DNA from: Candidatus Bathyarchaeota archaeon B26-2
Lineage (GTDB): Archaea; Thermoproteota; Bathyarchaeia; Bathyarchaeales; B26-1
Assembly (NCBI GenBank): GCA_001593935.1
Contig: LUCE01000002.1
Location: 1,290-65,289, forward strand
Direction: 5' to 3'
Length of the DNA: 64,000 bases
Position numbers and translations under genes: made by a program. Positions 1 through 64,000 of this stretch are shown piece by piece. The notes beneath the pieces were generated by a model, which searched no databases, was not told the origin of the DNA, and saw only the letters and a list, made by a program, of their open reading frames with translations. How positions within the stretch are numbered: position 1 is the stretch's first letter; each line of letters opens with the position of its first letter.

Positions 1-724
1 TCTGCTTGGGGGTTAAGGGTTGAACCTTCGAGCCTATGCTGGCGTTCTCCTCAACCTCCCTTATGCTTTTCATTCCTACTATGGCCGTCGAAGCTCCGTG
101 CTCCCAGATGTAGTTCAAGGCTTCCGCGACGTTCGTCAGGGCCCCCCTACCTAGAGGCTTCATCGCCGCGACCCCGACGCCAAGTTCAAGCGCGAGCGGT
201 ATGAGTTTCTCCCTAGCCTCATTGTAGACGTAGTTGAACGGAACCACAACATTCGAGAAGTATCCAGTCTTTATAGCTTCCGCTACAAAGTTAGGGTCGT
301 GATCTGTTATGCCGATATGTTCGATTATGCCTTCTTCTTGCGCCTTCAAGAGGACGTTGAGGCCTCCCTCCTTCCCCAACCCCTGTTCAAACTGTTCAGG
401 TGTTATCCTGAACTGAACTATCTCTATTCTGTCGGTTTGAAGCATCTTCAAAGCGGATTCGAGGCCCTTCTGGGTCCTCTCCCTCGATACCCCAAATATC
501 TTCACGTTGAGGATGCATTCCTCTCTCCGGTCTCGGATGGCTCTACCAATCTTTGTGGCGCTGTCCCCGTACGTAGGCGAGGTGTGGAAGAGATTTATCC
601 CTAGGTCCATGGCCCTCCTAACAACCTCAACCGCCTCATCCTCACTGACTTTGGCGATCGGTATTCCTCCAAACCCGACAACCGAGACTTTCAGGCCTGT
701 TTTACCGAGAACTCTATACTCCAT
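1..724 (-). CDS. aldo/keto reductase (3' end cut by window edge)
   Basis: Absent from the ORF track because it runs off the window. Reverse-strand translation from the ATG (complement of 722-724) reads MEYRVLGKTGLKVSVVGFGGIPIAK...DLGINLFHTSPTYGDS..., a typical AKR N-terminus. The frame stays open to base 1. Confidence 0.8.
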   Translation of the reverse strand, partial: MEYRVLGKTGLKVSVVGFGGIPIAKVSEDEAVEVVRRAMDLGINLFHTSPTYGDSATKIGRAIRDRREECILNVKIFGVSRERTQKGLESALKMLQTDRIEIVQFRITPEQFEQGLGKEGGLNVLLKAQEEGIIEHIGITDHDPNFVAEAIKTGYFSNVVVPFNYVYNEAREKLIPLALELGVGVAAMKPLGRGALTNVAEALNYIWEHGASTAIVGMKSIREVEENASIGSKVQPLTPKQ

Positions 725-838
725 TTTAATCACACCTTTCTGTGAACCTTTAACGCCCGCCATCTCAGCGAGATATTCTCTTTCGTTCAATTAAATTTAA
801 TAGGTCTTCTGGGTTAATCTCTGTCTTGGTGTACCCCA

Positions 839-1738
839 ATGAGGATTCTCGTTACAGGTGGATGCGGCTTCATCGGGAGTAACCTCGTTGAGAGGCTCGT
901 TGAGGACGGTTACTCCGTCACAGTCTTCGACAACCTCAGTTCAGGTAACGTAGAGAACATCAAAGGCCTCGAAGTCGAGTTCTACAATAAGCCATACTCG
1001 TACCTATCAACGCTTCCAAGGTTCGACGCGATCTTCCATCTAGGCATACCATCCTCCTCGCCCATGTATAAGGCCAACCCCCTCCTAGTAGGTGAAGCCA
1101 TAAACGATATGATCACGGTCTTGGAGTACGCTAGAAAGACGGGATGCAAAGTTGTCTACGCGAGTAGCAGCAGCATCTACAACGGAAATAAAGTTCCGTA
1201 CAGGGAGGATATGCCAATCTACGTAACCGACTACTATACGGAGTGCAGATACGCCGTTGAGAGGCTTGCAAAGCTCTATAATATACTTCACGGTGTTAGA
1301 TCAGTGGGGATGAGGTTCTTCAGCATCTACGGACCGAGGGAGGAGTACAAGGGAAGGTATGCCAACATAGTCTCCCAGTTCTTATGGAGTATGCTTAAGG
1401 ATGAGCCTCCCGTGATCTTTGGTGACGGAAACCAGACGAGGGACTTCACCCACGTCCGCGACGTCGTTGATGCTCTTATGCTCGCGATGGAGAAGGACCT
1501 TGAATGTGAGGTCTTCAATGTCGGAACGGGTGTGTCCCACTCCTTCAACGAGGTCGTGGAGATGCTGAATCGTCTTTTAGGGAAGGATATAAAGCCGGTC
1601 TATAAGCCGAACCCTATAAAGAACTACGTCTACCACACCTTAGCTGACACGTCGAAGGCGGAGAAGGTCCTAGGCTTCAAGGCCAAGATAACTCTAGAGG
1701 AAGGGCTCTCCGAGCTTGTAGAGATGCATCGAGGCTGA
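839..1738 (+). CDS. NAD-dependent epimerase/dehydratase (extended SDR)
   Basis: N-terminal Rossmann motif VTGGCGFIGSNL and an SSSSIYN segment. Overall length and layout resemble UDP-sugar 4-epimerase-like enzymes. The expected YxxxK is replaced by YxxxR (see findings). Confidence 0.8.
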   Translation: MRILVTGGCGFIGSNLVERLVEDGYSVTVFDNLSSGNVENIKGLEVEFYNKPYSYLSTLPRFDAIFHLGIPSSSPMYKANPLLVGEAINDMITVLEYARKTGCKVVYASSSSIYNGNKVPYREDMPIYVTDYYTECRYAVERLAKLYNILHGVRSVGMRFFSIYGPREEYKGRYANIVSQFLWSMLKDEPPVIFGDGNQTRDFTHVRDVVDALMLAMEKDLECEVFNVGTGVSHSFNEVVEMLNRLLGKDIKPVYKPNPIKNYVYHTLADTSKAEKVLGFKAKITLEEGLSELVEMHRG

Positions 1739-1757
1739 AGGAGGAAGAGCGCCGAGA

Positions 1758-2774
1758 ATGCTTGTGACATGTGCAGGAATCTTAGTAGCCGATATGATAG
1801 CAAGCGACCTCCCAAGAATATCGGAACCCGGCGAAGTTGTGTTCACAGAAAGGCCGATAGAACTTCACATAGGAGGACATGCGGCTAACGTCTCCGTAGA
1901 CCTCATAAAGCTGGGCCTTAAGAGAAGCGAAGTAAGCGCGGTTGGAGCCGTCGGAGAAGACGCTCTCGGTAGATTTATAGAGGAGACCCTAGAGCAGTAC
2001 GGGGTCCTATGCCACCTACAGAAGATCAGAAGAACCGGAACATCGAAGGACATGATCCTAGTCGTGAAGGGTCAAGACCGGAGGTACCACGTCGATATAG
2101 GGGCAAACTGGCACCTAGACCTACACCACCTTAAGAGAGTCCTCGAGGAAGAGCGCCCTAGAATATTTTACCTCGGCGGAGCCGGGTTCCTAGGTCGCCT
2201 AGACGAGAGGCTTGGAGAGATTCTGAGCGAAGCCAAGGCCCTTGGATGCCTTACATTTCTCGACCCTGTGGCGCCATACCGGCATGGCTGGGACATATTC
2301 GTACCTGCCCTAGAGTGGGCCGACGCCTTCCACTGCAACAACATCGAGGCCGAGAGGATAACTGGTTCTAGTGAACCACGCGAGGCAGCTCGGCTCCTCA
2401 TTAATTGGGGAGCCAAACTGGCGGTTATAACCCTCGGGGAAAGGGGGCTCATCGCCGCAACTAAAGATGCGGTTTTTGAGATGCCAGCCTTCAAGGTTCC
2501 AGTGGTTGACCCCACGGGTGCGGGGGACGCCTTCTGCTCTGGAGTCATCCGCGGCCTCGTCAAAGAGATGGAACCAAAAAGAAAGACGCGCGACATAGCC
2601 TCGCTTGAGGACGATGTCTTAACCGGAATTCTCTTAGAGGGTGAGGCTGCCGGCGCGGCCTGTGTGACCATGGTCGGAACCACAACGGGTGTGAGCAGGG
2701 ATAGGGTGGATGCCCTCATAAAGGAGCAAGGTTCAACAGTCCTTAAGAATGTCTGTGTAAAGAGGGCATGCTGA
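1758..2774 (+). CDS. PfkB-family carbohydrate kinase
   Basis: C-terminal ribokinase/PfkB signature DPTGAGDAFCSGVI. 338 aa. Confidence 0.8.
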   Translation: MLVTCAGILVADMIASDLPRISEPGEVVFTERPIELHIGGHAANVSVDLIKLGLKRSEVSAVGAVGEDALGRFIEETLEQYGVLCHLQKIRRTGTSKDMILVVKGQDRRYHVDIGANWHLDLHHLKRVLEEERPRIFYLGGAGFLGRLDERLGEILSEAKALGCLTFLDPVAPYRHGWDIFVPALEWADAFHCNNIEAERITGSSEPREAARLLINWGAKLAVITLGERGLIAATKDAVFEMPAFKVPVVDPTGAGDAFCSGVIRGLVKEMEPKRKTRDIASLEDDVLTGILLEGEAAGAACVTMVGTTTGVSRDRVDALIKEQGSTVLKNVCVKRAC

Positions 2775-2880
2775 AAAGGATGGCCATCGGACGCTGAAGA
2801 AGGTCCAATCAGAAACAAATCCACAAATATTATAGGCAAGTTTATGATTATTTTTTAGCTCGTTTTGGGGGACGGCATTT

Positions 2881-3576
2881 GTGGTTAGAGTTATTGGACA
2901 CCGTGGGGCAGCAGGACTAGAACCGGAGAACACCTTAAGGTCTATCAAGAGAGCCATTGATCTCGGAGCCGATGAGGTTGAAGTTGATGTCCGCGTAACT
3001 AGAGATGGGCATCTCGTCGTAATCCACGACGAGACCGTTGAACGGACTACGGATGGACACGGCTACGTTAAGGACCTAACCTTCAATGAGATTAGACGGT
3101 TGGACGCTGGTTTAGGTGAGGCCGTTCCGACACTAGAAGAAGTCCTGAATCTAACCCAAGGCATACTTGTCCTCAACGTTGAGTTAAAGGTTCCTGAAGC
3201 TCTCCGGCCTACTCTGCGGGTCATCGAGGAGAAGAACGCTGAAAGCGACGTGGTTGTGATATCGTTTATACATGACCTCTTGGGTGAAATCCACCGTCTG
3301 AACCCTCAGATAGAGACCGGAGCTCTCTTCTCCGCTGTACCGGATGATATCTTTGTGAGGGCATCCGAAGTCCACGCCAAGGGAATCTACATACAATACC
3401 GCAACGTGAACGCCGAACTCGTCGAGGAGGCCCACAGAGAGGGCTTAAAGATTGGAGTCTGGACGGTTAACTCAGTTGAAGAGATGAGGCGCATGATCAG
3501 GATGGGTGTGGACGCCGTGACAACTGATAGACCCGACATCCTGATAAATCTCTTGAGGTCCATGGGCCTGAGGTGA
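2881..3576 (+). CDS. glycerophosphodiester phosphodiesterase (GDPD family)
   Basis: GTG start. VIGHRGAAGLEPENTL...EVDVRVTRDGHLVVIHDETVERTTDG matches the GDPD catalytic core. Confidence 0.85.
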   Translation: MVRVIGHRGAAGLEPENTLRSIKRAIDLGADEVEVDVRVTRDGHLVVIHDETVERTTDGHGYVKDLTFNEIRRLDAGLGEAVPTLEEVLNLTQGILVLNVELKVPEALRPTLRVIEEKNAESDVVVISFIHDLLGEIHRLNPQIETGALFSAVPDDIFVRASEVHAKGIYIQYRNVNAELVEEAHREGLKIGVWTVNSVEEMRRMIRMGVDAVTTDRPDILINLLRSMGLR

Positions 3577-3630
3577 GGAGTTCGGATAACCTTTATTGCT
3601 CTAGCAAGTCACCAGTATCCTTGATGAAGG

Positions 3631-4698
3631 TTGATCGAGGCGCCGTGCCTCAAGGTCAGTAAGGCCTTCGGCGAGAGAGCCATACGTCTAGTCGCCAAAC
3701 TTAACCTACTTGACAGAAGGCTCAAGGTTCAATCCGACGGTGGTTACGTGTACGTACCGCTCCTAGATGAACCCAGCATACACGAGAAGGCTGAGCTCTC
3801 CAATGAACTCAAAGGATTGGAGATTGTTAAGAGGCTGTTCCCAAAACGGACCAAGGTCGTTAAGGCGGTAGACTTGGCTGCGGAGCTCCTGCCTCCTCGC
3901 CTCTTGGCGAGTTTCCCCCGTTCAATCGATTTCCTGGGCCACATAGCCATAGTCGAGATACCCCCAGAGCTTGAGGAGTACAAGGAGGTCGTCGGAGAAG
4001 TGGTCTTGAGGGCGCATAAGAACGTCCGAACAGTTCTGGCTAAGGCTGGAGCCGTCAGAGGAATCTACCGGTTGAGGAATTTCGAGGTCATAGCGGGTTC
4101 AGATGAGACAGAGACCGTTCATAGAGAATTCGGATGTCTATATTACCTCGATCCGATGAGAGTCTACTTTTCCCCTAGGCTCTCCTATGAACATTATAGG
4201 GTTGCATCACAAGTCCGTGAAGGCGAGACCGTGATCGACATGTTCGCCGGGGTAGGCCCATTCTCGATCCTAACAGCGAAGATGCTCAACTTAGTGAGGG
4301 TCTACGCCATCGACATAAACCCTGACGCCGTAAGTTATCTCAAAAGGAACATAGTCGCAAACAGGGTTGAAGACAAAGTTGTACCCATACTAGGAGACGC
4401 GGGGAAGGTTGTAGCGGAGAGGCTCAGAGGCCTCGCGGACCGCGTTATAATGAACCTCCCTGAGAGGGCGTCCGAGTACATCGGTGCAGCCTGTGAAGCT
4501 CTCAAGCCCCGTGGCGGAGTGATCCATTACTACGAGTTCGCATCTGGCGACAACCCCGCTAAGAGCGTCGAGACGAGACTCAAGAAGATAGTTGCGGAGC
4601 AGACGAACCGTAGAGTCTCCAAGGTTCTGGCCAGCAAGATCGTCAGGGAGGTGGCCCCATACGTCTGGCAGATAGCCGTAGACCTAGAGGTCGAGTAA
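3631..4698 (+). CDS. trm5: tRNA (guanine37-N1)-methyltransferase, Trm5/Met-10+ family
   Basis: SAM-binding motif VIDMFAGVGPFSI and an NLPE motif. Size is typical of archaeal Trm5. Confidence 0.75.
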   Translation: MIEAPCLKVSKAFGERAIRLVAKLNLLDRRLKVQSDGGYVYVPLLDEPSIHEKAELSNELKGLEIVKRLFPKRTKVVKAVDLAAELLPPRLLASFPRSIDFLGHIAIVEIPPELEEYKEVVGEVVLRAHKNVRTVLAKAGAVRGIYRLRNFEVIAGSDETETVHREFGCLYYLDPMRVYFSPRLSYEHYRVASQVREGETVIDMFAGVGPFSILTAKMLNLVRVYAIDINPDAVSYLKRNIVANRVEDKVVPILGDAGKVVAERLRGLADRVIMNLPERASEYIGAACEALKPRGGVIHYYEFASGDNPAKSVETRLKKIVAEQTNRRVSKVLASKIVREVAPYVWQIAVDLEVE

Positions 4699-4711
4699 TT
4701 TTTGTGGGTAT

Positions 4712-5161
4712 TCAAGGGGTTCTCACGGTCAGGGTTATCTTAACTCTGGTGTTCGGGCTCTTCAGTTTCTCGATGAGGCTTCTCGAGAGGTCTTTAGCGG
4801 CTTTTTTAGCCTTTATGGCAACTGTTCGTCCACATATGTAGGTGCTTCTCCTCACAACAATGTCGTGGGGGTGTGTGAACGTTAGGCGCGGATCACCACG
4901 AGCTTCAACAACCTCTTTGACGCCTCCAGCCTCTATGGTCACAGTGATCTTAGAGCCTTCTCTTCTGGCGTACTCTTTGAATTTAGGGTTCAAGTCAGCC
5001 GCTCCTTTATCTGCTCTAACTGCGATTATGCAGTCTCCACGCCTTGTCAGCGTGGTCTCCTTCGTCACCTCAAAGGTTGTCTTGTGAGTTGACCGCACCA
5101 TCATGTGGCCCCATGCGTTTATCACGTCAGCAGCCTCGTTAGATGCTGGGTCGGAGTGCAT
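4712..5161 (-). CDS. DUF371 domain protein
   Basis: WGH..V.STHKTTFEVTKETTLTRRGDCIIAVRADK matches the DUF371 pattern as I recall it. The ATG at 5161 fits the family N-terminus better than the ORF-track start at 5194. Confidence 0.55.
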   Translation of the reverse strand: MHSDPASNEAADVINAWGHMMVRSTHKTTFEVTKETTLTRRGDCIIAVRADKGAADLNPKFKEYARREGSKITVTIEAGGVKEVVEARGDPRLTFTHPHDIVVRRSTYICGRTVAIKAKKAAKDLSRSLIEKLKSPNTRVKITLTVRTP

Positions 5162-5247
5162 CCGTTCGTCCTCTCCAAGGCTCGAATCAAACAATTTTTA
5201 AATGTTCCGTAGATTAATCTCTTATCATTCATGCTTGAGGAGTTCTT

Positions 5248-5505
5248 ATGCCTAGGGTGCGGAAGGGAGCCATCCAGATCAGGTTTGAGATACTTGAGTA
5301 TCTGTATTATAAACGTGAGCCTCAACTCCGCACCTACATTTGGCGTAAGGCAACGTCCCTCTCCTATGACGATTTCCTGAAGCACCTCTCCTACTTGAAG
5401 GAGAAGGGTCTCATCGAGGAGACAGATGATGGCCTATGCAAGTTAACTGAGGAGGGAAGGAGGATATACGATGAGCTTCGGAGGGTTCTTCCTTCCATAC
5501 TCTAA
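5248..5505 (+). CDS. small winged-helix DNA-binding protein
   Basis: 85 aa with a helix-turn-helix-wing-like pattern (SYDDFLKHLSYLKEKGLIEETDDGLCKLTEEG). Confidence 0.5.
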   Translation: MPRVRKGAIQIRFEILEYLYYKREPQLRTYIWRKATSLSYDDFLKHLSYLKEKGLIEETDDGLCKLTEEGRRIYDELRRVLPSIL

Positions 5506-5568
5506 GTTTCACTATTGGTGCATCAAGGTTATGAAGGTATACATCAAAGTAAGAGGGTGACCTTGAAG

Positions 5569-5931
5569 ATGAGTAAGGAAGAGGATGAGGAGAAGGAGGA
5601 GTATTACCCCCTCAAAACGTTACATGACTTCCTCCAAGAGATCGACAAGGAATGGGATAGTTTCAAAACGGCGGCCATAATAGGGATAATCCTCTCCATC
5701 ACACTGATGGTCTTCACGTTCTACCGCCTATTGGGGTTCATGATGGCGTTAAGGGCCGGGATGAGGCTCTTCAGGATGTTCGATGACGTGATCTTCACAG
5801 CTCTAATATTCGCATTCGTCATCTACGAGATACACCTCCTCTCCAAACAGTATAACTTCTTCAAGAGGTGGGAACGCCGGATGGGGCTCCTCCTGCACTT
5901 AGAGAGGAGGCTCCTAGAGAAGCAGGAGTAA
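5569..5931 (+). CDS. small membrane protein, unknown function
   Basis: Acidic N-terminus (EEDEEKEE) followed by two hydrophobic helices. The ATG at 5569 is preceded by GGGTGA. The ORF-track start at 5515 is a TTG. Confidence 0.4.
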   Translation: MSKEEDEEKEEYYPLKTLHDFLQEIDKEWDSFKTAAIIGIILSITLMVFTFYRLLGFMMALRAGMRLFRMFDDVIFTALIFAFVIYEIHLLSKQYNFFKRWERRMGLLLHLERRLLEKQE

Positions 5932-6011
5932 ACTCCACGCGCGACCACTTGAGCAGAGTAGATTAAAGCTTAAGTGGATAAGGCTGCTACCCAATAGGTC
6001 GGTGAAGAACA

Positions 6012-7040
6012 TTGGTTAGGTTAGGCTTCATCGGGTGTGGAAGCATAAGTCGCACCCATGTTGCTCGTCTCTCCCTCCTAGAGGAGGGTGAAGCCGAGAT
6101 AGTTGGTCTATGCGACGTGAACCCCAAGAACGCTGAAGCTCTTATGAAGATGATCAAGAGATTCTGCAACATATCTCCGAAGCCTCCAAAGGAGCCGTCC
6201 ATATACAGAGACTATCGGGAGATGCTCGGAGACTTGGAGCTAGACGCGGTGATCGTCTGTACGCCTCACGTCTTCCATCATAGGCACGTGATGGCTGCGC
6301 TCAATAAAGACTTACACGTCCTTGTTGAGAAGCCTATGGCCATAGATGTAAGCGAAGCCGAGGAGATGCGTGACACCGCTGAGCAGAAAGGTCTGATCCT
6401 AGCCGTCGGGTACCAGAGGCACTTCCAGCCTGAATACTTCTACGCTAGGGAGACCATACGCAGCGGAAGATTAGGAGAGCCGCACTTCGTGGTTGCTTGG
6501 CTAACCCAAGACTTGAGGAGGGCTATAGGCGCAAGGTCATGGTACCTAGACCCATCTCTAGCAGGAGGCGGCCAACTCATATGCTCGGGAACCCACTTGA
6601 TCGACATAGTCCTATGGACCGTCGGCGCTGAGCCTAGGAGGGTCAAGGCCTTCATGGACCGAGAGGGCGCGGAGGTCGAGATGTATGTAACCCTCTCTGT
6701 GGAATTCTCCAACGGAGCTCTAGCAAGCATCTCGATTCTAGGAGACTCGCCGGAGAAGTCTCTGAAGGACGAGCTCAGAGTATGGTGTAGCAGAGGAGCG
6801 GTCTACGTCAAGGAGGGTAGAGTCTACGTCCAAGAGAAAGGCGGATACCTTATGGAGGTTCCACGCGAACTCCTCCCAAAGCCAAGCCCCAACCCTGACG
6901 TAAACTTCGTGAAGGCCATACTTGGGAAGGAGGAATGTCTAGTCCCAGCGTCATGCGGGGTGAACGCGACTAAGCTCGAACAGATGGCATACAAAGACGC
7001 GAAGCCCATACCGAACAACCTGAAACCCGCCGGGAACTGA
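6012..7040 (+). CDS. Gfo/Idh/MocA family oxidoreductase
   Basis: N-terminal Rossmann RLGFIGCGSISR and an EKP motif (LVEKPMA). C-terminal NFVKAILG segment is typical of the family. Confidence 0.85.
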   Translation: MVRLGFIGCGSISRTHVARLSLLEEGEAEIVGLCDVNPKNAEALMKMIKRFCNISPKPPKEPSIYRDYREMLGDLELDAVIVCTPHVFHHRHVMAALNKDLHVLVEKPMAIDVSEAEEMRDTAEQKGLILAVGYQRHFQPEYFYARETIRSGRLGEPHFVVAWLTQDLRRAIGARSWYLDPSLAGGGQLICSGTHLIDIVLWTVGAEPRRVKAFMDREGAEVEMYVTLSVEFSNGALASISILGDSPEKSLKDELRVWCSRGAVYVKEGRVYVQEKGGYLMEVPRELLPKPSPNPDVNFVKAILGKEECLVPASCGVNATKLEQMAYKDAKPIPNNLKPAGN

Positions 7041-7354
7041 ACGGACAATCCACCTAGAGACAGTTTCTCGTACACTCCAAAGTTAAGCGTGGAGAGACGC
7101 TCGCCCTCAACCAAGAAACTAGAAGATATCCGGGTAGGCTTTCCTCCACCCCTCACAATCTTGACGAAGTTTTCTATAATCTTCTTTCCGCTTGGATGAT
7201 CTCCGTCGTAGATGTTTGGAGGCCTCCCTTGTAGGCCCTCTCCGTCTCAATGCTATCTAGGGTTCTCCCTCTTACTATTATCGATGAAGTATGTTAGGCG
7301 TTCGACCTCCCCGACCCATTCATCAGCCTCACTCTTTCCATCGAGGATTAGGAA
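7041..7354 (-). pseudogene. decayed fragment resembling a Gfo/Idh/MocA C-terminus
   Basis: A single minus-strand frame is open apart from TAG (7253-7255) and TGA (7247-7249). It encodes ...ENFVKIVRGGGKPTRISSSFLVEGERLSTLNFGVYEK, similar to NFVKAILGKEECLVPASCGVNATKLEQMAYK of the neighbouring gene. No start codon is present. Confidence 0.35.
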
Positions 7355-8371
7355 TCATAGATTCTTCAAGAGTTCGAAGTCTCTATCCGTTAAGGCGTTG
7401 AAGTGGAAGATCGTGACTCCTGGCAGCCCCTTCTCTTTAGCGAGGTTGATCTGGCGCATCATCCCCTCAGGAGTGAGGACTCCGGCGCTGCTTCTACGGC
7501 CTATTCCTTCAAAGAGGGGAACGCACCCCTTCAAGAGCATAAGATGCTCCTCTAGAAGATTCCTGAAGACCTCGAACTGGGTTGTGTAGCTCATAGGTGA
7601 CACGATATCTATGAGGCCGTCCTTACACCATGAGACCCAATCCTGCCCTTCAATAACGGCGGAGGTCAAGTAGTAGGCTCGGGCTGCCATGGTGAGCTTA
7701 AGTCCACGCTTCTCGGTTAGGTTCTTCACCCTCTCAACAGTCTCCCTGACACATCTGTTCCTCCAACTTAACTCCTTGTAGACTACGCCTTGGTTCTTGA
7801 GGTCTTCTTCTTCGATCTCCTCTCTGCCCAGCCACTCCAGCCTCTGAGCTTTACAAGCGTCGCAGACACAGGGATATTGAGCTGAGACAGGTCTAGCGTT
7901 TGGGTACCTTATATAATCTAGGTGTATCCCATCTACGTCGTAGTTCTCGAGGAGCTCCTCAACAACCTTCACCGTTAACTCTCGATTCTCCCTCCACGAC
8001 GGGCAAAGCCAGTTCTTGAAGACCGCCCTCTCAGCCCATTCAGGCGGTTCACCCTTAAACTTCACTTTGTACACTCGTTCCGGGAAGAGTCCATAGAGAG
8101 GCGACACGTCGCCGAACCCGATTATCGGGTGGACCTCCACCCCTGCAGTCTTTCCGGCCTCTACGAGCTTGGAGAGCATGTCCTTCCCAGACTTGGGAAT
8201 GAGAGTGGACTTGAAGAGAAGCCTCTCCCCAACAGCAACGAAGGCAAAGTACATGGTGATCCCGACCTCTGCCATTCTCGAGAACGCTGAGTTAACCTCC
8301 TTTTGACTGTCTTTTCCCTCGGGAAACTCTATGTACGGGTGTCCCCAGACCGCTATCTTCATACTTCCCAT
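7355..8371 (-). CDS. glycoside hydrolase-like family 10 (GHL10/DUF187-type) TIM-barrel protein
   Basis: DGIHLDYIRYP motif and overall layout. GGGAGG lies upstream of the ATG. Confidence 0.65.
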   Translation of the reverse strand: MGSMKIAVWGHPYIEFPEGKDSQKEVNSAFSRMAEVGITMYFAFVAVGERLLFKSTLIPKSGKDMLSKLVEAGKTAGVEVHPIIGFGDVSPLYGLFPERVYKVKFKGEPPEWAERAVFKNWLCPSWRENRELTVKVVEELLENYDVDGIHLDYIRYPNARPVSAQYPCVCDACKAQRLEWLGREEIEEEDLKNQGVVYKELSWRNRCVRETVERVKNLTEKRGLKLTMAARAYYLTSAVIEGQDWVSWCKDGLIDIVSPMSYTTQFEVFRNLLEEHLMLLKGCVPLFEGIGRRSSAGVLTPEGMMRQINLAKEKGLPGVTIFHFNALTDRDFELLKNL

Positions 8372-8627
8372 AACAGAATTCCTCCCGTTCCAAAACTTGT
8401 TTTCTCGGTCTTATAAGACTATTCGTTCAGCCTTGGATGATGTGGACTTGGCAAAACAACATTCAGTTCTGACAGATTAAAACCTATGATAGAACGAGAT
8501 CCGCTCGCCCTCTTTTGTCTGGAAAAAATGGAATAGTTATTGTCAGAGAAGTGGATGAGGCATGAATACGCTAGAAAGTTTACGACGCTTATTCTTCGCT
8601 GTGACTTTCAGGTTCTCCCATCACTGG

Positions 8628-9545
8628 CTAGATTAGGCCTTTAAGGTGCTCGATATCTCTCCTGATTATGGTCGGCCTGAGGTTCTTCGGGTAGTTTCCG
8701 AGAGACTCATCCTCGACTGTTAGGTCTCCGTCGTAGCCAGCCCTCCTCAAGGTCTCCACGGCCCTTCTTAGGTCTATATCGCCTTCATATAATGGCGCAG
8801 CGGTCTTAGGGTAGCCCTCTCCAGGTTCTCTCCTCGTATATCTGCGTTCTTCTGTGAAGGAGAGATTCTTTACGTGGGTATGCTTGACGTAGGGCGCGAA
8901 CTCCTCGTATATCTCGTAGACCTCATTCAAGGGGTATCCGTACCAGTAGAAGTTTCCAGTATCTAAGGTTAGACCCATCCTCTCGGAGCCGACTAGGTCT
9001 ATGACCTTTCGGATGTACTCTCTGCTGTTACCTACACGTCCATGGTTCTCCATGCCCAACGAGACGTCTAGGCCCGCCGTTCTGGATATGACCTCCCGTA
9101 TACACTTGGCCGTAAGTCTCGCATAATCCTCTTCGGATACGTTGGGTCTCACCCTCATGACGGGGTTTATGCGCACCACACCAACACCCAGCTCGGAGGC
9201 AGCCCTGCAAGCCCTGACGATCCACCTTACTTCAGCTTCAATGTCCTCCCTAGCGAAGTCGTTGTTGACGAGAAGGGCGCAGACTGAGATGCCCTCAGCC
9301 TTAAGCGTCTCGGCAACAGCCATCCTCGATTTCTCTGTTGAGAGGTCGAACCCCAAGGAGAAGGTTACGCCCATATCGGTGTGCGGCCTCTCCTTCAAAT
9401 CTCTATTAACGATGAGTTCGAAACTATTGATTCCGAGGTCCTTGACGCCGGACAAGACGTCTTCATATCCAAGCCAGAGGACAGTGAAATCCCTAACAGC
9501 CACGTACATCCCTGACACCACCCTAAAATCAACCGGACGCCCCAT
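8628..9545 (-). CDS. sugar phosphate isomerase/epimerase (xylose isomerase-like TIM barrel)
   Basis: LGMENHG and LTLDTGNF metal-site-like motifs typical of the AP endonuclease 2/xylose-isomerase-like fold. Confidence 0.7.
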   Translation of the reverse strand: MGRPVDFRVVSGMYVAVRDFTVLWLGYEDVLSGVKDLGINSFELIVNRDLKERPHTDMGVTFSLGFDLSTEKSRMAVAETLKAEGISVCALLVNNDFAREDIEAEVRWIVRACRAASELGVGVVRINPVMRVRPNVSEEDYARLTAKCIREVISRTAGLDVSLGMENHGRVGNSREYIRKVIDLVGSERMGLTLDTGNFYWYGYPLNEVYEIYEEFAPYVKHTHVKNLSFTEERRYTRREPGEGYPKTAAPLYEGDIDLRRAVETLRRAGYDGDLTVEDESLGNYPKNLRPTIIRRDIEHLKGLI

Positions 9546-9655
9546 ATAAAAGATTAAACCAAGAACGAGAGAGGATACGGAGCCTAAAATAGTTATGTAC
9601 CTAGCTGGGAGAAAGGAGACGTAAAATTCGGCGGAGGGTCGTTAGGAACCCTGTT

Positions 9656-10624
9656 CTAAGCTAGTTCTTGAAGGGCTCTCAGTCTCTTGACCATGTTCGG
9701 GTGGGTCGAGAAGAGTTCAGCTATCTTGTCGGCTCCTGTCAGTTTCCTCTTGAGGTACCTCTCGACGATCTCTCTGTCTCTCATGACCATGCCTACGCTC
9801 GACAACTCTCTTACGTCTCTTCCGGCGCTGTCTGGGTCGGAGATGAAGAGCGCCTTGAAGGAGCCTAGACTGTTGACCTTCGGGTGGAAACGTCTCACCC
9901 TCTCGGTTCTGTACGCTATCTTGGCGAGGGCTTCGGAGAGTTTACGGGCTCCGTCATCCACAACTGAGACGCTGTGGCGGTCTGCGTAATACTCACGCAG
10001 CCGGCTTAAGTAGAGCGTGAAGAGCGTTAAGACAAAGTATATGAGTATGCTCACGAGGCCGATGAGGACCGCCAAGCCTGCGTTGCCTCTCTCATCTCTT
10101 CTACTGAACTGGGCTGACCACATCAGTGAGTACCCGATGTAGTAGAAGAGCGCTGGAAGTATCGAGACGAACATCATTATCTGGACGTCTCTATGCCTCA
10201 AGTGGCCAAGCTCATGGCCTATGACCGCTTCAACCTCCTCATCCTCCAACGTGTTCAGCAGCTCGGTCGTGACGGCGATCCTGTTTCCGGTTAGCGGCGA
10301 CCCGTAAGCGAAAGCGTTGGGTATCGGTATACGGGCGATCATTACGTCGGGCATCTTTATGTTGCTTCTTCTGCAGAGCCTCTCAACCATCTCGTAGAGC
10401 TTCGGCCTCTCCTGCCTCGAGACTTTCTTAACGTGGTATAGGGCGTCGATCATGTACGGTGCTAAGAGCCATTGGAGCGTGTTGAAGAAGACGATGAAGA
10501 GCCCTATCGTTATTAGGTTAGTTACCCCAAGCAGGTTTAGGATAACCGTTAAGAAGAGCGTTGAGAGCCCGATTATCAGCCCAAGCGTCCCGATCATCGA
10601 GAGCTTTAACTTCAACAGGCTCAC
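9656..10624 (-). CDS. htpX: M48 zinc metalloprotease, HtpX-like
   Basis: Four hydrophobic segments plus HELGHLRHRD (HExxH). C-terminal STHPNMVKR. Confidence 0.85.
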   Translation of the reverse strand: MSLLKLKLSMIGTLGLIIGLSTLFLTVILNLLGVTNLITIGLFIVFFNTLQWLLAPYMIDALYHVKKVSRQERPKLYEMVERLCRRSNIKMPDVMIARIPIPNAFAYGSPLTGNRIAVTTELLNTLEDEEVEAVIGHELGHLRHRDVQIMMFVSILPALFYYIGYSLMWSAQFSRRDERGNAGLAVLIGLVSILIYFVLTLFTLYLSRLREYYADRHSVSVVDDGARKLSEALAKIAYRTERVRRFHPKVNSLGSFKALFISDPDSAGRDVRELSSVGMVMRDREIVERYLKRKLTGADKIAELFSTHPNMVKRLRALQELA

Positions 10625-10700
10625 GGCCGCTCACCAAAAGGATAGATTAATAAAGCTCCGTTATATCCTTTACTATAACCCTATTTTTTAAGAATATAAC

Positions 10701-10898
10701 TTATTTTCGCTTTCTAAACACTTTAACGCTCTCGACGTCACAGACATATTCAAAGCCAGCTTCGACAAGTTTACGGACTTCACTTCGACTGTGCCGAGCT
10801 AAATTTGTCTCCTCAAGGGAAATCAGCTGCATCCGTGATTTCGCTTTCTTCAAGAGGCATAGACGACCGAAGGATTGGGACCTTCCGTACGCCTCCAA
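10701..10898 (-). CDS. small ORF, possibly a gene remnant
   Basis: 65 aa ending EVRKLVEAGFEYVCDVESVKVFRKRK. The N-terminal half looks non-protein-like. Confidence 0.25.
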   Translation of the reverse strand: MEAYGRSQSFGRLCLLKKAKSRMQLISLEETNLARHSRSEVRKLVEAGFEYVCDVESVKVFRKRK

Positions 10899-10986
10899 TA
10901 AAGAGACTTACCTCTACTTGTTCTTCTCTTCAGTACGTATGGAAGTTGGTGAACCTTGGATGAAGGTAAACTGAACCCGGCGATTT

Positions 10987-11766
10987 TTATGGAAAGATTA
11001 TATCTTCCGGCCTGGTCACGATCTTTTCTAGGGTCGTGGCGTCTATTCGCCTCGCGTCTCCTTTGTATCTGTCAACTATGCCGCTGTCCTTAAATCGCCA
11101 TCTTATTCTCAAAGGGAACTTTGGCTTACAAGGTTTAATCTTCCCAATCCTCTTCATCGCTTCTTTTGCTCCCTCACGTATCATAGCTCGAGCCCTCTTC
11201 GGTGAGTACATCAACGCTCCCTCCCGACTCAACCCCGTCTTGACCTGCACGGTTACTATGTCGTCTCCGAGGAACTCTCTAGCCTCCTGAACTGTCTTAT
11301 CATCGCCGGTCACCATCAAGACAGGGATGTCGCATGAACCGAGCAGTATGGCGGTCTGGTATATCTCTCCAGCAGGCTTACCGTTTATCCAGTAGTTGTC
11401 CCACGTCAGACTGCTCTGTGTGTGGCAGAGCACTCCGCGTGGCGTGTGACTCATCGAGTGGTATCCGATGAGGAACGCACCGTCGAATCCTTGGCGTAGA
11501 ACGGCGTCGTACGGGCTGTAAACACCCATAACCATCTCAGCCCTCTCGTCGAGTTCTTCAGGGATAAAGCTCTTTGAGCCGTCGTGGCCGTCACGTACAA
11601 CAACGCGTGTTGCTCCACCTTCAAAGGCGCCGCAGACGGCTGCGTTGATCTCACCCATAAGGAGGCGGCGAGCCTCGAGGTTGGCAGGGGTTCCATACTG
11701 ACGAGTCTGCTCAAACCTATAAACTCCGCAGACACCTTCAAGATCGGTTGAGATGTAAATCCTCAT
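10987..11766 (-). CDS. M55 family D-aminopeptidase (DppA-like)
   Basis: MRIYISTDLEGVCGV start, GYHSMSHTPRGVLCHT and VLMVTGDD match B. subtilis DppA landmarks. Confidence 0.85.
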   Translation of the reverse strand: MRIYISTDLEGVCGVYRFEQTRQYGTPANLEARRLLMGEINAAVCGAFEGGATRVVVRDGHDGSKSFIPEELDERAEMVMGVYSPYDAVLRQGFDGAFLIGYHSMSHTPRGVLCHTQSSLTWDNYWINGKPAGEIYQTAILLGSCDIPVLMVTGDDKTVQEAREFLGDDIVTVQVKTGLSREGALMYSPKRARAMIREGAKEAMKRIGKIKPCKPKFPLRIRWRFKDSGIVDRYKGDARRIDATTLEKIVTRPEDIIFP

Positions 11767-11847
11767 CGTTCCTCACATTTAAGCCGTAATGCGACACCGC
11801 TTAAAAGCCTTCACATAAGGTTATATATAACTACACCATGGAGAAGA

Positions 11848-12741
11848 GTGAGGAAAAACCCGATGTTCATAGATATTCACGTCCATGTGAGAAGGATACC
11901 GGGTCCACCGCGTGGAAAGAAGCCCTCTTACTCCACGCCGGAGCAGCTCCTCGAACGTTACGACAAGATCGGAGTTGAGAGAGCTGTCCTGCTGCCGGGC
12001 GTAAACCCGGAATGTTCCTACGTGCCCCAGTCCAACGAGGAGGTAATCGAAATCGCTCAGATGTACCCTGACCGTTTCATTCCGTTTTGCAACGTCGATC
12101 CTAGAGCGATGACAAATTCGGCGGACGCTCCGCTGGGAGAGATCCTCAGGTTTTATCGTGACAAGGGCTGTAAGGGTATTGGCGAAGTCTGCGCCAACCT
12201 ACCTTTTCTCCACCCGATGGTTCAGAACCTCTTCAGACATGTTCAAGACGTCGGTTTTCCATTGACGTTCCACATCGCCCCGCAGATAGGTGGAGCCTAC
12301 GGCCTATACGACGACCCTGGACTACCGCAGCTGGAACGTTCTCTGAAGATGTTTCCTAAACTCAAGTTTCTCGGCCATTCACAACCGTTCTGGGCGGAGA
12401 TAGGTAAACTCGAGACGCCTGCCGACCGTTATGGATACCCAAAATACCCGATAAAGGAAGAGGGGGTAGTTCCCAAGTTGATGCGCCGCTACCCAAACCT
12501 CTATGGTGACCTTTCCGCCGGCAGCGGGTACAACGCTCTTGCCCGTGATCTAGACTACGCCGTCAAGTTCCTCAATGAGTTTCAGGACAGACTGCTCTTC
12601 GGCACAGATATAGCCTCCCCGGACACACCGACCCCCCTCGTCGACCTCCTCCTCGATCTGTACAAAAAGAGACGGATCAGCAAAGAAGTGTTCCAGAAGA
12701 TAGCGAGAGAGAACGCGATCAAACTGTTAGGTCTAGAATAG
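11848..12741 (+). CDS. amidohydrolase-2 family metal-dependent hydrolase
   Basis: FIDIHVHV near the N-terminus and LLFGTD near the C-terminus. Confidence 0.75.
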   Translation: MRKNPMFIDIHVHVRRIPGPPRGKKPSYSTPEQLLERYDKIGVERAVLLPGVNPECSYVPQSNEEVIEIAQMYPDRFIPFCNVDPRAMTNSADAPLGEILRFYRDKGCKGIGEVCANLPFLHPMVQNLFRHVQDVGFPLTFHIAPQIGGAYGLYDDPGLPQLERSLKMFPKLKFLGHSQPFWAEIGKLETPADRYGYPKYPIKEEGVVPKLMRRYPNLYGDLSAGSGYNALARDLDYAVKFLNEFQDRLLFGTDIASPDTPTPLVDLLLDLYKKRRISKEVFQKIARENAIKLLGLE

Positions 12742-12859
12742 AACACCTCTGTGTCCGTCAATAAGTGACGGAGAGGCCGTCTGCGCGGCCTATGCAAAAG
12801 AATAGTGGAAATGCTAATAAGAGAAGGCGGGAGAGCTCGTAGTTAGAGAGGGCTAAGTT

Positions 12860-13987
12860 ATGGAGGGGCCTAGAGATCTAAGAAGGGAGGAGATGCCCTC
12901 CCTCAAGCGTCTGACAGACATCTGTTTCTGGGAAGGTTTAGTGGACAAATATCCACAACTCTTCAACGAGGATAACCTCGAGAACCTGAGGGTGATCGTG
13001 GAGAAGGGTGAGGTTATATCTCATGTGGGCATGACCGAGCAGTGGGCCTCCATCTTCGGATGTCGGCTGCGTGTCGCCTGCATCGGAGCCGTCTGCACCC
13101 ACCCAGACTATAGGATGCAAGGGTTGGCTACAAGACTCTTCAGCGATGCTTGTGAGAAAGCCTATGCCGACGGAGTGGACTTCATGATGATCTCGGGAGG
13201 CCGCGGGTTATACCTACGAGCCGGTTGCAGGCCGATTGTGGGATGCGACTTTGAAGTGAGCGTTACACCGGAACACATCTCAAAGTTCTCAGACGAAGGG
13301 ATAACCGTTAAGCCGTGCAGCAGTAAGGACCTTCCAACAATATCTGCTATCTATCGGAGGGAGCCGGTGCGCTTCCTCAGGAGGATGGAAGACTACCAAC
13401 GAGCTTTCGTATGCCGGCATGTGATGGACAGAGAATCGGAGTTCCTCCTTATCACGAAGGGCGGTTCCCCAAGAGCCTACGCGATCTTGCCGCGTCCAAG
13501 CGAGGAGAAACCCAAGGTTCAGATAGGTGAATACGCAGGAGAGCGGGCCAGCCTAGTCAATGCTCTAGGTCCAATCCTTCAGCGTTACCGCGACTTGGAG
13601 GAGCTCGTTGTCCACATACTGGGATACGATGCCCTCCTGAAGTCTCTGATGGAGGAGAAGGGGCTTCAGCTTAGACCGAGCAACTCGGCTGGTACAGTTC
13701 GAATTATAAACTTTAGCCAGTTGATGGAGAGGTTGCGTCCATACTTTGAGGAGGTGATCGGCTACAAGGAGACGCGGAAGATCAGGTTTCTCGAGGAAGG
13801 AGGCCGCTTCATCATCGAGTACGGCGCAGACCGTGTGGTGATACCTGATCGATCGGATGCTGTTCAGTTGATCTTCGGCAGCAAGGACGCTCCGATGGAA
13901 CCTTTGTTAGCCGGCGGCAAAGCAGGTGAGATCCTCCGGGAGGTTCTTCCTGTTCCGCTTCCTTGGTACGGAATCAACTTCGTCTGA
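12860..13987 (+). CDS. GNAT family N-acetyltransferase (Eis-like, extended C-terminus)
   Basis: Acetyl-CoA motif RMQGLATRLFSDACEKA. At 375 aa it is larger than a minimal GNAT. Confidence 0.65.
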   Translation: MEGPRDLRREEMPSLKRLTDICFWEGLVDKYPQLFNEDNLENLRVIVEKGEVISHVGMTEQWASIFGCRLRVACIGAVCTHPDYRMQGLATRLFSDACEKAYADGVDFMMISGGRGLYLRAGCRPIVGCDFEVSVTPEHISKFSDEGITVKPCSSKDLPTISAIYRREPVRFLRRMEDYQRAFVCRHVMDRESEFLLITKGGSPRAYAILPRPSEEKPKVQIGEYAGERASLVNALGPILQRYRDLEELVVHILGYDALLKSLMEEKGLQLRPSNSAGTVRIINFSQLMERLRPYFEEVIGYKETRKIRFLEEGGRFIIEYGADRVVIPDRSDAVQLIFGSKDAPMEPLLAGGKAGEILREVLPVPLPWYGINFV

Positions 13988-14093
13988 GAAAAAAGGGACC
14001 TCGGTTAAGCCTCAAGGTTCTGTAAAAAGATATTTAGGCTGATCGACTATTCTATCCCGTTTCTCCGGGAGGACCCTTTGAGGCGGAGAATCT

Positions 14094-14690
14094 TTGGGCT
14101 TAAACCTAGAGTTTGAGGTCCCGTCTTGGGACGAGATATACTGTATGCTCTTAAGCCTAGCCGAGAGGATTCGTAGAGAGGGGTTTCAGCCTGACGTCAT
14201 AGTGGGAGTTTCTCGTGGAGGATGGCCTCCTGCCAGAGTTATGTCAGACCTTTTGGAGAACCCGGAGCTCGCCAACGTTAGGGTTGAGTTCTACACTGGG
14301 GTGGCCGAGACCAAGAGTAAGCCCGTGATAACTCAGCCGCTCTCGGTTCCCGTGAAGGGTAGGAGGGTCCTTATAATGGACGATGTAGCTGACACCGGTA
14401 AGAGCCTCCTCCTCGTGAGGGACCACGTGAAGGAGAACGGGGCTGCAGAGATCAAACTGGCTACGATCTATTATAAGCCTTGGAGCGTAATAACGCCGGA
14501 CTACTACATCAAGGAGACGAGGGCGTGGATCGTCTTCCCTTGGGAGCGCAAAGAGACTGTGAGGAACATGGTTAAAAGGTGCAGAATGAGAGGGACTTCC
14601 TTGGAGGAGGTCAAGCAGAGGCTGATAGAGGGAGGCTTCGACCGGAGGCTACTAGAGAGATTCATCCAGGAGGTCTTCGAAGAGGGCTGA
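14094..14690 (+). CDS. purine phosphoribosyltransferase (type I PRT)
   Basis: PRPP-binding motif VLIMDDVADTGKSL. Confidence 0.8.
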   Translation: MGLNLEFEVPSWDEIYCMLLSLAERIRREGFQPDVIVGVSRGGWPPARVMSDLLENPELANVRVEFYTGVAETKSKPVITQPLSVPVKGRRVLIMDDVADTGKSLLLVRDHVKENGAAEIKLATIYYKPWSVITPDYYIKETRAWIVFPWERKETVRNMVKRCRMRGTSLEEVKQRLIEGGFDRRLLERFIQEVFEEG

Positions 14691-14693
14691 GAG

Positions 14694-15254
14694 ATGGAGG
14701 CGGAGATACTTAACAGATACATCATAATGACGGGCTTCGAGAGCTCTAAGATAAAGGATGTGGAAGCCCTCCTAAGAGGGATGCAGAAGAAGGTCGGTGG
14801 CCGAGGTTACATCCAGCTCCTAGACGCTAGGCTGGTAGCCGGTCCCGAACACCTTTACTTCGCCACGTTAAACGCTTTGAAGGCCTTCGAGAGAGGGTTC
14901 AACATCTCGAGAAACCTGGCTGTTGAGGTTCTCCTCTTCGCATCGGCCCAGCATCAGATCGATAAGGCTATAGAGTTAATCGGGATAAAGCCAGGCCTCT
15001 CGGATGTGGCCGTTGTAGTGATCGCTGACAGCCGTTCTGAAGCCGTTAAGATACTTGAGGAAGCCTCAAGGATGCTCTCGGGTAAGAGGAGGGACAGCGT
15101 ACTCAACATGAACGAGAAGAAGGCTGAAGCCATAAAGGAAGCCTTCAAGATAACAGACCTCGAGGTCGAGGCAGCCTCGAGGGATGTTCCTACAACAGAG
15201 ACTTTGACTAGTCTCGTAATCGAGAGGATGGCCCTACTCCCGGCGAAGCGTTGA
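14694..15254 (+). CDS. cgi121: KEOPS complex subunit Cgi121
   Basis: QLLDARLVAGPEHLYFATLNALKAFERGFNISRNLAVEVLLFASAQHQIDKAIELIGIK matches the Cgi121 core as I remember it. It starts 3 nt after the PRT stop. Confidence 0.7.
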   Translation: MEAEILNRYIIMTGFESSKIKDVEALLRGMQKKVGGRGYIQLLDARLVAGPEHLYFATLNALKAFERGFNISRNLAVEVLLFASAQHQIDKAIELIGIKPGLSDVAVVVIADSRSEAVKILEEASRMLSGKRRDSVLNMNEKKAEAIKEAFKITDLEVEAASRDVPTTETLTSLVIERMALLPAKR

Positions 15255-15264
15255 ATCTTGCCTT

Positions 15265-15789
15265 TTAACGTCTCTCCTTAACCACGGAGAGGATGTCCTC
15301 AGGCCTAATCACGGAGATTCCTGTTAGGCCTCCCAAGACCTCGATGAGGACTATCTTATCCGGGTTCTCGAGGTCAACCTTCCGGTCTATGGGCGCCGCA
15401 GCAGCCTCTATTATCTTCCTACTTGAGAGTTCTGTATGCCTCTTCTCCACGGTCACCCGAAAGGTCTCGTCCTCGAGTATCTTCTCGGAGAGCCTCTCAA
15501 CGGTCTCCCTAATCTCATCTAGGTTCGTCCGAACAACGGTCTCTATCGGGATCACCCTGGATATGTAACGGAACTCGTAAGGCCGCTCGGATAGGACCGC
15601 TCTAAGCCTCCTGACGACGTCGAAGGGGTTGAGCTTGGTCTTCGCGGCGACGAGGCCCAAGACACCGGTCTTCTCCACGATGGATTCCCGGTCTCCAAGT
15701 TCACCTAAGAGGAACCATGCCTCGGAGCAAGCCTCATCCTCGTTTCCCCTAGAGGTTGTAATCAGAAGGTTGAAGTCCGTTAAGGGCAT
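15265..15789 (-). CDS. stand-alone THUMP-domain protein (Tan1-like)
   Basis: FNLLITTSRGNE...RVIPIE...FRVTVEKR...VDLENPDKIVLIEV pattern. The ATG at 15789 is preceded by GGGTGGTG. Confidence 0.6.
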   Translation of the reverse strand: MPLTDFNLLITTSRGNEDEACSEAWFLLGELGDRESIVEKTGVLGLVAAKTKLNPFDVVRRLRAVLSERPYEFRYISRVIPIETVVRTNLDEIRETVERLSEKILEDETFRVTVEKRHTELSSRKIIEAAAAPIDRKVDLENPDKIVLIEVLGGLTGISVIRPEDILSVVKERR

Positions 15790-15934
15790 AACCAACACCA
15801 CCCAGAAGCCACTATACACCCTTTAAAAAGTCTAGGATAACCTTTATACTTATCGGGTTTAAAGGGCTGGGCAACCCGGATCTATGGTCCGGGCCCCAGA
15901 CCCCACAATCTGGCTGAGGGCCTAAACTTTCCCC

Positions 15935-16915
15935 TTATCTCTTGAACACGAGTCCCTTCTGTTCAGGGATGGGGTTGGGCGGAACCTTACCCATGAGGAC
16001 GCTTCTGATGTTCTTGACGTCCATCTCGGCCATCCGTCGTCTCGTCTCCGCAGCGGCCGAACCTATATGCGGTGTCAAGATCACGTTGTTCAGCTTGATT
16101 AGAGGACTGTCGAGCGGTAGAGGCTCCTCGGTGAAGACGTCTAAGGCCGCCCCGGCGATCCAGCCTTCTATAAGAGCCTTGTAGAGGGCGTCTTCGTCGA
16201 TGATTGGACCCCTAGAAGTATTCACGAGGTAGGACGTCTCCTTCATGGCCTTAAGTTCCCTCTCACCTATGAGACCCCTTGTGGCATCCATCAAGGGGAC
16301 GTGCAACGTGACGAAGTCGGACGTCTTGAGTAGAGAATTGAAGTCCGCGTAGCTGACTCCTAAGTTTCTCTCGAGATTCTCCCTCCTTATAACATCGTAG
16401 TAGGTTATTCTCATATTGAAGGCCTTAGCCTTGCGGGCTACGGAGCTGCCTATCCGACCTAACCCTATGATTCCGAGAACCTTCCCGGAGAGGTCGACTC
16501 CCAATGGAAACTTTAGGCTTCCAGGCTTAGCCCACTCGGTCCGGACGTAACGGTCAGCCTGCAGTATCTTCCTCGCCAAGCAGATGATCAACCCCATCGT
16601 TAGGTCGGCGACGGTGTCTGAGAGGGCGTTAGGCGTATATGTTACGTAGATTCCCCTCTTGGTGCATTCTTCGACATCGACGTTGTCGTAACCGACGCCG
16701 AATCGGGCTACAACTTTGAGCTTCGGGGCGTTCTCTAGGAGCTCCCTGTCCACGGGGGTTACGCCGGCAACCAGCGCCTCGACGTCCCTCAGCTCCTCTA
16801 GGAGTTCTTCTCGGCTCTCGAAGGGTCCGAAACCAACATCCGCTACATCATTTAGGCTCATGAAGACGTCTTTAGGCCAGTCTACTAGGATAAGCACCTT
16901 GGGCTTCATGTTCAC
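15935..16915 (-). CDS. D-isomer-specific 2-hydroxyacid dehydrogenase (glyoxylate/hydroxypyruvate reductase-like)
   Basis: NAD motif GIIGLGRIGSSVA and catalytic-region LVNTSRG...TPHIGSA. Confidence 0.85.
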   Translation of the reverse strand: MNMKPKVLILVDWPKDVFMSLNDVADVGFGPFESREELLEELRDVEALVAGVTPVDRELLENAPKLKVVARFGVGYDNVDVEECTKRGIYVTYTPNALSDTVADLTMGLIICLARKILQADRYVRTEWAKPGSLKFPLGVDLSGKVLGIIGLGRIGSSVARKAKAFNMRITYYDVIRRENLERNLGVSYADFNSLLKTSDFVTLHVPLMDATRGLIGERELKAMKETSYLVNTSRGPIIDEDALYKALIEGWIAGAALDVFTEEPLPLDSPLIKLNNVILTPHIGSAAAETRRRMAEMDVKNIRSVLMGKVPPNPIPEQKGLVFKR

Positions 16916-17231
16916 ACCGAAACGGGTTTAATGACGCTGAGCAATAAAAGGTTAACCATTATGAAGAGTTTAGGACAGGTGTGGTCAGCGCAGGCCAGTC
17001 ATCGACGGAAGCTGTCATAGCCAGAGAGGCTCCAAGCCGACGCCACACATCATCCCAATAAACCCATACTCGAACTCCTTATTTATCTATTTTCTAAGTT
17101 GAAAAAAGGTATATCAACCCTAAAGATCACGATTCTGTCGACGGTTATACCCATTAGACACCGAACATGTTTATTAGATCCTTTACGTCCTAATCTTATT
17201 CTAAGAGGAAGCCTAGACGAGGGAACGAACC

Positions 17232-19013
17232 ATCAGAGTCGCTGTCCTAGACAAGGATCGATGCAAACCGAAGCGTTGCGGTAGGGTATGCTATAGGTTC
17301 TGCCCGATGGTTAGGAGCAGGGTTGAGGCCATCCGGTTTGAGGATGAGAAGCCTATGATTTCGGAGGTCCTATGCACTGGGTGCGGCATCTGTGTCAAGA
17401 AGTGTCCCTTCAAGGCGATCTCGATAGTCAACCTCCCGGACGAGCTTGAGGGTGAGTGCAGCCATAGGTTCGGTCCCAACGCCTTCAAACTCTTCCGTCT
17501 ACCGACGCCATCCCCCGGCGTCGTTCTCGGTCTGCTTGGTAAGAACGGGACAGGGAAGACAACTGCCTTGAAAGTACTTTCAGGGGAGTTGAAGCCGAAT
17601 TTGGGGGAATACGTGAACCCGCCGGCGTGGGACGAGATAATCGAACATTACAGGGGTTCAACCCTCCAAGCGTACTTTCAGGGTATAGCCGAAGGAAGCC
17701 TCAAGGTTGCTCACAAGCCTCAGTACGTCGATAAGATTCCACGGGTCGTCGAGGGCGAGGTTGGAGAAATCCTTGAGAAGATCGACGAGCGGGGTCGTCT
17801 CAAGAAGATCTCCAAGCATCTTCAGCTCGACGTGGTCTGGGAGAGAAGGCTTAACGTCTTGAGCGGAGGTGAACTTCAACGGGTCGCCATAGCAGCTGCT
17901 CTCTGTAGAGACGCTGACGTCTACCTCTTCGATGAACCATCGAGTTACTTAGACGTCGAGCAACGCATCAGAGCTGCCAAGGCGATAAGAAGCCTTAAGG
18001 ACGATGGGAAGACCGTCATCGTAGCCGAGCATGACTTAGCAGTCTTAGACTATCTCTCGGACCAAGTCTGCGTCTTCTATGGGGAACCTGGGGTCTACGG
18101 GATAGTCTCGCACGTTCACGGCGTTAGGGTCGGCATAAACATCTACTTAGACGGGTACATCCCAGACGAGAACGTCCGGTTCAGGAGAGAACCTATACTC
18201 TTCCACGTGAAGCCTCCGACTCCCGAGCTCATGGCGGGAGAGCCTCTCATAGTTTGGGAGGAGATGGAGAAGACCTATGAGGGTTTCAAGCTGACCGTCA
18301 CGGGGGGCGAGGTTAGGAGAGGCCAAGTGATAGGAATCCTAGGGCCGAACGGAATCGGTAAGACGACCTTCGTTAAGCTCTTAGCCGGGATAGAGAAACC
18401 AGACGCCGGAGAGCCTCCAATCGAGTCAAATGGCTTAGAGGTGAGTTACAAGCCTCAGTACATCTCAACGGACTTCGAGGGAACTGTGGAAGAACTCTTA
18501 AGGGCAGTGTCTAAGGAATACTTCACGTCGAGCTGGTACAGAAGCCAGATCATCCGTCCCCTCAACGTGGAATCTCTCTTAGATAGAAACGTAGGTGAGC
18601 TGAGCGGCGGTGAACTCCAGAGGGTCGCTGTAGCTGCGTGCCTCTCAAGAAAGGCTGACATATACCTCTTAGACGAGCCGAGCGCCTATCTAGACGTGGA
18701 GGAGCGCCTATCCACAGCCAAGACGATAAGGCGGGTCGTAGAGGAACACGGCTCAGCAGCATTCGTCGTCGAACACGACATCATAACCCAAGACTTCACA
18801 GCCGACCGCCTCATGATCTTCACGGGAAAGCCGGGGGTTCACGGAAGAGCGAACGAACCGACGAACCTACGGGAAGGGATGAACCTCTTCCTCAAGGAGA
18901 TGGGAATAACCTTCAGAAGAGATCCAAAGACGAAGAGGCCTAGAGTGAACAAGGAAGGCTCAAGGCTCGACAAACACCAGAAAGCGACGGGTCAATATTA
19001 TTACATTGAATGA
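17232..19013 (+). CDS. abce1: ABCE1 (RNase L inhibitor-type ribosome recycling ATPase)
   Basis: Two Fe-S motifs (CKPKRCGRVCYRFCP and CTGCGICVKKCP). Two ABC cassettes with Walker A GKNGTGKT and GPNGIGKT, and LSGGELQR twice. The 5' end is set by homology at ATC 17232, because the first ATG (17307) would delete the first cluster. Confidence 0.9.
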   Translation: MRVAVLDKDRCKPKRCGRVCYRFCPMVRSRVEAIRFEDEKPMISEVLCTGCGICVKKCPFKAISIVNLPDELEGECSHRFGPNAFKLFRLPTPSPGVVLGLLGKNGTGKTTALKVLSGELKPNLGEYVNPPAWDEIIEHYRGSTLQAYFQGIAEGSLKVAHKPQYVDKIPRVVEGEVGEILEKIDERGRLKKISKHLQLDVVWERRLNVLSGGELQRVAIAAALCRDADVYLFDEPSSYLDVEQRIRAAKAIRSLKDDGKTVIVAEHDLAVLDYLSDQVCVFYGEPGVYGIVSHVHGVRVGINIYLDGYIPDENVRFRREPILFHVKPPTPELMAGEPLIVWEEMEKTYEGFKLTVTGGEVRRGQVIGILGPNGIGKTTFVKLLAGIEKPDAGEPPIESNGLEVSYKPQYISTDFEGTVEELLRAVSKEYFTSSWYRSQIIRPLNVESLLDRNVGELSGGELQRVAVAACLSRKADIYLLDEPSAYLDVEERLSTAKTIRRVVEEHGSAAFVVEHDIITQDFTADRLMIFTGKPGVHGRANEPTNLREGMNLFLKEMGITFRRDPKTKRPRVNKEGSRLDKHQKATGQYYYIE

Positions 19014-19087
19014 GGTGTAGTCCATCCGTAACGCCTCGGACTGCGGCTACTCCTTTCATAAAAAGAGGGAAACTTTCGTTTCTTTCA

Positions 19088-19573
19088 TCAATTGATGTAA
19101 GATAGATTCGACCTTTCAAAGTCCTTTATCAGTTCTAGTTCGATGTCTTGACCACTCGGCTGTAACTCTGACGGAGGTATCTTGAGAGATGGAGGAGCAG
19201 TCGCGAACTTGGTAGCGGGATGGTCTGCTCCAAAGGTCTTCCTACTTATCTCTTGTACAAGGCTTCTCACATGTTGTTCATTTAGGTAACCCAAAGAGTG
19301 TAGGTACTCGTGTAGTAGTAGCACGAAGATGTAGGAGTTCAACTCTGTTGCTGAGTTGACCGCGACCAATCTGATTAGCCTTTTGTTCAGAACTATCCCG
19401 TTTGAGCCAACTCCATAGAAGGCTCCCACGTGAAGGGGAAGGTTGCCCAAATAAAGCATCAATCCAGCTCTTTCTCTTCCGATATTCTGTTTTACAGCTC
19501 TCTTCACCAAGACGAATACGTCTCCATAGTCTTTGCATCTCTCAAGTTCTTCTCGGAAGGAACGTGAACTCAC
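19088..19573 (-). CDS. hypothetical protein with HExxH motif (putative small metallopeptidase)
   Basis: VLLLHEYLHSLG. GTG start preceded by GGTGA. 53 nt downstream of hsp20. Confidence 0.4.
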   Translation of the reverse strand: MSSRSFREELERCKDYGDVFVLVKRAVKQNIGRERAGLMLYLGNLPLHVGAFYGVGSNGIVLNKRLIRLVAVNSATELNSYIFVLLLHEYLHSLGYLNEQHVRSLVQEISRKTFGADHPATKFATAPPSLKIPPSELQPSGQDIELELIKDFERSNLSYIN

Positions 19574-19626
19574 ATCTTTTCACCTTTTTGTTCGATATCC
19601 CATTAAAAAAGAGGAGAATAGGTGGT

Positions 19627-20217
19627 TTAGAGCATTATCGGTTCGCCCTTAGGCTCCTTCTTCCTCTGCAGTGTAACCTCTAGGACACCGTTCTTATATG
19701 ACGCCTTCGCCTTCTTTGGGTCAACCTTGACCGGCAGCTCAACCTTCTTGTGGTATTTACGTTGCGGTGTATCTACGGAGATCGTTAGAGCGTCTTCTGT
19801 ACCGTGCAGCTTTATGTCCTTCTTCTCAACTCCCGGTAGTTCGGCGATGACTTTAACTTCGTCGTCAGTGGTTATGACGTCGGTTAGTGGTTCCCTCTCC
19901 TCCATGATGTCGATGCGAGGCCTTCCGAACTCGACGCCGGGCTTTATGTTTCCGAACTCCCTGATCTCAGGCTTCCCGTCCGGACCGATCTTTACGCTGT
20001 AACCATAGACGAAGGGTCCGAACTCACGTACTTTGGTGCCGTCCGGCAGCGTTCGTTCGCGTATGAGGTCTCTGGGCGCCCTCTCAGAGAACTCTTTGAA
20101 CTCCCTCTCCATCATCTCTTCCATCTCTCTGAAGAACTCCTCTATCTCGCTGAAGAAGCCGCCTCTGAAGAATGGCCACCTTCTCCTCCATCCAAACCAT
20201 CTCTCCCACTCCGACAT
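19627..20217 (-). CDS. Hsp20/alpha-crystallin small heat-shock protein
   Basis: ACD core DVITTDDEVKVIAELPGVEKKDIKL...ASYKNGVLEVTL. The ATG at 20217 is preceded by GGGAGGTGG. Confidence 0.9.
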   Translation of the reverse strand: MSEWERWFGWRRRWPFFRGGFFSEIEEFFREMEEMMEREFKEFSERAPRDLIRERTLPDGTKVREFGPFVYGYSVKIGPDGKPEIREFGNIKPGVEFGRPRIDIMEEREPLTDVITTDDEVKVIAELPGVEKKDIKLHGTEDALTISVDTPQRKYHKKVELPVKVDPKKAKASYKNGVLEVTLQRKKEPKGEPIML

Positions 20218-20230
20218 ACGAACCACCTCC

Positions 20231-20644
20231 CTAAGTTTCTTCAACCTCTTCTAGGATCTCTCTCAGACGTCTCAGGGCGAGGCTCATCAGCATGAAGGCT
20301 CTCTGTCCAAACTCTGAGCATCTGTATCTTCCCCTCCCGGTCTTCAAGAGAAATCCGCCTTCACTCAGTTTCCTCGCGTTCTCCCAGACGAGCTTCGGGT
20401 TCAACTCCAATTCCCGCATGAATCCTGTAAAGTTCATTGTATGGTCCTCCTCCTCGATGAGTCTCATCATCATCCTTAGACGGGTCTCGTGAGAGAGAGC
20501 GTCGAAGATCTTGGAGAGTCTCTCGAAGTCCTCTTCGGCTTCTTTGAACTCGTTTCTTAGCTGCTTCTTCGGCCAGTCTATGGGGGAGAGCGGTATCTCA
20601 AAGATTACTTCGTCGTCTCGCACTAGTTGGAGTTTTAGGGTCAT
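20231..20644 (-). CDS. ArsR-like winged-helix transcription regulator
   Basis: FDALSHETRLRMMMRLIEE...KLVWENARKLSEGGFLLK, the ArsR/SmtB-type HTH pattern. Directly upstream of hsp20. Confidence 0.65.
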   Translation of the reverse strand: MTLKLQLVRDDEVIFEIPLSPIDWPKKQLRNEFKEAEEDFERLSKIFDALSHETRLRMMMRLIEEEDHTMNFTGFMRELELNPKLVWENARKLSEGGFLLKTGRGRYRCSEFGQRAFMLMSLALRRLREILEEVEET

Positions 20645-20660
20645 ATGCCTCGCCCGCGAT

Positions 20661-20703
20661 TATATTACTGTTTGGTAATATATAAACATTACTATTCGGT
20701 AAT
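20661..20703. promoter_or_regulatory. twin palindromic operator candidates flanking a TATA box
   Basis: TATATTAC-TGTTTG-GTAATATA (20661-20682) and ATTAC-TATTCG-GTAAT (20688-20703), with centres 24 bp apart. TATATAAA/TTTATATA at 20679-20686 lies about 38 nt upstream of the regulator ATG. Confidence 0.5.
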
Positions 20704-20771
20704 AACAAAGACCCTTGCACCGCCGATTCCTTGAGTTAAACTTATCTCCTTCGGATGAAAGAGAGAACTTC

Positions 20772-21743
20772 ATGTCTCACCCTTCAGAAGCCTCAAGATT
20801 TCATATGGAAGCCGTGCTCGTGGACGCCCACAACGATACGATAGTAGCCCACAAACGTCTAGGACTCGGCCTAGGGATCAAGACGGATAAGACTCAGCTG
20901 GACCTACCTAGGATGAAGGAAGGAGGCTTGGACGTAGCGTTCTTCGCCGTCGACGTGACAAGAGCCCTAAAGAACCACCTAACCTATGCTCTAGACGCCT
21001 TCGGCTTCTTCGACCGGGAGCTCGAGTCCAACAGGACTGATATCTCTCTCGTCCTTACTGTGAAAGACCTTTACGAGATCACGGAGCAAGGAAAGATCGC
21101 CGCCCTCCTAGCAGTCGAGAACAGCGACGCCTTAGAAGGGAGCCTAAACGTCCTTAGGATGCTCTTCAAGCTCGGCGTTCGGAGCATAGGCCTGACACAT
21201 AATCCTAGAAGCCTCGCTGCAGACGGTGTGGGGGAGGCCAGAACAGGCGGGGGTCTAACGAACTTCGGCGTTCAACTCATCGAGGAGATGAACAGGCTCG
21301 GCGTTCTAGTGGACTTGGCGCATATAAGCGAGAGAGGGTTCTGGGACGCCCTTGAAGTCTCCAAAGAACCGGTAATCGTGTCTCATGGAAACTGTAAGGC
21401 CCTCTGTGAACACCGCAGAAACCTAGACGACGACCAGATTGAGGGGCTGGCAGACAAGGAGGGAGTAATCGGGGTAACCTTCGTACCAAGCTTTGTGCAC
21501 CCAAAAACGCCCTCCCTCCAAAGGCTCCTAGACCATATAGACCACATAGTGAGAGTGGCGGGTGTCGACCACGTAGGAATAGGATCGGACTTCGACGGAG
21601 GCGGAACCCTTCTGAAGGACGCTACAGAGCTTCCGAAGATCACGGAGGGTCTCCTCAAGAGAGGCTACAGTAGAGACGACGTAGAGAAGATCCTCGGCGG
21701 CAACTTCATTCGGGTCCTCTCCAAGGTACTGCCAAGTTCATAG
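20772..21743 (+). CDS. M19 membrane dipeptidase family protein
   Basis: VDAHNDT, LTHN and DFDG motifs. The ATG at 20772 is preferred over TTG 20715, which lies in the promoter. Confidence 0.85.
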   Translation: MSHPSEASRFHMEAVLVDAHNDTIVAHKRLGLGLGIKTDKTQLDLPRMKEGGLDVAFFAVDVTRALKNHLTYALDAFGFFDRELESNRTDISLVLTVKDLYEITEQGKIAALLAVENSDALEGSLNVLRMLFKLGVRSIGLTHNPRSLAADGVGEARTGGGLTNFGVQLIEEMNRLGVLVDLAHISERGFWDALEVSKEPVIVSHGNCKALCEHRRNLDDDQIEGLADKEGVIGVTFVPSFVHPKTPSLQRLLDHIDHIVRVAGVDHVGIGSDFDGGGTLLKDATELPKITEGLLKRGYSRDDVEKILGGNFIRVLSKVLPSS

Positions 21744-21796
21744 AGGGACTGAGAACCAGAGTAGAGGCTCTCTTTCCAATTAGGATATGCTCTGCT

Positions 21797-22354
21797 CTAC
21801 TGGAGTCTCTCCGCCAAGATTCTCGCGAACCTTTCAACCTTAGCGATCTCTTTTGGCCTCTGGAGTATCTCTCCCTTCTCTCGAGCGTAGATGCGTACTT
21901 TCCCGACTATCTCAGCCCCGTAGATTCTCATCCAAGAGAGGATGTCCTCGTGGCTCTCGAAGCCTGACTCTGCGGCTACGCTGATTATCCCTACCTTCTT
22001 CCCTAGAAGGCGCTTACGATCGGTATAGAATCCATGGGTTCTATCTATGAAGTCCTTCATGACTCCCGGTGGACTGTTCCAGAAGACTGGGGCCCCTACC
22101 ACTATCATCTCTGCTTGCATCAGTTTTTCGAGTATAATGTTGAAGTCGTCGTCTCTTATTGCGCACTCTCCAATCTTCATACATTCTCTACAACCTATGC
22201 AATGCTTGATATTGAAGTCGGCTACCCTGATAAAGAGGGTCTCAACATCCCTGAGTCGGCTGATCGCCTCCAACGTCCTCTTGACGGCTATATCGGTGTT
22301 CCCATCCTTACGTGGGCTCCCTGAGATCCCCAGGACAAGGACCTTCGAGGCCAA
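21797..22354 (-). CDS. iron-sulfur flavoprotein / NADPH-dependent FMN reductase family
   Basis: LGISGSPRKDGNT flavodoxin-like start plus a compact Cys motif CIGCRECMKIGEC (CX2CX2CX5C). Confidence 0.7.
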   Translation of the reverse strand: MASKVLVLGISGSPRKDGNTDIAVKRTLEAISRLRDVETLFIRVADFNIKHCIGCRECMKIGECAIRDDDFNIILEKLMQAEMIVVGAPVFWNSPPGVMKDFIDRTHGFYTDRKRLLGKKVGIISVAAESGFESHEDILSWMRIYGAEIVGKVRIYAREKGEILQRPKEIAKVERFARILAERLQ

Positions 22355-22403
22355 CTCAAATCTCCCCCAACACTATCGAAGGGAAGCGAGGGGTAAATAA
22401 ACC

Positions 22404-22910
22404 TTAGGCACTGTGGTGCCTCAAGAATTCTCGGAAGGCCAACTTGAAGCCTTTGGCGAACCGTTTCTCTCCGCTCCGGATAGCACGCTCTACCTCCTCG
22501 ACGCTCAAGAAGGCTCCTTCCTCGATCTCCTCCCGGTCAAATCTAACCGGGCCGTCGTAACGGCAAATGTAGAGAGCTGAGATCTCCCTCTCGATCTCTG
22601 AGAAGCACCTGAACTTGCAGAGCATCTTTAGTTGAACTTCCTCTATCCCGAGTTCCTCCTTGAGTTCTCTCCTTGCGGCCTCCTCGTAGGTCTCCCCATA
22701 GTCAACGTGGCCAGTGGCCGAGCCCGTGTAGTATCCGGGGTATAGGTCCTTCTTGGATGAACGTTTCTGTAGGAAGAGTCTCCCTTCACTGTCGAGTAGG
22801 AAGACGTAGACCGATCTGTGGATTAACCTATTGCTCGAGTGGCACTCTTCCCTCGTCGCCTTCCCGATAACTCTGTCCTTCTCGTCCACGACATAGAAGT
22901 ATTCGGTCAT
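22404..22910 (-). CDS. Nudix hydrolase (IDI-like subgroup lacking the isomerase Cys)
   Basis: Nudix box GHVDYGETYEEAARRELKEELGI. GSATGH replaces the IDI-1 catalytic Cys context. ATG at 22910. Confidence 0.8.
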   Translation of the reverse strand: MTEYFYVVDEKDRVIGKATREECHSSNRLIHRSVYVFLLDSEGRLFLQKRSSKKDLYPGYYTGSATGHVDYGETYEEAARRELKEELGIEEVQLKMLCKFRCFSEIEREISALYICRYDGPVRFDREEIEEGAFLSVEEVERAIRSGEKRFAKGFKLAFREFLRHHSA

Positions 22911-22978
22911 ACTCAGACTTCCACGCCCCTCTAGACTCAAGTAACCGCAAAAAGGTTAATCTTGATGATTTAACCTTT

Positions 22979-23665
22979 ATGCTAGAGCCTTCCCGGAAGC
23001 TGCAAGGTGGCATGAAGAGATCAGGATTCAACGTGGAGGACCTACCCCGCCTATATGCGGCGAGGAGAGAGGAGATAAGCCGCAGGGTGAGGGAGTTCAG
23101 GAATTTCATGAACCGCTCTGACGAAGAGTTTTTCGCCGAGCTCTGCTTCTGCCTCTGCACACCCCAGTCAAAGGCTGTGCCCTGCTGGAACGCCGTCTCA
23201 AGGCTTATGGAGAACCGTCTTCTATATACTGGATCTCCAGAGGAGATAACCCCCTACCTGAGGGGCGTAAGGTTCAAGGAGAGGAAGGCCGCGTACATAG
23301 TCGAGGCGCGGAGGTTCTTCAGAGGGGAAGACGGCTTAAAGATCAAGGATAGGGTTCTCGCCTTCAACGACCCCTCAAAGATGCGCGACTGGCTGGTGAA
23401 AGAGGTGAAGGGGCTGGGAATGAAAGAGGCAAGCCACTTCTTGAGGAACATCGGGCTCGGCCTTAACCTCGCAGTGCTAGACAGGCATATCCTTAAGAAC
23501 CTGAAGAGGCTCGGAGTGATAGATGATCTCCCAAAGACCTTAACGAAGAGACTCTACGAGAGGATCGAGAGGGACATGCAAGTCTTCTCTGAGAGTATCG
23601 GAATCCCGATGGCGGAACTCGACCTCTTACTCTGGTCCCTAGAGACGGGTTTCGTCTTCAAATGA
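22979..23665 (+). CDS. ogg: 8-oxoguanine DNA glycosylase/AP lyase, archaeal Ogg2 type
   Basis: ELCFCLCTPQS and GLGMKEASHFLRNIG...LDRHILK align closely with my recollection of M. jannaschii Ogg. Confidence 0.85.
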   Translation: MLEPSRKLQGGMKRSGFNVEDLPRLYAARREEISRRVREFRNFMNRSDEEFFAELCFCLCTPQSKAVPCWNAVSRLMENRLLYTGSPEEITPYLRGVRFKERKAAYIVEARRFFRGEDGLKIKDRVLAFNDPSKMRDWLVKEVKGLGMKEASHFLRNIGLGLNLAVLDRHILKNLKRLGVIDDLPKTLTKRLYERIERDMQVFSESIGIPMAELDLLLWSLETGFVFK

Positions 23666-23701
23666 CTCTTCTGATAAGTATCGGTTCTTAAGGCCTCGAT
23701 T

Positions 23702-24415
23702 TCAAGATATCTCTTCGGCTCGTCTTTTAGCGTATTCTATAAGTTTTTGGACTGTCTTCTCCGGGATACCCGTCTTGGCTGAGATGGCTTCGGGAGAGGC
23801 CTTAATCAAGTCCTCAACAGTCTTTATGCCCGCTGCGATAAGTCTCTCAGCCCTCCTCGGGCCGATCCCTTTGATGTCGGTCAGTATGGGGCTTCTAGGA
23901 ACCTCCTCTAAGGCCTCTACAAGTTCGCCCTCCGAAATCTCCTCCCTAGGTTTGCCCCAATCGATCGTGTAGCCTCCGAGGTAAGTTCCGATAATGACCC
24001 CTAAGAGGGGTACGAGTATCGGTACACGTGTCTCATGCTCTACTTCAATATTGTATGTAATCCTATAGCCTAGGGAGAAGTACAGCAACGCCAGCAGAAT
24101 GACGCAGCCTACTAGGGCGGAGAAGACTAGAACCGTCCTCAACTTCTTCTTAACCTTATATCCTACGTATAGTCCGCCGAGGAAGCCGCCTGGTATGTAT
24201 GTTCCCCCGATCATGATGAGGGTCATCGCCAAGAGAGCCTCATCGAAGACGCGTACCCCAAGACAGCTGAAGTTTTTGAGTATCGTGTAGATCATTCCGA
24301 GCAAGACTATGCGTAGGGCAAAGGCTATGATGGAGCTTATGAGTGCCCCGATGGCTATGTGTTTCGTTACTTTTGGAACTCGTTTGGTTATGGACTCCTT
24401 AATGGCTCTCATCAT
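23702..24415 (-). CDS. polytopic membrane protein with C-terminal (HhH)2 DNA-binding-like domain
   Basis: About four hydrophobic helices, then LTDIKGIGPRRAERLIAAGIKTVEDLIKASPEAISAKTGIPEKTVQKLIEYAKR, which resembles the RadA/Rad51 N-terminal HhH domain. Confidence 0.55.
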   Translation of the reverse strand: MMRAIKESITKRVPKVTKHIAIGALISSIIAFALRIVLLGMIYTILKNFSCLGVRVFDEALLAMTLIMIGGTYIPGGFLGGLYVGYKVKKKLRTVLVFSALVGCVILLALLYFSLGYRITYNIEVEHETRVPILVPLLGVIIGTYLGGYTIDWGKPREEISEGELVEALEEVPRSPILTDIKGIGPRRAERLIAAGIKTVEDLIKASPEAISAKTGIPEKTVQKLIEYAKRRAEEIS

Positions 24416-25085
24416 TCTCCTTACCCCCGCTTATCTTGACCGTGTTCAACATGTGTTCGAAGGCCTTCTGGACTTGGGGTTGACTCCACTCTTCCTCTAC
24501 GCCGTAGAAGACTATGTAGTAAATCTTCTCTCCTTGAGAGGTTCCCCGTATCCACGCTATAAACGTGGCTGTCAAGTTGTGAACGTTCCCATCCTTATCC
24601 ACGTATCCGTCTCTCACCTTTATAGTTATGTAACTGGCCTCGATCCTAGAGAAGTTGATGATCCCTCTCCCAGTTACATTTAGGGTTGCGCCCTCGTTCT
24701 CCTTCTTGATGTCGCTGTATGTTCTTTCAACCTCGAAGAGTAGGGCGTGTGAGACGTTGTCTAATCCATACCTCTCCATGTAAGCCTCTGTAAACTTCTC
24801 GTCGTAGATTATGAAGAGCACGCTCACCCACTGTTCGCGGGTGGCCAGTGGGTACGCCGCGATATAATATACGTTGCCGCTCTCGTTACTAAACTCGTAG
24901 GTGGAAGCCCACCAGCTCTTAGGGAACTCAAACTCTAACTCTCTTGTAGCGAGATAAAAGTAGTCGCCGCGGCTATACTTCGTGATCGCGAACTGGAAGA
25001 GCGCATACCCCGAGATACCCAGAGATATGACAAGCATCAGAAATATGAGAACCGGCAAGCGTTTAAGTGGATCGAGCCTCTTCAA
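24399..25085 (-). CDS. signal-anchored extracytoplasmic protein, unknown function
   Basis: N-terminal TM (LPVLIFLMLVISLGISGYALF), then a beta-rich domain. Overlaps the downstream gene by 17 nt. Confidence 0.45.
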   Translation of the reverse strand: MKRLDPLKRLPVLIFLMLVISLGISGYALFQFAITKYSRGDYFYLATRELEFEFPKSWWASTYEFSNESGNVYYIAAYPLATREQWVSVLFIIYDEKFTEAYMERYGLDNVSHALLFEVERTYSDIKKENEGATLNVTGRGIINFSRIEASYITIKVRDGYVDKDGNVHNLTATFIAWIRGTSQGEKIYYIVFYGVEEEWSQPQVQKAFEHMLNTVKISGGKENDESH

Positions 25086-25182
25086 ACCTGTTCGAGACCA
25101 ATAGTATAAAGAAGTTGATATAAATGTGTTGTCATAAACCTAAGTGAACGCTTCATCTATCTTTGAGGAGATGTAAACCGGT

Positions 25183-26226
25183 ATGAGAGGAAGGATGAGG
25201 GCTGCGGTTCTTCACAAACCGCTCGATATGCGCCTTGAGGAGGTTGAGATTCCGGAGATAGGGCCCATGGACGTCTTGGTTAGGATGAGAGCCGTTGGGG
25301 TATGCGGCTCCGATGTCCATTATTTTCTTCACGGAAGGGCGGCGTCCTTCGTCGTGACGAAGCCTATAATCCTAGGCCACGAGTGCGCAGGAGATATCGC
25401 CGAGGTCGGCTCCAAGGTTCAAAATCTGGAGGTTGGACAGAGGGTAGTCATAGAACCCGGCTTCACTTGTGGTAGGTGCAACTACTGCAGAGGAGGCCGC
25501 TACAACCTCTGTAGGAATGTCCGTTTCTACGGAACCCCGCCCTACGACGGAGCCTTCTCTGAGTACGCTGCCGCCCCGGCTGAGAACGTCTATCCGTTAC
25601 CAGACAACGTCTCTTACGAGGAAGGCGCCATGATCGAGCCCTTAGCAGTCGGGATGATGGCTGCGAGAAGGGGCTCCGTAACTATCTACGATAAGGTCGC
25701 CATACTGGGCGCCGGACCGATCGGGCAGATGGCCTTGAGAGCGGTGAAGGCCCAAGGCGTCCTTGAGACGTACGTAACTGACGTGATTGGTTACCGTTTA
25801 GAACATGCTGAGAGGGCTGGGGCAACCGTGGTCATAAACCCTGCGGAGGAGGATGTCGTAGAGAGGATAATGGACCTAACCGGCGGAGAAGGCGTCGATG
25901 TCGTCATAGAAGCCTCAGGGGCAGTCGACGCCGTCCGGCAAGCCTTCAAGATGGTGAGGCCGGGAGGCCGGGTTGTGCTCGTCGGAATCTTCCCATCCGT
26001 GGAGATCGAGGTTCCCTTAGCAGAGACGATAACAAAGGAGCTCGATGTCCTAGGAGTCTTTAGGTATGCCAACATCTTTCCAACGGCGGTTAGATGCGTC
26101 TCCTCCGGAAGGATCGAGGTCAAATCCTTGATAACGCACAAGTTTCCGCTCGAGAGAATAGTTGAGGGCTTCGAGACTCACATAAAGAAGATAGGTAACC
26201 CCATGAAGGTGCAGATCATAATATAA
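25183..26226 (+). CDS. zinc-dependent alcohol/polyol dehydrogenase (MDR family)
   Basis: GVCGSDVH, GHECAGDIAEVG, structural-zinc CGRCNYCRGGRYNLC and GAGPIG. Confidence 0.85.
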   Translation: MRGRMRAAVLHKPLDMRLEEVEIPEIGPMDVLVRMRAVGVCGSDVHYFLHGRAASFVVTKPIILGHECAGDIAEVGSKVQNLEVGQRVVIEPGFTCGRCNYCRGGRYNLCRNVRFYGTPPYDGAFSEYAAAPAENVYPLPDNVSYEEGAMIEPLAVGMMAARRGSVTIYDKVAILGAGPIGQMALRAVKAQGVLETYVTDVIGYRLEHAERAGATVVINPAEEDVVERIMDLTGGEGVDVVIEASGAVDAVRQAFKMVRPGGRVVLVGIFPSVEIEVPLAETITKELDVLGVFRYANIFPTAVRCVSSGRIEVKSLITHKFPLERIVEGFETHIKKIGNPMKVQIII

Positions 26227-26249
26227 AGGTTCCTCGGGAGAGGAAAAGG

Positions 26250-26888
26250 TTAGCCGCAGTTTCTCATTTTGAAGCGTGAATCGTCAGAGTGAGTCTCGGC
26301 TGACCGCAGTGTTCTAGCGGCCTTTTTCTTGAGGCAGATAGCGACATATCCTTTGAGGTGTTCCTCGCTCTTCACGGCTTTGGCCTCTAAGCCGGCCCTG
26401 TACAACGTTTTGAGGAAGGCCTCAAGGGAGTATGTCTTCTTTAACCCGGTTACGATTATCGCGGCGTTGGGCTTTGAGACCCTCTTGATCTCCCTCAGAG
26501 TTGCCTCGGGGTTAGGCATGTTCTGTATCAGTGTTACCGCGAAAGTTTTGTCGAATGTCCCATCGGGGAAGGGCATGTAGTCTGCATCGGCTTGAACGAG
26601 ATTAACCTTGGGAGAGCAGCCTGACCTCTTTGAAGCCCTTCTTAAGGCCTTAACGGCTATGTCTACGCCGACGATCGTGTGGGCTGAGTTTCTTAGGTGG
26701 TCGAGGAGGATGCCTGTTCCGCATCCAGCATCTAAGATTAGGTCGTTCTTCTCTAGATGTAGAGATTCTAGGGCCGCCCTAATCTTGGCGTCTTGTTCCT
26801 CTTTGTATTGTCTATCGTATATGGATGCCACTATATTATAGTGGCGCATAACCTTACGTTTCTTCTTCCAAACGCTCTTGAGGTTCAT
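26250..26888 (-). CDS. class I SAM-dependent methyltransferase
   Basis: Motif I ILDAGCGTGIL and motif post-I VGVDI. Confidence 0.75.
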   Translation of the reverse strand: MNLKSVWKKKRKVMRHYNIVASIYDRQYKEEQDAKIRAALESLHLEKNDLILDAGCGTGILLDHLRNSAHTIVGVDIAVKALRRASKRSGCSPKVNLVQADADYMPFPDGTFDKTFAVTLIQNMPNPEATLREIKRVSKPNAAIIVTGLKKTYSLEAFLKTLYRAGLEAKAVKSEEHLKGYVAICLKKKAARTLRSAETHSDDSRFKMRNCG

Positions 26889-26966
26889 CCAGATTTATCT
26901 TTTTCTAGTTTCTTCATAAAAGGTTGTTAGGTTGACGTTTTGGAGTTGCATGGCTTTTGTAGGGTG

Positions 26967-27473
26967 CTAGAAGGTTGACTGAATTATAGCCTTGCTTTTT
27001 CTGTCTAGGCTCTGGATGTCTTCTATCTCGTAGAGGTTGTCGTCTGTGTCCGAGATGACGATCTTGTTCCCTATGAAGGTCACACTGCTCCTTCCCCTTG
27101 TCTTAAATCTTCTCCTTCCCTTGTTGGTTATAGTCTCCCACTCGAATTTGTCGCCGCTCGCTTCAAGCCTGATGATCTTTACTATCTTCGGTATGAAGTA
27201 CATCTTATCCAGCAGTCTCTCAAGGTTCCTTCGAGATTCCTTATCGAGCTTTTTCATGTTCTTTATGGTGCAGATGTCAGAGCCTTTCGCGTCCTTCAGT
27301 ATGACGAATTCCGGGTAAGATATGGGGAAGGGCATCTCAGGAATCACATCGGTGTAGATCGCGTTCTCACCCTTCAATAGAAGGGTGAGGCTGTCCTTCT
27401 TCTCGTTCAATCTGATCGTTACGTCTTTGGGGTTGACGATGTTTAGGTTTTTAATGAGGTCTTTTAGAGGCAT
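26967..27473 (-). CDS. DUF1854 family protein
   Basis: VIPEMPFPIS...FIPKIVKI...WETITNKGRRRF...ISDTDDNLYEIEDIQSLDRKS matches the DUF1854 pattern as I recall it. 9 nt downstream of the ABC gene. Confidence 0.65.
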   Translation of the reverse strand: MPLKDLIKNLNIVNPKDVTIRLNEKKDSLTLLLKGENAIYTDVIPEMPFPISYPEFVILKDAKGSDICTIKNMKKLDKESRRNLERLLDKMYFIPKIVKIIRLEASGDKFEWETITNKGRRRFKTRGRSSVTFIGNKIVISDTDDNLYEIEDIQSLDRKSKAIIQSTF

Positions 27474-27482
27474 GCTCTCACC

Positions 27483-29711
27483 TTAGATCCGCTTCTCTAA
27501 CGCCACCAGCCCGTCTATATCCGACTCCATCTTACTCTCTTTCTCGAACTGCGCGTTGTACAGTCTGCTATAGAGCCCTCCAGTCTTCATCAATTCCCTA
27601 TGGCTTCCAACCTCAACGATCCTACCCTTCTCCATAACGACGATGCGATCCGCCTTCTTCAAGGTGGAGAGTCTGTGAGCAATTATGATCGTCGTTCTTC
27701 CCTCGACGAGGTTATCCATCGCCTCTTGAATCTTCCTCTCAGTCAACGTGTCCACGGAGGATGTAGCCTCGTCGAGTATGAGGATTTTGGGGTCGGCTAG
27801 GATCGCTCTGGCGATGCCTACCCTCTGCCGCTCTCCCCCAGACAATCTGCGGCCTCCAGTGCCCACGTTCGTATCGTATTTTAGGTATCGCCTCTGGTCC
27901 ATTGCAAATTCGTGTACATTCGCAGCCTTCGCTGCCACGACGATCTCCTCTGGCTCTGCGTTCTGTTTGGCGTAGGCTATGTTATAGGCTAAAGATCCGT
28001 AAAAGAGGTCCGGCTCTTGGAGAACTATCCCTATCTGAGACCTTAAGCACTGAAGCCCAATCTTCTTGATGTCGACTCCGTCGATGTATATTGCTCCCCT
28101 GGTTGGGTCGTAGAAACGCATAAGGAGTTTTATCAGGGTTGTCTTTCCAGACCCGCTGGGTCCGACGACGCCGATCGTCTCCCCGGGATGGATTGTTAGG
28201 TTGATGTTCTTCAAGACTGGAGTGTACGGGTCGTAACCGAAATCCACGTTCTTCAGTTCGATCTTCCCCTTGAAGTCGAAGGCGACGGCGTCGGGCTGTT
28301 CTTTGATCTCGGGTTCCATCTCTAGAACCTCGAAGATTCGCTCGGCAGAGGTCATCGACTGTTGTATCTGCGGAAACTGGTTGCTTATCGTCTGGATCGG
28401 TCCATAAAACATGGAGATGTAACTTACGAAGGTTATGAGTGTCCCCGTTGTCAGGGTGCCGGCGAAAACCTCGTTTCCTCCTATCCACCACATCATGACT
28501 GTGCTCATGTAGGTTACGAAGCTGAGAACAGGGAAGAACTTCAGGTTGAGCAGGGTTGAGTCCATATTAGCCTTGAAGAGGCTCCGCATCTTCTCCGTGA
28601 ACCTCTTGAACTCAAACCTTTCTTGAACGAAGGTCTTGACGACGATCGTTCCCGGAACGGTGCTCCACAACAGAGAGTTGACGTCGGCAAGTCGCCTCCA
28701 GTTTCGATGATAGATCTTGCTGGACTTCTTACGGAAGAGTGGCCATCCTAGAAGAATGACTGGGATGGGTAGCAAAGAGATTAGGGCAAGCCGGAAGTTT
28801 ATGGTGAAGATCATGAATCCTATCCCGATTATCTGGAGAAAGCTTATTATGAGGCTCTGCATGCCCCATGACAGGAACCACTGAACGGTTCCGGTGTCGC
28901 TTACCAGCCTCTGCATTATCCTCCCGGAGCTGAATTTGTCATAGAAGCTCAGAGACATCAGTTGGAGGTGCTTGTAGAAGGATGTCCTCAAGTCGTATGT
29001 GACCTTCTGTCCGAAGTAGGCTAAGGTGTAGTTCCGGAGGATTCCCAGAACGGAGTTGGCGACGTATGTTCCCAAGAGGCCTAAGACGATGAAGAGGAGT
29101 AGGTTCGGGTTTCCTAGATTGTTGTTGGACGAAGGGAAGACTTCGTCTATAAGGATGCCCATCAGTTTTGGGGGTATAAGCGCGAGTCCTACGATGGCTA
29201 GGGATAAGATCAGAGAGAGTGCCATGTAGCCCCAGCTGGGCTTCAGATAACTGAGGAGCCACTTTACAACTTTGCGCTTAGCTATCTTCGGGCGTCTAGC
29301 CCAGTAGGTTTCATTCTCGACGCCGTTTCCGTTGACGATCACCTTCTTCTTTGCCATAGCGTCGATGAAGTTCGCTGCCTTGCGGAAGTCCTCGATGAAT
29401 CTCCTTGAGAACCTTATAACCCGTTCAGAGCCTAAAGGCGTCTCAACTAGGAGCTCGCCGTTTCCCACATAATCCTTAGCCTCGGCAGAGCGAACGAGTT
29501 TCAAGGGAACCTTGAAGAAGTGTTTGGTTTCTGGATTGACTGTAATTATCTTCTTGTCAGTTATTATGAGCCAACGGTCGCCGAAGTTTCCTTCCTCGTC
29601 GATGTCGCTCAACAAGAACTTGATAACCGTCTCGTCCTTCTCTATTAGAGACTCTACAATAGTAGATACTTCAGAAGGCAACTTATCCGGAGGCTCATCC
29701 TCCTCCACCAC
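27483..29711 (-). CDS. ABC exporter, fused permease/ATPase, with ~150-aa N-terminal cytosolic extension
   Basis: Six-TM MsbA-like domain. Walker A GPSGSGKTT, signature LSGGERQR, Walker B ILILDEATS. Confidence 0.9.
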   Translation of the reverse strand: MVEEDEPPDKLPSEVSTIVESLIEKDETVIKFLLSDIDEEGNFGDRWLIITDKKIITVNPETKHFFKVPLKLVRSAEAKDYVGNGELLVETPLGSERVIRFSRRFIEDFRKAANFIDAMAKKKVIVNGNGVENETYWARRPKIAKRKVVKWLLSYLKPSWGYMALSLILSLAIVGLALIPPKLMGILIDEVFPSSNNNLGNPNLLLFIVLGLLGTYVANSVLGILRNYTLAYFGQKVTYDLRTSFYKHLQLMSLSFYDKFSSGRIMQRLVSDTGTVQWFLSWGMQSLIISFLQIIGIGFMIFTINFRLALISLLPIPVILLGWPLFRKKSSKIYHRNWRRLADVNSLLWSTVPGTIVVKTFVQERFEFKRFTEKMRSLFKANMDSTLLNLKFFPVLSFVTYMSTVMMWWIGGNEVFAGTLTTGTLITFVSYISMFYGPIQTISNQFPQIQQSMTSAERIFEVLEMEPEIKEQPDAVAFDFKGKIELKNVDFGYDPYTPVLKNINLTIHPGETIGVVGPSGSGKTTLIKLLMRFYDPTRGAIYIDGVDIKKIGLQCLRSQIGIVLQEPDLFYGSLAYNIAYAKQNAEPEEIVVAAKAANVHEFAMDQRRYLKYDTNVGTGGRRLSGGERQRVGIARAILADPKILILDEATSSVDTLTERKIQEAMDNLVEGRTTIIIAHRLSTLKKADRIVVMEKGRIVEVGSHRELMKTGGLYSRLYNAQFEKESKMESDIDGLVALEKRI

Positions 29712-29893
29712 TACCAGACCACCTACATGTATGCGTCGAGAGCGTCCCTAGATTATCTCCCAGTACTTAAGTGTTTCGCATCGCGTTCATAGAGAAATTT
29801 CTCTCTTTAAGGTTGGATTTGGAGAAGACGGAGAGTCTTTGTTAGAGGCCATCTGTCTCGGGAATGGACAAAACAAATAAAGAATTTGCATAG

Positions 29894-32290
29894 ATGATCT
29901 ACATCATGGAGTCACGTTTAATCGTCTTTTGTTTGGTGGTGATGGTCTTCGCTTCATCATACCCAACAATATTTAGTACGGGCAGCGAAACTAATGATGG
30001 AGAATTACCATACTTAGGTGTCAGTGAGATGGTGGCGCCCAGCTACACTGTGAACTTTTACGGCGGCGGAGGCTTCCAGATTAGTATAGGCGGCGAAGAG
30101 TACACCTTTGAGGCTTCCTTCTCCTACCCAAACGCCGGATACAACAAGCTTACCAGCGAAGATGAGGCCGACCGATCTGGAGAGGCAGAATGGAACGTGG
30201 AGATAAAGACTCTGAACTCTAACGTCACCGAGATAAGATGTAAAGGAAAATATTATCAACTTATCCGTCTTATCATCCGAGATGACCATAGAATCAGAAT
30301 CAGAGACACTTTTAAGAACCTGAGAGACGAGGACCTAGGAATAATCATATCAAACAAGATCGTAGTGAAAGGGAACATCGGTGTACTCTATATCGCTGGG
30401 AGAAGATACTCTGCAGAGTCTGACGTGACTCTGGAACTTAAGGACCTATCGCAGGAACATGACTGGTCTATTTTCTTTAATCCCACCCTACTTATCGGTC
30501 AGGAGGCCACTGGAATCGGCGTCTTGGTGGAGGACGACGTCTACCGGAATCAACTGAGCATCAGATACTATTACTCACATTCTCTGAAGTATGGAAGTCT
30601 GTACACATCACACTTCGGATTGAGCCCAGGGTCCTCCTATACATTAGAATGGTCCATCTATCCCCTCTCGCCACCGGACTATTGGAACTTTATAAATATC
30701 GTCAGGAGCGACTTGGGCGTCAACTTTGCCATAGACGGCCCTTTGACGTTCCAGCATCCGAATTCCATAATGGAAATGCCCGTAGAGGAGTTGAGGAGAT
30801 TAATTAAACAGAAGGCGTGGAGGCTTGTGGCTCTCAGGCCTTGGTTCGACTACTATGACGGTTACAGAATGACAGAAGAAGAGTTCGCTGATCTAGTTAA
30901 GCCCGCTATAACTAGGTTGAAAGAGGCGGACCCGAACGTTGTTCCGTTATTTATGTTGGAGCCCCCTCTGAAAATCCTTCATAAAAGCGAGGTCTCTGGA
31001 TATAAGGACTCAGTTCCAGTCACAATAGATGGTGAACCATCGCTCTGTGAACGGTACAACCAGAAGGTAATCTCAAGGCTTGGCTTGTCCAGTGAATATG
31101 GTTTATACGATGCTTACGTGACGTTGGACAACAGGAGATTTAGAGAATTAATAGGTTTCATCGACTTTGCTATGGATGAATGCGGCTTTGAGGGGGTCTA
31201 CTTCGACTCCTTCTTTGGTTACACCTACAGCACCTACTATACTTACGACCGGTGGGACAACCACACAGTCGACATCGATCCGGAAAAGTTTACTATCGTG
31301 AGGAGATACGCTACCCTCGCGCTGATCACAAAAGACGCTGTGAGAAGCCTAGTTGAGCACATCAACTCCAAAGGCGGCGTAGTCGTAACAAATAGCAGGC
31401 CTCCGGTACGCTCCACACAATCCATCCGTATGAACAGCTTCGCCGAGAAGAATATGCACGTTGAAGGTCCATACGTTGAAAGAAGCGCGGCTTCAGTCCA
31501 CTTATATACGCCAATAAACCTCGGCGATCAACGGATATACGATTCTCAAAAAGACTTCATGGACGATGTAAGGCTACAGCTGCGGCACGGCGTGCTCTAT
31601 TACCCATACAATTATCGGGGTGAGGAAGGTTGGGGCGTGCTACGCCGCATGTTCCCATTCACGCCAATAGAGATTCACGGCGGGCGGCTCATAGGTGAAG
31701 AGAGGATAATCACGTTGGAGAGTGGAACTTACGGATGGGACGACAACAGCACAATAATATGTCACCTCTTTGATGCGGATGGCGTGGAGATTCCCGCCAG
31801 ATTCTTCCACGTCTGGTCTGCTGGAGGAAAGACCTATGTCAACGTCACTCTCGAAGAGGGACAGATAGCCATATTGGAGAGGCGTGAGGCCGGATTGAGA
31901 CTGCGGTCCCCAACGGCGTCTTTCACATACTCTCCACAGAACCCGAATGACTTACAGCCCGTAAAGTTCACCGATACATCAAGAGCCGTCGAGGGAAATA
32001 TCGTGTGCTGGTATTGGGACTTCGGTGATGGAACATACTCAACGGAGAGAAATCCCGTCCACACCTATGCTTATAGCGGAGAGTACACGGTCACCCTGTG
32101 GGTCGGCGACGAGAACGGCGTAGTGAGCGTCTACTCGCTCAAAGTTCGGGTAGCTGGCTACAGAATACCCGTAATGGCTGCCTTGTTGTCGCTGGCTGGA
32201 ACATTGATCTATCTCATAGTGAGACGATGGAGAGCAATCATAGAGAAGTGGAGGAAACTGATGAAGTATCCTCTTCCAGATAAAATTTAG
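29894..32290 (+). CDS. surface-anchored protein with C-terminal PKD domain; central domain unknown (possibly glycoside-hydrolase-like)
   Basis: N-terminal signal/TM. PKD signature WDFGDGTYSTERNPVHTYAYSGEYTVTLWV. C-terminal TM plus RRWR. Confidence 0.6.
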   Translation: MIYIMESRLIVFCLVVMVFASSYPTIFSTGSETNDGELPYLGVSEMVAPSYTVNFYGGGGFQISIGGEEYTFEASFSYPNAGYNKLTSEDEADRSGEAEWNVEIKTLNSNVTEIRCKGKYYQLIRLIIRDDHRIRIRDTFKNLRDEDLGIIISNKIVVKGNIGVLYIAGRRYSAESDVTLELKDLSQEHDWSIFFNPTLLIGQEATGIGVLVEDDVYRNQLSIRYYYSHSLKYGSLYTSHFGLSPGSSYTLEWSIYPLSPPDYWNFINIVRSDLGVNFAIDGPLTFQHPNSIMEMPVEELRRLIKQKAWRLVALRPWFDYYDGYRMTEEEFADLVKPAITRLKEADPNVVPLFMLEPPLKILHKSEVSGYKDSVPVTIDGEPSLCERYNQKVISRLGLSSEYGLYDAYVTLDNRRFRELIGFIDFAMDECGFEGVYFDSFFGYTYSTYYTYDRWDNHTVDIDPEKFTIVRRYATLALITKDAVRSLVEHINSKGGVVVTNSRPPVRSTQSIRMNSFAEKNMHVEGPYVERSAASVHLYTPINLGDQRIYDSQKDFMDDVRLQLRHGVLYYPYNYRGEEGWGVLRRMFPFTPIEIHGGRLIGEERIITLESGTYGWDDNSTIICHLFDADGVEIPARFFHVWSAGGKTYVNVTLEEGQIAILERREAGLRLRSPTASFTYSPQNPNDLQPVKFTDTSRAVEGNIVCWYWDFGDGTYSTERNPVHTYAYSGEYTVTLWVGDENGVVSVYSLKVRVAGYRIPVMAALLSLAGTLIYLIVRRWRAIIEKWRKLMKYPLPDKI

Positions 32291-32356
32291 TCTTCTTAAT
32301 TGTAGGCTATGTTTATCCGGATGGTCGTAAATAGAAGAGTGGTGGTGGGTTGAGGA

Positions 32357-33136
32357 TTGGAGAGCTCGGAAAATCCCGCTAGGGCCTTCTTTGATTTGCC
32401 TTTTGTTGAGGCGGCCAAGATCATTAGGGAGGGCATAGCAAACCGTAAGGTCGTCTTGATCGTTGGGAGGTGTAGCGTCGATTATAGTGGTAGGGCGAGC
32501 TCTAGGCTGGAGCCTGGAGACCGACTAATCATAATCAAGGAGGACGGCTCAGTTCTGGTTCATAGGCCGAAGGGTTACGAGCCGGTTAACTGGCAGCCTC
32601 CACCCTGCCTCTTCGAGACCCATGTGGACGAGGACGTTCTCGTTGTGAGAGCTATTAGGCAGAGACCCCGAGAATCCTTGAGGATGAGGTTCAGCAGGAT
32701 CTACCTGCTCTCGGTTATGGACCTAACTGATTCTGGAGAGTTCAGCCTCTACGCCAGCGAGGAGGATATGCAGAGGGCGATCCTCGTCCGGCCTTCAATC
32801 GTCGAGGAAGGCCTCAAACTCATCACATACGAGAAGAAGGTTGAACCCGGCTTCATAGACCTCTACGGTGTCGACAAGGACGGGAGAATGGTCGTGATAG
32901 AGATAAAGCGGAAGACGGCTGGTAAGGAGGCTGCTATACAGCTCGCTAGATACGTCGAGTCTGTCAAGAAGGCTGTAAACCGGGAGGTCAGAGGTATACT
33001 CGTCGCCCCAAGGCTCGCCAAAGGAGTTCAGAGAACACTCATCTCCCTCGGCCTTGACTTCAAACCGTTAGACCCCAAGAGATGCGCAGAGATACTGAAG
33101 AAGACTGAGACAAGAAGACTTCTTGAGTTTCTTTAA
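32357..33136 (+). CDS. nucS: endonuclease NucS/EndoMS
   Basis: GRCSVDYSGRASSRLEPGDRLIIIKEDGSVLVH...PVNWQPP and VVIEIKRK...AIQLARY align with P. abyssi NucS as I remember it. Confidence 0.9.
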   Translation: MESSENPARAFFDLPFVEAAKIIREGIANRKVVLIVGRCSVDYSGRASSRLEPGDRLIIIKEDGSVLVHRPKGYEPVNWQPPPCLFETHVDEDVLVVRAIRQRPRESLRMRFSRIYLLSVMDLTDSGEFSLYASEEDMQRAILVRPSIVEEGLKLITYEKKVEPGFIDLYGVDKDGRMVVIEIKRKTAGKEAAIQLARYVESVKKAVNREVRGILVAPRLAKGVQRTLISLGLDFKPLDPKRCAEILKKTETRRLLEFL

Positions 33137-33237
33137 CCCCTAAAATACATGTAAATATAGATTCTAAAAATACACAATAATATACATGTATGTGAGCTAA
33201 ATATTAATAAAAGTTAATTCTCCATTATGTAACACAC

Positions 33238-33918
33238 ATGGTGGTGTTCGGTTTGAGTTCGTGGAAGTATTCTTTTGAACTTGTCTTGAGGGAGCTCGAC
33301 CTCGCGAAGAAGAGGAAGAAAGCACTAGACGACCTCTACAACGCTGGAAGAATCTCCCAGTCAACCTACGAACATATAGAGCGAGAACTCACCGAGGTTA
33401 TGATCGACCTAGAGGCCCACATGGGAACCCTAGCCGAGAAGATGAACGCCAGAATCAAGGACCTCGAGAACCAGATGAGGGCCCTCGAAGTCTTCCTAGC
33501 GAACCTAGAGATACACTACGCCGCCGGAGAGATCGACGAGGAGACTTACAACAGCCAGAGCAAGGCGATCACACTAGGACTCGAAGCCACAAAGCAGGAG
33601 CTAGAGAACATAAAGGTCTCATTAAGCAAGATCGCTCCGGAAGCAAAGGCCGAAGAGAAACCGGCCGAGGCCCCCGAAGAGGCGCCCGCTGAGAAGCCGG
33701 CCGAGGTGCCAACAGAAGCGCCTGCCGAGGCCCCAACCGAGACCACTACGGAGGTCACTACTGAGGCTCCTACGGAAGCCCCCGCTGAGACTCCGGTGGA
33801 AACCTCAACTGTAACCCCGGTAGAGGAGAAGCCAGCCGAGGAGGAGAGCAAACCAGAACAACCGTCCTCCACAACGCCGTCAAGCTTCCCTTCAGAGACC
33901 ACATGGAGCACCTCGTGA
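33238..33918 (+). CDS. coiled-coil protein, CdvA-like, with low-complexity Pro/Glu/Ala/Thr tail
   Basis: Two G-x-I-(S/D)-x-x-TY motifs (AGRISQSTYEHIEREL and AGEIDEETYNSQSKAI) in heptad-rich sequence. C-terminal ~85 aa are EAP/TEAP-type repeats. Confidence 0.4.
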   Translation: MVVFGLSSWKYSFELVLRELDLAKKRKKALDDLYNAGRISQSTYEHIERELTEVMIDLEAHMGTLAEKMNARIKDLENQMRALEVFLANLEIHYAAGEIDEETYNSQSKAITLGLEATKQELENIKVSLSKIAPEAKAEEKPAEAPEEAPAEKPAEVPTEAPAEAPTETTTEVTTEAPTEAPAETPVETSTVTPVEEKPAEEESKPEQPSSTTPSSFPSETTWSTS

Positions 33919-34023
33919 GAAGCCCGAACCTTCTCACCTCTCCCTTTTTTATCTCAAGGCTCTAAATCTAGAGTCTTTTCATGCCTCTCTCAATTGACCG
34001 CGTATTTTTTCTGAGAATCGTTT

Positions 34024-34620
34024 CTACAGCCCTAGTCGTTGGCTTATTCCCTTAAGTGCTTCCAGCCCGATCTCGAAGAACTCCTCCCTCGTGAGGCCGA
34101 TGTCTTCGCAGAGGGAGATTCGGCCCCTATCGGCGCCCCTCGCGAAGTCCTTATCCTTGAACTTCTTTTTTACGGTCTTGATCTTCACTTCGCTCATCTT
34201 CTTCGAGGGCATGACGAGCGCGCAGGCTACCAGCAGACCTGAGAGGGCGTCGGAGGCGATGAGCGCTTTCTCCATCCTAGTCTCCGGTTCGACCCCTGTA
34301 TACTCGTAATTGTGGGCCTTTATGGCTCGTAGAACATCCTCGGGAACATCTCCCATCAAGAGTTCGACGGCTTTGAGGCCGTGTCTCTCGGGATGATCTC
34401 TGGTCTCCTCAAAGTCTATGTCATGAAGCAGCCCTGTTAAGCCCCATAGGTCTTCGTCCTCACCGAGATTACCGGCTAACTTCCTCATTATAGCCTCGAC
34501 AGCAAGCATGTGACAAAATATCCGCCTATTCTTAACCTTCGTCTTGACGAGGCTTAGGGCCTCATCCCGATTCAGAGGTGAAACCTCCCTAAGAGTAGAC
34601 CGCCTCTTAAGTTCCGACAT
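34024..34620 (-). CDS. HD-domain metal-dependent phosphohydrolase
   Basis: H...HD pattern (CHMLAVEA ... GLLHDIDFE). Confidence 0.7.
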   Translation of the reverse strand: MSELKRRSTLREVSPLNRDEALSLVKTKVKNRRIFCHMLAVEAIMRKLAGNLGEDEDLWGLTGLLHDIDFEETRDHPERHGLKAVELLMGDVPEDVLRAIKAHNYEYTGVEPETRMEKALIASDALSGLLVACALVMPSKKMSEVKIKTVKKKFKDKDFARGADRGRISLCEDIGLTREEFFEIGLEALKGISQRLGL

Positions 34621-35458
34621 TTATGTTCCCGCTCACCCTCTTGAGTGTGGCTATCGCGGAGAGGGCTGCTATGTAGCTCGTCTTGGGGTTGTCCGGGAAG
34701 GGTCTATTCACGGTTCTCGTTACCAGCTCGCCGAAGACGCCCTTAACCCTTATCTCATGGGTTATCCCCTTAACATCCGGATCGGCTATAATCTTAACCC
34801 GTGTTCTGTCAGCCCCTACGCCTGCCAAGCTCAGAGAGGCGGCAACATTCACGTTCCGTGGGAAGAGTTTGACAGCTTCTCTGGCGGGTCCCTCGTAGAG
34901 GACCTTTGGTTCCCTTATGGAGGTCAGGTCAATACCTCTCTTTCTGATGAGGGGGGCCCCCTCGAAACTTACTGGAGGCTTTCTGGTTGTGAGGATCACG
35001 CTCTCTATCTCCTCGAGGGCCGCCGACTTTATGTTGTCTAAGCCTACGATGGCTCCTGAGGGTATGTAGACCTTCCTTCCCAGCCTCCTAGCAGTATTAA
35101 GGACCTCTTGGTAGAGGTCTTCGTCTAGGAGTGCCCCGGTGCTCATCACCATGAGGTCTTTCCCTTCTTCGAGAACCTTGACGGCGTACTCTCTCACTGC
35201 GTCTTGGGAGGCAGCCTCAACCACGAGGTTGATGTCTCTTCGTCTTATGAGGAGGTCGGAGGTCTCAGCTATCACGGGACTCTTAGAAAGAACCTTAACA
35301 AGCCGTTCCGCATGCTCCCTCACGATGTCGTAGACCGCGACGAGCTTGAGGCCTCCAGCCCTACCATCGTCGATCGCCTTGGCTATCACAGTCCCGATCG
35401 AACCGCAACCGATTAAACCGACACCGATCTTCGTGTCGCAATCCCAGCTTAATCCCAT
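34607..35458 (-). CDS. nadX: L-aspartate dehydrogenase
   Basis: VGLIGCGSIG, IPSGAIVGLD, TTRKPP, LFPRNVNVA and DNPKTS align with T. maritima NadX landmarks. Confidence 0.85.
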   Translation of the reverse strand: MGLSWDCDTKIGVGLIGCGSIGTVIAKAIDDGRAGGLKLVAVYDIVREHAERLVKVLSKSPVIAETSDLLIRRRDINLVVEAASQDAVREYAVKVLEEGKDLMVMSTGALLDEDLYQEVLNTARRLGRKVYIPSGAIVGLDNIKSAALEEIESVILTTRKPPVSFEGAPLIRKRGIDLTSIREPKVLYEGPAREAVKLFPRNVNVAASLSLAGVGADRTRVKIIADPDVKGITHEIRVKGVFGELVTRTVNRPFPDNPKTSYIAALSAIATLKRVSGNINVGT

Positions 35459-35657
35459 TAGAAGAGTTTGTGACCAAACGGATGCTTAAATACTTTATGC
35501 GTTGTGTTACCCTTCCCGGAGGTGCTTGTAATAGACACGGTAACCCGCCTTTCAAACACTATGTGTAGAAGTTTTAAGCCCAGTTTACCCTTCTTAAGAG
35601 GTTCCTCCTTAAATATGAAGCGCAAGTTTTAATAGTACCATCGCTATACGTAAATTT

Positions 35658-37835
35658 ATGTCCGAAAGAGTAGAGATTAAAAAAATCACAACGAGGTCAG
35701 TGGTCATCGGTCTGATCTTAGCGGTCATACTGACATTCATCGGAAGCGCGTTCTACCACCTAATACCAGCATACTCCCACTCCTATGGCAGCACATACGG
35801 AAGGACGCCATACGCATCGCCATACACGTACGCATGGTTCAACTTTTACTGTGCAATAATGCCGACGGTCTTCACGATATTCGTGATCACGTTGATAAAC
35901 ATGGTGAAACCAGTCTTCGCAAAGCACGAAGTTGCAGTGATCTCTATGATAATATTGATGTCAGGAATCTTTGCTTCAGGCACCACCTACACGAATAACC
36001 TCTACTTCTTCTTCACCTACGGTTGGGGATACCTAACCCCGACCAGAATACCTGCTGAAGAAGACGTAGCCAGGATACAGCAGTTCATGGCGCCTATCAT
36101 GGCGTGCGGAAACGACAAAGAGTACTGGCAGATGGTTATGTCGACGTGGTGGTCCCCGATCAGATGGGACTACGTCATGCCTATGATGGTCTGGGGATCA
36201 TTCCTCCTGACTGTTCTCTCCTTCGTAGGCCTCTTCGTCGCTCTCATCACGAGGAGACTGTACGTTGACGTTGAGGCTCTGCCGTTCCCCATAGCGAACG
36301 TAACCAACGAGATGATTGACACAAGCCAACCCACGGATAGCAAAAGACTTGGGTTCTTCAACAAGTTCTTCCTCATAGGCTTCCTCATCCAGTTCATATG
36401 GCTAATCATCGGAAACCTACCATGGGACATATACAGCTACTTCGCTTGGGGAGAACGCGCACCGTGGGGAACAGCCCGAGGCAGATTCGGAGACTTCTTC
36501 ATATACCCAATCTATGATGCAACCCAGCTCGCTCTACTACCATGGGTAGCCCTAAACATCATGATAGAACCTTGGCTGATCGGATGGGGCACTCTGCTCC
36601 CGATGGACGTTATAGTCGGAACTGTAATCGGATGGCTAATATTCCAGGTGATGGTTCCAGTAATCTGGACTGTGGGCCTGGGCATATGGGACCCGATGCC
36701 CTCCTCATTCGGCTACATCTGCAGCCGCCTCTACAGGGGCTCCACTACACCAAACATAGGCATGATCTATTTCGGCGGGCTCATAGCCCTAGCAATCTTC
36801 CCGATAATCAGGAACCTAGGCACCATGGGACCGATCTTTGGAGCTATAACCGGGAAAGAGCCGCCTGAAGACATAGACCCAGAGAAGCCCTATCCCTACA
36901 AGATCGCGATGTGGGGATTCATCGGATCGATGCTACTGTACGTTGCTCTCGCAAGTGTGGCAAATGTTATGCCGACGTGGAGCCTGCTCTGGATACTACT
37001 GACGGTCGTATTCCTCTTCGGAGGATACAGGTTCGTCGCAGAGACCGGTGGATACATGGCCTGCAGCTTCGGCCACCCATTCCACCTACCCAACTGGCCG
37101 CAGCCGATCACATCTATACTGCTTGCAACCCTCCCAGGGGTGATAGGCGTCGAGTCTCGAGCATCCCTCATGACCTACACATTCGTATCTTACGGCTTAG
37201 GAACGCTCTTCAGCTACGTAGCGCACTACGGAGGATACATGACGCTTGAATCCTTCAAACTCGCCAGACTGTCGAACCTAAACATCAAGAACCTATGGAA
37301 GATAGCCCTAGTGACCCTCGTCCTAACGATGTTCATAATGGGCTTCGGAGTCTTCTTCTGGCACAGCGTCTTCCCAGGAGACAAAAGGTACGGAGGCGTC
37401 TACCCATGGTTGGGCGCAGGCCTCTTCTTCAACCTCTACCAGAAGAACATAGCCACGGGCATACCCTACTGGATGGACCGATCCGTATACCTGACAATGT
37501 TCCAAGAGCCAGGTCCAGTTGACACAGTGATCAAGATGGTGATCGGGATCGTCTTGGTCATCGGCTTGATGATGGGCAGAGAGAGATATCCGTGGCTCAG
37601 GATCAGCGCCGCCGGACTTATACTCGGCATGGCCTTCGGCATGAAGTTCTGGGGCTCTTTCATAGTGGCACTGGCGATCAAGTACCTCACGCTGAGGATC
37701 GGAGGGGTGCGCCTCTTCGAGGAGAAGGTCAAACCAGTGATGGTCGGGTTCTTCTACGGCTGGGCTATTGCCGCTATGATACACTGGTTCGTCTACACTC
37801 CGATATGGGTCTTGAAAGTGTACGAGTTGGCCTAA
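35658..37835 (+). CDS. large polytopic membrane protein, unknown function
   Basis: 725 aa with more than 14 hydrophobic helices. Very Trp/Tyr/Phe/Gly-rich. I recognise no catalytic motif. Confidence 0.5.
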   Translation: MSERVEIKKITTRSVVIGLILAVILTFIGSAFYHLIPAYSHSYGSTYGRTPYASPYTYAWFNFYCAIMPTVFTIFVITLINMVKPVFAKHEVAVISMIILMSGIFASGTTYTNNLYFFFTYGWGYLTPTRIPAEEDVARIQQFMAPIMACGNDKEYWQMVMSTWWSPIRWDYVMPMMVWGSFLLTVLSFVGLFVALITRRLYVDVEALPFPIANVTNEMIDTSQPTDSKRLGFFNKFFLIGFLIQFIWLIIGNLPWDIYSYFAWGERAPWGTARGRFGDFFIYPIYDATQLALLPWVALNIMIEPWLIGWGTLLPMDVIVGTVIGWLIFQVMVPVIWTVGLGIWDPMPSSFGYICSRLYRGSTTPNIGMIYFGGLIALAIFPIIRNLGTMGPIFGAITGKEPPEDIDPEKPYPYKIAMWGFIGSMLLYVALASVANVMPTWSLLWILLTVVFLFGGYRFVAETGGYMACSFGHPFHLPNWPQPITSILLATLPGVIGVESRASLMTYTFVSYGLGTLFSYVAHYGGYMTLESFKLARLSNLNIKNLWKIALVTLVLTMFIMGFGVFFWHSVFPGDKRYGGVYPWLGAGLFFNLYQKNIATGIPYWMDRSVYLTMFQEPGPVDTVIKMVIGIVLVIGLMMGRERYPWLRISAAGLILGMAFGMKFWGSFIVALAIKYLTLRIGGVRLFEEKVKPVMVGFFYGWAIAAMIHWFVYTPIWVLKVYELA

Positions 37836-38054
37836 GAACCCTATAGACATAAATCACACAACCTCCATTATTTTTTGCCAATTTTTCTAATCATGTTGAT
37901 TGAAGTCGACTGTAAAGCATCCCCATAGTAAAGGGGTAATGTTGAGGCTCACGAGGGTGGATGCCGCTTTTGGCCTTATAGGACGGTAATCAGAAAATCT
38001 TTTTAATTTTCTATCCTTCAAGGAGATGGGAGAGCCGGGTGAAAGGGGGATGGC

Positions 38055-38975
38055 ATGAATCTTAGGATCGGTCTGCCGGGTGGAGCTCGGTGCGCCGTAG
38101 TCGTAACTTATGACACCGATATGGCCGGAGGATACTCGCCTGACGGCGTTTGCCATGGAAGGACAGCACCTTTCCTGATGGATTATATTAATAGGCTCTG
38201 TGAGACGGCTGAGGATTACGGAGTTCGGCTTCAATTCTTCCAGATCGCGAATGGGCTGGAACTTGACGGCGTCGTCTCCCACCTGAAGGATGTCATCCGG
38301 AGGGGACACGCAGTTGACTGCCACACGTATAACCATATAAACCTCGCCTACAGTTCCCCGCGAGACTTGGATGAAGACTTGAACCTTGCGAACCGCCTCT
38401 TCGAAGAGCGTCTCGGCTACAGGTCTGTGATCTTGAGGGGGCCCGGAGGCTATAGACATAACGAACTGAAGGCTGAGAACCAAAGAGTGATCCTCAAGAA
38501 CGGGTATATGTGGGTGAGCGGAGAGTTCGATTACGACCTCTTGAAGCGGAGAGACTACACCTATATGATTAGCGCCCCATCACGTAATCTCCCGTTCCGT
38601 TATTCCACTGGCTTGATAGAGATACCCATACAGGGGTGGACCGATAGGACATGGTTCGACTCCCACAGGCTTATCGACCCAGAAGCCTACGCCTGCTGGA
38701 GAAAGAAGTGTGGTCACCGTCCGGTACCTAAAGGATGGAGGTGTCCTTGGACCGACACCGCCGCCCTAGACGACTGGATTAAGATGAACTTAGAGTGCCT
38801 CGACTATGCCTACGAACACGGTTTGGTCTGGGTTCTCTGCTGGCACCCATACAGCCACTATCTACACGACCCAGAAAACCGGATGCTCCCATCCTTACTC
38901 GAGGCGGCGTCCAAAAAGGCGGAAAAGGTCCTAATATGGACAATGAGAGACCTAATTCAACACGTAGAGAAGTAA
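38055..38975 (+). CDS. polysaccharide deacetylase-like (CE4/NodB homology) protein
   Basis: VVTYDTD (motif 1-like) and CHTYNH (H-[ST]-x-x-H motif 2). Confidence 0.5.
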   Translation: MNLRIGLPGGARCAVVVTYDTDMAGGYSPDGVCHGRTAPFLMDYINRLCETAEDYGVRLQFFQIANGLELDGVVSHLKDVIRRGHAVDCHTYNHINLAYSSPRDLDEDLNLANRLFEERLGYRSVILRGPGGYRHNELKAENQRVILKNGYMWVSGEFDYDLLKRRDYTYMISAPSRNLPFRYSTGLIEIPIQGWTDRTWFDSHRLIDPEAYACWRKKCGHRPVPKGWRCPWTDTAALDDWIKMNLECLDYAYEHGLVWVLCWHPYSHYLHDPENRMLPSLLEAASKKAEKVLIWTMRDLIQHVEK

Positions 38976-39050
38976 TGTTTGGAAAAGCGTGTGCCAAACC
39001 GAACCCTTATCTGTGGGGGTTATACTAGAAGAAAGATGTGAGAGAGACGC

Positions 39051-39269
39051 ATGAAAGTCTTGATCAACCGAGAGAACTGTATAGGTTGCGGAGTCTGTGA
39101 AGCCCTCTGCCCAGAGGTCTTCGAGATCGACGAAGACGGGTTCTCCAAGGTAAAAGAGCCTTACCGTAAGGGAGGCCCGGAAAGAGGCGAGGTCGGGGAG
39201 CACCTAAAAGGATGCGTCGAGGAAGCTTCCAGTTCGTGCCCAGTCTCAGTTATAACTGTGGAAGATTAA
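39051..39269 (+). CDS. fdx: ferredoxin, single [4Fe-4S] Pyrococcus type
   Basis: CIGCGVCEALCPEVFEIDEDG ... CPVSVITVED. Confidence 0.9.
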   Translation: MKVLINRENCIGCGVCEALCPEVFEIDEDGFSKVKEPYRKGGPERGEVGEHLKGCVEEASSSCPVSVITVED

Positions 39270-39313
39270 AGATGTTCTTAAGCCCTTTCTCCCAGCGAGA
39301 AGAGTTTCTTACC

Positions 39314-40396
39314 TCAACGTCTGAGGATTCTGCGGATCACGTAGAACGCGGCTGCTAAGCCTCCTATCAAGGCCCCTACCGGTATACCATACTTGAGCAT
39401 CCAGTACTTCGCCTCGTGGAACGTGAAGATCTTTCCCTTCAGTTCTCTATTCATGAAGTCGAGAACCCTAGCCAAGACGAGGTCTAGGGGAAGGTTATGT
39501 CCAGAGTCGTACCAGTAGACCTTCTTCGGTTCTCGAGCCTTCTCGTAGAGTAGTTCTCCAGTCTCAGCTGGAACTATCTCATCGAACCTCCCCAAGTGGA
39601 AGACCACCGGTCTTGGGGAGAACCTCCATATGAAGTTTAATGGGTCTACAGGGTCTAGGAAGTTCTGTAGCCACTCATAAGTGAGGTTCGCCTCTCGGAG
39701 GTACTCCCTTATCGGTGGTATGGCTGGATGTTGGCTCTTCATGATCATGAGACTCATGTTTCCTCCCGCCACGAGGAGGGCGGCCGCTTTTATTCTAGGC
39801 TCGACGCCTATGAAGATCGCGCCGAAGATTCCGCCCATGCTTCCTCCAACGTATCCCACCTTCTCCATGTCAACCTCTGGTCTGGTCTCCAGATAGTCTA
39901 CGGCTCTTCGGAGGTCTATGATCGTCTGGATTATGCCCCTCCTCGAGTCGTTGAGGTCTGTTGAGTAGAGGGCCCTCCCTTCCTCTCTTCTCTCGCCGTG
40001 GTACTCGGCGTCTATCGCGATTACAGCGTATCCTTCACCTGCGATTAATCCGGCGGCCTCTAAAACTCCCTCCTTACTCCCGCCGTAGCCGTGTAAGAAG
40101 ACTATGCATGGATATGGCCCCTCGCCCTTTGGAGTTATGAAGATTGCTGGAACCCTCTCCCCATTTACCGAATCGAAGTATACCTTGTATGCTTTGTAGT
40201 TCTCCTTCTCCTCGAGGAGAGTCTCATTAACGTTGAGAGGCATCGACCGGTCGTAATCGTAGAACTTAAGGTAATCTTCCCCGCCGTTGCCACCTTCCGC
40301 AGAGTGGTTAAAGGCAACCGACAAGGCTGAGAAGAGCAGCGGTATCATGACGCAGCAACTCCACACATGGGTTATCCTCATAGATCTGAACCTCAC
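39314..40396 (-). CDS. alpha/beta hydrolase (dienelactone hydrolase/S9-like esterase), secreted and C-terminally anchored
   Basis: HGYGGSK oxyanion region and nucleophile elbow GGSMGG. N-terminal signal-like segment and C-terminal TM plus RRILRR. Confidence 0.75.
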   Translation of the reverse strand: MRFRSMRITHVWSCCVMIPLLFSALSVAFNHSAEGGNGGEDYLKFYDYDRSMPLNVNETLLEEKENYKAYKVYFDSVNGERVPAIFITPKGEGPYPCIVFLHGYGGSKEGVLEAAGLIAGEGYAVIAIDAEYHGERREEGRALYSTDLNDSRRGIIQTIIDLRRAVDYLETRPEVDMEKVGYVGGSMGGIFGAIFIGVEPRIKAAALLVAGGNMSLMIMKSQHPAIPPIREYLREANLTYEWLQNFLDPVDPLNFIWRFSPRPVVFHLGRFDEIVPAETGELLYEKAREPKKVYWYDSGHNLPLDLVLARVLDFMNRELKGKIFTFHEAKYWMLKYGIPVGALIGGLAAAFYVIRRILRR

Positions 40397-40491
40397 CTCT
40401 ACCCATTAAACCCTTAAAGGGAGAAGGTTAATATCCGTTTTCATTAATTCCGCACTGTTATCCTCGGATTTGAACCCAAAAACAACAATAA

Positions 40492-40569
40492 TGGTGGACC
40501 GGGCGGGATTTGAACCCGCGACCTCCCGAGTGCAAGTCGGGCGTTCATGCCAGGCTGAACTACCGGCCC
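40492..40569 (-). tRNA. tRNA-Ala (anticodon UGC), CCA encoded
   Basis: Reverse strand: GGGCCGG TA GTTC AGCCTGGCAT GAAC G CCCGA CTTGCAC TCGGG AGGTC GCGGG TTCAAAT CCCGC CCGGTCC A CCA. It folds as a clean cloverleaf with the G3:U70 alanine identity pair. Confidence 0.95.
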
Positions 40570-40591
40570 AAAGATAAATATGTGTTTCTGG

Positions 40592-40599
40592 TTTAAAAA
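40592..40599 (-). promoter_or_regulatory. TATA box for tRNA-Ala
   Basis: TTTTTAAA on the minus strand, 23-30 nt upstream of tRNA position 1, preceded by purine-rich AACACAA. Confidence 0.55.
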
Positions 40600-40724
40600 T
40601 TGTGTTTGTTTTGGAGGTTGTTAACCGACAGACTTAAGTTTGGGCGGTGTCTCCGGTATTCTTGTTGGTTGTTGTAGGTTGGCGGTTCATCGTTTCTTGC
40701 GGGGTGGTGTTGGGTTTGGGTCAT

Positions 40725-41489
40725 GTGATTAGGGAGGGGGATGATGTCCTCCTTTTCTTGGATAGGAGGAGGACATACTTGGTTAGGGTTGAGAGGAGGG
40801 CTTTTCACACTCATAAGGGTGTCGTTCAGCTTGGGGAGCTTGTCGGGAGGGAGTATGGAACCCGTATTAGGAGTAGTGCTGGCGTTGAGTTTGTAGCCCT
40901 CAAGCCGAACGTTAGGGATCATCTCTTCAAGATGGCTAGGGGGACCCAGATAATCTACCCCAAAGACTTGGGGTTGATCATGATTTATACTGGTGTCGGT
41001 CCCGGGAGCCGAGTTGTCGAGGCTGGAACCGGAACCGGCGCCCTGACAAGCGTTCTAGCATACTACGTTAAGCCTTCAGGCAGGGTTTACAGCTACGAGG
41101 TTAGGCCGGAGTTCGTGGAGATAGCCTCCAAGAACCTTGAGAGGGCTGGAGTCCTAGAGTATGTTGAGCTGAAGAACAAGGATATAACCGAGGGTATAGA
41201 TGAGTCCGGTGTCGACGCCGTCATCTTGGACTTAGCTACTCCATGGCTGGTTGTTCCGCACGCATACTCGGCTCTGAAGGGGAGCGGCTCCTTCGCGTCC
41301 TTCAGTCCGACGATAGACCAGGTTGTCAAGACAGTCAAGGCATTGAGGGAACACGGGTTCGTTTACATAGAGACCGTTGAGTGCTTGTTGAGAGGGATAC
41401 GCGCTGAGGAGGGGAGAACGCGGCCGGAGACTCTGATGACAGGCCATACGGGATACATAACGTTCGCGCGTAAGGGGCTACGCACGTGA
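40725..41489 (+). CDS. trmI: tRNA (adenine-N1)-methyltransferase TrmI
   Basis: (V)IREGDDVLLFLD...THKGVVQL...RGTQIIYPKD...VEAGTGTGALT...HTGYITFARK parallels P. abyssi TrmI. Homology places the start at GTG 40725, not 40647. Confidence 0.85.
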   Translation: MIREGDDVLLFLDRRRTYLVRVERRAFHTHKGVVQLGELVGREYGTRIRSSAGVEFVALKPNVRDHLFKMARGTQIIYPKDLGLIMIYTGVGPGSRVVEAGTGTGALTSVLAYYVKPSGRVYSYEVRPEFVEIASKNLERAGVLEYVELKNKDITEGIDESGVDAVILDLATPWLVVPHAYSALKGSGSFASFSPTIDQVVKTVKALREHGFVYIETVECLLRGIRAEEGRTRPETLMTGHTGYITFARKGLRT

Positions 41490-41516
41490 CGTAAAGAAAT
41501 GAGGTGAGAGGGGTAT

Positions 41517-42800
41517 CTAAGTTTCTGGTATGAGGCTTAGGTCTCCGGTGTAGGCTGCTTCGAGTGTGGGCTTCATCAAGCGGTCTACGTCGCCTTTCTC
41601 AGCGTCCATCGGAATAGGCATATTCTGTAGTTTCATCTTGAGCTGTGGGTCCTTCGCAGCCTCAACCATCTTCTTTATGTGCTCTTCTGTTGCTCCTGCC
41701 TCCTTCAAGGTCGTCGGAAACTCTATGCTCCTAGAGAACTCTATCATGGCTTGGGCCACAGCCTCTGCAAGCGGCCTTCCACTCGTCTCAGCTTTCTCCG
41801 GAGGCATAAACCCTGCTTCTACGTAGATCGGTGCAACCCTGCGGAGTTGGTCCTGGATCGCCGATGAGAAGAGGACCGTGTAGTATGGGTTTAGGATGGC
41901 GCAGGCTCTCCCATGCGTGAGTATGTCGACGAGGGAGAAGCTCCCCAAGTGTCCCCCGTTCGTTCCTCCAAGCATTATGGCGTAACCGCCCATATCCGTT
42001 CCCAAGCCTAAAGCGTAACGGGCCTCCATATCGTCCGGTCTCTCAACAGCTCTTGGGAGGGCCTCAACGATCAGTCTAATCCCTGTGTAAGCCACCTCGC
42101 TCACTTTTTCGTAGTAGGGTTTACCGGTTGACCCCATCCAGACCTCCCAGCAGTGAGCTATGCCGTCGAGGGCTCCGTCCTTCGTTAGGTTTGGCGGACT
42201 CGTCTTCGTCACGTCGTATTGGAAGACGGCGGCTCTAGGGATTATCGACTCGTCTACGATCAGTTTCTTCTGGTTCGTCATCACATCCGTGACGTTCGAG
42301 TATTTTGTGAGGTGAGCCGCCGAGCTGCTCGCAGTCTGGATTGCTATGAGAGGAATCTGCTCCCCTCCCGACTTCTCGGTGACCCTCCCCGTTCCGAAGT
42401 AGTCGTCGATGACGCCTCCGTAGCTTGACAAGACAAGGGCCGCCTTAGCGGCGTCGATGCAGCTACCTCCACCGACCGCTATAACCCCGTCGCATCCCAA
42501 CTTCAGTATCTGATACGCAAGTCTGTAAACGTCCTCTTTGGGAGTGTTTGGGCGAGCTCCATCCAGAACGCCTAGAACCGTGAAGCCTCTCTCGCTTAAG
42601 GCTTCGGTAACAAAGTCCACGATCCCGCTCTTTCGACCGGTCCTTCCGCTCACTATGGCCACGTTCTTCCCAATTCTATCGGCGAACCTCCCGATCTCCT
42701 TGAGGGCGTTCTCACCGAAGGCGTAGCTGTCCCCTTTAAACTCTCTCAGGAGCTTCTCAGCCCGCTTGGCATCATCCTTCCTCATCCTCATCAACTCCAT
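41517..42800 (-). CDS. iron-containing (group III) alcohol dehydrogenase family protein
   Basis: GGGSCIDAAK motif. 427 aa. Confidence 0.8.
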   Translation of the reverse strand: MELMRMRKDDAKRAEKLLREFKGDSYAFGENALKEIGRFADRIGKNVAIVSGRTGRKSGIVDFVTEALSERGFTVLGVLDGARPNTPKEDVYRLAYQILKLGCDGVIAVGGGSCIDAAKAALVLSSYGGVIDDYFGTGRVTEKSGGEQIPLIAIQTASSSAAHLTKYSNVTDVMTNQKKLIVDESIIPRAAVFQYDVTKTSPPNLTKDGALDGIAHCWEVWMGSTGKPYYEKVSEVAYTGIRLIVEALPRAVERPDDMEARYALGLGTDMGGYAIMLGGTNGGHLGSFSLVDILTHGRACAILNPYYTVLFSSAIQDQLRRVAPIYVEAGFMPPEKAETSGRPLAEAVAQAMIEFSRSIEFPTTLKEAGATEEHIKKMVEAAKDPQLKMKLQNMPIPMDAEKGDVDRLMKPTLEAAYTGDLSLIPET

Positions 42801-42935
42801 GAATATTCTCGAGCCTCAGACTATAAAAGATTTTCAAGTAATCTTCCACGTTCAGTGAAGTAATTTAACCCTTAAGTGGGAGAACTCAAAATATAAAAGT
42901 AAAGTTGCATAGCCCAATTAGAGGCCCGAGAAGCA

Positions 42936-43379
42936 ATGGTGCTAGATAGACTTAGACGCAAGAAACCCAAGGTCCCACCGATCTCCAGAAGCGAGTTCCT
43001 CAGTATAAGGCCGGTTAGGAATCCTAATGTCAAGTGGGAGAGGAGGGAGAGCGGAGATATTCTCCTCCGGATACCCTTGGCTCCCCCAAAGGGCATATCG
43101 AAGTTCGTGCTTAAGATGTTCTCCGTGAACAGCCGTGAGAAGAAGATAATAATTCCAGATAAGATAGGTGCACTTGTGTGGGAGCTCTGCGACGGCAAGA
43201 GAACACTGAAGGAGATATCCGAAACTCTCCAAAAGAGGTACAAGATGATGTCCGTCGAGGCTGAGCTCTCCTTGAGCACCTATCTCAACAACCTCTCGAA
43301 GAAAGGTCTCCTCGGCTTCATACTGCCCGAGGGAGCGAGCGAACGCCTCAAGAAGGCGTTAGAGGAGGGGAAGACCTAA
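42936..43379 (+). CDS. PqqD-family (RRE-like) protein with N-terminal extension
   Basis: IPDKIGALVWELCDGKRTLKEISETLQKRYKMMSVEAELSLSTYLNNLSKKGLL is a typical PqqD winged-helix pattern. Confidence 0.65.
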   Translation: MVLDRLRRKKPKVPPISRSEFLSIRPVRNPNVKWERRESGDILLRIPLAPPKGISKFVLKMFSVNSREKKIIIPDKIGALVWELCDGKRTLKEISETLQKRYKMMSVEAELSLSTYLNNLSKKGLLGFILPEGASERLKKALEEGKT

Positions 43380-43413
43380 GGAACCGCCGAGCCTCCGGAT
43401 TCGTTTAAATCGG

Positions 43414-45558
43414 TTGGTGGAACGGCTGAAAGTTACAGAACAACCTCATATCGAGGTTGGGCCCAGCATCCTCTCTGATGTTGACGAAGCCCTCAGCCTA
43501 GAATGGATAGTTACGAACGGGCTCGGCGGATACGCGTCATCAACTGTTCTAGGCGTAAATACAAGAAAGTATCACGGGCTCTTGGTCGCCGCCTTCAACC
43601 CACCCCTCAAGAGGTACGTCCTCCTAACGAAGCTCGAGGAGGAACTCCGCATCGAACGCGGAAAGAACGATGAAGATATCAAATACTACTTGAGTTCAAA
43701 CGAGTTTAAGGACATGATTCGTCCACCCTCCTACCGGCATTGGATAGGTTTTTCCCTCAGCCCTTTCCCAACGTTCAGATATGAGGCTGGAGGGCTCTAC
43801 GTCACTAAAAGCATACTCATGCCTTACCTGAAGAATGTGGTTATCTGCTCGTATACCGTTCTCAATACTCTCGATGAGCCGGTTCGATTCACAGTGAGCC
43901 CCCTATTGAATATGCGTCACATCTACGAGGTTACAGACCGTCGCGTTAAGCCTTTGAAGTTCCTCCAGAAACCCTTGGGGAACAGAGTCCTAGTCAGGGT
44001 GGAGAGTCTCCCCTACAACCTAGTAGTTTCCGCAACAGAGGGAGAGTACATTCCATCCTCGGAGGATGAAATATGGATAGACAGAATCTACTTCAGGGTT
44101 GACAGTTCTAGGGGTGAGAATTGTCTAGACGATAACTACAGACCCGGCTTCTTCACAGTCTCTTTAGAACCTGGAGAGGCCAAGCGCCTTCATATAGTTG
44201 CCGCCTCCGGGCTGACCGAGGCCGAGGCTCTCTCGTTATGCTCTGAGACGGAGAGTGATGAATCTGTAAGGGAGATTTTCCGGAGCGAGGAGACGCGTAG
44301 AGCACGCTTACTTAGAAGTTCTTTCCAGAGTCTATCTCGAAGAGGCGTTAGGCTGAATGTTTGGCTCGAGGAAGGATTGAAGTGGCTCATAGCCTCGACC
44401 GACCTCTTCCTAACACTCAAGAGGCCTACTGGGCTGAAGTCGATCATCGCTGGCTACCACTGGTTCGGAGAGTGGGGCCGAGACTCAATGATCTCACTCC
44501 CAGGCCTAACGCTTGTAACCGGGAGGTTCAGTTTGGCAAGAGATGTTCTCCTCAACTTCAGTCGATACTGTAGGCAAGGCTTGATACCGAACAGCTTCCC
44601 TGAGGGTGTTCATGATTCAGAGCCGTCCTACAACTCTGTGGACGCTTCTCTCTGGTTCGTCAACGCGGTCTTCCATTACGTTAAGTACACTGGGGACATG
44701 GAGTTCGTCTCTCGAAGGCTGTGGGGCACCTTGAAGTCCATAATCGAGGCTTACATTGAAGGAACCCTCTTCGGCATACGTATGGACAGCAGCTGCCTGA
44801 TCGAGCATGGTCCTAGACTCACCTGGATGGATGCGGCTGTCGGAGGGGTTCCTGCTACTCCTAGAGGCGGGAAGGCCGTTGAGGTTGAGGCTTTATGGTA
44901 TAACGCCTTGAGGGTCATGGAGGCCCTCGCTTCTAGGCTCGGATTCTCAGATGAGGCGCATAGATACAGTAGCATCGCCTACGAAGCGTATGAGAGTTTC
45001 AATAGGGAGTTCTGGAACCCTAAAGGCGGATATCTCTTCGATGTCGTTGAGGGTGGACGTAGAGACTCGTCCTTAAGGCCGAACCAGATAATCGCTGTCT
45101 CATTGGACTTTCCTATACTCGAAGGGTCGAGGGCGGCTCGTGTGGTCGAGGTCGTCTGGAGGCGGCTCTGGGCGACTTACGGATTGAGAACTCTAGATAG
45201 GGATGACCCGGAATACGTTGGGTGTTACATAGGAGATTGGGCTCATAGAGACAAGGCTTACCACAACGGAACAGTCTGGACCTGGCTTCTGGGACCCTTC
45301 GTCACAGCGTTCCTCAAGGTGAGAAGACATGAGGAGAGATGGAGGAGATTCGCCATAGAGGCCTTCTTCAGACCGCTCTTCGTAGACGAGCCCTTCAGAG
45401 CGGGATTAGGCACCTTCAGCGAGATCTTCGACGGAGATCCACCCCACACACCGCGGGGATGCATATCTCAAGCTTGGAGCGTGGCGGAGCCTCTGAGGTC
45501 CCTTGTGGAGGACGCCTTGTATTTGAGGCCTCCGTTCGAGTGTGACTTCCTCGGTTAG
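43414..45558 (+). CDS. glycogen debranching enzyme / amylo-alpha-1,6-glucosidase family
   Basis: N-terminal GLGGYASSTVLGVNTRKYHGLL and catalytic-domain GYHWFGEWGRDSMISLPGL. Confidence 0.85.
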   Translation: MVERLKVTEQPHIEVGPSILSDVDEALSLEWIVTNGLGGYASSTVLGVNTRKYHGLLVAAFNPPLKRYVLLTKLEEELRIERGKNDEDIKYYLSSNEFKDMIRPPSYRHWIGFSLSPFPTFRYEAGGLYVTKSILMPYLKNVVICSYTVLNTLDEPVRFTVSPLLNMRHIYEVTDRRVKPLKFLQKPLGNRVLVRVESLPYNLVVSATEGEYIPSSEDEIWIDRIYFRVDSSRGENCLDDNYRPGFFTVSLEPGEAKRLHIVAASGLTEAEALSLCSETESDESVREIFRSEETRRARLLRSSFQSLSRRGVRLNVWLEEGLKWLIASTDLFLTLKRPTGLKSIIAGYHWFGEWGRDSMISLPGLTLVTGRFSLARDVLLNFSRYCRQGLIPNSFPEGVHDSEPSYNSVDASLWFVNAVFHYVKYTGDMEFVSRRLWGTLKSIIEAYIEGTLFGIRMDSSCLIEHGPRLTWMDAAVGGVPATPRGGKAVEVEALWYNALRVMEALASRLGFSDEAHRYSSIAYEAYESFNREFWNPKGGYLFDVVEGGRRDSSLRPNQIIAVSLDFPILEGSRAARVVEVVWRRLWATYGLRTLDRDDPEYVGCYIGDWAHRDKAYHNGTVWTWLLGPFVTAFLKVRRHEERWRRFAIEAFFRPLFVDEPFRAGLGTFSEIFDGDPPHTPRGCISQAWSVAEPLRSLVEDALYLRPPFECDFLG

Positions 45559-46535
45559 GCAGATAGGACCTCTGCGAGCCTGTAGAGTCTCATGTCAAGT
45601 TCTTTCTGTCCTTTCCAAGAGTAGTCGAGGTCTACTGAGATTATTTTTCCTCCTCTGATCCCTACCATCTCTCTCTTGGCCCCTTCGAGGAGCAGGTCTA
45701 TAGCTTTACTTCCAAACTCGCATGCGAGAACCCGGCTGCGGGCCGTTGGGGAGCCGCCTCTCTGAATGTGGCCTAGTACGGTTAGGCGGACTTCATATCC
45801 TGTCTCCTTCCCTATGTGGGAGACTATGGCTCTCGAGTCTCCGGCTCCCTCAGCCATCACTATGATCTCGGAGGTCTTTCCCTCGCTTCGAGCCTTCTTG
45901 AGTTTTCTGCAGATGTCTTCTATTCGGAACTCTATCTCGGGGACGAGTATGACCTCTGCCCCCTCGGCGAGCCCAACCTCTAAGGCTAGGAACCCCCTCC
46001 GGCGGCCCATGACCTCGACGACGAAGACCCTCTCGTGGGATGTGGCTGTGTCCCTTATTCTGTCTATAGCGAAGAGGGCGGTGTTGACGGCCGTATCAAA
46101 GCCTATCGTGGTGTCTGTTCCCGCGACGTCGTTATCGATCGTCGCTGGGACGCCGATCACAGGAACTCCGCTGACCTTGTAGAGTTCGCTTGCACCCCTA
46201 AAGGTTCCATCTCCACCGATCGCTACAAGCCCGTCAAGTCTGTGGCTCTTAAGAGTCTCCGAGGCCTTCTCTAGGCCTTCAGGGGTCTTCATTCTCTCGC
46301 ATCGAATCGTTTTGAGGATTGTTCCCCCGAGGTTGATTATTCCGCTTACTGACCTCGGTCCCATGCGACGGAACTTATCGTCTATGAGCCCGGCGTATCC
46401 CCTCTCGAACCCTATAACCTCTAGACCGTTATGCAGGGCTGACCGAACTATCGCCCTTATCGCGGCGTTCATCCCTGGGGCGTCTCCACCGGCCGTAACC
46501 ACACCGATCCTTCTCATGCCAGAACACCGTCCCAC
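45555..46535 (-). CDS. pfkA: ATP-dependent 6-phosphofructokinase (PfkA family)
   Basis: RIGVVTAGGDAPGMNAAIRA, IGGDGTF, PATIDND, MGR and GHIQRGG. Confidence 0.9.
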   Translation of the reverse strand: MGRCSGMRRIGVVTAGGDAPGMNAAIRAIVRSALHNGLEVIGFERGYAGLIDDKFRRMGPRSVSGIINLGGTILKTIRCERMKTPEGLEKASETLKSHRLDGLVAIGGDGTFRGASELYKVSGVPVIGVPATIDNDVAGTDTTIGFDTAVNTALFAIDRIRDTATSHERVFVVEVMGRRRGFLALEVGLAEGAEVILVPEIEFRIEDICRKLKKARSEGKTSEIIVMAEGAGDSRAIVSHIGKETGYEVRLTVLGHIQRGGSPTARSRVLACEFGSKAIDLLLEGAKREMVGIRGGKIISVDLDYSWKGQKELDMRLYRLAEVLSA

Positions 46536-46742
46536 AGATCAAAACAACACGCTTACAGGCTAATCTTATGGTCCGAGACGCCTTATAAACGGTTTAGAAG
46601 ATTGATCTGCTTGTGAATACTCCGATGGTTTATGTCTCCCCTTTTTGGGTTGAAGTCTCAGCCTTGTCTCAAAATATTCATTAGGCGCCGGTCAATATTC
46701 TTGGTCGAGTTGGAACGGTTTACGTCGTGAGGATGGCTCGGA

Positions 46743-48050
46743 ATGGCGGAAGTGTTCTTAGATGTATCTCGAATCCTCTCCGGCGGGTTTGAAGGGGAGA
46801 GGGTTAGGGTTAGAGGGTGGCTTCATAACAAGAGGTCTAGCGGGGGGATACACTTCCTCCTCCTTAGGGATGGAACGGGCATAATTCAGTGCACCATGAA
46901 GAGGGACGCTGTGGACAGCCGTCAATTCGAGCTGGCAAAAGAGATCACCCAAGAATCCTCGATCGAGCTGACTGGGATTGTCAGGAGAGACACGCGGGCG
47001 CCAGGAGGATACGAGATAGCCGTCGAGGAGCTGAAGGTCATCCACATGGCTGAGGAGGGCTTCCCAATAGCCAAGAAGTATCATGGACCAGAGTTCCTCT
47101 TAGACCACCGCCACCTATGGATAAGGAGCCGTAAGATGCAGAATATACTCCGTGTCAGAGCCAAGTTTCTAGAGGCCGCTAGGGAGTGGTTCAAGCTAAA
47201 TGGGTACACCGAGTTCCATTCACCTATCCTCATAACGGCTGCGTGTGAAGGGGGAGCCACACTCTTCCCTGTTAAGTACTTTGATATGGAGGCGTACTTA
47301 ACCCAGAGCTGGCAGCTCTACGCGGAGGCCGCCATAGCCAGTCTGGGTAAGATATACACGGTGGCGCCTTCCTTCAGGGCTGAGAAGTCGAGGACTAGGC
47401 GTCACTTAACTGAGTACTGGCATCTGGAGGTCGAGATACCTTGGTGCGGTCTAGACGGAATAATGGAGGTTGAGGAGGAGCTACTGAGTTACGTATGCCG
47501 TAAATTGGTTGAGGAGTCCTCAAGGGAACTCAAGGAGCTGGGAAGAGAAGTAGAGGACCTCTTGAGGGTGGAGCCTCCCTTCGAGAGGCTCACTTACGAC
47601 GAGGCTGTTGAGATGCTTCACGAGGATGGCTTCGAGTTCGAGTGGGGGAAGGACCTCGGCAGAGTTGAGGAGAGGCATCTGGCCTTGAAGTTCGATAAAC
47701 CCTTCTTCATCACTCATTACCCAACTAGCGCTAAGGCGTTCTACCATAAGCCCGACCCGAACCGTCCAGACGTGACGCTCTCAGTCGACTTGATGGCTCC
47801 TGAAGGGTACGGAGAGATAACGGGGGGTGGACAGAGGATAGACAGCCTAGACGAGCTTCTGAGGAGAATCAAAGAGAACAACCTAGACCCCAAAGATTAC
47901 GAGTGGTACATAGACCTTAGGAGGTACGGTTCAGTCCCTCACGCAGGCTTCGGACTCGGGGTTGAGCGGACAGTCTCATGGATATGTAGACTCGACCACA
48001 TAAGGGACGCCATAGCCTTCCCAAGGCTGATAAATAGGGTTTACCCATAA
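46743..48050 (+). CDS. asnS: asparagine--tRNA ligase
   Basis: Class IIb motifs FRAE and GFGLGVER. YEWYIDLRRYGSVPH is AsnRS-typical. Confidence 0.8.
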   Translation: MAEVFLDVSRILSGGFEGERVRVRGWLHNKRSSGGIHFLLLRDGTGIIQCTMKRDAVDSRQFELAKEITQESSIELTGIVRRDTRAPGGYEIAVEELKVIHMAEEGFPIAKKYHGPEFLLDHRHLWIRSRKMQNILRVRAKFLEAAREWFKLNGYTEFHSPILITAACEGGATLFPVKYFDMEAYLTQSWQLYAEAAIASLGKIYTVAPSFRAEKSRTRRHLTEYWHLEVEIPWCGLDGIMEVEEELLSYVCRKLVEESSRELKELGREVEDLLRVEPPFERLTYDEAVEMLHEDGFEFEWGKDLGRVEERHLALKFDKPFFITHYPTSAKAFYHKPDPNRPDVTLSVDLMAPEGYGEITGGGQRIDSLDELLRRIKENNLDPKDYEWYIDLRRYGSVPHAGFGLGVERTVSWICRLDHIRDAIAFPRLINRVYP

Positions 48051-48068
48051 CAATAAGGGCGAAGAGCC

Positions 48069-48986
48069 GTGTCGTATAGAAGAGAGACTATGCACGCAGT
48101 TTTTCGTTGGGCTCCTTCGAGGCGGACCCTTCTAGCGGTCGCGGTATACTCACTCATCGCGCTCGCGTTGGAGTACTTCCTAACGGTGACGTTCATCACC
48201 CACGGCCTCTCTGAGGGAGAGATGCTCACGTTGAGCCTAAGGGTTCCCGCGTCCGACATCACTCTTACGGCTTCGGTGAGCCCCCTAATCCACCTGATAC
48301 CGGCGTGCGTCATGATAGCCTTAGTCTCGAGCTGGATGCACGTAACAGAGTACGCTCTTCGCATTCCGATGCGGAAACCAACGAAGTTCAGAGCGCCTAA
48401 GCGAGTTAGACGGAGCGTACGACGCGGGAGAAAGGGTCTCCTCTTCGCTGTTAGGAGGCGGCTGAAGCCCCTGATCGACCTTTGGGGTAGGGTCAAGTGG
48501 AAGGCGAGGTCTCCCTTCGTCTCGTTGTGGAGAAGCCTAGACCTTGGACGTGTCTCAGCTCGTCTCCAGAGGATGCCCTTCACAGTGGCCGCCGTTAAGG
48601 GGGCGCTGATAACACTCTTCGCCTTTTCCGTCCTAGCTGTGCTTGTCTACCTCTTGGAGTACCCCCAAACCCTATATGAGGCGACGGTCAATCTCTACCA
48701 AGGGAACCCGCTGCTCCTAAACCTTGTGTTTGGGCTTCATGAGGCGATTAGGGGCTTAGCAGTTGCCGTTGGACCCTTGGGCTGGCTTCCCTCCGCCGTG
48801 AACGACGCGCTTCTGAAATCGGCGCCGAGCTTCAAGAAAGCCTTAGACTTGTCGCTTAAGCCCGTACTTGAGGCGTTCTCCGGGCTGAACATTACGTGGA
48901 GGTACTTGGTATGCCAGAACCTAGCGGCATTGACGTCGGCGTCCATAGCTATCGTCTACGGGCGTTATAGAACCACAAAGCGATGA
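48069..48986 (+). CDS. membrane protein with long Arg/Lys-rich loop, unknown function
   Basis: Hydrophobic helices flank RIPMRKPTKFRAPKRVRRSVRRGRKG...RRRLKP. Preferred over the overlapping minus ORF 48041-48583. Confidence 0.4.
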   Translation: MSYRRETMHAVFRWAPSRRTLLAVAVYSLIALALEYFLTVTFITHGLSEGEMLTLSLRVPASDITLTASVSPLIHLIPACVMIALVSSWMHVTEYALRIPMRKPTKFRAPKRVRRSVRRGRKGLLFAVRRRLKPLIDLWGRVKWKARSPFVSLWRSLDLGRVSARLQRMPFTVAAVKGALITLFAFSVLAVLVYLLEYPQTLYEATVNLYQGNPLLLNLVFGLHEAIRGLAVAVGPLGWLPSAVNDALLKSAPSFKKALDLSLKPVLEAFSGLNITWRYLVCQNLAALTSASIAIVYGRYRTTKR

Positions 48987-49157
48987 GGCGGCTGAAGGGC
49001 TCACGTTCTATAAGAGTAATTTCTTGTCTTCCTCTTTGGAGAGTTACGTTCAGACCTAAACCTTTATCGAGGAAATGTGGAGATAGTAGTAAGAGTCTTA
49101 AGGGATGAACGAACCCAGATGTGAGGTCGCTTATCTAACGGGAAGGACGCGTGGGCC

Positions 49158-51089
49158 TTGAGAGAGGTGGTCGTTGGAATAATCGGCTGTGGAACGGTTG
49201 CGGAGTCTATACATCTCCCTGCTCTGAAGATGATCTCTGAGATTGAGATTGGAGCTCTAGCGGACATAGATGAGAGGAGAGCCTCACACCTCCTGGAAAA
49301 GTTCCACTTAGAGGACGCCTCGGTCCACAGAGATTACCGGGATCTCCTGAAGAACCCGGAGATCGAGGCGGTCTGGGTTCTAACCCCTCCGAGGTTCCAC
49401 GCCGAGATCTCTCTCGAGGCCCTGAAGAACGGGAAGCACGTCCTCGTCGAGAAGCCTTTGGCCACTAGCCTTGAGGAAGCCGAGGTCATTAGGGAGACCC
49501 TGAGGAAACATGGCGCCGGGGGATGTGGAGACCGACCCAAGGGACCGGTTCTCATGCCCGCTCACAACTTCGCCTTCACCCCATGCTTCGAAAGGGCGCT
49601 CGATCTTCTAGAAGGAGACGCTTTAGGTGACATTAAGGAGATTAGGGGACGAACGGTCTCGAACCTCGCCTTCTACAAGGCTAGGACAGACTTCAGGCTT
49701 CAAGCTAAGGGCGGAGTGATCGAGGACCAGATGCCCCACATCCTATACTTGGCTAGGAGGGTTGGAGGCCCGTTTCGGAGGGTTCTCTCGCTTGAGCCGT
49801 ATGGTGAGGGGAGACCCCTGATTGAGGACGCTCGGGTGAGGGCTGAGCTCGGAGATGGGGTGAAGGCGGACCTCTCAGCTGCTTGGTCAGGGTTTATTCC
49901 AACCTTTAAGCTCACGGTCGTTGGAGATGAAGGTCGGCTAGAGATGGATCTCCTCAGGAGACCCTACAACCTCACGGTCTTTAGAGGTGACGAACGTGAG
50001 GAGATTAAGTTGGGTCGGGGCTTCCTCCAGTATCTAGACGTCTTGAGGGGTAGACATCCGTCTTATCTTAGGGAGGACCTCCACTTCGTCGAGGTTGTGA
50101 GGGGTGAGGCTGAGCAGAGGATAACCGTAGACGAAGGCGTCGAGGTTGTGAGGGTTCTGGACGAGATTATGGAGGTCCTTGAGAGCCGACCTAAACCCTC
50201 AGTTGGGATGGAGAGAGTTGCTCTGGTCCGTGTTGAGGACGGGGACGTGAAGAGGGCGATTCGCGAGTCCATAGCCCTCCTCGGAGGCCTAAACTTTAAG
50301 AGTGGGTCTCACGTAATCGTCAAGCCTAACATCTGTTTCTGGAAGAACACCGAGAACATGGTTATAACGGACCCGAGGATACTTAGGGCTGTTCTGGAGA
50401 TTCTGGATGAGAGAACAGACCAGATCACCGTCGTCGAGTCTGATAACAACTCCGGCCCAGCCGAGAAGCGGGCTGAGAAGACCGGGGTTCTAGAGGTGGT
50501 CGAGGAGTGTGGAGCCGAGTTCCTGAACCTAAGCCATGACGAGTACGTTGAACACGAGGTCGCCGGCTTCAAGATAAGGCTTCCAAAGACCGTTCTGGAC
50601 GCGGACTACCTCGTTAACCTCCCGAAGATGAAGACCTGTAATGTAGCCAACACGTTGATCACGGTAGCGATGAAGAATATGTTCGGGGTCATAGCCGACA
50701 AGAAGAAGGTCCGACTCCACAAGAGGCTGGTTGATGTTCTCCTATACGTGAATAGGACTATCCGCCAAGACCTCATCATAGTCGACGGCGTAACGGCCAT
50801 GGAGGGACTCGGCCCAATATGGGGAACCCCGGTCCAGCTCAACCTCATAGTCGCCGGAAGAAACCCAGCGACCGTTGATACGCTCTGCTGCCACATCATG
50901 GGGATAAATCCCTACTCGGTTGAGGTTCTCTGGAGAGCCTACAAATCCGGCATGAGCGAGATAAATATAGAGCGTATAGAGGTCCTCGGCGAGAAGGTTG
51001 GAGATGTGAAGAGAAGATTCTCATACCCAATCTTCCTAAAGAAGAACATCACAGGGGCAATAAGGACGGCTCTAAAGACGTACCTATAA
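49158..51089 (+). CDS. fusion protein: Gfo/Idh/MocA oxidoreductase (N) + DUF362 (C)
   Basis: N-terminal half has GIIGCGTVAESIH and LVEKPLA. The C-terminal ~290 aa have VIVKPNICF...ITDPRIL...LPKMKTCNVA...MKNMFG...IVDGVTAMEGLGP, the DUF362 pattern. Confidence 0.75.
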   Translation: MREVVVGIIGCGTVAESIHLPALKMISEIEIGALADIDERRASHLLEKFHLEDASVHRDYRDLLKNPEIEAVWVLTPPRFHAEISLEALKNGKHVLVEKPLATSLEEAEVIRETLRKHGAGGCGDRPKGPVLMPAHNFAFTPCFERALDLLEGDALGDIKEIRGRTVSNLAFYKARTDFRLQAKGGVIEDQMPHILYLARRVGGPFRRVLSLEPYGEGRPLIEDARVRAELGDGVKADLSAAWSGFIPTFKLTVVGDEGRLEMDLLRRPYNLTVFRGDEREEIKLGRGFLQYLDVLRGRHPSYLREDLHFVEVVRGEAEQRITVDEGVEVVRVLDEIMEVLESRPKPSVGMERVALVRVEDGDVKRAIRESIALLGGLNFKSGSHVIVKPNICFWKNTENMVITDPRILRAVLEILDERTDQITVVESDNNSGPAEKRAEKTGVLEVVEECGAEFLNLSHDEYVEHEVAGFKIRLPKTVLDADYLVNLPKMKTCNVANTLITVAMKNMFGVIADKKKVRLHKRLVDVLLYVNRTIRQDLIIVDGVTAMEGLGPIWGTPVQLNLIVAGRNPATVDTLCCHIMGINPYSVEVLWRAYKSGMSEINIERIEVLGEKVGDVKRRFSYPIFLKKNITGAIRTALKTYL

Positions 51090-51157
51090 CTGTCTGGAAC
51101 GGGACTTCCTCTGGGTGGGAGTTGACGGTATTAACCACGAAGCATGTTAAGGACGTT

Positions 51158-51553
51158 CTACTGGTCTGAGATTCTCTCCAGCTTGAAGATCACCGGTCTA
51201 TAACCGTCTGTGCAGCACGTAACGAAGAGTCTAGGTCCTCCTCGAGCCATCCCCCAAACGATCTTCTGTATATCGGCCCACGCCCAACCGCAGAAGCCCT
51301 TGGGCATAACCCAAGGTGTGTCCTTAGACACTGTAAACTCTTGCCCCTCCTTGAACTTCTGGCATGGTCTCCAGCCTGAGGGGTTCTCCGTATACTTCTC
51401 CACCAAATCCTTGTGGAAGAGCCTCTTTACCACCGTGATCTTGACCTCGTAACGTTCTGGAAACAATTCCACAAACCACCATAATTCAAGTATTCCAAGT
51501 ATTCCAATCCCTACTTTAATATTTCTTCTTGACACCTCCGGGGGAAGGCTCAC
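51158..51553 (-). CDS. TIGR04076-like small Cys-rich protein (start uncertain)
   Basis: VKITVVKRLFHKDLVEKY...PCQKFKEGQEF...PKGFCGWAWADI...CCTDGYRPVIFKLERI matches my recollection of TIGR04076. The ORF carries an extra ~33-aa hydrophobic leader, and GTG or TTG alternative starts sit near FVELF. Confidence 0.6.
   Translation of the reverse strand: MSLPPEVSRRNIKVGIGILGILELWWFVELFPERYEVKITVVKRLFHKDLVEKYTENPSGWRPCQKFKEGQEFTVSKDTPWVMPKGFCGWAWADIQKIVWGMARGGPRLFVTCCTDGYRPVIFKLERISDQ
51487..51507. repeat. 9-bp tandem repeat CAAGTATTC x2.3
   Basis: CAAGTATTC CAAGTATTC CAA read directly. In the ORF frame it encodes GIL-GIL. Confidence 0.8.
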
Positions 51554-51571
51554 TCAGGGTCTACGGGTCCG

Positions 51572-53578
51572 TTAAACTGAACGACCGGTTAGGTTCTCCT
51601 CCAAGAGGTTGAGTATTTCTCCGGCCAGTTCGGCTTTCTTCCCATCGAAGTCTCGAACTCTACCTCTCTGGTCTATTAGGTACGCCTTATGGCATTCGCC
51701 TCTTATCTCTGATAGGTCGTTGGCGACGATTATTGCGGCTTTGACTCTCTCAAGTTCGTCTTGAGCTCTCCTTATGAGCTCCTCTCTGGAGACCTTATAC
51801 TCAAGTTTGAAGCCGACTATCCTCACGTCCGGATATCTCCTAGAGACCTCGCCTATAACCTTGACCGTCGGGATGAGGTTAACGGTCCACTCGGCTCCGG
51901 ACTTAACCTTCTCTGCTTCGTATGTGGCGGGCTTGAAGTCGAGTATGGCGGCTGAGAAGACCGCAACTTCGTATCTTCCGGTCTCGAGCTCAGTCAGGGC
52001 CGCCTTCAGCATCTCCTCAACCGTGTAGACCTTCACGACCGGTATATACTCAGGGAATCTCACAGTCCCAGGCCCATATATGACCTTGACCTCGCAGCCT
52101 CTCTGGAACGCCTCCTTCGCTAGCCAGTACCCGATCTTACCCGAAGCCTTGTTGGATACGTACCTAACCGGGTCTATGTCGTAGCGTGTCGGGCCGGTGA
52201 GGATGAGGATTCCTCTACCCTTCAAGATGCTTGTTGAGAGGCTTCTGATGACGTAATCTACCGCCTTCTCCACAGAGGCGACCTTGGCGGCCCCCTCACT
52301 TATCCTCGGCTCAACTAAGGTTACGCCGAGCCTCTTAAGCCTCTTTAATGCCTCCCTAAAAGCCGCGTTCATATAGAGCCTCAAGTTCATGGCTGGAGCT
52401 ACAACGAGACGAGTCGGACTGGTCGAAGCGCAGAGCGTCGTAACAGCATTATCAGCTACACCCCGGGCAACTTTACAAACCGTATTCAACGTCGCAGGAT
52501 AGACCAAGACAAGGTCGTAATCCACCAAGTGTTCAGCCGCACCTGTGAGCCCCAAGACGACCGGCCTCCCAGTCGCCCACTCCATAACCTTCGGGCTTAC
52601 GCCATACTCAACGGCGGCCGAGGTCATGTAACATTGTACCTCAGCGCCGTGTCTCCTGAGCCATCTAGCCAGCTTGGGAGCTTCAATCGTTGCGACACTC
52701 CCAGTTAGGCAGAGTGCCACCCTCTTACCGGAGAGCTTCATGCTCTCCTTGGAGAGTTCGATAACTGGAGCAGCGGCGTCCACAGTGGTGTAGGCGGCGT
52801 CTCCACCACCTTTAGGGAGTATGTGACTGTAATCTAGGAACCGGCCTTCACAGGGGTTTCCCCGGCAGTAGAGGATTCTAGAGTCTCCCAGATTCTTGGC
52901 TACAGCCATGATAGTTGAGGAAGACATGTACCAACCGACCTCCCCATGGTAGCAGATCGAACCCCTACCACGCTCCTCTCCATGGTCGGAGGCCACGCGT
53001 CTCAACTCCTCGAGAACTCCTTTCAGCCCTTTAGGTTCAATCTGGGAGGCGAGCTCTACCGCTCGCTTTCTTCTCATCTCCACGTACTTCATGAGGTCTT
53101 CGGGAACCCGCTCAGTTCTGACCCATTCTTTAACAGTCAGGTTTGTGAAGATGTGTACGCCGGGGTTTAGAGGCGTAATCTCTACTCTCTCATCTTTGAG
53201 TATATGGAACGCCTCCCTCGAATCGGCTAGGAGAAAGTTTCCCCTCCTGTACCCTTTGGTGAGCTCCATCTCCATGTAATCTGCAGCCTCAGAAGCCTTA
53301 GAGAAGTGGGTTAAGACATCCATCAGGAGGAGGCCCCTACTCCTATAGGCTTTTAAGGGTCCATCTGTATGCTGGTCGGTAGCAGCGGCGAAGAGACCTA
53401 CTTTGTTAAAGCCTACCCACGTTCCCTTGGAGGATGCGTCCACCGGATGATAAGCCTCGAACCTACCTTTAGATACTCTAGGCGGCTCCTCGAATGACCC
53501 TGTTCTGGCGTAGCGGTTATGCATCGCCACAACGTGGAAGCCTTCTAGAAGCCGATACAACATTATCAGAGTGCACAT
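51572..53578 (-). CDS. coaBC: NRDE/TANGO2-like domain fused to phosphopantothenoylcysteine decarboxylase/phosphopantothenate-cysteine ligase (CoaBC)
   Basis: Residues 1 to ~255 start MC and contain KGTWVGFNKVGLFAAATD and RGNFLLADS (NRDE-like). Residues ~280-450 have KRVALCLTGSVA, PATLNT and APAMN (CoaC). Residues ~455-668 have GPTRYDIDPVRYVSNKASGK and SAAILDF (CoaB). Confidence 0.8.
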   Translation of the reverse strand: MCTLIMLYRLLEGFHVVAMHNRYARTGSFEEPPRVSKGRFEAYHPVDASSKGTWVGFNKVGLFAAATDQHTDGPLKAYRSRGLLLMDVLTHFSKASEAADYMEMELTKGYRRGNFLLADSREAFHILKDERVEITPLNPGVHIFTNLTVKEWVRTERVPEDLMKYVEMRRKRAVELASQIEPKGLKGVLEELRRVASDHGEERGRGSICYHGEVGWYMSSSTIMAVAKNLGDSRILYCRGNPCEGRFLDYSHILPKGGGDAAYTTVDAAAPVIELSKESMKLSGKRVALCLTGSVATIEAPKLARWLRRHGAEVQCYMTSAAVEYGVSPKVMEWATGRPVVLGLTGAAEHLVDYDLVLVYPATLNTVCKVARGVADNAVTTLCASTSPTRLVVAPAMNLRLYMNAAFREALKRLKRLGVTLVEPRISEGAAKVASVEKAVDYVIRSLSTSILKGRGILILTGPTRYDIDPVRYVSNKASGKIGYWLAKEAFQRGCEVKVIYGPGTVRFPEYIPVVKVYTVEEMLKAALTELETGRYEVAVFSAAILDFKPATYEAEKVKSGAEWTVNLIPTVKVIGEVSRRYPDVRIVGFKLEYKVSREELIRRAQDELERVKAAIIVANDLSEIRGECHKAYLIDQRGRVRDFDGKKAELAGEILNLLEENLTGRSV

Positions 53579-53634
53579 ACCAAACTACTCTGCCCCAATC
53601 TCCTTAAAAAGGGTGCCTCGGCACCGGCTCCCCT

Positions 53635-54216
53635 CTACTCCAAGTCTGAGAGGATTACCCTCTTAACTCCCTTCCGGGTCATCTCCTCGACCGCTCTCTC
53701 ACTGTCTCCAGGTTGAACGTCGACTCCTTGTATGGCGTCTAATAGCAGGAAGGTCTCGAAGCCGTATCTAAGCGCGTCGAGAACTGTGCTCTTAACACAG
53801 TAGTCGGTTGCTAGCCCCCCAACGAAGACTCGTTTAACGCCTCGACTCTTCAAGTTCTCCTTGAGGTTTGTGCCCTCAAACCCTGAGTAGGCCTCCTTGT
53901 CGCGTTCTGTTGCCTTCGAGATTACTATGGTGTCGTCTGGAAGCTTAAGGTCGGGGTGAAACTCGGCGCCTCGTGTCCCTCGTATACAGTGAGGCGGCCA
54001 GTCGCCTCCATACTCCCTAAACGACTTGTGGTCTGGTGGATGCCAATCCCTCGTCGCGTATATGGGCGCCCCAACCTTCCTGAATCTCTCTATATACTCG
54101 TTCAGAACCGGGACGACCTCGTCACCCTTTGGGACGGGTAGGGCTCCTCCAGGACAGAAGTCCCTCTGAACGTCTACAACGATTAAGGCGTCTCCCTTAC
54201 CGATCTTAACCTTCAT
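53635..54216 (-). CDS. pncA: nicotinamidase/pyrazinamidase
   Basis: ALIVVDVQRDFCPGGALPV, TRDWHP and ATDYCV parallel P. horikoshii PncA. The ATG at 54216 is preceded by GGAGG. Confidence 0.85.
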   Translation of the reverse strand: MKVKIGKGDALIVVDVQRDFCPGGALPVPKGDEVVPVLNEYIERFRKVGAPIYATRDWHPPDHKSFREYGGDWPPHCIRGTRGAEFHPDLKLPDDTIVISKATERDKEAYSGFEGTNLKENLKSRGVKRVFVGGLATDYCVKSTVLDALRYGFETFLLLDAIQGVDVQPGDSERAVEEMTRKGVKRVILSDLE

Positions 54217-54326
54217 AGCCAACCTCCCAACGGCTCCGTCTCTTGAGATACACATCATAAAGGGAAGGAGGCAAAAAATAAACCTATAGTGAGAGTGAAT
54301 CGGCTCTAAGCCGAGAAGGAATCCCT

Positions 54327-56849
54327 CTAACAGACGGGTTCGATCTCCATCCTTAGATTCACTATCTCGTGGGGTTTGACCTTCACCCTCCGAAACTCTT
54401 CAACATCGATCTTTTGAATAACGTTACCTAAGAAATCCGTCTTCCTAGGATTTCTCAAAGTGAAGCCCGTCTCTATCTCGGCTACGACAGGCTTCCCGTG
54501 GGCATCATAGAACCTTATGTTGGCTTCTCCATCCTCGATTTTCAGTGATGTGAGGATGAGGTTTGAGGGTTCAATGTGTAGGAAGGTCTTCTCTTGGGGG
54601 AGGCCTCCTCTGCCCCGAGATGCTTGAATCCCTACTAGTGGATGTCTATACTCGAAGGACCTTCTACAGACCTCTCCGTCTCTCCAGCCTCCCACGTGTG
54701 GATAGAGGGAGTACCGGAAGACGTATCGACCTAACCCAGCCATCTCCCGTAATCGACAAACCCTGTAGTGTTCCAGTTTCTCCGGTTCAGATGAGAGGTG
54801 TAGAATCAACGAGAGGTTGTTGTCCTCGTAGCGGTACCCGTTGTCTCCGATGTTCAGGAGGGCGACTCCGTAATCTCCATTCTCGACCTCACACCAGCTC
54901 AACGCGTGGGTTACGCCGCTAGAGCCCTCCCAGCCGTAACTCCTCTCCATCCCGACCAGAGGCTCATCGTTTGGTTCTCTCTCCTCAGCCCCGAAGGGGA
55001 AGTCGCAGTAGAGTCTTCCTCTAGAAAAATTGAGCGGAAAGACCGTTCTGAACCTCGCCTCCTTGACCTTGCAGTCTATAACTGTCTCGAAGTCTATCCT
55101 CGGAACGTCATCGTACAGGGTTACGTACTGTTCAACGGGGTTCCCGGCGGTCTGACACTTAATCCTTAGTCTCATCCTTACGGGTCCTTCCTCCACCAGC
55201 TCAACCCTTTCCACATCAGACCCATAAACTCTATCGAACTTAGCGACCAAGAGGCGGACGTCTCCCTTCTCGCAGAGTATCTCGTTCGCCGAGTACCGGC
55301 TTGGAGCCACGATCTCCCTTCCATTAACCTTGTCGTAGACGCTTACGATCTTCCCGTCGTCCAGCTTGATCCTGTAAAACCTGTTCTCAAAGATTCCTTT
55401 GGAGAACCTCAGAGTCGTTTCGAACCTTGGAGGCTTCGAGGGTACAACGTATAGGGCCTTATATCCCAGCGGAGGAGCGTCTGTGGCCACAAGAATCTTA
55501 GCTCTCTTGTATGTTGCTCCATCCATCTCTGCCTCCAAGATTTGGTAGGGCTGAGGTTTCCCGTTGAAGTCGACGACTGAGAACGCCTCCACGGTGTCCT
55601 CGAATTTAAGATCTACCTCTACGATGTCTCTTCTTCTCCAAGAGAGGGGGTTGAAGACCATTATTGGGATGCCATCTCCTCTCATCGATACGCGCCCGGC
55701 GACCCAGCGGAGGCTCTCCTCGGTGATTTCTTCGGCTCTTACCTTTATCTCCTTCAGAGTCTTCATCTCCTCTCTGTAGTCTTCGTCGAACTGGTAGAGG
55801 TTATCGTGGAACTCCATTAGCGAGAGTGATGTCCAGAGGCTTTCAATGTCTTCTTCGGGATAGGGTTTCCCGAGTAAGTGAGCTATGAACGCAGCCTTCT
55901 CAGCAGTCAAGAGGTTGTTAGTTGCCTCAGTTATTACGTGTAGGACCTCGCTTCTCCGGCCGTACATAGCAACCCAGCCCATCGTGTCTAGGGTGCCTCT
56001 AACAACGGGTATGTCTTTAACCTTCTCGAGGTCTCTGAAGTAGTCGGTTAACGTCCCCACTGTGAGCATGATCTCCTCTTCTTGATTCCATCGGCGGACG
56101 AACTCCAAGAGTCCAAGGGAGGGTAGCCCCCAGTCCGACCCGTCCATGAGGAGAATAAAACCGGTCTTGGAGTGTTTCGCCAGCTCCTCCAGCAGCTCCT
56201 TAAGCCTTTTCGACGCTTCTCCATAATCCGTGTGCACGGACCCGTGGCCTCCCAGAAGCCTTCCGACCCTATGAAAGTTGCTGTAGATCGTTCTGGAGCA
56301 TAGAACCCTCGTCCCATCTAACCCCTCCCAGTAAAACTCTAGCGGAACCCCTTTATGGTCGTAGACCTCCCACGGCCTCTCGAACTTGTAATACTTGAAA
56401 CCGAGTTTCTTTGTCAGCTGAGGCATCTGGGAGTGATGGCCTACGGGGTCCGCCATGTGCAAGACTTGGTTCTTCCCTTTCACGAGGGCTTCAAGACCAA
56501 ATAGCCTCTCGAAGTATTTTCTTCCGTAGACCGCGTTGTTTATGAAGGCCTCCCCTTCATATTGGTGTGGTTGAGGAGTGCTCGTCATAGTCCCTCCGAG
56601 ATCGATACGCCCTTTCAAGAGGAACTCCTTGAGGCCTTCAATCAGCCACGGGTAGCGGCAACCCATAATGTTGTGAACCTTATGGAGTCCACACCACACG
56701 TAGCCACGCTCGTTCCTCATATAATCGACCACAGCAAAGAAGATCTGAGCGTTCTTCATCAAGAAGTATCGCCGGGTGTTCCTCCAAGCATAATCCATGT
56801 GCGAGTAGGGGGCGATGAAGGCCCTCCTTAATCTCTCCAAGTAAGCCAC
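54327..56849 (-). CDS. GH38 alpha-mannosidase
   Basis: N-terminal APYSHMDYAW (HxHxDxxW-like) and the nucleophile region MADPVGHHSQMPQLTKKLGF. 840 aa, GTG start. Confidence 0.7.
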   Translation of the reverse strand: MAYLERLRRAFIAPYSHMDYAWRNTRRYFLMKNAQIFFAVVDYMRNERGYVWCGLHKVHNIMGCRYPWLIEGLKEFLLKGRIDLGGTMTSTPQPHQYEGEAFINNAVYGRKYFERLFGLEALVKGKNQVLHMADPVGHHSQMPQLTKKLGFKYYKFERPWEVYDHKGVPLEFYWEGLDGTRVLCSRTIYSNFHRVGRLLGGHGSVHTDYGEASKRLKELLEELAKHSKTGFILLMDGSDWGLPSLGLLEFVRRWNQEEEIMLTVGTLTDYFRDLEKVKDIPVVRGTLDTMGWVAMYGRRSEVLHVITEATNNLLTAEKAAFIAHLLGKPYPEEDIESLWTSLSLMEFHDNLYQFDEDYREEMKTLKEIKVRAEEITEESLRWVAGRVSMRGDGIPIMVFNPLSWRRRDIVEVDLKFEDTVEAFSVVDFNGKPQPYQILEAEMDGATYKRAKILVATDAPPLGYKALYVVPSKPPRFETTLRFSKGIFENRFYRIKLDDGKIVSVYDKVNGREIVAPSRYSANEILCEKGDVRLLVAKFDRVYGSDVERVELVEEGPVRMRLRIKCQTAGNPVEQYVTLYDDVPRIDFETVIDCKVKEARFRTVFPLNFSRGRLYCDFPFGAEEREPNDEPLVGMERSYGWEGSSGVTHALSWCEVENGDYGVALLNIGDNGYRYEDNNLSLILHLSSEPEKLEHYRVCRLREMAGLGRYVFRYSLYPHVGGWRDGEVCRRSFEYRHPLVGIQASRGRGGLPQEKTFLHIEPSNLILTSLKIEDGEANIRFYDAHGKPVVAEIETGFTLRNPRKTDFLGNVIQKIDVEEFRRVKVKPHEIVNLRMEIEPVC

Positions 56850-57073
56850 CCAGCATATCTACATCTCTAACCGTTTTAAGGTTTTTACTACCTAACAGAG
56901 AGGTTTTACAGCCATTTCCATCCGTTTGGAAAAACGTAATTCAAGGTTTCACTGCTGACGGGGAGACGGCTTCTAATTGTTCCGGGTTAATGGATGACCT
57001 TGCTGGGATTCTCTAACTCTCCGTCGGGAGGCTGCATAGACTGAAGGCGCTTATATGAAGAGGCGTCCATCCT

Positions 57074-57538
57074 TTAGAACTGTTGGAGTATGTCGTTCTT
57101 CTCCATTATGCGTCCGCAGTAGTGGCATCTAAGCCTTAAGGGTTCCTCTTTCTCGACGTAGAAGATGGATTTTATTGGTTCTCCACTGTTCGAGATGCAG
57201 GCGGGGTTTACGCACTTAACTATGCCTTGTATCATGTGTGGGAGCTTAACCCTCTGTTTATCGACGACTCTGTAGTTTCGGATGATGTTTATGGTCGCGT
57301 GAGGCGCCAGCAACGCTATCTTGTCGACCTCTTCGGGGTTGAGTTCCCTCCCTTCAACCTTAACTATGTCCTTTGAGCCGAGCTTCTCACTTGGGACGTT
57401 CATGGCTATGGTTACGACGCCTCCGGAACGCCCATTTATCCCCAAAATCTTTATGACATCGAGGGCGTGGCCCCTCATTATGTGGTCGATGACTGTGCCG
57501 TTCCTGATCTTCGAGACCCTGAGAGTCCTCTTGGACAT
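57074..57538 (-). CDS. pyrI: aspartate carbamoyltransferase regulatory subunit
   Basis: LRVSKIRNGTVIDHI and zinc domain CVNPACISN...CHYCGR. Confidence 0.9.
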   Translation of the reverse strand: MSKRTLRVSKIRNGTVIDHIMRGHALDVIKILGINGRSGGVVTIAMNVPSEKLGSKDIVKVEGRELNPEEVDKIALLAPHATINIIRNYRVVDKQRVKLPHMIQGIVKCVNPACISNSGEPIKSIFYVEKEEPLRLRCHYCGRIMEKNDILQQF

Positions 57539-57619
57539 CTAGATGAACCCCCAACCAAACCACCTAATCATTAGCAACGTGGAAAGATAAATGTTCTCTC
57601 TACACGGCTATAAGGGTGA

Positions 57620-58603
<984 letters not shown>

Positions 58604-58622
58604 TCTTTCAAGGATTTCTTCA

Positions 58623-59666
58623 TCAACCAAGCGAGGCCAGATCCAAGAATATCTGGGAGCAGCAGAGAGAGGAGAAGGAGACCTCCAGCCCTAGTCTCTC
58701 AGCCTCCTCTATGGCCGCGTCACTCGGGAACGCTATGGCGTTGATGCCGGCCCTAACGGCTAGTACATCCGTCGCGTTTCTGTGTTCCCCCTTCGGCCTT
58801 GCACATCCAAGCGCCATAGGGACATCCGGCATCATGAACCTGGCTTCAGTTAAGACTTTGGCGACGACGTTTGGCGGGGGAGGACTAACAGACTCCATCA
58901 ATGTGCCCTTAATCGGAAAGAATACTATCAATATTAGGGCTGAGGGCCGATATCTCGAGATCATCCTCAGAGCTTCTAGTTCACCCCTGAGTTCCCCGTA
59001 ATGGAGCCCTACCAAGACGTGTGGAACAAACTGGATTCCAGACTCCTTGAGAGCCCTCAAGGACCGCTCGAAGTCTCGTGTGGTCGCGTTGAGCCTATAG
59101 ACGTCCTTGACAGTCTCGTCTGAGCCGATTATATCGATCAGGACAGCGTCCACGCCAGCGGCCTTGAGCATCTCAGCGGTCTCCAGATCGATGAGGCCTG
59201 TATGGACAACGACGGTCAGTCCAAATCTCTCCTTTACCTTGGAGATCGTTTCGATGAAGGGTTTGATCGGGACTTTGCCGTCGATCGTGCATCCACCGCT
59301 TATCAAGCACCCGACTCCGCCTCTCCGCTTTATCTTTGAACAGACTTCTAGGAGCCTCTCAGGAGACTGGGCTGGGATCATCGTTCGCAGCAGTCTCCCA
59401 CCACAGTGTCTACAGTTGAGGGCGCACCTAACCCCTGTTATGGAGATCGATGGAAAGATTCCACTCGGCCGACGGATAAGTTTACTCTCGTGGTGAATAA
59501 AGCTCGGGAGATAGAACCAGATATGTCTCCCGAAGTTTCTCCAGCTGATACTCCCAGCCCTCGAGATGGCATCCTCTAGACCCTCCAACTTCATGAGGCT
59601 CTTCTCTGCAGAGTAGGTGCCTCCCTCCGGCATCTTCATGTCCAGGGCTCCTCTAGGGCTTCTCAA
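58623..59666 (-). CDS. radical SAM protein, BioB-like (possible LipS-type)
   Basis: CALNCRHC (CX3CX2C) preceded by ISITG. LISGG segment and C-terminal Cys residues (LGCARP, LCCSQ). Confidence 0.8.
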   Translation of the reverse strand: MRSPRGALDMKMPEGGTYSAEKSLMKLEGLEDAISRAGSISWRNFGRHIWFYLPSFIHHESKLIRRPSGIFPSISITGVRCALNCRHCGGRLLRTMIPAQSPERLLEVCSKIKRRGGVGCLISGGCTIDGKVPIKPFIETISKVKERFGLTVVVHTGLIDLETAEMLKAAGVDAVLIDIIGSDETVKDVYRLNATTRDFERSLRALKESGIQFVPHVLVGLHYGELRGELEALRMISRYRPSALILIVFFPIKGTLMESVSPPPPNVVAKVLTEARFMMPDVPMALGCARPKGEHRNATDVLAVRAGINAIAFPSDAAIEEAERLGLEVSFSSLCCSQIFLDLASLG

Positions 59667-59741
59667 CGGTCACTTAAGGTAGAGACCCAAGACCCTCGTA
59701 ATTTACCTCTTCCATACATAATTCTTTTTTCTCTTATAATC

Positions 59742-59756
59742 CCATCTTTAAGATGG
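59742..59756. promoter_or_regulatory. perfect palindrome CCATCTT-T-AAGATGG next to a TATA-like box
   Basis: Read directly. CTTATAAT at 59733-59740 lies immediately upstream, and the gene start is at 59796. Confidence 0.4.
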
Positions 59757-59795
59757 TGAGTCTCTAACCTAGAGCCGTTCCTCGCCCGCGTCTGG

Positions 59796-61466
59796 GTGAC
59801 GGTGACCCGTTTAAGACTTGAGGCTCCCATTACTCTGTGGCGGTTTAAGAAGTTGAACGCGGAGGCCCTGACATTAGAGGATTATAGAACTGTCTGCAGG
59901 GTTATGGGTGAGAGTTGTAGGAGAAAACTTGGAGAAGCCTTCCAGTCTATATACAGCAAGCATAAGGTGTTAGACCTGACCCCGGGCTACAGCGACCTCG
60001 ATTTGAGGGCGGTCTGTAGCGGAAAGACTGTCGAAGAATGGTCAAAGATAGGTTTCGCGATCTCCCAAGTTTACCTCGAACTCCTACGTAACAACCCGAG
60101 ATACAGCAGAATCCTAGAGCATCCTCCCGGCTTCATAATCTCAACCGAAGAGGTACCCAACTACATACGATACCACCCAGCTGTAGCTGAGTGGGACCTA
60201 ATGTTCGGCTTCCCCCTCATAGATGCGGATTCGTCCATACCCTTCGACCAAGCCAAGAGAGCCATCCTGAAAAGTTTCATGGCCTTATACGGAGTCTACA
60301 GACCGGAGCTCGACCCTCCCGTAAACATCGACAAAGGACTACTGGGAACCTATCACATCTACGGCAGAATCATGCACCATCTGGCTCCAGCCTTGAAGGC
60401 GGGTATGAGCCTAATACTCGGACGCCAACTGAAAAGCAAGGTGGAGGCCTTTAATGAGGCTCTCCAACACTTCCCGGATAACTCCCTCTTGAAGGATATC
60501 CAAACGATAATGGGGCGAGCATATAGGGTAAGCGCTCCCCCACACAGCCGTTGCCTGCGAGAACTCGACCTAAAGGTCATCGAGTTTCTAAGTTCCATCT
60601 TCGAGGCGATCCGTGAGAGGCACCCTTTAGAGAGTTGGCTAGAGAATACTCGTCCCGCGAGGCTTTGCCAAGAGAAGCCTAACGGCGAGCCGGTTAAGAC
60701 TATAGAGCGTTTAGAGGAGGCATTACGTGAATGGGTTGAACATTCCAGAATGGAGGAAAACCTGCGGACGGCTATCCTCTATAAGAGCCCAATAACTAAC
60801 GCACGCCATCTGATCCTAGTCTTCCGTGAAGGAAGCCTACGGGGAATAACTCGCGTGAGAGGCATCCCTAAAAGACTTGTCTCAAAGGTCAGATACGCCC
60901 TTAAAGGAGGGCGAGAAACCAATCTCTCCTCAATACTGATCTCGACAGAGGGAGAGTTCCTCTATAGGTATCTGTTGGCTTACCCCACCGATCTATACTC
61001 GATCTTTTACAGCGGGGAGACGATCTTCGGAGAGGACTTTATGGAGTGGGTTCCTCACCCTAGAAAGGAGATGCTCATGGACGAGGCTCTGGGAAGGATG
61101 TGCATCCTTACGGGAGTCTGTAGGTCTAGGGTCGGCATCCTCGCGTACTTGAGGGACGCCCCACCCTTCTTCGCTACGTCCTTCCTCAAGAGGAGGTGCT
61201 TTGAGGAGATAAATGAGATCATGGTCTCGATGCTGGTATCACACGGATTGACGGCACAAGGATGCGTCCCCATGACCTTAAAGGATGGACTCAACATCCT
61301 TAAGGACGGTCTGGCGGGGCGTCGTGAGTTGAGAGCCTTGGATGATCTCTACTCTCTGACCTTAAACCCTAAGAGAGTAACCAACGGCGCCATAAACTTG
61401 GCTATCGAACTCTTACCGGTTCTAAACCGGGTTGCTGAGAGGGTTTACTCGGAGGTCTTTTCTTGA
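59796..61466 (+). CDS. hypothetical 556-aa protein with nucleotidyltransferase-like motif
   Basis: LTPGYSDLDLRAV resembles the Pol-beta NTase G-S...D-x-D strand. The second half has a degenerate copy (VFREGSLRG...NLSSILIS). I recognise no other family. Confidence 0.5.
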   Translation: MTVTRLRLEAPITLWRFKKLNAEALTLEDYRTVCRVMGESCRRKLGEAFQSIYSKHKVLDLTPGYSDLDLRAVCSGKTVEEWSKIGFAISQVYLELLRNNPRYSRILEHPPGFIISTEEVPNYIRYHPAVAEWDLMFGFPLIDADSSIPFDQAKRAILKSFMALYGVYRPELDPPVNIDKGLLGTYHIYGRIMHHLAPALKAGMSLILGRQLKSKVEAFNEALQHFPDNSLLKDIQTIMGRAYRVSAPPHSRCLRELDLKVIEFLSSIFEAIRERHPLESWLENTRPARLCQEKPNGEPVKTIERLEEALREWVEHSRMEENLRTAILYKSPITNARHLILVFREGSLRGITRVRGIPKRLVSKVRYALKGGRETNLSSILISTEGEFLYRYLLAYPTDLYSIFYSGETIFGEDFMEWVPHPRKEMLMDEALGRMCILTGVCRSRVGILAYLRDAPPFFATSFLKRRCFEEINEIMVSMLVSHGLTAQGCVPMTLKDGLNILKDGLAGRRELRALDDLYSLTLNPKRVTNGAINLAIELLPVLNRVAERVYSEVFS

Positions 61467-61502
61467 GGAACTCCAAAAAAGTTTATAGTTCTCTGAGCTA
61501 GG

Positions 61503-62549
61503 ATGTTCTCTGGGTTAGAGGATCGGATGAGGAAGACTGAGAAGCCGGAGGGTGAGACCTTCTCGCACGGTATGGTCCGCGTCTCTTTAGGTTCTGCCAT
61601 CCTGCTCGGTCTGATGAGGGGCCGGCTTGACGCCGAGCCTACAACCATCTATCTGCTCACTTATAGACGTGGAAGATGCACGGCCAACTGTGGCTTCTGT
61701 CCTCAAGCGAGGGGCTGCACGGGGCGAGCTGACATGCTCTCTAGGGTTGTTTGGCCACCGTTCCCAGCGGCCAATGTTATAGAACGCATAGGAAAAGCCT
61801 ACATAGACGGAAGGGTCAAAAGGGTCTGCATCCAAGCTCTAAACCATCCGGATATACTCGAGGAGATAATCTCCCTTGTAAGAATGATAAGGCTTACTTC
61901 ATCGGTTCCGATCTCGGTCTCCTGTCAACCTCTACAGAAGGAGGAGATGGTCCGCTTACGTGAGACGGGGGTTAACCGGGTCAGCATAGCCCTAGACGCC
62001 TCAACCCGAGACATCTTCAACGAGGTTAAGGGCACCTCTGCTGGAGGCCCATACACTTGGGATGGACATATGAGGGCGCTTAAGGATGCAGTTGAGGTCT
62101 TTGGAGAGGGCTCCGTCACAACCCATCTAATAGTCGGCTTAGGTGAGTCTGAGGAGGAGGCTGTTCGAACGATACAGTTATGCCACGATATGGGGGTCTA
62201 TCCCGCCCTCTTCGCTTTCACACCTATACCCGGAACCAGAATGGCGAAACGTCCAAGCCCACCTCTCGAAAAGTATAGGAGAATCCAGGTCGCCCAGTAT
62301 CTTATAACCCACAACTTGGCACGCTACGCGGATATGACCTTTGAGGAAGGCCGCCTCAGAGATTTCGGGGTTCCAAGGAACCTTCTATTGAAGATCGTGG
62401 AGTCCGGTAGGCCCTTCATGACGACGGGATGCCCGGGATGCAACAGGCCGTACTACAATGAGAGGCCGGGCGGACCCCTCTACAACTATCCGAGGAAGCC
62501 TAAGCTCGAGGAGGTAACCGAGATCAAGAGGCAGCTCGGTCTTCAGTAG
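61503..62549 (+). CDS. radical SAM protein, BioB/LipA-like (possible LipS-type)
   Basis: CTANCGFCPQ (CX3CX2C), RVCIQALN and C-terminal CPGCNRPYYNE. 36 nt downstream of the 556-aa gene. Confidence 0.8.
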   Translation: MFSGLEDRMRKTEKPEGETFSHGMVRVSLGSAILLGLMRGRLDAEPTTIYLLTYRRGRCTANCGFCPQARGCTGRADMLSRVVWPPFPAANVIERIGKAYIDGRVKRVCIQALNHPDILEEIISLVRMIRLTSSVPISVSCQPLQKEEMVRLRETGVNRVSIALDASTRDIFNEVKGTSAGGPYTWDGHMRALKDAVEVFGEGSVTTHLIVGLGESEEEAVRTIQLCHDMGVYPALFAFTPIPGTRMAKRPSPPLEKYRRIQVAQYLITHNLARYADMTFEEGRLRDFGVPRNLLLKIVESGRPFMTTGCPGCNRPYYNERPGGPLYNYPRKPKLEEVTEIKRQLGLQ

Positions 62550-62707
62550 GTAACTCATTGGCGCCATAAAGAAAGTCTAATGCGGTTTTATGCCCGTTAA
62601 GGCATAGGACACGCCTCGTCTTGACGACTCAGAGCTAGTGATGGAAAAGCTTTTATTCGGCTTCAATATAGTAAAGTTATAAGTATACTATTTCCGGAGG
62701 CTCAAGA

Positions 62708-63460
62708 TTGAAGCGAACCGAAAGTCCCCAGAAGAGGCTCTTAGGACCCCTCGACTTGGCGGCCTCAGCCGTCTTCTCAGCGTTCGTGTGTGTGGCAACC
62801 ATAATCTTCACCGTATATGTCCCACAGACGAGGGGGTTCTTCAACATAGGTGAGACGATGATCTACGTAACGGCTCTCCTCTTCGGGCCCATAGTCGGCG
62901 GTATAGCCGGTGGGTTCGGCTCGATGCTGGCCGACGTAATCTTGGGCTACATGGAGTTCGCGCCCGCAACCCTCGTCATAAAGATGTGCGAGGGCGCTGT
63001 TGTCGGCTTCCTAGGCAAGAAGAATCCGAAGAAAGAATCGAAGGATTACTGGAGAGCTACAACCGCCATTCTGGGGATAGTTATGGGGCTTCTACTCGCA
63101 GTCATAGGCTCAACATACTACAGCGGAGAAGTCGAGATATACTTCGGAACATCAGCTGAGCCCACCTTTACGCCGTGGATTCCCGCGGAGGTTTGGTACC
63201 TGATCGGGGGGCTCGCCGCCTTCTCGATAGTACTCGCCGGGATCAAGCTAGAACCCGAACTGGGATGGACGATCCTCTCGATAACTGTTGGAGGCCTAAT
63301 CATGGTCACGGGATACTTCATCTACGAGTTGTTCTTGGTGGGTCCCGGTGCCTTCGCCGAGATTCCCGTCAACATAGGGCAGATGTCAGTCGGTTTGATG
63401 GTCTCGATGCCCGTCGTGAGGGCTGTATGGAGATACCTTCCATCCCTAAGAGGGCGATGA
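62708..63460 (+). CDS. ECF-transporter S-component-like membrane protein (solitary)
   Basis: FNIGETMIYVTALLFGPIVGGIAGGFGSMLADVILGY...APATLVIKMCEGAVVGFL matches the ECF S-component pattern. TTG start is preceded by GGAGG. Confidence 0.6.
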   Translation: MKRTESPQKRLLGPLDLAASAVFSAFVCVATIIFTVYVPQTRGFFNIGETMIYVTALLFGPIVGGIAGGFGSMLADVILGYMEFAPATLVIKMCEGAVVGFLGKKNPKKESKDYWRATTAILGIVMGLLLAVIGSTYYSGEVEIYFGTSAEPTFTPWIPAEVWYLIGGLAAFSIVLAGIKLEPELGWTILSITVGGLIMVTGYFIYELFLVGPGAFAEIPVNIGQMSVGLMVSMPVVRAVWRYLPSLRGR

Positions 63461-63469
63461 AAACACTGT

Positions 63470-63489
63470 AAGATCATGAAAATGATCTT
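63470..63489 (+). terminator. perfect 8-bp hairpin with GAAA loop after the S-component gene
   Basis: AAGATCAT-GAAA-ATGATCTT, 10 nt after the stop and followed by T. A role as terminator is inferred only. Confidence 0.3.
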
Positions 63490-63597
63490 TCAGACATTAC
63501 GTGTTTCTCTTCGGAGGTGATACCCTCAAGAAGGAACTAATTTATGTAAGCGGACGTCTAGAACTCTGGAGATACTACGAACTGGAAGGGCGGGAAC

Positions 63598-64000
63598 TTG
63601 ACTTGGAGAATAGACGTTAGGAGGCGGCCTTCACTTCCGCTCTCGCTGGCGGTTCTCTTCGTTGCCGCCCTCATCTTTATGGGTGTATGGAATCTCATCC
63701 AATCTACGGACGAGGCTTCAGAGTTCACTTTGACCGATATAGAGTCTAAGCGACTTTAGGGGAAAAGTTGTTCTCTTAGACTTCATGGCTACTTGGTGTG
63801 GCCCTTGCAGGGAATCCATGCCCGTGCTTAAAGTTCTCTGGGAGAAGTATGAGGGGGAGATCGTCATCATAACGATAGCGGTTGACCCCGCCCATGACAC
63901 CGTCGAGAAGATGCAGGACTGGGTTCGCGTCCACAACGCCACATGGATACACGCCAGAGATACCGCTAACCCTCCGGTAGGACAACTTTATAAGGTCACA
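63598..64000 (+). pseudogene. TlpA/ResA-like membrane-anchored thioredoxin, frameshifted; 3' end cut by window
   Basis: Frame 1 encodes a signal anchor plus EFTLTDIESKRL and stops at TAG 63757-63759. Frame 2 is open from 63743 and encodes SLSDFRGKVVLLDFMATWCGPCRESMPVL... Confidence 0.7.

Follow-up and report, generated by a model that had tools for sequence, protein, structure and literature searches.

Here we describe an archaeal protein in which a TANGO2/NRDE-family domain is joined in frame to CoaC and CoaB. It is encoded in the window, the 64,000-nucleotide stretch of Candidatus Bathyarchaeota archaeon B26-2 DNA analysed here (Table 1), and it is a genuine, selectively maintained protein of three domains. 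We put the probability at roughly 0.6 that its N-terminal part is a module of Cys-Ntn type which, jointly with CoaBC, acts on CoA metabolites that carry pantetheine, a chemistry that we infer. CoaBC couples 4'-phosphopantothenate to cysteine and then decarboxylates the product to 4'-phosphopantetheine. TANGO2 deficiency, a metabolic disease of childhood, is lethal, and the functions put forward for the protein (heme chaperone, acyl-CoA binder, Ntn hydrolase) are disputed. The archaeal fusion and an independent bacterial operon tie the TANGO2 family to one defined enzyme, CoaBC, and this tie narrows the search for the TANGO2 substrate to pantetheine-bearing molecules. In the full-text literature covered on TANGO2/DUF833/COG3332/PF05742, mostly outside subscription journals, we found no paper describing a TANGO2/NRDE-CoaBC fusion or neighbourhood.

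Table 1. Features of the fused locus and its immediate neighbours (window coordinates; aa, residues of the fused protein).
Feature	Coordinates	Strand	Basis
Isochorismatase/PncA gene, upstream of the fused ORF, gap 56 nt	53635..54258		
TTTTTAA, candidate archaeal TATA box, 26-32 nt upstream of the ATG	53604..53610	-	Read from the sequence
Whole 668-aa ORF (TANGO2/NRDE domain, linker, CoaC, CoaB; stop codon included)	51572..53578	-	Identical to KYH42109.1 (Ca. Bathyarchaeota archaeon B26-2)
TANGO2/NRDE-family domain, aa 1-255, predicted alpha-beta-beta-alpha Cys-Ntn fold	52814..53578	-	Pfam PF05742, human TANGO2 profile match, AF2
Cys2 codon, putative N-terminal nucleophile, exposed on Met1 removal	53573..53575	-	MCTLI; aligns with human Cys2
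HNRY, aa 20-23, in place of the family NRDE motif	53510..53521	-	Alignments with homologues and human TANGO2
Inter-domain linker, aa 256-279, predicted disordered	52742..52813	-	pLDDT, orthologue comparison
Internal ATG (Met280, 52741-52739) and AAGGAG (52750-52745)	52739..52750	-	Sequence; not conserved
CoaC (phosphopantothenoylcysteine decarboxylase, Flavoprotein domain), aa 285-445	52244..52726	-	Pfam Flavoprotein, TIGR00521
CoaB (phosphopantothenate-cysteine ligase, DFP domain), aa 452-668	51575..52225	-	Pfam DFP, TIGR00521
TIGR04076 gene, downstream of the fused ORF, gap 18 nt	51158..51553		

The domain identities are borne out by profile searches. The translation, which begins MCTLIM, matches the Pfam TANGO2 model PF05742 at 42.2 bits (cut-off 22.6; E=1.4e-10), the HMM alignment spanning residues 42-170 only, and a homologue profile compared against the PDB finds human TANGO2 chains 8sv7/9bwa (E=1.5e-11). 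Flavoprotein (PF02441; residues 285-445, 75 bits) and DFP (PF04127; residues 452-624, 144.8 bits) follow in order, and the NCBIfam coaBC equivalog TIGR00521 covers residues 283-658 at model positions 2-390 of 392 (288.2 bits, cut-off 219.7). An earlier interpretation made from the DNA letters (hereafter the sequence-only reading) had assigned the first ~255 residues to TANGO2/NRDE and residues ~280-668 to a complete CoaBC, and had proposed a Pfam scan of the whole protein; the TANGO2, Flavoprotein and DFP models indeed all match. The motifs on which it relied are likewise in the translation, with KGTWVG, LFAAATD and RGNFLLADS aligning with human TANGO2 motifs and PATLNT, APAMN, GPTRYDIDPVRYVSNKASGK and AAILDF also present. 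Its figure of about 400 residues for a stand-alone archaeal CoaBC agrees with the ~390-420 residues of unfused relatives, compared with which the window protein has 280 extra residues at its N-terminus that carry another, unrelated domain. The CoaBC part aligns with 6TGV, the bifunctional CoaBC (Dfp) of Mycobacterium smegmatis, shares its domain order and motifs, and retains the active-site motifs EH, PAMN, SNxxSGK and AAxxDF; across the fused family Glu349, His350, Met397, Gly480, Ala543, Ala544 and Asp547 are invariant and Asn398 nearly so. The CoaC substrate clamp is of the short archaeal type (EGxAK). We considered its lack of a catalytic Cys as a possible peculiarity of the fusion and rejected the idea, as unfused archaeal CoaBCs have the same short clamp.

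Importantly, the fusion is not an assembly artefact: the protein is on record in identical form as NCBI KYH42109.1, and JGI, ENA and Logan assemblies contain near-identical in-frame versions of it. Across NCBI, JGI, ENA and Logan assemblies we collected 41 full-length (at least 600 residues) fused clusters at 42-100% identity, and the fusion is present in nine GTDB species. The sequence-only reading had entertained a recent gene merger, which is contradicted by divergence down to 42% identity and by the occurrence of fused proteins in several Thermoproteota lineages; rather, the fusion is old, and its range is limited to Bathyarchaeia and allied Thermoproteota. The survey of archaeal relatives that it had suggested further reveals other archaea in which NRDE and coaBC are adjacent but separate genes (a 14-nt overlap in locus L007, a 35-nt gap in L009), and one >90%-identity cluster includes the split pair RJS77909.1 and RJS77910.1, such that the fused form alternates with adjacent separate genes among relatives. 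Every part of the protein is under constraint, mean pairwise identity among fused proteins being 0.48 in the N-domain, 0.63 in CoaC, 0.55 in CoaB and 0.35 in the linker. The linker is ~13 residues longer here than in most orthologues, in which it is very short, and residues 257-272 have pLDDT below 50 in the full-length model (pTM 0.90). When a fused-family profile was searched against 1.84 billion representatives, the best 150 matches included only P0081 and a partial P0013 as fused representatives, a count that 50% clustering may depress by hiding fused members behind shorter representatives. There is also a systematic annotation gap: the public records examined name these roughly 650-residue fusions merely CoaBC or PPC decarboxylase, and in 8 of the 41 full-length clusters the gene call starts too far downstream, removing the conserved Cys N-terminus.

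The structure prediction and Ntn comparison that the sequence-only reading had recommended yield a predicted fold matching both TANGO2 and Cys-Ntn enzymes. The AF2 model of the N-domain is a four-layer alpha-beta-beta-alpha structure of ~255 residues (pLDDT 94, pTM 0.92), whose best four Foldseek matches are human TANGO2 8sv7/9bwa (E ~1e-12, TM 0.65-0.68), followed by CV2077 in fifth place and by acyl-CoA:isopenicillin N acyltransferase, BSH and NAAA. Outside the family, the fold closest to the predicted one is that of the acyltransferase. Comparisons with Cys-Ntn enzymes (2X1D, bile salt hydrolase/penicillin V acylase, NAAA and acid ceramidase) give E values of 1e-7 to 6e-10 and TM of about 0.55-0.7. 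By alignment the N-domain resembles these enzymes in its N-terminal Cys, in an Arg close to the putative nucleophile and in an Asn at the position of the oxyanion residue; unlike them, it has no autoproteolytic propeptide, so that Met1 removal alone would expose the Cys, and the conserved Asp is missing. The Met before Cys is expected to be cleaved off by methionine aminopeptidase. Residues invariant across 46 aligned homologues, fused and stand-alone, include Cys2, Thr3, Arg22, Asp47, Ser80, Arg81, Gly82, Tyr110, His199, Cys209, His211 and Cys243. Furthermore, all fusions seen carry the NRDE domain at the N-terminus and all operons seen have its gene upstream, which would be the sole arrangement to leave the Cys2 alpha-amine free for Ntn chemistry.

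Human TANGO2 (8SV7, 9BWA), the best profile and fold match, also starts Met-Cys, although identity to the N-domain is only about 15-17%. Asn21 and Arg22 correspond to human N25 and R26, Tyr110 to Y116, Asn146 to N157 and Arg81 to R88, whereas of the conserved prokaryotic His199/Cys209/His211/Cys243 set only Cys209 is matched in the aligned human sequence. A covalent link to CoaBC, such as the N-domain has here, is not known from any eukaryotic or otherwise characterised TANGO2. One feature passed over by the sequence-only reading is that the name-giving NRDE motif near residue 25 is replaced, the window protein reading H-N-R-Y-A there: Asn and Arg are retained, and human Asp27 and Glu28 become Tyr23 and Ala24. 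The whole archaeal fused/HNRY clade shares this replacement, while distant archaeal and bacterial members keep the motif; HNRY is a subfamily deviation compatible with TANGO2/NRDE homology. Of the catalytic set, Cys2, Arg22 and Asn146 are present by alignment, the Asp is absent and the position of human K166 is gapped. Roles for human N25/R26/D27 have been described, and the Asp positions the nucleophile amino group in characterised Cys-Ntn hydrolases (PMC13044924). With Tyr in its place, catalysis may be altered or lost precisely in the fused proteins.

Linkage to coaBC has a second, bacterial instance. In all eight distinct Fidelibacterota/Marinimicrobia loci, a canonical NRDE gene directly precedes a bacterial-type coaBC, and wherever gene ends were read the two are 1-4 nt apart or overlap by 4 nt; NRDE identity across these loci is 47-100% and their flanking genes differ. 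In one of them (L045) the gene order is nadA-nadC-NRDE-coaBC-DUF2520-panD-panB. Since the Fidelibacterota NRDEs form a separate clade with the canonical motif, and their CoaBC has a long, bacterial-type clamp (shown for L053) as opposed to the short archaeal clamp of the window protein, the pair was not transferred as a unit. Across the 20 loci that we compared, fused or adjacent, NRDE-CoaBC is the sole linkage in common. The Rosetta-stone argument of the sequence-only reading is accordingly stronger than when it was made, now drawing on a populated fused family, archaeal adjacency and independent bacterial adjacency. The linkage is known from only these two lineages, and no NRDE-CoaBC fusion was present among about 70 Fidelibacterota-clade NRDE clusters. 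Like the Fidelibacterota proteins, other stand-alone prokaryotic NRDEs (HtpA/SO0126 and CV2077, 3GVZ) are separate proteins of 225-260 residues with the canonical motif. Moreover, in 12 of the 24 GTDB species with an HNRY-type domain it stands by itself and coaBC is absent from the surrounding 4 kb, and most bacterial and haloarchaeal NRDE genes are not adjacent to coaBC; it follows that NRDE function has no obligatory tie to CoaBC. In haloarchaea, menA-menE-NRDE is a candidate association.

In the reading we favour, the NRDE module would share a process with CoaBC, namely upkeep of the CoA/4'-phosphopantetheine pool. It would bind a CoA-family molecule at its pantetheine end, where Cys2 would attack an acyl bond. 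That bond could be (a) the thioester of acyl-CoA or S-acyl-4'-phosphopantetheine, cleavage of which would release the free thiol cofactor, or (b) the pantothenoyl-cysteamine amide in (phospho)pantetheine or CoA that is spent or damaged, cleavage of which would give 4'-phosphopantothenate, the CoaB substrate, to which CoaBC would add fresh cysteamine. Work on human and animal proteins points in the same direction: human TANGO2 binds acyl-CoA via its NRDE pocket (PMC11867700), crystal structures favour a Cys-Ntn hydrolase with a pantothenate amide docked beside Cys2 (PMC13044924, PMC12359130), the deficiency is rescued by pantothenate (PMC12782551), and in a 2024 poster fasted hrg-9/10 worms lose 65% of their CoA and pantetheine hydrolysis is proposed (PMC11268012). 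The literature tie of TANGO2 to CoA, acyl-CoA and pantothenate that the sequence-only reading had invoked is real (PMC11867700, PMC12359130, PMC12782551). A sharper version would make the domain a Cys-Ntn amidase dedicated to thiol-end replacement repair of CoA, acting on spent, oxidised or dead-end-acylated 4'-phosphopantetheine or CoA and passing 4'-phosphopantothenate directly to the fused CoaB-CoaC. We regard this version as improbable; if true, it would explain why the partner is CoaBC rather than PanK, PPAT or DPCK, and fasting CoA loss and vitamin B5 rescue would be accounted for if human TANGO2 had this activity too. Soluble, probably thermostable prokaryotic proteins, including a natural enzyme-partner chimera, offer material for direct tests of (a) and (b).

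Other accounts of the fusion merit weighing against a Cys-Ntn-type module that works with CoaBC. The N-domain might be a non-catalytic CoA/acyl-CoA sensor that allosterically throttles the attached CoaBC, which would give these archaea a feedback control of the kind that PanK exerts in bacteria and eukaryotes. Mycobacterial CoaB is inhibited by CoA thioesters. Loss of the canonical Asp in the fused clade (NRDE to NRY) would suit such a sensor, as would the very short linkers of most orthologues and the full-length pTM, which suggest a fixed inter-domain arrangement. What was shown for human TANGO2 is acyl-CoA binding, not catalysis (PMC11867700). Against this, the invariance of Cys2-Thr3 and polar residues in fused, split and stand-alone members exceeds the needs of binding, the HNRY-type domain stands alone and far from coaBC in the 12 species mentioned above, and the bacterial counterpart is a separate protein with its NRDE motif intact. 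On balance we consider a sensor unlikely, if worth keeping in mind. A heme-trafficking role like that of Shewanella HtpA, which was assigned to heme delivery and not CoA (PMC10470608), or C. elegans HRG-9, with the proximity to CoaBC unrelated to CoA, strikes us as highly improbable. The invariant Tyr110 does align with human Tyr116, a proposed heme ligand (PMC10470608), but the heme role is disputed by experiment and crystallography (PMC12782551, PMC13044924) and gives no reason for a conserved fusion or an operon with coaBC and panBD.

It is also worth asking whether the joined frame has any functional meaning. Stop-codon loss does fuse adjacent genes, and some relatives are split, including the RJS77909.1/RJS77910.1 pair; a neutral read-through merger or an assembly or frameshift artefact is nevertheless already largely refuted and hardly credible, given the agreement of independent assemblies, the ~40 fused clusters, whose identity falls to 42% and whose N-domain is under constraint, and a bacterial adjacency that arose independently with another CoaBC type and without conserved flanking genes. 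The sequence-only reading had further proposed that the locus yields two products, the fusion and a stand-alone CoaBC begun at the Met280 ATG behind AAGGAG. Both elements exist as it described, and in split relatives the separate CoaBC starts no more than a few codons away. However, the hexamer encodes Lys-Glu and is separated from the ATG by just 3 nt, and Met280 is missing in all 33 aligned fused orthologues, which have G, S, E or D there (Gly in one 81% identical), leaving the window protein the only one of 34 to carry it. We dropped dual products on this lack of conservation and hold them to be very unlikely.

The sequence-only reading had also drawn attention to the pncA and TIGR04076 neighbours. 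Their gaps stand, but their value as functional context does not, as pncA recurs only in three close relatives (L001, L010 and L011) and TIGR04076 in no other fetched locus; we treat the arrangement as lineage synteny. No other CoA genes lie within about 10 kb of the window locus, whose neighbours include GH38, PyrI/PyrB, radical SAM proteins, an ECF S-component, a class II (D/K/N) tRNA synthetase, PFK and a glycogen-debranching-type enzyme. Lastly, several orthologous loci have an A/T-rich box resembling TTTTTAA at about -25 to -35, and it is possible that TTTTTAA is an archaeal TATA box, which would imply a leaderless or short-leader mRNA starting at Met-Cys.

The minus-strand segment 51572..53578 is a single open reading frame that begins Met-Cys-Thr-Leu-Ile and joins an N-terminal TANGO2/NRDE domain, through a linker, to CoaC and CoaB. 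The sequence-only reading had proposed this in-frame fusion from quoted motifs, all of which are found in the 668-aa protein, and the Pfam and NCBIfam models now bear it out above cut-off. The identical protein is on record at NCBI as KYH42109.1 of Candidatus Bathyarchaeota archaeon B26-2, named "phosphopantothenoylcysteine decarboxylase", and JGI, ENA and Logan assemblies contain near-identical copies, also in frame, which excludes the missed stop or frameshift in a single assembly that had been flagged for checking. The reported spacing is likewise right, with 56 nt to the upstream nicotinamidase-like gene and 18 nt to the downstream TIGR04076 gene. Elsewhere in the window, a 643-aa ORF encodes a GFO/IDH/MocA-type NAD oxidoreductase (aa 6-339) fused to DUF362 (aa 386-579), and has partial relatives close to the NRDE loci L017 and L025.

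Features at the window locus, in compared loci (L-numbers) and in compared proteins (P-numbers)
Feature	Location	Detail
Fused ORF	window 51572..53578(-)	668 codons
TANGO2 (PF05742)	residues 42-170	Pfam 42.2 bits, gathering cut-off 22.6, E=1.4e-10
Flavoprotein	residues 285-445	Pfam
DFP	residues 452-624	Pfam
Bifunctional CoaBC equivalog (TIGR00521)	residues 283-658	NCBIfam 288 bits, cut-off 219.7
His199/Cys209/His211/Cys243	window ~52850-52984
Linker	window 52742-52813	GGGDAAYTTVDAAAPV...
AAGGAG	window 52750-52745
Internal ATG	window 52741-52739	Met280
Codons missing from 652-aa call	window 53531-53578	codons 1-16
N-terminally clipped calls		P0056, P0070, P0075, P0076, P0079, P0084, P0093, P0095
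Upstream pncA	window 53635-54258(-)	nicotinamidase-like; NAD pathway
NAD-pathway genes	L045 2142-3976; L053 2112-3958; L055 3071-3943
~150-aa protein	L067 4482-4940; L069 4545-4994; L070 2871-3320	Pfam GAF domain; directly upstream of NRDE-coaBC
~150-aa protein	L053 1598-2050; L055 2601-3050	before nadA/nadC; tied by similarity between these two loci only
"Stand-alone" NRDE P0001	L005 2673-3584	303 aa
Oxidoreductase-DUF362 ORF	window 49158-51089(+)	643 aa

Searching with residues 1-279 returned 55 relatives. Most are "NRDE family" proteins that stand alone at ~257 aa, encoded by Bathyarchaeia, Nezhaarchaeota and other groups. A profile of 46 of the relatives matches the human TANGO2 crystal sequences 8sv7, 9bwa and 9n1s (E ~1.5e-11). 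Structure prediction, suggested earlier for comparison with Ntn-hydrolase folds, agrees: with the AlphaFold2 model of residues 1-262 (pLDDT 94, pTM 0.92), Foldseek ranks human TANGO2 first in the PDB (E 1e-12), followed by CV2077 (3gvz), acyl-CoA:isopenicillin N acyltransferase (2x1d, E 6e-10), and, further down, bile-salt hydrolases, NAAA and acid ceramidase, matches that belong to the cysteine Ntn-hydrolase relatives considered in papers on human TANGO2 (PMC13044924, PMC12359130). Cys2 and Thr3 are invariant in all 46 aligned homologues, as are Arg22, Asp47, Ser80-Arg81-Gly82, Tyr110, His199, Cys209, His211 and Cys243. Aligned to a human TANGO2 sequence checked against the residue numbers of PMC13044924 and the crystal chain length, the window protein has Cys2 at human Cys2, Asn21/Arg22 at Asn25/Arg26, Arg81 at Arg88, Tyr110 at Tyr116 and Asn146 at Asn157, whereas human Asp27 and Glu28 become Tyr23 and Ala24. 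The HNRY variant (residues 20-23, at the family's NRDE motif) is common to the entire archaeal clade holding the fusions; N-R-D-E is retained in distant archaeal and bacterial members. The invariant His199, Cys209, His211 and Cys243 are also kept in aligned bacterial NRDEs, and only Cys209 is matched in the human alignment (Cys228); judging from sequence, the four may bind a metal or form a structural cluster.

The fusion is shared by a family of proteins. A whole-protein search gave 41 clusters (at 90% identity) carrying PF05742, PF02441 and PF04127, 602-681 aa long, ranging from 100% down to 42% identity and drawn from NCBI, JGI, ENA and Logan. A scan covering one genome per GTDB species found the HNRY-type domain encoded at 24 loci: fused to CoaBC at nine (L010, L011, L012, L017, L018, L020, L021, L022, L048), directly upstream of a separate coaBC at three (L013, and L031 and L034 with a damaged N gene), and alone, with coaBC absent within 4 kb, at 12. 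Further adjacent pairs occur at L007 (14-nt overlap) and L009 (35-nt gap). Because fused, adjacent and stand-alone forms are interspersed in a neighbour-joining tree of N-domains, the fusion is old, with later fissions and relocations, rather than the recent gene merger that had been entertained. Mean pairwise identity within the fused family is 0.63 for CoaC, 0.55 for CoaB, 0.48 for the N-domain and 0.35 for the linker, which is variable and mostly ~14-18 residues by the measure used; on the same measure the window linker has 29, a ~13-residue insertion relative to most orthologues. In the full-length predicted model (pLDDT 90.8, pTM 0.90), disorder is limited to residues 257-272.

It had also been proposed that an internal ATG preceded by AAGGAG lets the locus make both fused and unfused forms. 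Both elements are present, 3 nt apart, with Met280 just past the lengthened linker. However, the AAGGAG consists of Lys-Glu codons, and Met280 is absent from 33 of 33 aligned fused orthologues, the 81%-identical one included, which have Gly, Ser, Glu, Asp and others instead; the proposal of two forms is thus not supported; a second, unfused product may still be made in B26-2, though nothing points to its being selected for. Automatic gene calls for eight of the 41 full-length fused clusters begin downstream and lose the conserved Met-Cys N-terminus; for P0070, DNA of the same contig (L012) encodes MCTLI. The window gene is among the affected ones, appearing in ENA/JGI as a 652-aa call starting at the internal GTG of codon 17, with MCTLI lost.

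P0001, 64% identical to the window N-domain, runs into the first ~35 CoaC-domain residues and then ends, which suggests either a former fusion that has been truncated or a contig that is chimeric. RJS77909.1 (237 aa) and RJS77910.1 (457 aa) are a split gene on one 24-kb contig of one MAG; the other members of their cluster (>90% identity) are fused, at 656-664 aa, and the split probably reflects a frameshift or an error in sequencing, not a true fission.

A second, independent linkage is found in bacteria. In Fidelibacterota/Marinimicrobia, the same GTDB scan recovered distant NRDE genes that keep the canonical NRDE motif at 23-28% identity, with coaBC immediately downstream in five of five loci and next in three of three more divergent clade members (47-57% identity to the first), hence in 8/8 distinct loci, with varying flanking genes. 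Where ends could be read, the junctions are 1-4 nt gaps or a 4-nt overlap. The order at L045 (nadA, nadC, NRDE, coaBC, DUF2520, panD, panB) places NRDE within a cofactor and pantothenate/CoA cluster. These NRDEs form a clade of their own, grouped with haloarchaeal stand-alone genes in the N-domain tree, and the one CoaBC checked (L053) has a long bacterial-type clamp, so the gene pair did not simply pass between archaea and bacteria by transfer. Clustering of all neighbouring ORFs left NRDE-CoaBC as the sole linkage common to 20 fused or adjacent loci. Fidelibacterota-clade NRDE clusters and the best matches of a fused-family profile search included no bacterial fusion. Several Marinimicrobia loci also encode a small (~150-aa) protein upstream of NRDE-coaBC.

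The CoaBC part aligns with M. smegmatis CoaBC (6tgv) across both halves, its CoaC retaining the His and PAMN motifs and its CoaB SNxxSGK and AAxxDF. Its short, Cys-less EGxAK substrate clamp was rejected as a peculiarity, since unfused archaeal CoaBCs carry the same clamp, which makes this a normal CoaBC module of the archaeal type. P0109 (585 aa, NCBI) adds Aldolase_II (PF00596) to Flavoprotein and DFP, and several representatives of 500-607 aa matched the fused-family profile over the CoaBC part only; CoaBC may be a recurrent fusion partner.

The NRDE domain is N-terminal in every fusion and its gene upstream in every operon. We infer that it would act, jointly with CoaBC, on a CoA-family molecule at the pantetheine end, because the domain's nearest characterised fold relative, the isopenicillin N acyltransferase, uses acyl-CoA, and because human TANGO2 binds acyl-CoA through the NRDE pocket (PMC11867700), docking into its crystal structure sets Cys2 beside the pantothenate amide or thioester (PMC12359130), TANGO2 deficiency is rescued by pantothenate (PMC12782551), and worms without TANGO2 homologues lose 65% of their CoA on fasting, according to a poster whose authors were testing pantetheine hydrolysis (PMC11268012). 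As the conserved partner is specifically CoaBC, amide cleavage or repair that would regenerate 4'-phosphopantothenate for CoaB is attractive; a thioesterase-type reaction fits the data equally well, with a hint of support from the haloarchaeal NRDE downstream of menA and a menE-like CoA ligase. The chief rival to a catalytic role at the pantetheine end is a non-catalytic one, in which the N-domain would sense CoA and regulate the fused protein, since the motif's Asp is missing in the fused clade.

In the full-text papers searched, mostly from outside the subscription journals and including the 2025-2026 structure papers, neither a fusion of TANGO2 to CoaBC nor a shared neighbourhood is mentioned. 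The proteins are already in public databases, labelled just "CoaBC" or "PPC decarboxylase" in the records seen, and their component domains are of known kinds; what is new is the domain architecture, whose value lies in comparative-genomic evidence on an open, clinically relevant question.

The flanking genes that the sequence-only reading offered as context carry little further: pncA is upstream also only in three close relatives of the window locus, and TIGR04076 is in none of the fetched loci besides the window. NAD-pathway genes nevertheless stand directly upstream of NRDE-coaBC in both archaea and bacteria (pncA as above; three Fidelibacterota loci have nadA-nadC or nadC), an arrangement that may reflect chance or a general clustering of cofactor genes. 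In the haloarchaea L033, L035 and L046 (Natrialba spp.) and L037 (Haloarchaeobius), a stand-alone NRDE with the canonical motif lies just downstream of menA (347.7 bits on NF004751, cut-off 264) and a menE-like o-succinylbenzoate-CoA ligase (TIGR01923, cut-off 330: 332 bits at L037, 311 at L033), an association spanning two genera and ~0-5 kb of each locus; in menaquinone synthesis, this NRDE could act as the DHNA-CoA thioesterase.

Follow-up and report, generated by a model that had tools for sequence, protein, structure and literature searches.

Archaeal lipoyl synthase is a two-protein radical SAM system, and purified LipS1 and LipS2 alone yield the lipoyl product in vitro (PMC9585515). In the T. 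kodakarensis enzymes (TK2109/TK2248), the experimentally defined cluster ligands are C27/31/34, C230, C276, C277 and H159 in LipS1 and C39/43/46, C85 and C276xxC279 in LipS2 (PMC9585515). The synteny of lipS1 and lipS2 and their presence in Thermoproteota have already been reported, and the accessory genes on record (lplA/B, lipM, lipT, lipX and lipY) include no nucleotidyltransferase (NTase) (PMC10332631). Here we analysed a 64-kb window (the whole stretch of DNA under study) from Bathyarchaeia, in which a gene for a 556-aa protein lies between two radical SAM genes; X556 denotes both this protein and its family. In the reading that we favour, at a probability of about 80%, the locus encodes the known LipS1/LipS2 synthase, and X556 is a lineage-specific gene with a fold resembling aminoglycoside nucleotidyltransferases (ANTs) and is unrelated to lipoylation.

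The radical SAM pair

The three ORFs, the CX3CX2C motifs (CALNCRHC from residue 81 of LipS1, CTANCGFC from residue 59 of LipS2) and the spacings of 129 bp (lipS1/X556), 36 nt (X556/lipS2) and 158 nt (lipS2/ECF S-component gene) are as first described, as is the downstream order, with a thioredoxin-fold gene following the ECF-transporter S-component gene; lipS1 and lipS2 are 1.8 kb apart. The suggestion that the radical SAM proteins are LipS1 and LipS2 was borne out by NCBIfam equivalog models: LipS1 scored 252.6 bits against NF053742 (cutoff 230), alongside a PF04055 match, and LipS2 scored 346.3 bits against NF053743 (cutoff 270) over the full profile (positions 1–292 of 292). We compared the pair with the sister families BioB, PylB, HydE and HmdB (and LipS1 also with LipS2), all four of which scored far under their own NCBIfam cutoffs; the next-best model for LipS1 was BioB, whose 55.7 bits fall far short of its cutoff (225). 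Among solved structures, BioB is the closest in sequence (8vdw; E 6e-8 and 6e-5 for the two proteins) and has radical SAM sulfur-insertion chemistry in common with the LipS pair, but its model scores the two proteins at only 54–56 bits, and their auxiliary ligands follow the LipS rather than the BioB pattern.

Across Bathyarchaeia orthologues, LipS1 residues C81/C85/C88, C288, C335 and H216 are invariant (57/57) and C336 is kept in 56 of 57, whereas C59/C63/C66, C109 and C310xxC313 of LipS2 are invariant in 81/81. These patterns fit the T. kodakarensis ligand sets with all positions kept, comprising CX3CX2C and the auxiliary-cluster ligands (a single Cys, a C-terminal CC and a His in LipS1; a single Cys and CxxC in LipS2), the equivalence for LipS1 being drawn by spacing and pattern rather than by aligning the protein directly with its T. 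kodakarensis counterpart. Because both equivalog cutoffs are passed and all cluster ligands are conserved, the pair is, as judged from sequence, the already-known two-protein archaeal lipoyl synthase. LipS2 is predicted to insert sulfur at C8, and LipS1 at C6 of 8-mercaptooctanoyl-lysine; LipS2 would act first on octanoyl-lysine on the lipoyl carrier domain, followed by LipS1, each using one [4Fe-4S] cluster to cleave SAM and a second, auxiliary [4Fe-4S] cluster that is sacrificed. The genes are syntenic, as they usually are in this system, and Bathyarchaeia LipS1 carries an N-terminal extension of ~50 aa relative to the T. kodakarensis enzyme; unlike the bacterial sulfur-oxidiser arrangement lipS1-slpl(AB)-lipT-lipS2, they are divergent rather than co-directional. 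In the 64-kb window, 58 ORFs reach 90 aa; neither a Pfam scan covering 50 of them nor a motif scan revealed an octanoyl/lipoyl ligase or transferase, LipM, LipT or lipoyl-domain acceptor (GcvH, E2).

Table 1 Features of the lipS1–X556–lipS2 locus, in window coordinates.
Feature	Coordinates	Strand	Description
lipS1	58623..59666	-	ORF 347 aa; predicted radical SAM lipoyl synthase subunit LipS1
Divergent intergenic region	59667..59795	.	129 bp; AT-rich TATA-like boxes, read from sequence
X556 gene	59796..61466	+	ORF 556 aa; putative ANT-like (Pol-beta superfamily) nucleotidyltransferase-fold protein, family uncharacterised
X556 conserved core, residues 22-290	59859..60665	+	Modelled alpha/beta NTase domain, then helical bundle
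X556 insertion, residues ~312-440	60729..61115	+	Lineage-specific, ~130 aa
X556 C-terminal helical region, residues 441-556	61116..61466	+	Common to family; R443 nearly invariant
BRE/TATA-like element CCAAAAAAG-TTTATA	61473..61487	+	In 36-nt spacer, directly upstream of lipS2
lipS2	61503..62549	+	ORF 348 aa; predicted radical SAM lipoyl synthase subunit LipS2
ECF-transporter S-component gene	62708..63460	+	PF07155, 2.4e-29

Fold and family of X556

The conserved core of X556 was modelled confidently by AlphaFold2 (pLDDT 92.2, pTM 0.88), and a Foldseek search with it returned 14 PDB matches at E ≤ 1e-3 (1e-4 to 8e-4), all of them AadA, ANT(4') or AAD(9), followed by ANT-3,9, DrrA, LinB and MntA. 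The top 14 aligned at TM 0.38–0.52 over ~285–300 columns with 13–14% identity, and Foldseek assigned a probability of 1.00 to AadA, ANT(4') and AAD(9) (E 1e-4, ~290 columns). Like AadA/ANT(3'')(9), AAD(9) and ANT(4') (PDB 5lpa, 4cs6, 6xxq, 6nmk, 1kny), the model places an N-terminal Pol-beta NTase alpha/beta domain ahead of a helical bundle, with an SDxD metal-binding motif at the start of strand 2. This motif lies in PGYSDLDLRAV (residues 63–73), which had been picked out as an NTase-like strand and in which S66, D67, D69 and R71 proved invariant in a 40-sequence family alignment. The core also bears conserved R105, E108 and H109; E108 is nearly invariant and, from its position just before strand 3, may be the third carboxylate of the Pol-beta metal site. 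The modelled alpha/beta NTase fold and the metal-binding pair thus point to the Pol-beta superfamily. Members of that superfamily typically carry hG[GS] 9–13 residues upstream of DxD; in X556 this motif is not conserved, with Y53-S54-K55 at the expected position and a family consensus of K55-W56 with no conserved Gly.

By this model, X556 appears to be a divergent enzyme structurally of the aminoglycoside-nucleotidyltransferase type, whose chemistry could differ because the fold matches have a TM of ~0.46–0.52 and only 13–14% identity. That it is an ANT in the strict sense, inactivating antibiotics, is very improbable. The closest structural matches across both domains are indeed ANTs and the SDxD motif is invariant, but no Pfam or NCBIfam model of a named ANT family (ANT(3'')/AadA, ANT(4')/KNTase, ANT(6), ANT(9), LinB) matched any of 40 members at E ≤ 0.01 or 0.1, and a profile search against PDB sequences found no ANT. 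Family proteins are 400–430 aa long against ~250–260 aa in ANTs, with G[GS] replaced by x-K-W and an extra C-terminal helical region of ~150 aa, and X556 itself has the further insertion; family operons resemble sugar uptake and catabolism (ROK, ABC importer, CE4, GFO, DegT) or amino-sugar metabolism, not resistance cassettes. The aminoglycoside-NTase alternative raised in the original prediction holds for structural type and fails for membership of a resistance family.

A degenerate second NTase copy (FREGSLRG...NLSSILIS), also proposed earlier, is not a duplicate and falls inside the insertion, which is unoccupied in all 39 relatives of the alignment and is found in the window protein alone. 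BLASTP showed no resemblance between the insertion and the N-terminal domain, Pfam gave no match, and the stretch is mostly helical in a model of low-to-moderate confidence (pLDDT <50 for residues 285–385, ~62–77 for 385–430). The C-terminal region beyond it is mostly at pLDDT 85–98 and aligns with the C-termini of the family.

An exhaustive phmmer search of 1.84 billion proteins recovered 82 representative relatives, the best at 30% identity; those with names are all ‘hypothetical protein’, from Armatimonadota and Hydrogenedentota, and no Pfam or NCBIfam model matched any of 40 members. The family is apparently sparse, unannotated and mostly bacterial. Among archaea X556 is a singleton, its nearest relative belongs to Armatimonadota, it lacks the usual partner genes of the family and, between the window and a 99%-identical contig (L001), it differs by 5 synonymous and 5 nonsynonymous substitutions, a weaker signal of constraint than the 7:1 of LipS1, all of which would suit the remains of a bacterial gene that was acquired horizontally and is now decaying or non-functional, with a junk insertion. 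We regard this as quite improbable: both strains have the 556-codon ORF intact, no invariant or nearly invariant residue of the family has been lost, both conserved regions are modelled confidently, GC content matches that of the host genome, and the crude dN/dS of ~0.3, from counts too small to be decisive, still suggests constraint.

Genomic neighbours of the X556 family

We recovered the family gene in 84 loci, 38 of them of at least 8 kb. A GFO/IDH/MocA oxidoreductase or DegT aminotransferase gene lies within 5 kb in 32 of these 38; counted over 87 family loci, DegT is at most three genes away in 43, while GFO/IDH/MocA is present in 44 and a CE4-like gene in 23, and one family member is fused to GFO/IDH/MocA. 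Besides the GFO/IDH/MocA sugar oxidoreductase, the usual partners are a ROK regulator, a sugar ABC importer, a CE4 deacetylase-like protein and a DegT/StrS-type aminotransferase. The commonest neighbours, GFO/IDH/MocA and DegT/DnrJ/EryC1/StrS, are those of kanosamine/aminocyclitol-type pairs such as NtdC/NtdA and RifL/RifK, which interconvert sugar hydroxyl, keto and amino groups. Unlike such pairs, X556 family clusters add the ROK regulator, ABC importer and CE4-like deacetylase, suggesting catabolism, and we know of no kanosamine/aminocyclitol-type pathway that includes an ANT-like NTase.

In the window, no DegT or GFO/IDH/MocA gene adjoins X556, and the other partners are likewise missing. 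The two closest relatives by sequence score (P0002, then P0003) also lack the DegT/GFO context, lying instead beside genes for arginine biosynthesis and a HIT hydrolase, so that an amino-sugar substrate is suggested at the level of the family and not for X556 specifically. With this scope, the likeliest activity would be Mg-dependent nucleotidyl (AMP) transfer, with an NTP as donor, a hydroxyl on an amino-sugar/aminocyclitol-type small molecule as acceptor, and D67/D69 and E108 as putative metal ligands.

The slot between lipS1 and lipS2

Across 80 Bathyarchaeia LipS2 loci, the two subunit genes are mostly divergent neighbours; lipS1 is near lipS2 in 60 of 79, across a gap of 130 bp to 4.8 kb that elsewhere holds genes for deoxyhypusine synthase, an HDAC-like protein, an HTH_45 regulator, C_GCAxxG, a CAAX protease, or BNR or URO-D proteins. 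The gap is a variable slot holding unrelated genes in different lineages. Neither tblastn nor a profile HMM at E ≤ 10 found an X556 relative in 80 other Bathyarchaeia LipS2 loci (0/80), and neither LipS1 nor LipS2 is encoded in any of the 84 family loci (0/38 among those of at least 8 kb). X556, which fills the slot in one Bathyarchaeia lineage, is not a conserved lipoylation partner, and the original prediction of an unreported partner, or else of a three-gene cofactor or thiolation module, finds no support in gene linkage, the lack of which it had itself named as a refutation.

A narrower version, in which X556 is a LipS1/LipS2 accessory (adenylylating, scaffold or cluster-repair) in this species only, co-transcribed with lipS2 and possibly recruited through its unique insertion, strikes us as extremely improbable, and we give no more credence to its specific form, in which X556, through the insertion, serves LipS2/LipS1 or the carrier protein as an AMPylating enzyme or scaffold and is maybe co-transcribed with lipS2. 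Such a role would suit the placement of X556 between the subunit genes on the lipS2 strand and the gene order kept, with the ORF intact in both strains, in the window, L001 and L092 (99–100% identity). These three contigs are, however, one species and therefore a single observation; the slot is filled elsewhere by unrelated housekeeping genes, the two subunits suffice in vitro (PMC9585515), the known accessories include no NTase (PMC10332631) and lipS2 has a candidate promoter immediately ahead of it. More plausibly than an accessory role, the X556 family would represent a nucleotidyltransferase step, so far undescribed, in a DegT/GFO/CE4/ROK amino-sugar pathway that is widespread in bacteria.

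Co-regulation of all three genes, as first proposed, is doubtful because of the BRE/TATA-like element in the 36-nt spacer, whose TTTATA is kept in L001 despite two substitutions close by; lipS2 appears to keep its own promoter. In the lipS1/X556 intergenic region, TATA-like boxes at 59733–59739 (CTTATAA) and on the minus strand at ~59717–59729 (AAAAAAGAATTAT) may act as promoters, these assignments all being made by consensus resemblance. In the lipoyl-synthase-plus-passenger reading, lipS1 and lipS2 would normally be divergent neighbours in the class, with the space between their promoters filled by unrelated genes that differ by lineage; in one Bathyarchaeia lineage it would hold X556, a divergent family member carrying the insertion, functionally unrelated to lipoylation and probably, like lipS2, served by its own promoter. 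The locus would then combine an already known synthase with a passenger gene that is specific to the lineage and, taken by itself, of modest interest.

For lipS1, X556 and lipS2 the start codon is uncertain: gene calling done independently on L001 begins X556 19 codons and LipS1 9 codons later. The true start of lipS1 is possibly ATG 59639, and that of lipS2 possibly ATG 61527, ahead of which GAGGA lies at 61518–61522. Among 81 related loci (L001–L081; tblastn), an ECF S-component gene is near lipS2 in L001 only, and this linkage is not conserved. With X556 wedged between the subunit genes, on the strand of lipS2 and ending 36 nt before it, co-transcription by read-through is possible.

Identity of the radical SAM pair

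The two radical SAM genes that bracket the 556-aa gene encode a clear, already-known LipS1/LipS2 lipoyl synthase. Against NCBIfam, the first protein scored 252.6 bits with the LipS1 equivalog NF053742 (cutoff 230), and the third scored 346.3 bits with the LipS2 equivalog NF053743 (cutoff 270), covering the entire profile. Mutagenesis of the Thermococcus kodakarensis enzymes has placed the ligands at C27/31/34, C230, C276 and C277 of LipS1, with H159 implicated, and at C39/43/46, C85, C276 and C279 of LipS2 (Neti et al., PMC9585515). Both window proteins retain the same pattern with matching spacings: C81/85/88 (CALNCRHC, from residue 81), C288, C335-C336 and H216 in LipS1, and C59/63/66 (CTANCGFC, from residue 59), C109 and C310xxC313 in LipS2. 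These positions were invariant in 57 LipS1 and 81 LipS2 sequences from Bathyarchaeia, with C336 (56/57) the sole exception, and the best 80 genomic matches to LipS2 came nearly all from Bathyarchaeia MAGs (52-67% identity). The original prediction had offered LipS1/LipS2 as one explanation for the pair, which the equivalog scores and conserved ligand positions show to be correct.

Scores for BioB, PylB, HydE and HmdB fell far under each NCBIfam model's own cutoff, and these identities were rejected. The pair had been described as BioB-like because biotin synthases and PylB are the nearest solved structures, and the only ones, that sequence can detect, at weak E-values. As the LipS1/LipS2 system has already been characterised biochemically (PMC9585515), and the synteny of lipS1 and lipS2 and their occurrence in Thermoproteota have been described (PMC10332631), the result mainly clarifies annotation: 'biotin synthase-like' radical SAM pairs of Bathyarchaeia are LipS1/LipS2. 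A search across the window for LplA, LipB, GcvH and LipA found none of them.

All three ORFs were recovered as predicted. Spacers of 129 bp, 36 nt and 158 nt separate, in turn, lipS1, the 556-aa gene, lipS2 and a gene whose S-component-like character was borne out as an ECF S-component (PF07155). The trio has pyrB and pyrI as its upstream neighbours. Gene order is the same in L001, a 99%-identical metagenome contig of the same species, and a third such contig, L092, is 100% identical to the window over its covered part. Elsewhere the window encodes CdvA, NucS, CGI-121, an ABCE1-like protein, Trm5, glycoside hydrolases and sugar oxidoreductases, a content that fits a heterotrophic archaeon of Bathyarchaeia.

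Coordinates of the lipS1-lipS2 locus and of further features of the window
Feature	Position	Strand	Length
lipS1 (first radical SAM ORF)	58623-59666	-	347 aa
556-aa ORF	59796-61466	+	556 aa
lipS2 (third ORF)	61503-62549	+	348 aa
BRE/TATA-like element	61473-61487		
Inverted repeat, first arm	59611-59635		25 nt
Inverted repeat, second arm	61540-61564		25 nt
Thioredoxin-fold gene	63560-64000	+	
TANGO2-CoaBC fusion gene	51572-53578	-	668 aa
GFO/IDH/MocA-DUF362 fusion gene	49158-51089	+	643 aa

Several further features of the window were observed. The thioredoxin gene expected after the ECF S-component gene is present at the window edge, with a thioredoxin fold (PF00085, 2e-11) and a WCGPC motif; it is frameshifted by a 14-nt deletion at ~63742 and intact in L001 (...TDIDGKRFSLSDFRVKVV...), meaning either that this strain carries a pseudogene or that the assembly is in error. 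The inverted repeat, with arms 80% complementary, arises from a PEG(G/E)T(Y/F)S peptide that LipS1 and LipS2 share at their N-termini, outside their conserved cores; this shared stretch could reflect chance, gene conversion or a common short motif. One gene joins an N-terminal TANGO2 domain (PF05742) to CoaBC (Flavoprotein and DFP domains), a gene-fusion link of TANGO2 to coenzyme A biosynthesis that may bear on the debated function of human TANGO2, and another joins a GFO/IDH/MocA oxidoreductase to a DUF362 domain.

A variable slot between lipS1 and lipS2

Across Bathyarchaeia, lipS1 lies near lipS2 in about 60 of 80 LipS2 loci, nearly always in divergent orientation and separated by ~130 bp to 4.8 kb. 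Some dozen loci place the pair immediately back to back (130-290 bp); the genes that intervene in other loci have no relation to one another or to lipoylation. Among the closest Bathyarchaeia relatives, the slot holds a deoxyhypusine synthase (PF01916; about 16 loci) and an HDAC-like protein (PF00850; about 14), both co-directional with lipS1 (for example L003, L005, L009, L010, L013, L015 and L016). The slot of ~21 loci (including L040, L045, L050-L052, L056, L059, L060, L063 and L067) holds an HTH_45 winged-helix protein of ~110-117 aa, also co-directional with lipS1; in the lineages that carry it, it is a candidate for controlling lipS1 and lipS2 locally. Other slots contain C_GCAxxG, CAAX protease, BNR or URO-D proteins. 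One divergent lipS1/lipS2 locus of Bathyarchaeia type, 55% identical to the window proteins, sits on a contig labelled Candidatus Krumholzibacteriaceae bacterium (L066, DATKLC010000028.1), which may be mis-binned or reflect horizontal transfer.

The proposal that the 556-aa protein forms a three-gene module with the pair fails on this comparison. Neither tblastn (E<=1e-3) nor a family profile HMM run against all six-frame ORFs (E<=10) found a relative of the protein in any of these LipS2 loci except the same-species L001. Conversely, LipS1/LipS2 occurred in 0/38 loci of at least 8 kb that encode members of the protein's own family. Apart from the lipS1-lipS2 pairing, every neighbour was found in at most about a third of LipS2 loci, and no ligase, LipM, LipT or carrier protein was among those neighbours. 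The apparent module is a chance product of how one lineage has filled a variable slot; that the 556-aa protein was recruited to lipoylation in this lineage alone is highly improbable. The conserved feature is the pairing and not the slot contents, which guards against reading a module from a single lineage.

The 36-nt spacer before lipS2 contains CCAAAAAAG-TTTATA, resembling an archaeal BRE and TATA box; L001 keeps the TTTATA although its spacer differs by two substitutions. The second in-frame ATG of lipS2, at 61527, is preceded at a distance of 4 nt by GAGGA; most relatives start LipS2 ~27 nt before the conserved core, nearer this ATG than 61503. Resemblance to consensus suggests that lipS2 may have retained a promoter of its own and that the 556-aa gene would be an independent unit that entered between two divergent promoters. 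Around that gene we found no convincing insertion scars, terminal repeats or compositional anomaly, and in GC content it is like the genome around it. Both strains keep an intact ORF; the window and L001 differ there by 5 synonymous and 5 nonsynonymous changes, too few for a firm dN/dS.

Family and predicted fold of the 556-aa protein

No Pfam or NCBIfam model matched the 556-aa protein, and PDB sequences searched by phmmer and by profile gave nothing meaningful. Its family emerged only from exhaustive HMMER searching: word-indexed searches with the single protein or a 40-sequence profile returned just its own near-identical metagenome copy, whereas phmmer against 1.84 billion representatives recovered 82 relatives (top identity 30%). 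Most are 400-430 aa long and align to residues ~25-275 and the C-terminal region. Named members are all 'hypothetical protein', from Armatimonadota and Hydrogenedentota, and 40 members searched against Pfam and NCBIfam gave no match except P0023, a relative in which an N-terminal GFO/IDH/MocA oxidoreductase is fused to the family domain. The 556-aa protein keeps every invariant residue of the family alignment (S66, D67, D69, R71, H109 and W133) and every nearly invariant one (D60, R105, E108, P111, G112, E119, N177, H194, P198, G214, K215 and R443). Its excess over the ~425-aa family length is due to an insertion at residues ~312-440, absent from all other aligned members, mostly helical and modelled at low to moderate confidence. 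What had been read as a degenerate second NTase copy sits within this insertion, which has no Pfam match and does not resemble the N-terminal domain; an internal duplication of the NTase domain was therefore rejected.

The full-length AlphaFold2 model was confident at residues 23-285 and 430-556 and gave only marginal Foldseek matches (kanamycin NTase, E 0.03), its signal being diluted by the poorly modelled insertion. A trimmed model of residues 22-290, built from 52 family sequences (pLDDT 92.2, pTM 0.88), gave 14 PDB matches at E<=1e-3, all of them aminoglycoside nucleotidyltransferases (AadA/ANT(3'')(9), ANT(4') and AAD(9)) with alignments of ~285-300 columns spanning both the alpha/beta and helical domains, at TM 0.38-0.52 and 13-14% identity. 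ANT-3,9, the AMPylase DrrA, LinB and the minimal NTase MntA ranked next. Like Pol-beta NTases, the protein has an SDxD motif at the start of strand 2; unlike them, it has S54-K55 (K-W in the family consensus) in place of the canonical G[GS] motif, and for this reason we file its predicted structure as an ANT-like fold outside any named ANT family. The 556-aa protein is thus placed, by its modelled fold, as a divergent, insertion-bearing archaeal offshoot of an uncharacterised ANT-fold family.

Gene neighbourhoods of the ANT-like family

We assembled 89 loci with relatives, 10 from exact-protein look-ups and 79 from a metagenome scan with a 10-sequence alignment, and grouped neighbouring genes by de novo clustering. 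A DegT/DnrJ/EryC1/StrS aminotransferase was present in 46 loci (the family gene's immediate neighbour in 33 and no more than three genes away in 43), a GFO/IDH/MocA oxidoreductase in 44, a CE4 polysaccharide-deacetylase-like protein in 23, a 384-aa protein without known function in 16 and a ROK regulator in 15; genes of sugar ABC transporters were further recurrent neighbours. These genes make up a recurrent bacterial operon, comprising the ROK regulator, ANT-like gene, CE4 deacetylase-like gene, GFO/IDH/MocA oxidoreductase, DegT aminotransferase, 384-aa protein and sugar ABC transporter, in L087-L091, L093-L095 and ~40 further family loci. Literature searches found no description of an ANT-like/DegT/MocA/ROK cluster.

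Among loci of at least 8 kb, GFO or DegT lay at most 5 kb away from the family gene in 32/38, and LipS1/LipS2 were absent from all 38. The family's conserved partners are thus enzymes that modify sugars, and by genomic context it belongs to amino-sugar or aminocyclitol-type metabolism. This assignment agrees with the ANT-like fold: enzymes of that fold with a characterised activity transfer nucleotidyl groups to aminoglycoside hydroxyls. A DegT- or GFO/IDH/MocA-linked family that lacks a Pfam or NCBIfam model is a reasonable target in the search for a new small-molecule nucleotidylylation step in such metabolism.

The window copy is an outlier among family loci. DegT, the CE4-like gene and the 384-aa protein were looked for in the window and are absent, and its two GFO/IDH/MocA genes lie 10 and 54 kb from the 556-aa gene, neither adjacent. 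P0002, the closest relative by sequence score, and P0003, the next, are likewise off-pattern, adjoining arginine-biosynthesis genes and a HIT hydrolase gene; the substrate inference is therefore weak for the 556-aa protein itself. At both P0003 loci (L083, 2482-4379; L084, 3117-5014), the HIT-family hydrolase gene and the start of the family gene share 34 nt, which points to a pair coupling nucleotidyl transfer with hydrolysis in that lineage.
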